6,110 bases of DNA from a virus: the IMG/VR virus record IMGVR_UViG_3300045988_003432, positions 1 through 6,110 of that record; one strand, given 5' to 3'. This document shows positions 1 through 6,110 of the stretch, piece after piece. Positions within the stretch are counted from its first letter, which is position 1; each line of letters opens with the position of its first letter. A program made the translations under genes and the position numbers. Below the pieces are notes generated by a model. That model saw only the letters and a list, made by a program, of their open reading frames with translations, had not been told where the DNA came from and did no database searches.

Positions 1-99
1 TCTATTCGTGCAACCGAATACCTTCAGCGCTGGAAAGAAGTAGTCCAATTCAGTAGCAAGGATTATTCAGACCAGATGGCTGCCCAGTTTGGTATTAAA
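1..99. repeat. Terminal redundancy, copy 1. Identical to 6012-6110 and best explained as the assembly overlap of a circular genome.
   Basis: Base-by-base comparison: tctattcgtgcaaccgaataccttcagcgctggaaagaag...ggtattaaa occurs at 1-99 and again at 6012-6110 with no mismatch. The VP1 reading frame is continuous across the junction. Confidence 0.97.
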
Positions 100-759
100 G
101 CCCCCGAGTACATGGGCAATCATGCTCATTATATTGGAGGCTGGTCTAGCGTAATCAATATCAATGAGGTAGTTAATACTAATCTTGATACCGATTCTTC
201 ACAGGCTTCTATTGCCGGTAAAGGTGTGTCTAGTAATTCAGGCTACACTCTTACTTATGATTGTGGTGCTGAGCATCAGATTATTATGTGTGTATATCAT
301 GCTGTACCTATGTTGGATTGGAATTTAACAGGCCAGGCTCCCCAGTTGACTGTGACTGCTATCTCTGACTTCCCCCAACCTGCGTTTGACCAGCTTGGTA
401 TGCAATCTGTTCCTGCTCTTAATCTTCAGAATAATCCCGGTCGTAATGTTTCCGGCGCTCTTGGCTATAATCTCCGTTACTGGCAGTGGAAATCTAACAT
501 TGATACTGTCCATGCCGGTTTCCGTGCTGGTGCTGCTTATCAGTCTTGGGCTGCTCCTCTTGACGGTTGGCAAGTGTTGACTTCCGCTGGTGCTTGGTCT
601 TATCAGTCTATGAAAATTCGTCCGCAACAGTTGAATTCTATTTTTGTTCCCCAAATTGATGCTGCGAACTGTTCTGTTGCTTTTGACCAGTTATTGTGTA
701 ATGTTAATTTCCAAGTATATGCTGTACAGAACTTGGACAGAAATGGTTTACCTTATTAA
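1..759 (+). CDS. VP1: Major capsid protein VP1 (F-like), 3' portion. It continues from 5040..6011 by circular permutation. Full gene is 1731 nt, 576 aa.
   Basis: The frame is open from base 1 (SIRATEYLQRWKEVVQFSSKDYSDQMAAQFGIKAPEYMGNHAHYIGG...), so the ATG at 76 in the ORF track is internal. Stop TAA at 757-759. The segment R..YLQRW.E......DY.DQ....FG......Y.G...YIGG matches the conserved C-terminal half of Microviridae capsid proteins. The frame (1 mod 3) matches 5040 after subtracting the 6011-nt unit length. Confidence 0.93.
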   Translation, partial: SIRATEYLQRWKEVVQFSSKDYSDQMAAQFGIKAPEYMGNHAHYIGGWSSVININEVVNTNLDTDSSQASIAGKGVSSNSGYTLTYDCGAEHQIIMCVYHAVPMLDWNLTGQAPQLTVTAISDFPQPAFDQLGMQSVPALNLQNNPGRNVSGALGYNLRYWQWKSNIDTVHAGFRAGAAYQSWAAPLDGWQVLTSAGAWSYQSMKIRPQQLNSIFVPQIDAANCSVAFDQLLCNVNFQVYAVQNLDRNGLPY

Positions 760-770
760 TTTGTATTGTT

Positions 771-1211
771 ATGAGAAATTTTGCTTATAAAAATCCCGAT
801 TACATCAAAAATGAGATTGTTCCTCAATTGGTTGAGGATAATCCGTGTTATCAACAGTCTTCATATGATTCAGTTATGTACGATGAGTCTCCAGACGGTG
901 ATTTGATTCAAGCTGATATGACCCAGATTCTGCTGAATCAAGAAAAATATCGTCGTTTGCTTGGCGATATGAATGTTCAGAACATCCTTGCTCAAATGCA
1001 TCCTACTCAATCCACTGTTATGGATGGTATGACTGATGAAGAACGTTTTAATTGCGTTATTTCTCGTCATTGTCAGACTATGTCGGAACGTCAAGCTGTT
1101 CTTCAACAACTGGCTAGCGAGAAGTCAGAATTATCGGCTTATGCTGAATCTTTATTGGCAGAGAATAAGGCAGCGCCGTCTTCGGATTCCGCATCTGCCT
1201 CTGAAGGATAA
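771..1211 (+). CDS. Hypothetical 146-aa acidic protein, possibly a scaffolding-type protein (speculative).
   Basis: ATG at 771, 11 nt after the VP1 stop. The TAA stop (1209-1211) shares its last A with the VP2 ATG (TAATG). It shows the NNT codon bias of neighbouring genes. By my count about 23 D/E versus 11 K/R. No motif I can recognise. Confidence 0.6.
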   Translation: MRNFAYKNPDYIKNEIVPQLVEDNPCYQQSSYDSVMYDESPDGDLIQADMTQILLNQEKYRRLLGDMNVQNILAQMHPTQSTVMDGMTDEERFNCVISRHCQTMSERQAVLQQLASEKSELSAYAESLLAENKAAPSSDSASASEG

Positions 1212-2305
1212 TGGGCTTATTTGATGCTATTGCTTCTTCAGCTGCAAACCTTACCGACAATGTTGTCGGTATGGTTAATCAGAATCATCAGAATAAGGTT
1301 AACCTTCGTATGATGCGTGAACAAAACGCATTTAACGCTGAACAGGCTCAAATTCAACGTGATTGGCAGCAACAAATGTGGGGAATGAACAATTCTTATA
1401 ATTCTCCTGATGCTATGATTTCTCGTGGTTTGAATCCATTTGTTCAAGGTTCAGCTGCTATGGCTGGTTCTAAATCTCCCGCTTCGGGAGGAGCTGCTGC
1501 TACTGCCGCTCCTGTTCCTAGTATGCAAGCTTATAAACCTAATTTTTCTGGTGTATTCCAATCTCTTGCTTCTCTTGCTGAAGCTAAGGCCTCTGAGGCC
1601 GCAGCTGGCGAATCGGGTTCTCGTGCACGTCAGACTGATACGGTGACTCCTCTTTTGTCTGATTATTATAGAGGTCTTACTAATTGGAAAAATTTGGCTA
1701 TTGGTTCTTCTGGTTACTGGAATAAGGAAACAGGTCGTATATCTGCTGCTCTGGATCAGTCTACTGAAGCTCAAAATTTGAAGAATGCTCAGTTTGCTGA
1801 ACGTATATCGGCTGCCCAGGAAACTCAAATCTTACTTAATTCTGAAGCACAACGTGCTATGAATAGATATATGGACCAGAGTCAACAAGCTGATTTATTT
1901 ATTAAGGCACAAACTTTGGTTAATCTTCAGAATCAAGGTGCTCTTACGGAAAAACAGATTCAGACTGAAATTCAGCGCGCTATTCTTGTTTCTGCCGAGG
2001 CTTCTGGCAAGAAAATTGATAATCGTACTGCTTCTGAAACGGCTAATTCTTTAATTAAGGCTGCTAATGCTTCCAATGAATTGCAGTATCGTGATAGTAC
2101 GTATGATTACAAGAATACCAAATTGCGTAAACATACGGAATATAAAACTTCTATGGCAAATCAGAAAGCTGCTGAATATGGAGCGGAATTGGCTCGTAAA
2201 CAAGGCCGTACTCATTATTGGGACTCTGTTTCTCGTGGTCTTGGTTCTGTTGCTTCTGGTTCTGGTAATGTTATTGGCTCATTTCGTATTGGTAATCGTA
2301 AGTAA
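1211..2305 (+). CDS. VP2: Minor capsid / DNA pilot protein VP2 (H-like), 364 aa.
   Basis: The N-terminal block NAFNAEQAQIQRDWQQQMWGMNNSYNSPDAMISRGLNPF resembles the conserved FNA.EAQK.RD.Q..M......Y......M...GLNP signature of Microviridae VP2 proteins. It is followed by an Ala/Ser/Gly-rich linker and a Q/A/E-rich segment likely to form a coiled coil (about nt 1750-1990), as expected for a tube-forming pilot protein. It sits directly after the capsid gene block. Confidence 0.8.
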   Translation: MGLFDAIASSAANLTDNVVGMVNQNHQNKVNLRMMREQNAFNAEQAQIQRDWQQQMWGMNNSYNSPDAMISRGLNPFVQGSAAMAGSKSPASGGAAATAAPVPSMQAYKPNFSGVFQSLASLAEAKASEAAAGESGSRARQTDTVTPLLSDYYRGLTNWKNLAIGSSGYWNKETGRISAALDQSTEAQNLKNAQFAERISAAQETQILLNSEAQRAMNRYMDQSQQADLFIKAQTLVNLQNQGALTEKQIQTEIQRAILVSAEASGKKIDNRTASETANSLIKAANASNELQYRDSTYDYKNTKLRKHTEYKTSMANQKAAEYGAELARKQGRTHYWDSVSRGLGSVASGSGNVIGSFRIGNRK

Positions 2306-2309
2306 TTGT

Positions 2310-2337
2310 ACATTTATTAACATTTGTAAACACATTT
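2310..2337 (+). repeat. Three phased ACATTT direct repeats (2310-2315, 2320-2325, 2332-2337) just after the VP2 stop.
   Basis: Read directly: tgtACATTTattaACATTTgtaaacACATTTata, with 10- and 12-nt spacing, about one helical turn. The sequence is certain but function is unknown. The confidence value refers to a functional iteron role. Confidence 0.3.
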
Positions 2338-2387
2338 ATACTTATTCTCTTTACCCCCGGCTGAAATAGCACACTTCAGGACTAGAA

Positions 2388-2434
2388 GCCCATCGCGGCG
2401 TTTGAGCGATATACACCCGCCGCCCGCGTAGGGC
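2388..2434 (+). other. Stem-loop A (GC-rich).
   Basis: gccc-at-cgcgg (2388-2398) pairs with ccgcg-ta-gggc (2424-2434): 9 bp with a 2-nt internal mismatch. A mutually exclusive alternative pairs gcggcg (2395-2400) with cgccgc (2418-2423). Confidence 0.5.
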
Positions 2435-2446
2435 CTGGTCGAAAAA

Positions 2447-2492
2447 CGGAGCGGAGCGACTTCCTTATAGGAGCGTTCCGCTCCGGTATTTT
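2447..2492 (+). terminator. Candidate intrinsic (rho-independent) terminator for the VP4-VP1-VP2 transcription unit (stem-loop B).
   Basis: 2447-2458 pairs with 2474-2485 (12 bp, one G-U). A2459 is bulged, then 2460-2463 pairs with 2470-2473 around the 6-nt loop cttata. The stem is followed by g-tatttt (2486-2492) and preceded by gaaaaa (2441-2446), so the element looks bidirectional. It lies 142 nt downstream of the VP2 stop. The U-tract is short (4 T). Confidence 0.45.
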
Positions 2493-2493
2493 A

Positions 2494-2535
2494 GCACGGA
2501 GTGCGCAAAGGCAGGTTCTATCTGACCTGCCGTGC
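2494..2535 (+). other. Stem-loop C with a 12-nt asymmetric bulge.
   Basis: ggcaggt (2510-2516) pairs with acctgcc (2525-2531) around the loop tctatctg. gcac (2494-2497) pairs with gtgc (2532-2535), leaving ggagtgcgcaaa (2498-2509) unpaired. An alternative register pairs gcacgg with ccgtgc. Confidence 0.5.
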
Positions 2536-2536
2536 C

Positions 2537-2552
2537 TATACACCCCTGTATA
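2537..2552 (+). other. Small AT-rich hairpin TATACA-CCCC-TGTATA.
   Basis: tataca (2537-2542) is the exact reverse complement of tgtata (2547-2552), with loop cccc. Its 5' arm is part of the second TATACACCC direct-repeat copy. Confidence 0.4.
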
Positions 2553-2555
2553 CAT

Positions 2556-2570
2556 CCACTTGTTAATTAA
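2556..2570 (+). promoter_or_regulatory. Candidate plus-strand origin nick motif CCACTTG/TTAATTAA (speculative).
   Basis: CCACTTG followed by an AT-only palindrome TTAATTAA. As I recall it, the phiX174 origin core is CAACTTG^ATATTAATAAC, nicked after the G by the HUH protein A. The heptamer differs at one base and AT-rich DNA follows in both. The element sits next to a hairpin in the only large non-coding region. Confidence 0.2.
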
Positions 2571-2597
2571 GCGAAGCCCCTAGTTGCGTACGAAGTA

Positions 2598-2620
2598 AAT
2601 TCGAGTTATCCTCTCGAATT
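2598..2620 (+). other. Stem-loop D (perfect 8-bp stem).
   Basis: aattcgag (2598-2605) pairs with ctcgaatt (2613-2620) around the 7-nt loop ttatcct. No T-run follows. It is enclosed by a possible 7-bp long-range pairing, agttgcg (2582-2588) with cgcaact (2643-2649). Confidence 0.45.
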
Positions 2621-2686
2621 CTCCATCTCTTGTCTATAAACGCGCAACTCACACTCTACGGTATAATCTAAAAAAAACAGTTTTCT

Positions 2687-2717
2687 TTTGGTTTGATGAA
2701 AATAATCTGTATATTTG
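2687..2717 (+). promoter_or_regulatory. Candidate Bacteroides-type promoter (-33 TTTG / -7 TAnnTTTG).
   Basis: TTTG at 2687-2690, then a 19-nt spacer, then TATATTTG at 2710-2717. This fits the TTTG ... TAnnTTTG architecture described for Bacteroides sigma-AB promoters. It lies about 50 nt upstream of the first ATG-initiated ORF after the gap (2768). It was the only exact TAnnTTTG I noticed in the intergenic regions. Confidence 0.45.
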
Positions 2718-2767
2718 CTCCCAGTTAGAAGTTACAATCGTTATTAACACTTAAAATTGTTACAATT

Positions 2768-2962
2768 ATGCAGAAATTTATTATTTCAGTTAAGGAAAAA
2801 ACTACGGGTCGCGATGCTATTTCGCCTTATATCGTTAATTCTCTCGATGGCCTTGGAAATTATTCTGAACGAGTTTCTCCGTTGGGCCTTATTGTTATTG
2901 TGGATTCAATTAAAGAAGAGAACTATTTCGTTGAACTTAAAACTCAAAGTGATGAAAAGTAA
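2768..2962 (+). CDS. Hypothetical protein, 64 aa.
   Basis: ATG at 2768, first gene after the candidate promoter. NNT-biased codons like the other genes, roughly neutral charge, and no recognisable motif. The stop TAA is at 2960-2962. Confidence 0.5.
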   Translation: MQKFIISVKEKTTGRDAISPYIVNSLDGLGNYSERVSPLGLIVIVDSIKEENYFVELKTQSDEK

Positions 2963-3035
2963 TAGTATTTGGAAGATTGTAATTGGAGCTGTTTCCGCTG
3001 CACTAGGCTATATTTTAAACGCTATTGGTCTATGA
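2952..3035 (+). CDS. Possible 27-aa single-pass membrane peptide (MKSNSIWKIVIGAVSAALGYILNAIGL), a holin-like candidate.
   Basis: ATG at 2952, overlapping the last codons of the 64-aa ORF. The stop TGA at 3033-3035 overlaps the ATG (3032) of the peptidase gene as ATGA, which suggests translational coupling. 14 of 27 codens end in T, matching the genome bias. It has a short K-containing N-terminus followed by about 19 hydrophobic or small residues. It is too short for statistical support. Confidence 0.3.
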   Translation: MKSNSIWKIVIGAVSAALGYILNAIGL

Positions 3036-3340
3036 ATAGTGCTCTTATGGATTTTTTTGAACACCTGCTGTGTTTCAACTTGCATTTTTCGGTAACAAGT
3101 GCTAAGCGTTCTATTGCTGAAAATAAAGCTGCTGGAGGTGTTCCTAATTCACAACATTTGGTTGGAGAAGCTGTTGATATTAAACCCTATGGTTCTACTA
3201 CTTATAACCGGTTGCTTGAACATATTCATAACTATTCAGATAGCGCTCATGTGTTTGATCAACTGATATTGTATCCTACGTTTATTCATATTTCGTTTGG
3301 TGATCGTAACCGTCGCCAAGTCATTGATACCCGTAAATAA
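3032..3340 (+). CDS. Peptidase M15-family zinc D-Ala-D-Ala carboxypeptidase-like cell-wall hydrolase (endolysin candidate), 102 aa from the first ATG.
   Basis: The sequence contains FSVTSAKRSIAENKAAGGVPNSQHLVGEAVDI, with an exact SxHxxGxAxD motif (S40-D49). H42 is at nt 3155-3157 and D49 at 3176-3178, giving H-x6-D. Downstream are EHIH (ExxH-like, 3218-3229) and FIHISF (His at 3287-3289) as candidate third ligands. The ORF-track start at 2969 is a TTG that adds a Cys/Trp-rich 21 aa. ATG 3032 is the first ATG. The protein is shorter at the N-terminus than typical M15 phage endolysins. Confidence 0.85.
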   Translation: MNSALMDFFEHLLCFNLHFSVTSAKRSIAENKAAGGVPNSQHLVGEAVDIKPYGSTTYNRLLEHIHNYSDSAHVFDQLILYPTFIHISFGDRNRRQVIDTRK

Positions 3341-3342
3341 TT

Positions 3343-5022
3343 ATGAAATTTTCTCCCGATTTGCTTAAGGCTGTTGATCATTGTCAGCATCGTTCTTTTA
3401 TTACAAATAGGTATAATGGTGCACGCATTGCGGTAGATTGTGGTCAATGCGATTATTGTATCCATAAGAAAGCCCAGAAAGCGTCCATGCGCGTGAAGAC
3501 CGCTGGAAGTGCTTTTAAGTATTCTTATTTTGTTACACTTACTTATGATAATGAGCATGTTCCCCTTATGTCTTGTAAGGTTTTGTATAGTGATTATGAT
3601 GATGCTATAGGCATTTCGGGAGATATTCATTTTGGTCATGAATATCATAAGTATATCCCTGTTTCTGAATATCAATGTGATGATAACTCCATATTGCGTC
3701 ATATATTCTTTGAGCAAGTACAAGGCACAGTGCCGTTTGACCGTGAGATTAAGGAATATGTTCCTGTTAAGGATAATTGGTTTCTTAGTATGGATGCTAT
3801 TCGTAGTTTTATCCATAAGACGCAATCGGTTGACAAAACGGATTATCCCGCTTCTGGACAATATGGCCGTGATAACCTTATTCCCTTTTTAAATTATGCT
3901 GATGTTCAGAATTATATTAAAAGATTACGTAAATATTTGTATAAACAATTAGGTTCTTATGAAACATTACATTTCTACGCTGTCGGTGAGTACGGCCCTG
4001 TTCACTTCCGTCCGCATTATCATATCTTATTATTCACAAACTCGGAAGAAGTCTCAAAGGTATTACGATACTGTCACGATAAGAGTTGGAAATTCGGTCG
4101 TTCAGATTTCCAGATTGCCCGCGGTGGAGCTTCTTCATACGTTTCGAGTTACGTTAACAGCCTTAGTGCTGCTCCCTTATTATATCGCTCATGCCGCGCG
4201 TTTAGACCCCGCTCGAGAGCTTCTATCGGATTCTTTGAGAAAGGTTGCGATTTCGTGGAAGGTGAAGAGCCTTATGCGCAGATTGAACAAAAAATCGATT
4301 CTGTCGTTAATGGAAGAGTCTATGCCTTCAGCGGCCTTAGTATTCGGTCAACTCCCCCCATGTCGTATATCCGTACCTTATTGCCCCGATTCTCGTCTGC
4401 TCGCAATGACGATGGTATTGCGATTGCTCGAGTTCTTCGCGCTGTACACTCAACGCCAAAAAGAATTGCAAAATACGGATTCATTGACTATAAACAGGAT
4501 TCAGTTTTGAGTCTTGTTCGTACTTATTATCAATATCTTAAGGCTAACCCTATTCTTACTGACGATGACAAGATTATATTACATTCTGCTAGGTGTCTTA
4601 CTAGGTTCTGTAACAGTTCTAGTGATGTCGATATTGAGTCTTATATTAATAAACTATATCGGCTATTCTTATATGTCTCTAAATTCTTCCGTAATTGGCA
4701 TTTGCCTGCCTTTGGCTGTAATATTGATTCTTACACCGGTCGTATTATGTTTATTCTTAAAAAAGGTATAGAATATGAGAAGAAAAAGAATTATGAAAGC
4801 TTACGAGATGCATATAACCTTCGTTCCCAGTACCCGGAAATATCAGATTGTATGTTTGCGCTGCCTCAGAACGGGCAAGAGATTGATGTCTTGCAGGCCG
4901 TATCAAGTGAAACGATTCACCTCCTTGAACAACTCCGGTGCCGTAGTGCAACATTCTGTCGTGATATGATTAAGCACAAGAAGCTTAATGATGCTAATAA
5001 TATTTTCAACCGTATGGTTTAA
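3343..5022 (+). CDS. VP4: Replication initiation protein VP4 (HUH rolling-circle endonuclease, phiX174 A-like), 559 aa.
   Basis: N-terminal Cys/His cluster HCQH...CGQCDYCIH. Motif 1 is FVTLTY (nt 3529-3546). Motif 2 is HUH: RPHYHILLF, with HYH at 4015-4023. Motif 3 has two tyrosines three residues apart, SYVSSYVNS (Y266 at 4138-4140, Y270 at 4150-4152), as in phiX174 YVAKYVNK. The ATG is 2 nt after the peptidase stop. Confidence 0.93.
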   Translation: MKFSPDLLKAVDHCQHRSFITNRYNGARIAVDCGQCDYCIHKKAQKASMRVKTAGSAFKYSYFVTLTYDNEHVPLMSCKVLYSDYDDAIGISGDIHFGHEYHKYIPVSEYQCDDNSILRHIFFEQVQGTVPFDREIKEYVPVKDNWFLSMDAIRSFIHKTQSVDKTDYPASGQYGRDNLIPFLNYADVQNYIKRLRKYLYKQLGSYETLHFYAVGEYGPVHFRPHYHILLFTNSEEVSKVLRYCHDKSWKFGRSDFQIARGGASSYVSSYVNSLSAAPLLYRSCRAFRPRSRASIGFFEKGCDFVEGEEPYAQIEQKIDSVVNGRVYAFSGLSIRSTPPMSYIRTLLPRFSSARNDDGIAIARVLRAVHSTPKRIAKYGFIDYKQDSVLSLVRTYYQYLKANPILTDDDKIILHSARCLTRFCNSSSDVDIESYINKLYRLFLYVSKFFRNWHLPAFGCNIDSYTGRIMFILKKGIEYEKKKNYESLRDAYNLRSQYPEISDCMFALPQNGQEIDVLQAVSSETIHLLEQLRCRSATFCRDMIKHKKLNDANNIFNRMV

Positions 5023-5039
5023 TTTAATTTTTATAAACT

Positions 5040-6110
5040 ATGAGTGATTTTAATCCTTTGGACCGTGCGAAAATTCCTACCCATCGGTCCTCTTTCGACT
5101 TGAGTTCGAAAAAGTTGTTTACAGCTAAAGTTGGTGAAATTCTTCCTTGCTATTGGCAGATTGCTATTCCTGGTAACAAGTATCGTATTTCCTCTGACTG
5201 GTTTACCCGTACTGTTCCGGTTAACACTGCTGCTTATACTCGTATTAAGGAGTATTATGATTTCTACGCTGTGCCGTTACGTTTGATTTCTCGTGCTCTT
5301 CCACAGGCATTTACTCAGATGACGGACTATATGACTAGTGCGGCTAGCTCTACTACGAATACATCTGCACTTACTTCTGTTCCTAGTGTTACTCAGAGCA
5401 CTTTTAGTGCGTTTTTTCAGACGGCTAATGCTGGTGACCAGCCTAATGTCCGTGACGATGCAGGTCTTCCTATTGTCTATGGTTCTTGTAAATTGCTTGA
5501 CATGCTTGGTTATGGTTCTATGATTGCTTCTACTAATACAGCCAAGGCTGCTATTACTAAAAAATATCTAGGTGTTGACAATCTTGGTGACGCTTCTAAC
5601 CCTTTGGTTTATCAGACTTCGCAGACTGTCAATGCTCTTCCGTTCCTTGCTTATCAGAAGATTTATTATGATTTTTTCAGCAACAACCAATGGGAAAAGC
5701 ACAAAGCTTACGCTTATAATGTAGACTATTGGTCCGGATCTGGTAATATTGGATTGGTTACGGATATGGTCCAGCTGCGTTATGCAAATTATCCGAAGGA
5801 TTATTTTATGGGCATGCTTCCTTCTTCCCAGTATGGTCCTGTAGCTGCTCTTCCTTCTACTGTTTCTTCTATTTCTTCCAATTCTGTAATTCTTCCTACT
5901 AACTCAACCTCTCTTCGTGCCGCTGGCTCTGATACTGCTAATGTTAATTTATCTTCTTCTAATACTTTAGGAGGCGATATTCTTACTATTAACTCTAACT
6001 TATCCGCCCTCTCTATTCGTGCAACCGAATACCTTCAGCGCTGGAAAGAAGTAGTCCAATTCAGTAGCAAGGATTATTCAGACCAGATGGCTGCCCAGTT
6101 TGGTATTAAA
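5040..6110 (+). CDS. VP1: Major capsid protein VP1, 5' portion. It is open to the window end, and the unique part ends at 6011 and continues at base 1.
   Basis: ATG at 5040 is preceded by an in-frame TAA (5034-5036), and I found no stop in a hand translation through 6110. The translation contains HRSSFDLSSKKLFTAKVGEILPCYWQIAIPGNKY, IKEYYDFYAVPLRLI, LPFLAYQKIYYDFF and YPKDYFMGMLPSSQYG. These match the conserved Microviridae capsid blocks (S.FDLS...T...G.L.P...LPGD; FFVP.R; LP..AY..IY.DY; KDYFT..LP..Q.G). It is absent from the supplied ORF track only because it lacks an in-window stop. Confidence 0.93.
   Translation, partial: MSDFNPLDRAKIPTHRSSFDLSSKKLFTAKVGEILPCYWQIAIPGNKYRISSDWFTRTVPVNTAAYTRIKEYYDFYAVPLRLISRALPQAFTQMTDYMTSAASSTTNTSALTSVPSVTQSTFSAFFQTANAGDQPNVRDDAGLPIVYGSCKLLDMLGYGSMIASTNTAKAAITKKYLGVDNLGDASNPLVYQTSQTVNALPFLAYQKIYYDFFSNNQWEKHKAYAYNVDYWSGSGNIGLVTDMVQLRYANYPKDYFMGMLPSSQYGPVAALPSTVSSISSNSVILPTNSTSLRAAGSDTANVNLSSSNTLGGDILTINSNLSALSIRATEYLQRWKEVVQFSSKDYSDQMAAQFGIK
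6012..6110. repeat. Terminal redundancy, copy 2 (identical to 1-99).
   Basis: See 1-99. The unit length implied is 6011 nt. Confidence 0.97.

Follow-up and report, generated by a model that had tools for sequence, protein, structure and literature searches.

Microviruses rank with the most abundant phages in the human gut, and to our knowledge, neither the site at which their single-stranded DNA is converted to the duplex nor the nick site of their Rep protein is known outside phiX174/G4. Such a conversion site is required by every microvirus but has been mapped only in the phiX/G4 group (PMC9865509). The window studied here, i.e., the whole stretch of DNA that was analysed (6,110 nucleotides of IMG/VR record IMGVR_UViG_3300045988_003432), carries a 99-nt terminal overlap and corresponds to a circular genome of 6011 nt. 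All of its genes are located on the + strand, and it contains a sole large intergenic gap, 2306-2767 (462 nt), between the VP2 stop codon and the next gene with an ATG start; the remaining intergenic gaps are 2-17 nt long. A sequence-only reading proposed that this gap had a function and named four options without choosing among them: a replication origin, a structured RNA, an attachment or recombination site, or recently captured host DNA. The question is which of these the gap represents.

Composition, coding potential and distribution of the gap

On recount, the gap length, the hand-made G+C counts (46/70 for 2391-2460, 42/80 for 2461-2540 and 23/70 for 2761-2830) and the ATG-free run given by the sequence-only reading were all exact. 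G+C content was 56-66%, compared with 40% for the genome, and the CpG observed/expected ratio was 1.36 in the gap versus 0.76 and 1.08 in the flanks (1-2305 and 2768-6006, respectively). The + strand contained no ATG at 2269-2695, and this 428-nt run was the longest of its kind in the genome; ~5.6 ATGs would be expected in it, and zero ATG was found in 0.3% of mononucleotide shuffles. However, the core lacked ATG in only 12 of 67 relatives, and in 40 of 67 an ATG was present at one common column. Because it was not conserved, the ATG-free run of the window was considered incidental and was rejected as a functional signal.

Part of the gap is filled by an element of ~290 nt (~2374-2656) composed of two modules (Table 1). 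The GC-rich island noted earlier is thus real, but the element to which it belongs reaches past the GC-rich part into the 3' module. More than 250 independent microvirus contigs of ~6 kb carry the element in the same location (34 from GenBank, ~130 from IMG/VR and at least 119 from metagenomes). Its identity among relatives was 72-86%, whereas their genomes were 70-77% identical and their VP2 48-53% identical, the latter range leaving out close dog-faeces genomes. The element is conserved above the level of the neighbouring genes and is inherited vertically within the clade. The spacer that precedes it was missing from MG945488, MG945572 and OP549867, whose element begins less than 10 nt past the VP2 stop codon, and was expanded in Dulem 254/255. 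Two scans for exact copies of the element motifs found none in 185,579 bacterial and archaeal genomes, and in the metagenome scan no long contigs with the element were detected, only ~6 kb genomes or concatemers.

Table 1. Features of the gap and of the element (positions in the window)
Feature	Position	Strand	Description
Variable spacer	2306..2373	+	directly after VP2 stop codon; not conserved, unalignable among relatives
5' module	2374..2536	+	163 nt; PK-A, PK-B, H3, H4, H5; nearly invariant sequence
PK-A, candidate H-type pseudoknot	2385..2410	+	stem a 2385-2390/2397-2402; stem b 2392-2396/2406-2410
PK-B, second compact candidate pseudoknot	2418..2434	+	stem d 2418-2420/2426-2428; stem c 2422-2425/2431-2434
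H3, GC-rich hairpin and tail	2448..2493	+	stem 2448-2484, then GGTATTTTAG; terminator-like look
H4	2494-2504	+	loop GGA in window; pair 2496/2502 AU 52, GC 15
H5	2505-2506/2534-2535 and 2510-2516/2525-2531	+	pair 2514/2527 GC 31, GU 22, AU 11
H6, optional hairpin	2537..2552	+	TATACA/TGTATA
3' module	2561..2656	+	less GC-rich; ancient and more widespread half
Mini-hairpin GCGAAGC	2571-2577	+	in 3' module
H7, closing stem	2582-2589/2642-2649	+	strong covariation
H7b, mini-hairpin ACGAAGT	2590-2596	+	strong covariation; closing pair GC 35, CG 20, AU 6
H8	2598-2605/2613-2620	+	loop TTATCCT; strong covariation; pair 2601/2617 UA 40, CG 26
Unpaired strand	2621-2641	+	includes CTCTTGTCTATAAAC
CACAC	2650-2654	+	in 3' module
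A-run (A8)	2670..2677	+	between element and promoter
Bacteroidota-type promoter	2687..2717	+	TTTG 2687-2690, 19-nt spacer, TATATTTG 2710-2717

These data also bear on the supposition that the gap is a non-functional feature, i.e., an assembly chimera, captured host DNA or a decayed or unannotated protein gene. Its deviating G+C content would agree with this, as would the CDS that some GenBank records annotate there (e.g., the 109-aa CDS of Dulem 242) and a 57-aa ORF on the - strand (2382-2555). Nevertheless, this explanation, which is extremely improbable, has already been refuted. Chimeric assembly, a concern of the sequence-only reading, was excluded because the same element occupied the same place in many independent GenBank, IMG/VR and metagenome records. 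Recent capture of host DNA is contradicted by the lack of the motifs in the 185,579 genomes and by vertical inheritance. No ORF of 60 aa or more is present in the gap, as had been stated; shorter ones exist, and none is conserved. Of 67 sequences, only two kept an open frame in each of two + strand frames and none did so on the - strand, indels in the element were mostly not multiples of three (600 versus 137), codon periodicity was absent, and no Pfam matches were obtained, the 57-aa ORF included. On these grounds, a protein-coding gene was ruled out despite the annotated CDS of Dulem 242.

Fold, strand and modularity of the element

The fold derived for the element consists of 72 pairs, including the two candidate pseudoknots. 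Over 67 sequences, 95% of the pairs were kept, compared with 28-47% in a control with slid partners, and 26 pairs were changed on both sides, i.e., covaried, compared with 5-12 with slid partners. None of 500 shuffles matched the kept and covarying values of the fold. The fold of the 5' module (46 pairs) was reproduced on 97 metagenome sequences outside the derivation set. In this analysis, explicit helices were tested, and all-against-all column covariation was set aside since correlated clade-specific substitutions made it too noisy. Two predictions of RNAalifold, a long-range pairing of GGAGCGGAGC with GCGAAGCCCC and a GCCC/GGGC stem enclosing PK-A, were rejected, as they either never varied or were broken by changes in two relatives (L136 and L004).

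G.T pairs outnumbered A.C mismatches in the 67 sequences (258 versus 72); therefore, the + strand is the folded strand. Comparison with shuffled sequences on both strands, as suggested by the sequence-only reading, gave a z value for the core fold of -5.9 on the + strand with both RNA and DNA parameters and values of -3.1 and -3.3, respectively, on the - strand. Together with the covariation found in relatives, which had likewise been proposed as a check, and with conservation above that of the neighbouring genes, this strand-specific fold strongly supports the earlier view that the gap has a function. In Microviridae, the packaged strand is the + (gene-sense) strand, which has the same sense as mRNA, and this was assumed for the present phage. 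Consequently, covariation, G.T wobbles and strand asymmetry are explained equally well by a fold of the RNA.

Individual helices were supported as follows. Both stems of PK-A were kept and covaried in two data sets, the metagenome set included, e.g., at 2386/2401 (AU 47, GC 10) and 2395/2407 (GC 53, AU 7, CG 5). In PK-B, every cell was paired, and there were five compensatory cases (three at 2418/2428 and one each at 2423/2433 and 2425/2431), which break the rival pairing of GCCC 2388-2391 with GGGC 2431-2434. The PK-B stems were invariant in the metagenome set; because its compensatory cases came from one data set only, support for PK-B is weaker than that for PK-A. In H3, pair 2454/2478 was GC in 55 cases and AU in 6. 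H6 was deleted in several relatives, e.g., Dulem 237 and 254, and in other relatives a further hairpin of ~35 nt was inserted after it.

The two modules differed in distribution. The 5' module, with a mean column identity of 87% in 40 representatives, was found by its covariance model (R2) in 101 metagenome copies; R2 did not find it in the outgroups or in phiHBP1, and no homologs were found outside the clade. In some close relatives, its place was taken by other sequence, namely a plain hairpin and T-run in three genomes (L125, L130 and L135) and an unrelated stretch in L131; the VP1 proteins of these four were 68-85% identical to that of the window. L131 and L172 lacked the module though their VP1 was 85% identical to the window's, while L133 had it at 65%. 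In L123, H3 was the sole part of the 5' module that was kept, and the plain terminators of L125 and L135 aligned weakly with H3. The 5' module is a clade-specific, cassette-like accessory built around the terminator-like H3.

The 3' module was kept in relatives without the 5' module. Its covariance model (R1) matched Dulem 257 (E 4e-10), phiHBP1 (E 2e-6) and mar62 (E 2e-4); three further outgroups gave weaker matches, again in the expected location. The 3' module is an ancient core common to Bacteroidota-type microviruses. phiHBP1 is a cultured phage of Bacteroides fragilis and a distant relative; its VP1 identity of ~38%, the missing 5' module and the folding of its gap, which when taken whole was at the level of shuffled sequences, ruled it out as a close model. 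Nevertheless, since the 3' module is present in this first cultured Bacteroides microvirus, the question of its function is directly testable.

Mini-hairpins, terminators and the promoter

Mini-hairpin motifs of the type xCGNAGx' were concentrated in the gap: four were found in its 462 nt and two in the other 5549 nt, with none on the - strand. The expectation for the gap under a Markov model was 0.33 (P ~6e-4). In five outgroup genomes, 13 motifs were found in 2297 nt of gaps and 13 in 29767 nt elsewhere (p = 6e-11), with three on the - strand. The enrichment was thus more than 10-fold in the gap of the window and 13-fold in the outgroup gaps. In two of three mini-hairpins, only the middle loop base varied; in the third, H7b, most variants behaved likewise or changed from GCGAAGC to GCGAAAGC, and these two are canonical stable DNA mini-hairpins. 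GNRA and UUCG/UNCG loops were not found capping any helix of the element. GNA triloops are possible in RNA too. It has been reported that only GNA loops form such DNA mini-hairpins, which bind SSB poorly and occur at the primase start site of the complementary-strand origins of G4, St-1 and alpha3, in RSF1010 ssiA and in the N4 single-stranded promoters (PMC13037366). In G4, the mini-hairpin is an alternative fold within a longer hairpin (PMC13037366), as is GCGGAGC (2451-2457) in the 5' arm of H3. In the L012-type subgroup, the H3 stem was lost, whereas the mini-hairpin motifs were kept, a second one, GCG[A/T/C]AGC, being present in its place.

The genome has a single promoter, and the element is located just ahead of it. 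TTTG-N19-TAnnTTTG, the consensus of Bacteroides promoters, had its only complete copy there, both strands considered. The exact motif was present in 6 of 13 aligned clade sequences (window included), and most of the others carried the near variant TTCCTTTG at the same column; TAnnTTTG boxes were also present in the outgroup regions and in phiHBP1. The clade and phiHBP1 have a run of A6-A11, and so do three of the five outgroups (Dulem 263, Dulem 245 and bajarodmic 429). The whole-genome motif scan revealed no promoter belonging to the element itself.

Upstream, a terminator confirmed by the scanner was located between VP2 and the retained 3' module of L125, and terminators preceding the structured region were read by eye in L130, L135, mar62 and phiHBP1. 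The scanner flagged none of those in phiHBP1 and mar62 because its loop and tail rules exclude them. In the window and in MG945488, MG945572 and OP549867, no terminator was present ahead of the 5' module; therefore, transcription of the long mRNA probably continues through at least PK-A, PK-B and H3, which would form its 3' end.

These observations were weighed for the two molecules in which the fold could operate. We infer, with confidence about evenly balanced, that the gap is a cis-acting replication and regulatory hub in which the element acts as folded + strand ssDNA. Among the four options, replication origin was favoured because the mini-hairpins are of the GNA type known from DNA, because the element is placed between terminator-like hairpins and the only promoter, and because it occurs in ssDNA phages only. 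The element is most likely the site at which the host starts copying the incoming DNA. After entry, the viral DNA would be coated by host SSB, while very stable hairpins (GC-rich stems, the two pseudoknots and the SSB-resistant C(GNA)G mini-hairpins) would stay folded and exposed. A host priming enzyme (DnaG primase, the primosome or RNA polymerase) could then read the fold and lay the complementary-strand primer, so that the element would belong with such origins as G4 oric, M13 ori(-) and plasmid sso. The 5' module may serve as an added or improved priming site.

Alternatively, the element may act as RNA, either as the structured 3'-terminal domain of a genome-length transcript or as a small RNA processed from it, which we regard as possible but rather unlikely. 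In this case, PK-A, PK-B and H3 would serve to stabilise the mRNA, to control termination, or as a regulatory RNA derived from the 3'-UTR or the scaffold of a ribonucleoprotein. It is the mRNA-sense strand that folds, G.U pairs make up 5.5% of the cells, one U.G pair is invariant, and the z value of -5.9 was also obtained with RNA parameters. The element has two compact H-type pseudoknot candidates and many invariant unpaired bases; such pseudoknots, and long unpaired stretches without variation, are found more typically in functional RNAs. It follows the VP2 stop codon with no intervening terminator in the window and the three relatives named above. Moreover, H3 with its T-run was the only terminator-like site flagged at 2200-2850 and is placed where L125 and L135 have plain terminators; taken together, PK-A, PK-B and H3 thus resemble the usual 3'-UTR RNA closed by its terminator. 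Two findings fit an intrinsic terminator less well: the H3 stem is lost in the L012-type subgroup, and the H3 tail is conserved more than a T-run requires. It is doubtful that the element, or at least the 5' module with its two tandem pseudoknots, represents a new class of large structured RNA from the transcript 3' end with a biochemical role of its own (host mimicry, RNP formation or catalysis).

However, covariation is just as strong in H4, H5 and the whole 3' module, which are located between the terminator-like H3 and the sole promoter. A terminator-like hairpin comes ahead of the structured region in L125 and, as read by eye, in the four other genomes, and the element has no promoter of its own. 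The loops are of the DNA-favoured GNA/GNNA type, not GNRA or UNCG tetraloops, and the L012-type subgroup drops the H3 stem while keeping the motifs. The element was not seen outside ssDNA phage genomes. Finally, the Rfam comparison proposed by the sequence-only reading matched no family in a permissive scan of 2200-2900 at E values up to 10; there were only chance microRNA-like matches, the best being mir-383 (19.5 bits versus a gathering score of 70). ARAGORN detected no tRNA or tmRNA.

A third explanation is a DNA-level cis element other than a priming site, namely a plus-strand origin (binding and nicking by Rep/VP4), a packaging signal or a XerCD-type attachment site; this is improbable as a whole. 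The 3' module adjoins the promoter of the Rep operon and is conserved as widely as Rep, and it has a conserved unpaired CTYGTCYATAAACG located, like many HUH nick sites, in an internal loop. CTYGTCYATAAACG bears a loose resemblance to the phiX174/pC194 core CTTG|ATA, but this likeness is short. The M13 intergenic region, in which a terminator/packaging hairpin, the minus origin and the plus origin follow one another, has the same order. On the other hand, an essential plus origin poorly fits the 5' module, which is dispensable in close relatives, and sequence conservation beyond the clade is limited to the A-run and the promoter (among 14-mers common to the outgroup gaps, only these stood out). 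For an attachment site, scattered dif-like strings (GGTGCGCA, TGTATA and TGTTAAT) were noted, but they are not contiguous, and no contiguous ~28-nt two-arm site was found. Since no integrated copies were present in 185,579 genomes, the long contigs were all concatemers, and phiHBP1 shows no lysogeny (PMC13064476), the attachment or recombination site of the sequence-only reading was discarded. Within the origin reading, VP4, the Rep protein, might nick the unpaired CTYGTCYATAAACG strand of the 3' module.

Comparison with known systems

Enterobacterial oric sequences are ~55-140 nt long, and the element, at ~290 nt, is about twice this size; the element is not known to resemble the oric of G4, St-1 or alpha3, or any other characterised origin, in sequence, which counts against the origin reading. 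Like the G4/St-1/alpha3/phiK oric and the phiX174 n' primosome hairpin, the element is non-coding, intergenic and on the packaged strand, and like the enterobacterial origins it has several stable, strand-specific hairpins. It differs from them in having two candidate pseudoknots and two modules, in its location between VP2 and the early genes rather than between the capsid and spike genes, and in its host, which is inferred to belong to Bacteroidota. G4-type origins have a GCGNAGC or GCGNNAGC motif, with one nested in a longer hairpin (PMC13037366), and the same is true of the element. Enterobacterial microvirus origins are needed at the first step of infection (PMC9865509), as the element would be if it is an origin.

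The single-strand origins ssoA, ssoU, ssoT and ssoW and the minus origin of M13/f1 are also folded, orientation-specific and non-coding, with a length of 150-300 nt. Like the element, they are conserved beyond the flanking genes, and they are cassette-like, being present or absent among close relatives, as is the 5' module (always on the + strand). The sso/M13 origins adjoin a terminator and the Rep promoter, e.g., in the M13 intergenic region, and this is a further likeness. However, RNA polymerase is the enzyme that reads them, and no hairpin resembling a promoter was identified in the element; in addition, the sso replicon is a plasmid, whereas that of the element is a virus. Of the ssoA consensus motifs CS-6 and RSB, CS-6 (TAGCGT) was not found at 2492-2497, where the window has TAGCAC and the relatives TAGCAC or TAGCGC, and RSB was not recognisable.

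Small conserved intergenic DNA hairpins, single and 13-64 nt long, have been predicted in reekeekee- and roodoodoo-microviruses (PMC9865509). They resemble the element in their nucleotide-level intergenic conservation and compensatory substitutions, and both are proposed, not proven, start sites of the negative strand. The element, which belongs to an unrelated clade, is multi-helix, pseudoknotted, two-module and ~290 nt long, and its 3' module, unlike these hairpins, spans deeply divergent Bacteroidota-type microviruses.

Among RNAs, the large structured ones of phages (e.g., ROOL and GOLLD) and small RNAs derived from 3'-UTRs are comparable in size, pseudoknots and invariant unpaired nucleotides; further likenesses are carriage by a phage and a place at a transcript 3' end closed by a terminator-like hairpin. 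In contrast to these RNAs, the element has no Rfam family and no GNRA/UNCG loops and is confined to ssDNA phage genomes, and half of it lies beyond the terminator-like hairpin.

The element thus provides a concrete, precisely bounded and covariation-backed candidate for the conversion site. If this is correct, the link between GNA mini-hairpins and single-strand initiation would extend from enterobacterial phages to Bacteroidota. The element also delimits a minimal cis-acting region that can be used in constructing synthetic or engineered gut microviruses. R1 and R2 can be used to annotate this region in thousands of metagenomic microvirus genomes and to remove spurious hypothetical-protein calls over the element.

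Genome layout and the intergenic gap

The window was found to be the circular genome, 6011 nt long, of a microvirus that carries all of its genes on the + strand, with VP1 spanning the junction. Positions 1-99 were identical to 6012-6110, a 99-nt terminal redundancy in which the circle is read past the junction. As claimed in the sequence-only reading, the gap at 2306-2767 is exceptional (462 nt vs 2-17 nt for the remaining gaps), and a recount of G+C in and beside it gave exactly the hand-counted values. CpG was not depleted in the gap. The ATG-free run reported there covers 2269-2695 and is the longest on the + strand of the genome, but it is not a conserved trait: an ATG is found at one shared column in 40 of 67 relatives. 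It is a peculiarity of the window genome.

Features of the window
Feature	Position	Strand	Remarks
Capsid gene VP1	5040, through the junction, to 759	+	ORF/domain search; relatives' annotation
146-aa ORF	771-1211	+	
Pilot gene VP2	1211-2305	+	relatives' annotation
PK-A stem a	2385-2390 with 2397-2402	+	5' module
PK-A stem b	2392-2396 with 2406-2410	+	interleaved with stem a
PK-B stem d	2418-2420 with 2426-2428	+	5' module
PK-B stem c	2422-2425 with 2431-2434	+	interleaved with stem d
H3, long hairpin	2448-2484, then GGTATTTTAG	+	5' module
H4, H5	in 5' module (2374-2536)	+	
H6	2537-2552	+	optional
3' module	2561-2656	+	GCGAAGC mini-hairpin, closing stem H7, second mini-hairpin H7b, H8
H8 hairpin	3' module	+	loop TTATCCT invariant
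Unpaired pyrimidine-rich long strand CTCTTGTCTATAAAC, also CACAC	3' module	+	
64-aa ORF	2768-2962	+	directly 3' of promoter
M15 peptidase	2969-3340	+	
Replication initiator VP4	3343-5022	+	

All six gene assignments draw on ORF and domain searches as well as on relatives' annotation. The position of the 64-aa ORF is kept in most relatives, where it is annotated as hypothetical; it had no match in Pfam. A scan of both strands of the genome detected a single complete Bacteroidota-type promoter (TTTG-N19-TAnnTTTG), namely TTTG-N19-TATATTTG at 2687-2717. It lies directly 3' of the conserved folded region at about 2374-2656 (the element), with a conserved A8 run (2670-2677) in between. A single promoter implies one transcription unit running round the circle. 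The promoter form and distant kinship to phage phiHBP1 suggest that the host belongs to the phylum Bacteroidota. In the phiHBP1 record, the sole TAnnTTTG box (coding-strand coordinates 4032-4046) has its end 4 nt 5' of the codon at which Rep is annotated to start; one of these two assignments, Rep start or promoter, is probably wrong.

Conservation and folding of the element

Thirty-four annotated records of phages sampled from dogs, lemurs and humans matched the window from about 2374 onward with 72-86% identity, while these genomes overall were just 70-77% identical to it. Their VP2 proteins were mostly 48-53% identical, the exceptions being close dog-faeces genomes (one listed at 91%). Of the 80 relatives whose VP1 is 65% or more identical, each with a contig covering the region has the element, whole or in part. 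A search with two invariant motifs returned over 130 contigs from IMG/VR and at least 119 from metagenomes, mostly of human gut; all were about 6 kb, and longer ones were concatemers in which the sequence repeats head to tail every 5988-6315 nt. The element is real and under strong constraint.

The sequence-only reading had raised chimeric assembly and captured host DNA. The former was ruled out by the same element in relatives and in independent IMG/VR and metagenome contigs. Against the latter, both motifs were absent from the genomes that represent 185,579 species of bacteria and archaea, so that no prophage copy was seen there. Protein coding was rejected as well: a frame open across the element was present in 2/67 sequences for each of two + strand frames and in 0/67 for the - strand, 600 of the 737 runs of indels had a length that was not a multiple of three, and no third-position periodicity was detected across the alignment. 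Artefact, captured host DNA and coding, even taken jointly, are thus extremely improbable. Hypothetical proteins are annotated over the element in Dulem virus 242 (358-684, XCD03858.1), Dulem virus 257 (3581-3784, XCD06240.1) and phiHBP1 (2326-2736, XTK89949.1); these CDS calls are probably spurious. In one 7268-nt record (CYGL01001066.1) the element is present on each strand, a sign that the microvirus genome was assembled in inverted or chimeric form.

Helices were read from an alignment of 67 representatives (<93% pairwise identity) and tested as an explicit 72-pair structure, with partners slid by 1-3 columns and 500 shuffles as controls. Standard pairs filled 95.0% of cells (28-47% when slid), 26 pairs were changed on both sides (5-12 when slid) and the covariation score was 0.150 (0.020-0.056 when slid); none of the 500 shuffles reached any of these values. 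On folding, the + strand core was far more stable than shuffled sequence (z = -5.9 with RNA and DNA parameters alike), and the - strand gave z = -3.1 and -3.3. Because G.T pairs greatly outnumbered A.C mismatches (258 vs 72), it may be concluded that the fold belongs to the + strand.

Of the two candidate pseudoknots, PK-A showed covariation in both stems, and did so again in 97 distinct metagenome sequences that formed an independent set and were aligned to a model (this set as a whole was 94.8% paired vs 31-48% with partners slid). PK-B showed five compensatory cases in the 67-sequence set and was invariant in the metagenome set; it is a candidate with thin support. The alternative pairing proposed there by RNAalifold is broken by the same compensatory changes. 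In five relatives, including MG945572, an additional hairpin (CCTAGATCTATTAGTAATGGATCTAGG and variants, about 35 nt long) separates H6 from the 3' module, at the equivalent of window 2559 to 2561, a spot that tolerates insertions. In Dulem viruses 254 and 255 (158-400), the element lies about 160 nt further from the VP2 stop, and the added sequence includes an annotated 50-aa ORF that the window lacks.

Different histories of the two modules

In three relatives (L125, L130 and L135), the 3' module, A-run and promoter are intact, and a plain GC hairpin with a T-run stands in place of the 5' module. The 3' module is also intact in another relative, L131, where the upstream sequence is different again, and H3 is the sole 5'-module part kept in L123. 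L131 and L172 lack the 5' module despite a VP1 85% identical to that of the window, whereas L133 (65%) has it. Since its presence is out of step with VP1 identity and it is replaced in relatives, the 5' module behaves like a cassette. Its covariance model found nothing outside the clade of close relatives, and weakly aligned the terminators of L125 and L135 to H3. In a distant outgroup, bajarodmic virus 429, GGAGCGGAGCGAC of the H3 5' arm (2448-2460) recurs in the gap (3817-3833); the model detected no homology there to the 5' module as a whole.

The covariance model of the 3' module matched Dulem virus 257 (54.8 bits, E 4e-10), Bacteroides fragilis phage phiHBP1 (38.3 bits, E 2e-6) and Microvirus mar62 (28.8 bits, E 2e-4), and more weakly three more outgroups at the expected place. 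Every match lay on the coding strand and in the corresponding gap, 5' of the early/Rep genes. VP2 of these genomes is only about 30% identical to that of the window, and phiHBP1 VP1 and Rep are about 38% and 28% identical. Given matches in such distant genomes, the 3' module is ancient; the GC-rich island flagged in the sequence-only reading is a clade-specific addition. At the sequence level, only the A-run and promoter are conserved beyond the clade, and the phiHBP1 gap taken whole folded no better than shuffled sequence.

Mini-hairpin loops and candidate functions

C(GNA)G loops cap three conserved hairpins and, in the window, also H4, the loop of which is freely variable among relatives. 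Of the heptamer xCGNAGx', 4 copies lie in the 462-nt gap (Markov expectation 0.33, P ~6e-4), 2 in the other 5549 nt and none on the - strand. Five outgroup genomes had 13 copies in 2297 gap nt vs 13 in 29767 nt elsewhere (p = 6e-11), and only 3 on the - strand. Clade-wide, mini-hairpin variation was largely limited to the middle loop base: the first site is GCGGAGC or GCGAAGC, an extra copy replacing H3 in one subgroup is GCG[A/T/C]AGC, and H7b variants are mostly GCGAAGC, CCGAAGG, ACGAAGT, CCGGAGG or GCGAAAGC. No helix of the element is capped by a GNRA or UUCG tetraloop.

Among GCNNNGC sequences, only GNA loops give an extraordinarily stable DNA mini-hairpin (Tm 70-76 C), and SSB binds these poorly; GCGNAGC and GCGNNAGC are found where primase starts in the complementary-strand origins of G4, St-1 and alpha3, and these motifs also occur in RSF1010 ssiA and the single-stranded promoters of phage N4 (PMC13037366, review). 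The G4 mini-hairpin is an alternative fold within a longer hairpin (PMC13037366), and GCGGAGC is similarly nested in H3 of the window.

Among the options listed in the sequence-only reading, a replication origin is favoured, with about even confidence: the element may be an origin region acting as folded + strand DNA, a reading based on loops, position and distribution. The + strand, taken as the packaged strand from characterised Microviridae, would be coated by SSB on entry; GC stems, pseudoknots and mini-hairpins would remain folded, and a host priming enzyme would recognise them and start the complementary strand. The 3' module would form the core of the origin, and its conserved unpaired CTYGTCYATAAACG strand, in an internal loop by the Rep-operon promoter, could plausibly also be where VP4 nicks; it loosely resembles the phiX174/pC194 core CTTG|ATA. 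The 5' module would serve as an accessory priming cassette, comparable to the exchangeable single-strand origins carried by rolling-circle plasmids. The order of terminator hairpin, structured putative origin DNA and Rep-operon promoter parallels the M13 intergenic region. Every microvirus is expected to need a complementary-strand start site, and in other microvirus clades just small hairpins of 13-64 nt, of uncertain role, were found (PMC9865509).

The main rival, a structured RNA, was another of those options and is considered possible, if on the whole unlikely. Packaged strand and mRNA have the same sense in Microviridae; therefore, covariation, wobble pairs and strand asymmetry cannot distinguish a DNA fold from an RNA fold, and z-scores of folding are equal under both parameter sets. 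Compact pseudoknots in which unpaired bases do not vary are a typical feature of RNAs. Nothing in the window stops transcription before PK-A, PK-B and H3, and this trio looks like 3'-UTR RNA ending in a terminator. In three relatives the element begins less than 10 nt past the VP2 stop. Against this, no Rfam family matched, even at E up to 10, and no tRNA or tmRNA was detected in the element. The element contains no promoter, so that, if transcribed, it would be only as the 3' end of a genome-length mRNA. H3 was the only terminator-like site that the scanner detected in the gap, and H4, H5 and the entire 3' module lie past it with equally strong covariation. A terminator-like hairpin between VP2 and the structured DNA was confirmed by the scanner in L125 and read by eye in L130, L135, mar62 and phiHBP1, the last two not being flagged by the scanner.

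A function of the DNA other than priming, whether as plus origin only, as packaging signal or as attachment site, appears distinctly unlikely. The attachment or recombination site put forward in the sequence-only reading was weakened by the lack of integrated copies in the genomes searched and by the absence of lysogeny in phiHBP1 (PMC13064476).

The element is a real, strongly constrained cis element, previously undescribed; a literature search returned no description of it. It would best be filed among the single-strand replication origins of phiX/G4-type phages, filamentous phages and rolling-circle plasmids, compared with which it is unusually large, modular and pseudoknotted. Because the 3' module is present in a cultured phage-host pair (phiHBP1 and Bacteroides fragilis), the finding is directly testable.

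Follow-up and report, generated by a model that had tools for sequence, protein, structure and literature searches.

How do microviruses outside the phiX174/G4 group start their complementary strand, and where does their Rep protein nick? To our knowledge, no cis-acting replication element has been defined for the abundant gut microviruses associated with Bacteroidota. The stretch of DNA analysed here (the window, 6,110 nt, IMG/VR record IMGVR_UViG_3300045988_003432) is a circular microvirus genome of about 6.0 kb. An earlier note on it described three back-to-back stem-loops, A, B and C, at 2388-2535 and proposed them as a minus-strand origin on the packaged strand. Judged from sequence comparison, replication of the single-stranded genome most likely begins in the folded region.

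Extent and conservation of the element

The three stem-loops are real. Folded as single-stranded DNA, the plus strand of 2380-2545 has a minimum free energy (MFE) of -42.7 kcal/mol (z = -5.05), which none of 200 shuffles reached, and it forms three consecutive stem-loops at the coordinates of the earlier note. The 150-nt windows starting at 2351 (-34.8) and 2401 (-33.9) have the lowest ssDNA folding energies in the genome, the next best being -25.0. The minus strand of the same segment is less stable (-39.0 kcal/mol, z = -3.63). The GC content at the cluster is 0.56-0.59 vs 0.24-0.46 in the adjoining windows.

Nevertheless, the cluster is only the upstream half of a two-part element located at about 2376-2657. 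This folded, non-coding element of about 280 nt recurs in the genomes of more than 120 related gut microviruses, always oriented like the genes. In an alignment with 61 relatives, it is the most conserved stretch of the genome. Column conservation reaches 0.86-0.98 across 2371-2670, whereas the flanks stay at 0.48-0.61 and the genome as a whole averages 0.81. In BLAST alignments the block is about 80% identical, against 73-79% for the coding DNA of the same genomes.

The element is non-coding. A minus-strand ORF at 2382-2555 (57 aa) was considered and rejected, as its frame is not preserved in relatives: the length of the region modulo 3 is 1 in 22, 2 in 22 and 0 in 12 sequences, and internal stops occur in 41 of 56 relatives. 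No tRNA was found. No Rfam 15 family reached its gathering threshold, the best being mir-383 with 19.5 bits against a threshold of 70, and no described counterpart of the element was matched in the literature searched. On the right, the element is bounded by an A-run and a promoter of the Bacteroidetes type. The promoter was assigned by consensus only: both strands together gave one match, and one or more matches also turned up in 62 of 200 shuffles. The Rep protein of the genome, VP4, matches Pfam REP_ORF2-G2P. A further candidate motif, CAACTGATATTG at about 3259, was dropped as it is not conserved.

Helices and motifs of the two modules

The pairing registers were tested on 85 non-redundant homologues, and compensatory changes were scored against controls. 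Apart from P0, the helices of both modules, listed in Table 1, show compensatory changes well above both controls. The MFE registers drawn in the earlier note for A and C did not hold up. For A, the register GCCC 2388-91/GGGC 2431-34 with CGCGGCG/CGCCGCG is 88.8% paired, and for C, the outer stem GCACGG 2494-99/CCGTGC 2530-35 is 85.5% paired. Both are broken exactly at the variable positions, with no compensatory signal above controls. The same note had given A and C two alternative registers each; the alternative registers H1, the crossing stem, H2, C1 and C2 are 99.5-100% paired with compensatory changes.

Table 1. Features of the two-part element and of its right-hand boundary
Feature	Position	Strand	Sequence or pairing	Remarks
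P0, tentative closing helix	2376-79/2435-38	+	TCAG/CTGR	would enclose H1 and the H2/crossing-stem unit
H1 hairpin	2392-96/2406-10	+	ATCGC/GCGAT, 9-nt loop GGCGTTTGA	99.5% paired
TATACACCC, copy 1	2410-2418	+		invariant unpaired motif directly 3' of H1
Crossing stem	2418-20/2426-28	+	CGC/GCG	100% paired
H2 hairpin	2422-25/2431-34	+	GCCC/GGGC, loop GCGTA	100% paired
Hairpin B, long form	2447-2485	+	16 bp	
Hairpin B, alternative	2451-57 and 2470-84	+	mini-hairpin GCGGAGC and B' GGAGCG-TTC-CGCTCC	
GGTAYTTTAGC	2485-2495	+		invariant unpaired motif between B and C1
C1 small hairpin	2494-97/2501-04	+	GCAC-GGA-GTGC	100% paired; C-GGA-G triloop mini-hairpin in the window
C2 hairpin	2510-16/2525-31	+	GGCAGGT/ACCTGCC	extended by GCA 2505-07/TGC 2533-35
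TATACACCC, copy 2	2537-2545	+		followed by variable linker, about 2546-2558
3' module	2559-2657	+	three-way junction	covariation and covariance-model search
M1 mini-hairpin	2571-77	+	GCGAAGC	within 3' module
P1	2582-89/2642-49	+		within 3' module
M2 mini-hairpin	2590-96	+	ACGAAGT	within 3' module
P3	2598-2605/2613-20	+		within 3' module
CTTGTCTATAAAC	2629-41	+		conserved unpaired stretch of 3' module
CACAC	2650-54	+		conserved unpaired stretch of 3' module
A-run	2670-77	+		followed by promoter; right-hand boundary, outside element
Bacteroidetes-type promoter	2687-2717	+	TTTG ... TAtaTTTG	only one in window; outside element, bounds its right

In the 5' module, the H1 pair 2395:2407 is G:C in 68, A:T in 11 and C:G in 4 sequences. 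The crossing-stem pair 2418:2428 occurs as C:G (74), T:A (6) and G:C (5), and in H2 the pairs 2423:2433 (C:G 81, G:C 3, A:T 1) and 2425:2431 (C:G 82, T:A 3) vary likewise. The 3-bp crossing stem and H2 may coexist in a compact H-type pseudoknot, or each may exclude the other as alternative hairpins. A compact pseudoknot, like the many invariant unpaired bases, recalls RNAs or specific protein sites more than the known primase or PAS origins, which counts against a priming function. As for the closing helix P0, its variation (T:A 29/T:G 20, C:G 36/T:G 11, A:T 47, G:C 49) is one-sided, through wobble pairs only, and some lineages miss the helix, so that it is a weak candidate.

Hairpin B was right as drawn. 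In its long form, the pair 2454:2478 is G:C in 73 and A:T in 5 sequences, and 2455:2477 is broken in 24. The local sub-hairpin B' (stem 2470-75/2479-84), with the pair 2471:2483 as G:C in 46 and A:T in 33 sequences, is supported by covariation at least as well. In a divergent group of relatives (L012, L016, L018, L042, L078, L266), a second mini-hairpin, GCG(A/T/C)AGC, replaces B' at the same position. A hairpin of some kind always precedes the GGTAYTTTAGC motif. The two forms are equivalent only if the stability of the DNA mini-hairpin is what counts. Further downstream, the C1 pair 2496:2502 is A:T in 61 and G:C in 24 sequences with zero wobble. The C2 pair 2514:2527 is split between A:T (45) and G:C (40), and 2511:2530, 2512:2529 and 2515:2526 are compensatory as well. 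The motif TATACACCC occurs in the genome only at the two positions listed. The linker that follows its second copy carries insertions or deletions in relatives.

The 3' module is 97.7% paired in 107 sequences, with compensatory changes at 11 of 20 pairs, and 99.3% paired in 14 diverse sequences, where 17 of the 20 pairs are compensatory. Its covariance model, R1, found the module in all six tested relatives with an approximately 28% identical Rep, always after the pilot-protein gene. Downstream of P3 lies the conserved unpaired CTYGTCYAT. The M2 heptamer is CCGAAGG in many relatives. Mini-hairpins of the form N-C-G-N-A-G-N' are strongly enriched: four lie in 290 nt of plus strand vs 0.39 expected (P = 0.0002), none on the minus strand and only two in the other 5.7 kb. 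According to a review, DNA mini-hairpins of this class greatly exceed their RNA counterparts in stability and have little affinity for SSB (PMC13037366). They occur at the primer sites of G4, St-1 and alpha3, in RSF1010 ssiA (CCGAAGG) and in the N4 promoters (GCGGAGC) (PMC13037366).

The pattern of substitutions looks DNA-like rather than RNA-like. Double changes outnumber one-sided ones in the 3' module (200 vs 5) and in the 5' module (141 vs about 22). Among the paired cells, G:T makes up 21 of about 2,580 in the 5' module and, one fixed T:G set aside, 5 of about 2,000 in the 3' module. Compared with A:C cells (21 vs 8, and 5 vs 12), the G:T cells say little about the strand for most helices, since wobble pairs are almost absent. 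Plus-strand wobble is seen only in P0 and in the terminal P1 pair, which is T:G in 8 and C:G in 5 sequences; P0 varies likewise, with plus-strand T:G. The scarcity of G:T intermediates, the restriction of the mini-hairpins to the plus strand and the mini-hairpin parallels in G4 and phiX174 favour a plus-strand DNA fold. Strictly Watson-Crick covariation, nonetheless, is equally compatible with folded ssDNA and with a cruciform in the double-stranded replicative form.

The two modules differ in distribution. The 5' module is present at 120 loci and is clade-specific. At 7-8 loci the 3' module is found without it or with other modules, and 5 of these loci are complete circular genomes. The 5' module is therefore dispensable or has substitutes, because some apparently complete genomes lack it. 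No homologue of it was detected in distant relatives by covariance model; only the layout is common, together with TATACACC motifs in L284 and L285. These two genomes carry the TATACACCC pair, about 130 nt apart. The earlier note had asked whether hairpin architecture is conserved where sequence differs. In part it is: of 6 distant relatives, 4-5 have their most stable ssDNA fold at the same position, just upstream of the 3' module and without sequence homology, but some genomes lack the module.

Possible functions of the folded region

We tentatively propose, at somewhat less than an even chance, that the three hairpins form the upstream part of a bipartite cis-acting replication region, which works as folded plus-strand (packaged) DNA. 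In this model, the GC-rich hairpins and C-GNA-G mini-hairpins of the 5' module (2388-2545) would stay folded and free of SSB on the SSB-coated incoming strand. They would thereby show the two unpaired TATACACCC copies and GGTAYTTTAGC to the host priming machinery. Candidates for the latter are primase acting directly (as in G4), the PriA primosome, or RNA polymerase (as in M13 and plasmid sso). The host machinery would then make the primer for complementary-strand synthesis. The 3' module, the constant core that is conserved across the wider family, may be the site recognised and nicked by VP4, or else the core priming site. What the computation shows is conservation, covarying helices, modularity, orientation with the genes, plus-strand mini-hairpins and DNA-like substitutions; each of the protein steps is our inference. 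A complementary-strand origin, as first suggested for the hairpins, is the leading explanation suggested by the comparison. The non-coding character, the orientation with the genes, the strong nucleotide constraint, the covariation, the stability of the ssDNA fold and the mini-hairpins agree with it; the original registers of A and C do not survive, and in some complete genomes the module is dispensable or replaceable.

Part of this evidence would also suit the plus-strand (rolling-circle) origin, an unlikely competitor. The hairpins and the repeated 'hairpin + TATACACCC' units would then serve the HUH-type Rep VP4 for binding, enhancement or termination, either in the supercoiled replicative form, where they would act as cruciforms, or in the displaced strand, with the nick in the adjacent 3' module. 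A need for both strands to fold would account for the strictly Watson-Crick covariation, the 3' module and Rep are conserved together over large distances, and the TATACACCC pair is found again in L284 and L285. The layout of the 3' module, with a hairpin, a pyrimidine linker and the unpaired CTYGTCYAT, recalls HUH nick regions. TCTTG..ATA within it resembles what we take to be the phiX174/pC194 nick motif, as a lead only. Elsewhere, the only phiX-like origin motif lies in VP4 (4639-4658); it matches 19 of 21 positions with two gaps, at conserved synonymous sites, but it is weak (P = 0.02), was not found in distant relatives and was set aside as a weak lead. However, some genomes with a closely related Rep and 3' module lack the 5' module or carry another in its place, which better suits a host-directed module than one specific to Rep. 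The mini-hairpin motifs are on the plus strand only, and similarity to the plus origins of M13 or phiX174 is not significant. Either module may be the minus origin and the other the plus origin. A role at the RNA level, to which we give much the same low weight, would make hairpin B and the U-rich GGUAUUUUAG an intrinsic terminator of a single genome-length transcript; protection of mRNA 3' ends, a structured non-coding RNA or a switch are other forms of it. The only Bacteroidetes-type promoter lies just downstream, which would place the element at the 3' end of the transcription unit, and after VP2 the window has no other terminator. The RNA-like traits are the crossing helices at 2418-2434, which are all that remains of the switch suggested earlier, the many invariant unpaired bases and a fold that is also significant with RNA parameters (z = -3.98). 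B' and its T-rich tail GGTATTTTAG were flagged as terminator-like, and the T-rich motif is invariant, but one such hit was found where 0.6 are expected by chance, and the U tract is interrupted and begins 2-3 nt past the stem. Hairpin B followed by GGTATTTTAG does sit where the terminator of a single long transcript would be expected, an observation that counts against the replication region. L277, L284 and L285, in contrast, have a canonical terminator directly after VP2 and still keep the modules further downstream. One lineage has a 2-bp GCGNAGC in place of B', and this is not a stable RNA hairpin, the RNA having a far lower Tm (PMC13037366). The covarying positions are almost without G:U pairs, no Rfam family matches, and the triloop mini-hairpins also argue against RNA. 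The triloop argument is not exclusive to DNA, because GAA triloops also cap canonical terminator hairpins in the relatives L261 and L277.

The remaining explanations are less probable. It is improbable, though more credible than the two readings that follow, that the element is no origin of any familiar kind but represents a structured nucleic-acid class of its own in Bacteroidota microviruses, with a pseudoknotted 5' module that moves as a cassette and a family-wide three-way junction. It would act via its tertiary fold, either as ssDNA bound by a host or phage factor or as a trans-acting non-coding RNA (host take-over, counter-defence). The 5' module could also be a mobile or selfish cassette, a non-autonomous insertion spread by recombination, flanked by the 9-nt direct repeat TATACACCC and kept by transfer instead of benefit, which we consider very doubtful. 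The direct repeats at 2410 and 2537, the mosaic of interchangeable modules with insertion/deletion hot spots and the far greater similarity of the module than of the genes between genomes would all be explained. Yet no 'empty site' genome, with H1 and the 3' module but a single repeat, turned up, so that reading the repeats as a target-site duplication was rejected. The covarying helices show long-term selection on structure, and in L284 and L285 this repeat pair encloses an insert that is similar in length but not homologous, pointing to a functional motif. Nor was a copy found outside microviruses, in plasmids, or among the matches listed from the sampled host contigs; the 17-mer scan of host genome contigs gave at least 120 matches, and among those listed all are due to chance. 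Least probable of all is integration at the element, which would then be a dif-like attP for host XerC/XerD, possibly as folded ssDNA as in CTXphi. Bacteroidetes microvirus proviruses are flanked by dif-like sites, and in their gene order attP has the pilot-protein gene on one side and Rep-proximal ORFs on the other, that is, the attachment sites proposed for them lie in the same intergenic region (PMC3091885). The linker contains TGTATA and TTGTTAATT, loosely like a dif spacer and XerD arm. Nevertheless, no 28-mer in 2376-2657 rose above background against the bacterial dif consensus, which is a general one and not Bacteroidetes-specific, and the best hits (20/27) lie elsewhere. The TGTATACA segment is deleted in many relatives, and the lack of an integrated copy among the matches listed is a further, weak argument.

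Whatever the function, the analysis yields a covariation-supported, coordinate-level model of a two-part element of about 280 nt in more than 120 genomes, with a 3' core that is recognisable down to about 28% Rep identity. With the two covariance models, such genomes can be annotated and oriented. The idea that mini-hairpins mark ssDNA initiation sites gains independent support from the comparison, since GCGNAGC-type motifs are enriched here and their closing pairs covary.

Comparison with known systems

Comparable hairpins have been described in the reekeekee- and roodoodoo-microviruses; these are also intergenic DNA hairpins of uncultured microviruses, conserved and with compensatory substitutions, and which were proposed, unproven, as minus-strand origins (PMC9865509). 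They belong to other clades, have other sequences and consist of one or two simple hairpins, whereas the present element has two parts, about 280 nt and a three-way junction found family-wide. In RSF1010 ssiA/ssiB, a CCGAAGG-capped hairpin supports primase recognition (PMC13037366), and CCGAAGG is the heptamer that forms M2 in many relatives. The ssi sites are, however, plasmid signals read by a plasmid-encoded primase (RepB'), with no other similarity.

Among the classical microviruses, the DnaG-primase origin of G4 (also St-1, alpha3 and phiK) is likewise a stable intergenic hairpin cluster on the packaged strand. It contains a DNA mini-hairpin of the GCG(N)NAGC type, GCGAAAGC, located inside the annotated G4 primer in the fetched sequence (PMC13037366). 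The window shares this arrangement, in that a non-coding spacer of its packaged strand holds stable hairpins with a GCG(N)NAGC mini-hairpin among them. The G4 origin is SSB-resistant, as the element would be in our model. The resemblance stops at the mini-hairpin class, as blastn-short against G4 3750-4150 gives only 9-nt chance matches, and the origins of G4, St-1 and alpha3 (hairpins I-III, conserved primer start) showed no homology to the element in sequence or structure. The hosts are of different phyla, the G4 site lies between the F and G genes and the present element after the pilot-protein gene, and the latter is larger and two-part, with crossing helices and four GNA triloops. In phiX174, too, a viral-strand hairpin region, the n' (PriA) site, is used to start the complementary strand; it is located in the F-G spacer and is a single hairpin of about 55 nt. 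The fetched phiX174 spacer contains GCGAAGC and has the 9-mer AAGCGAAGC in common with the 3' module, but this is the only shared stretch, and a match so short is expected by chance. The fetched origin regions of G4, phiX174 and M13 have no sequence similarity to the element.

Other parallels concern layout. Similarity to the M13 origin is not significant (P = 0.36), and a likeness of the 3' module to the M13 gpII-binding region was rejected on that value. No RNA-polymerase promoter mimic was recognised within the element, the only Bacteroidetes promoter consensus lying outside it. TAGCRC weakly resembles TAGCGT, presumably the CS-6 of ssoA. In the f1/M13 intergenic region the minus origin adjoins the plus origin, and in rolling-circle plasmids the sso adjoins the dso. 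The 5' module is comparable to these minus origins in being structured, non-coding, orientation-specific and exchangeable, and its adjacency to a plus origin would follow if the 3' module has that role. The Pfam match of VP4 is another point in common with f1/M13. The modularity of the 5' module is like that of sso cassettes, which measure 150-300 nt, are highly conserved between otherwise different replicons and are dispensable. An exchangeable ssDNA hairpin module immediately 5' of a constant core matches the layouts of both f1/M13 and sso/dso plasmids.

Genome context and a conserved structured block

The window holds one circular microvirus genome of ~6,005 nt (bases 1-105 are repeated at 6006-6110), with all genes on the plus strand. 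The same gene order was described for Bacteroidetes-associated 'Alpavirinae' proviruses (PMC3091885), and the nearest database relatives are faecal microviruses of dog, human and lemurs. On both strands of the window, the sole match to the Bacteroidetes-type promoter consensus lies in the spacer behind the pilot-protein gene, at its right end (2687-2717). The small ORF downstream and the next ~100 nt (2768-3060) are unusually conserved, synonymous sites included (third-position conservation 0.86 vs 0.66-0.79 in other genes), which hints that several constraints overlap in the stretch behind the promoter. A 27-codon ORF at 2952-3035, encoding a hydrophobic peptide (MKSNSIWKIVIGAVSAALGYILNAIGL), overlaps the stop of the small ORF and ends at the likely peptidase M15 ATG (3033). 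Relatives preserve it almost unchanged (conservation 0.99 at what the annotated frame counts as 'third' positions), and it is a candidate holin-like lysis partner; the peptidase was probably annotated with the wrong start, TTG at 2969. Inside VP4, CTTATATTAATAAACTATA (4639-4658) weakly resembles a phiX174-like plus origin: it agrees with the phiX174 core CTTGATATTAATAACACTATA at 19/21 positions with two 1-nt gaps, and synonymous-site conservation is 0.94 there, but P against shuffles is only 0.02. Distant relatives have no equivalent of this motif.

The three consecutive stem-loops described in the earlier note (2388-2434, 2447-2485 and 2494-2535) were recovered by ssDNA folding of 2380-2545 (-42.7 kcal/mol, z = -5.05, 0/200 shuffles); the minus strand folds more weakly (z = -3.63). 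In 150-nt windows over the whole genome, this GC island (0.56-0.59) forms the most stable ssDNA structure, at -34.8 and -33.9 kcal/mol vs -25.0 for the next best. The second most structured region, 1151-1350 (z = -4.6, -24.5 to -25.0 kcal/mol), lies at the ORF 771-1211/VP2 junction. No tRNA or Rfam family matched the hairpin region, and a 57-codon minus-strand ORF over the hairpins was rejected as a gene because its frame is not conserved in relatives.

A BLAST search together with three pattern scans over IMG/VR gave about 130 microvirus genomes with the block. Among 61 aligned circular relatives, 2371-2670 is the best-conserved long stretch of the genome (0.86-0.98 per 30 nt; genome mean 0.81), between hypervariable flanks (0.48-0.61). 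The relatives show that the element is larger than the three hairpins: it consists of a 5' module (~2388-2545) and a 3' module (2559-2657), joined by a short linker that is an insertion/deletion hot spot.

Features of the genome and helices of the two modules
Feature	Position	Strand	Remarks
Major capsid protein (Phage_F)	5040 to 759, across junction	+	
ORF	771-1211	+	position annotated internal scaffolding protein in distant relatives
Pilot protein VP2	1211-2305	+	
Spacer	2306-2767		462 nt
H1	2392-96/2406-10	+	one pair G:C 68, A:T 11, C:G 4
3-bp stem crossing H2	2418-20/2426-28	+	C:G 74, T:A 6, G:C 5
H2	2422-25/2431-34	+	two pairs change C:G to G:C, A:T or T:A
C1	2494-97/2501-04	+	A:T 61, G:C 24
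C2	2510-16/2525-31 plus 2505-07/2533-35	+	one pair A:T 45, G:C 40
M1, GCGAAGC	2571-77	+	
P1	2582-89/2642-49	+	
M2	2590-96	+	closing pair covaries: GCGAAGC, CCGAAGG, ACGAAGT
P3	2598-2605/2613-20	+	
Conserved unpaired CTTGTCTATAAAC	2629-41	+	
Conserved unpaired CACAC	2650-54	+	
Small ORF	2768-2962	+	
Peptidase M15 gene	between small ORF and VP4	+	
Rep protein VP4	3343-5022	+	Pfam REP_ORF2-G2P

Covariation and modularity among relatives

Pairs of the 5' module were counted in 85 non-redundant sequences (alignment A4). The minimum-energy registers given earlier for hairpin A and for the outer stem of C had to be abandoned: both fail exactly at variable columns, with 88.8% and 85.5% pairing, and they show just as many compensatory changes as the shuffled control. 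H2 and the stem crossing it either build a compact pseudoknot together or represent alternative folds. Two forms compete for hairpin B. In the 16-bp long one, a single pair shows compensatory change (5 sequences) and another is disrupted in 24 sequences; the second form combines a GCGGAGC mini-hairpin with a local hairpin B' (2470-84), whose pair 2471:2483 alternates cleanly, with G:C in 46 sequences and A:T in 33. One lineage carries a second GCG(A/T/C)AGC instead of B', at the same spot before the invariant GGTAYTTTAGC.

The 3' module is a three-way junction, in which P1 encloses mini-hairpin M2 and hairpin P3 and is preceded by M1. It is 97.7% paired in 107 sequences, with compensatory changes at 11/20 pairs; 14 diverse sequences gave 17/20 pairs and 99.3% of cells paired in a model-fitted alignment biased toward structure. 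Its covariance model matched 6/6 tested genomes with Rep only ~28% identical, and every match falls in the spacer that follows the pilot-protein gene. The 5'-module model had no match in distant relatives; in 4-5 of the six, the position directly upstream of the 3' module is again where the ssDNA folds most stably.

The 5' module is present at 120 loci, and 7-8 loci (five of them complete circular genomes) carry the 3' module without it, having instead either a short hairpin with TTCCGAAAGTA or a ~150-nt module of another kind. At locus L014, this ~150-nt module separates the 5' module from the 3' module. A common layout, 'hairpin-TATACACC ... ~130 nt ... CTATACCCC-3' module', is seen at loci L284 and L285. 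In genomes lacking the three-hairpin module (L250, L252, L258, L265, L261, L271), the motif TTCCG(A/G)AAGTA recurs in the spacer upstream of the 3' module, usually behind a T run, and could belong to an alternative module. Canonical terminator-like hairpins directly follow the pilot-protein stop codon in L261, L277, L284 and L285; some are GCGAAGC-capped, then come T runs (e.g. CCCTCCGCGAAGCGGAGGG-A4T8). Two of these, L261 and L277, then carry a promoter-like TAtcTTTG plus one further small ORF, upstream of the structured modules; this unit is absent from the window.

A CRISPR array on two IMG/VR contigs (L259:11813-13026 and L262:5466-6679) contains 19 repeats of the sequence GTCACACCCTACGTGGGTGTGTGGATTGAAAC, apparently of type I-C. 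Of its 18 spacers, at least 12 have matches in genomes of this microvirus clade; spacer 8 falls within the 3' module (..TGTCTATAAACGTTGAACTCACAC..). The array could offer a route to the identity of the microvirus host.

A candidate replication element and its alternatives

Covarying pairs in both modules switch straight from one Watson-Crick type to another, and G:T intermediates are very rare: double changes outnumber single ones by 200 to 5 in the 3' module and by 141 to ~22 in the 5' module. Since G:T is a mismatch in DNA, this pattern is compatible with DNA, unlike typical RNA helices. The element carries four N-C-G-N-A-G-N' motifs on the plus strand (P = 0.0002) and 0 on the minus strand; where wobble occurs in it, which is rare, the plus-strand pair is T:G. 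Microvirus bulk ssDNA is the plus strand only. DNA mini-hairpins of the type GCGNAGC/GCGNNAGC are extraordinarily stable, far more so than the RNA equivalents, and are poorly bound by SSB; they occur in the primer sites of G4, St-1 and alpha3, in RSF1010 ssiA and in N4 hairpin promoters (review, PMC13037366).

The earlier note had read the hairpins as a candidate minus-strand origin, a proposal partly supported by the stable plus-strand ssDNA fold and a layout like that of known origins; every step with a protein in it is inferred. In the f1/M13 intergenic region (minus and plus origins) and in rolling-circle plasmids (single-strand beside double-strand origin), a constant core follows an exchangeable hairpin module. 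The element likewise has a core that stays constant and, in front of it, a hairpin module that is exchangeable, very stable and fixed in orientation. Because of this matching layout, the three hairpins are tentatively regarded as a candidate complementary-strand initiation module, a reading given slightly less than an even chance, with the 3' junction as core for Rep or a priming enzyme. The hairpins would then initiate complementary-strand synthesis on plus-strand ssDNA, and the junction would be recognised by one of these proteins.

A Rep-recognition element of the plus origin, which we consider unlikely, would also agree with the strictly Watson-Crick covariation and with the repetition of hairpin-plus-motif units. 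An RNA terminator or 3' stabiliser, suggested by B' and GGTATTTTAG at the end of a single transcription unit, also seems improbable: the modules are kept in relatives already having canonical terminators upstream, and a 2-bp mini-hairpin can replace B'. A mobile cassette is very improbable, and a dif-like attP, for which the element contains no match to the bacterial dif consensus above background, still more so.

The similarity of the element to the M13 origin is not significant, and no published description was found in the literature searched, nor an Rfam family. Conserved intergenic hairpins were proposed, unproven, as minus origins in other microvirus clades (PMC9865509). Two classical phages carry mini-hairpins of this class in the sequences checked: GCGAAAGC lies inside the annotated G4 primer, and the F-G spacer of phiX174 contains GCGAAGC, the very heptamer of M1.
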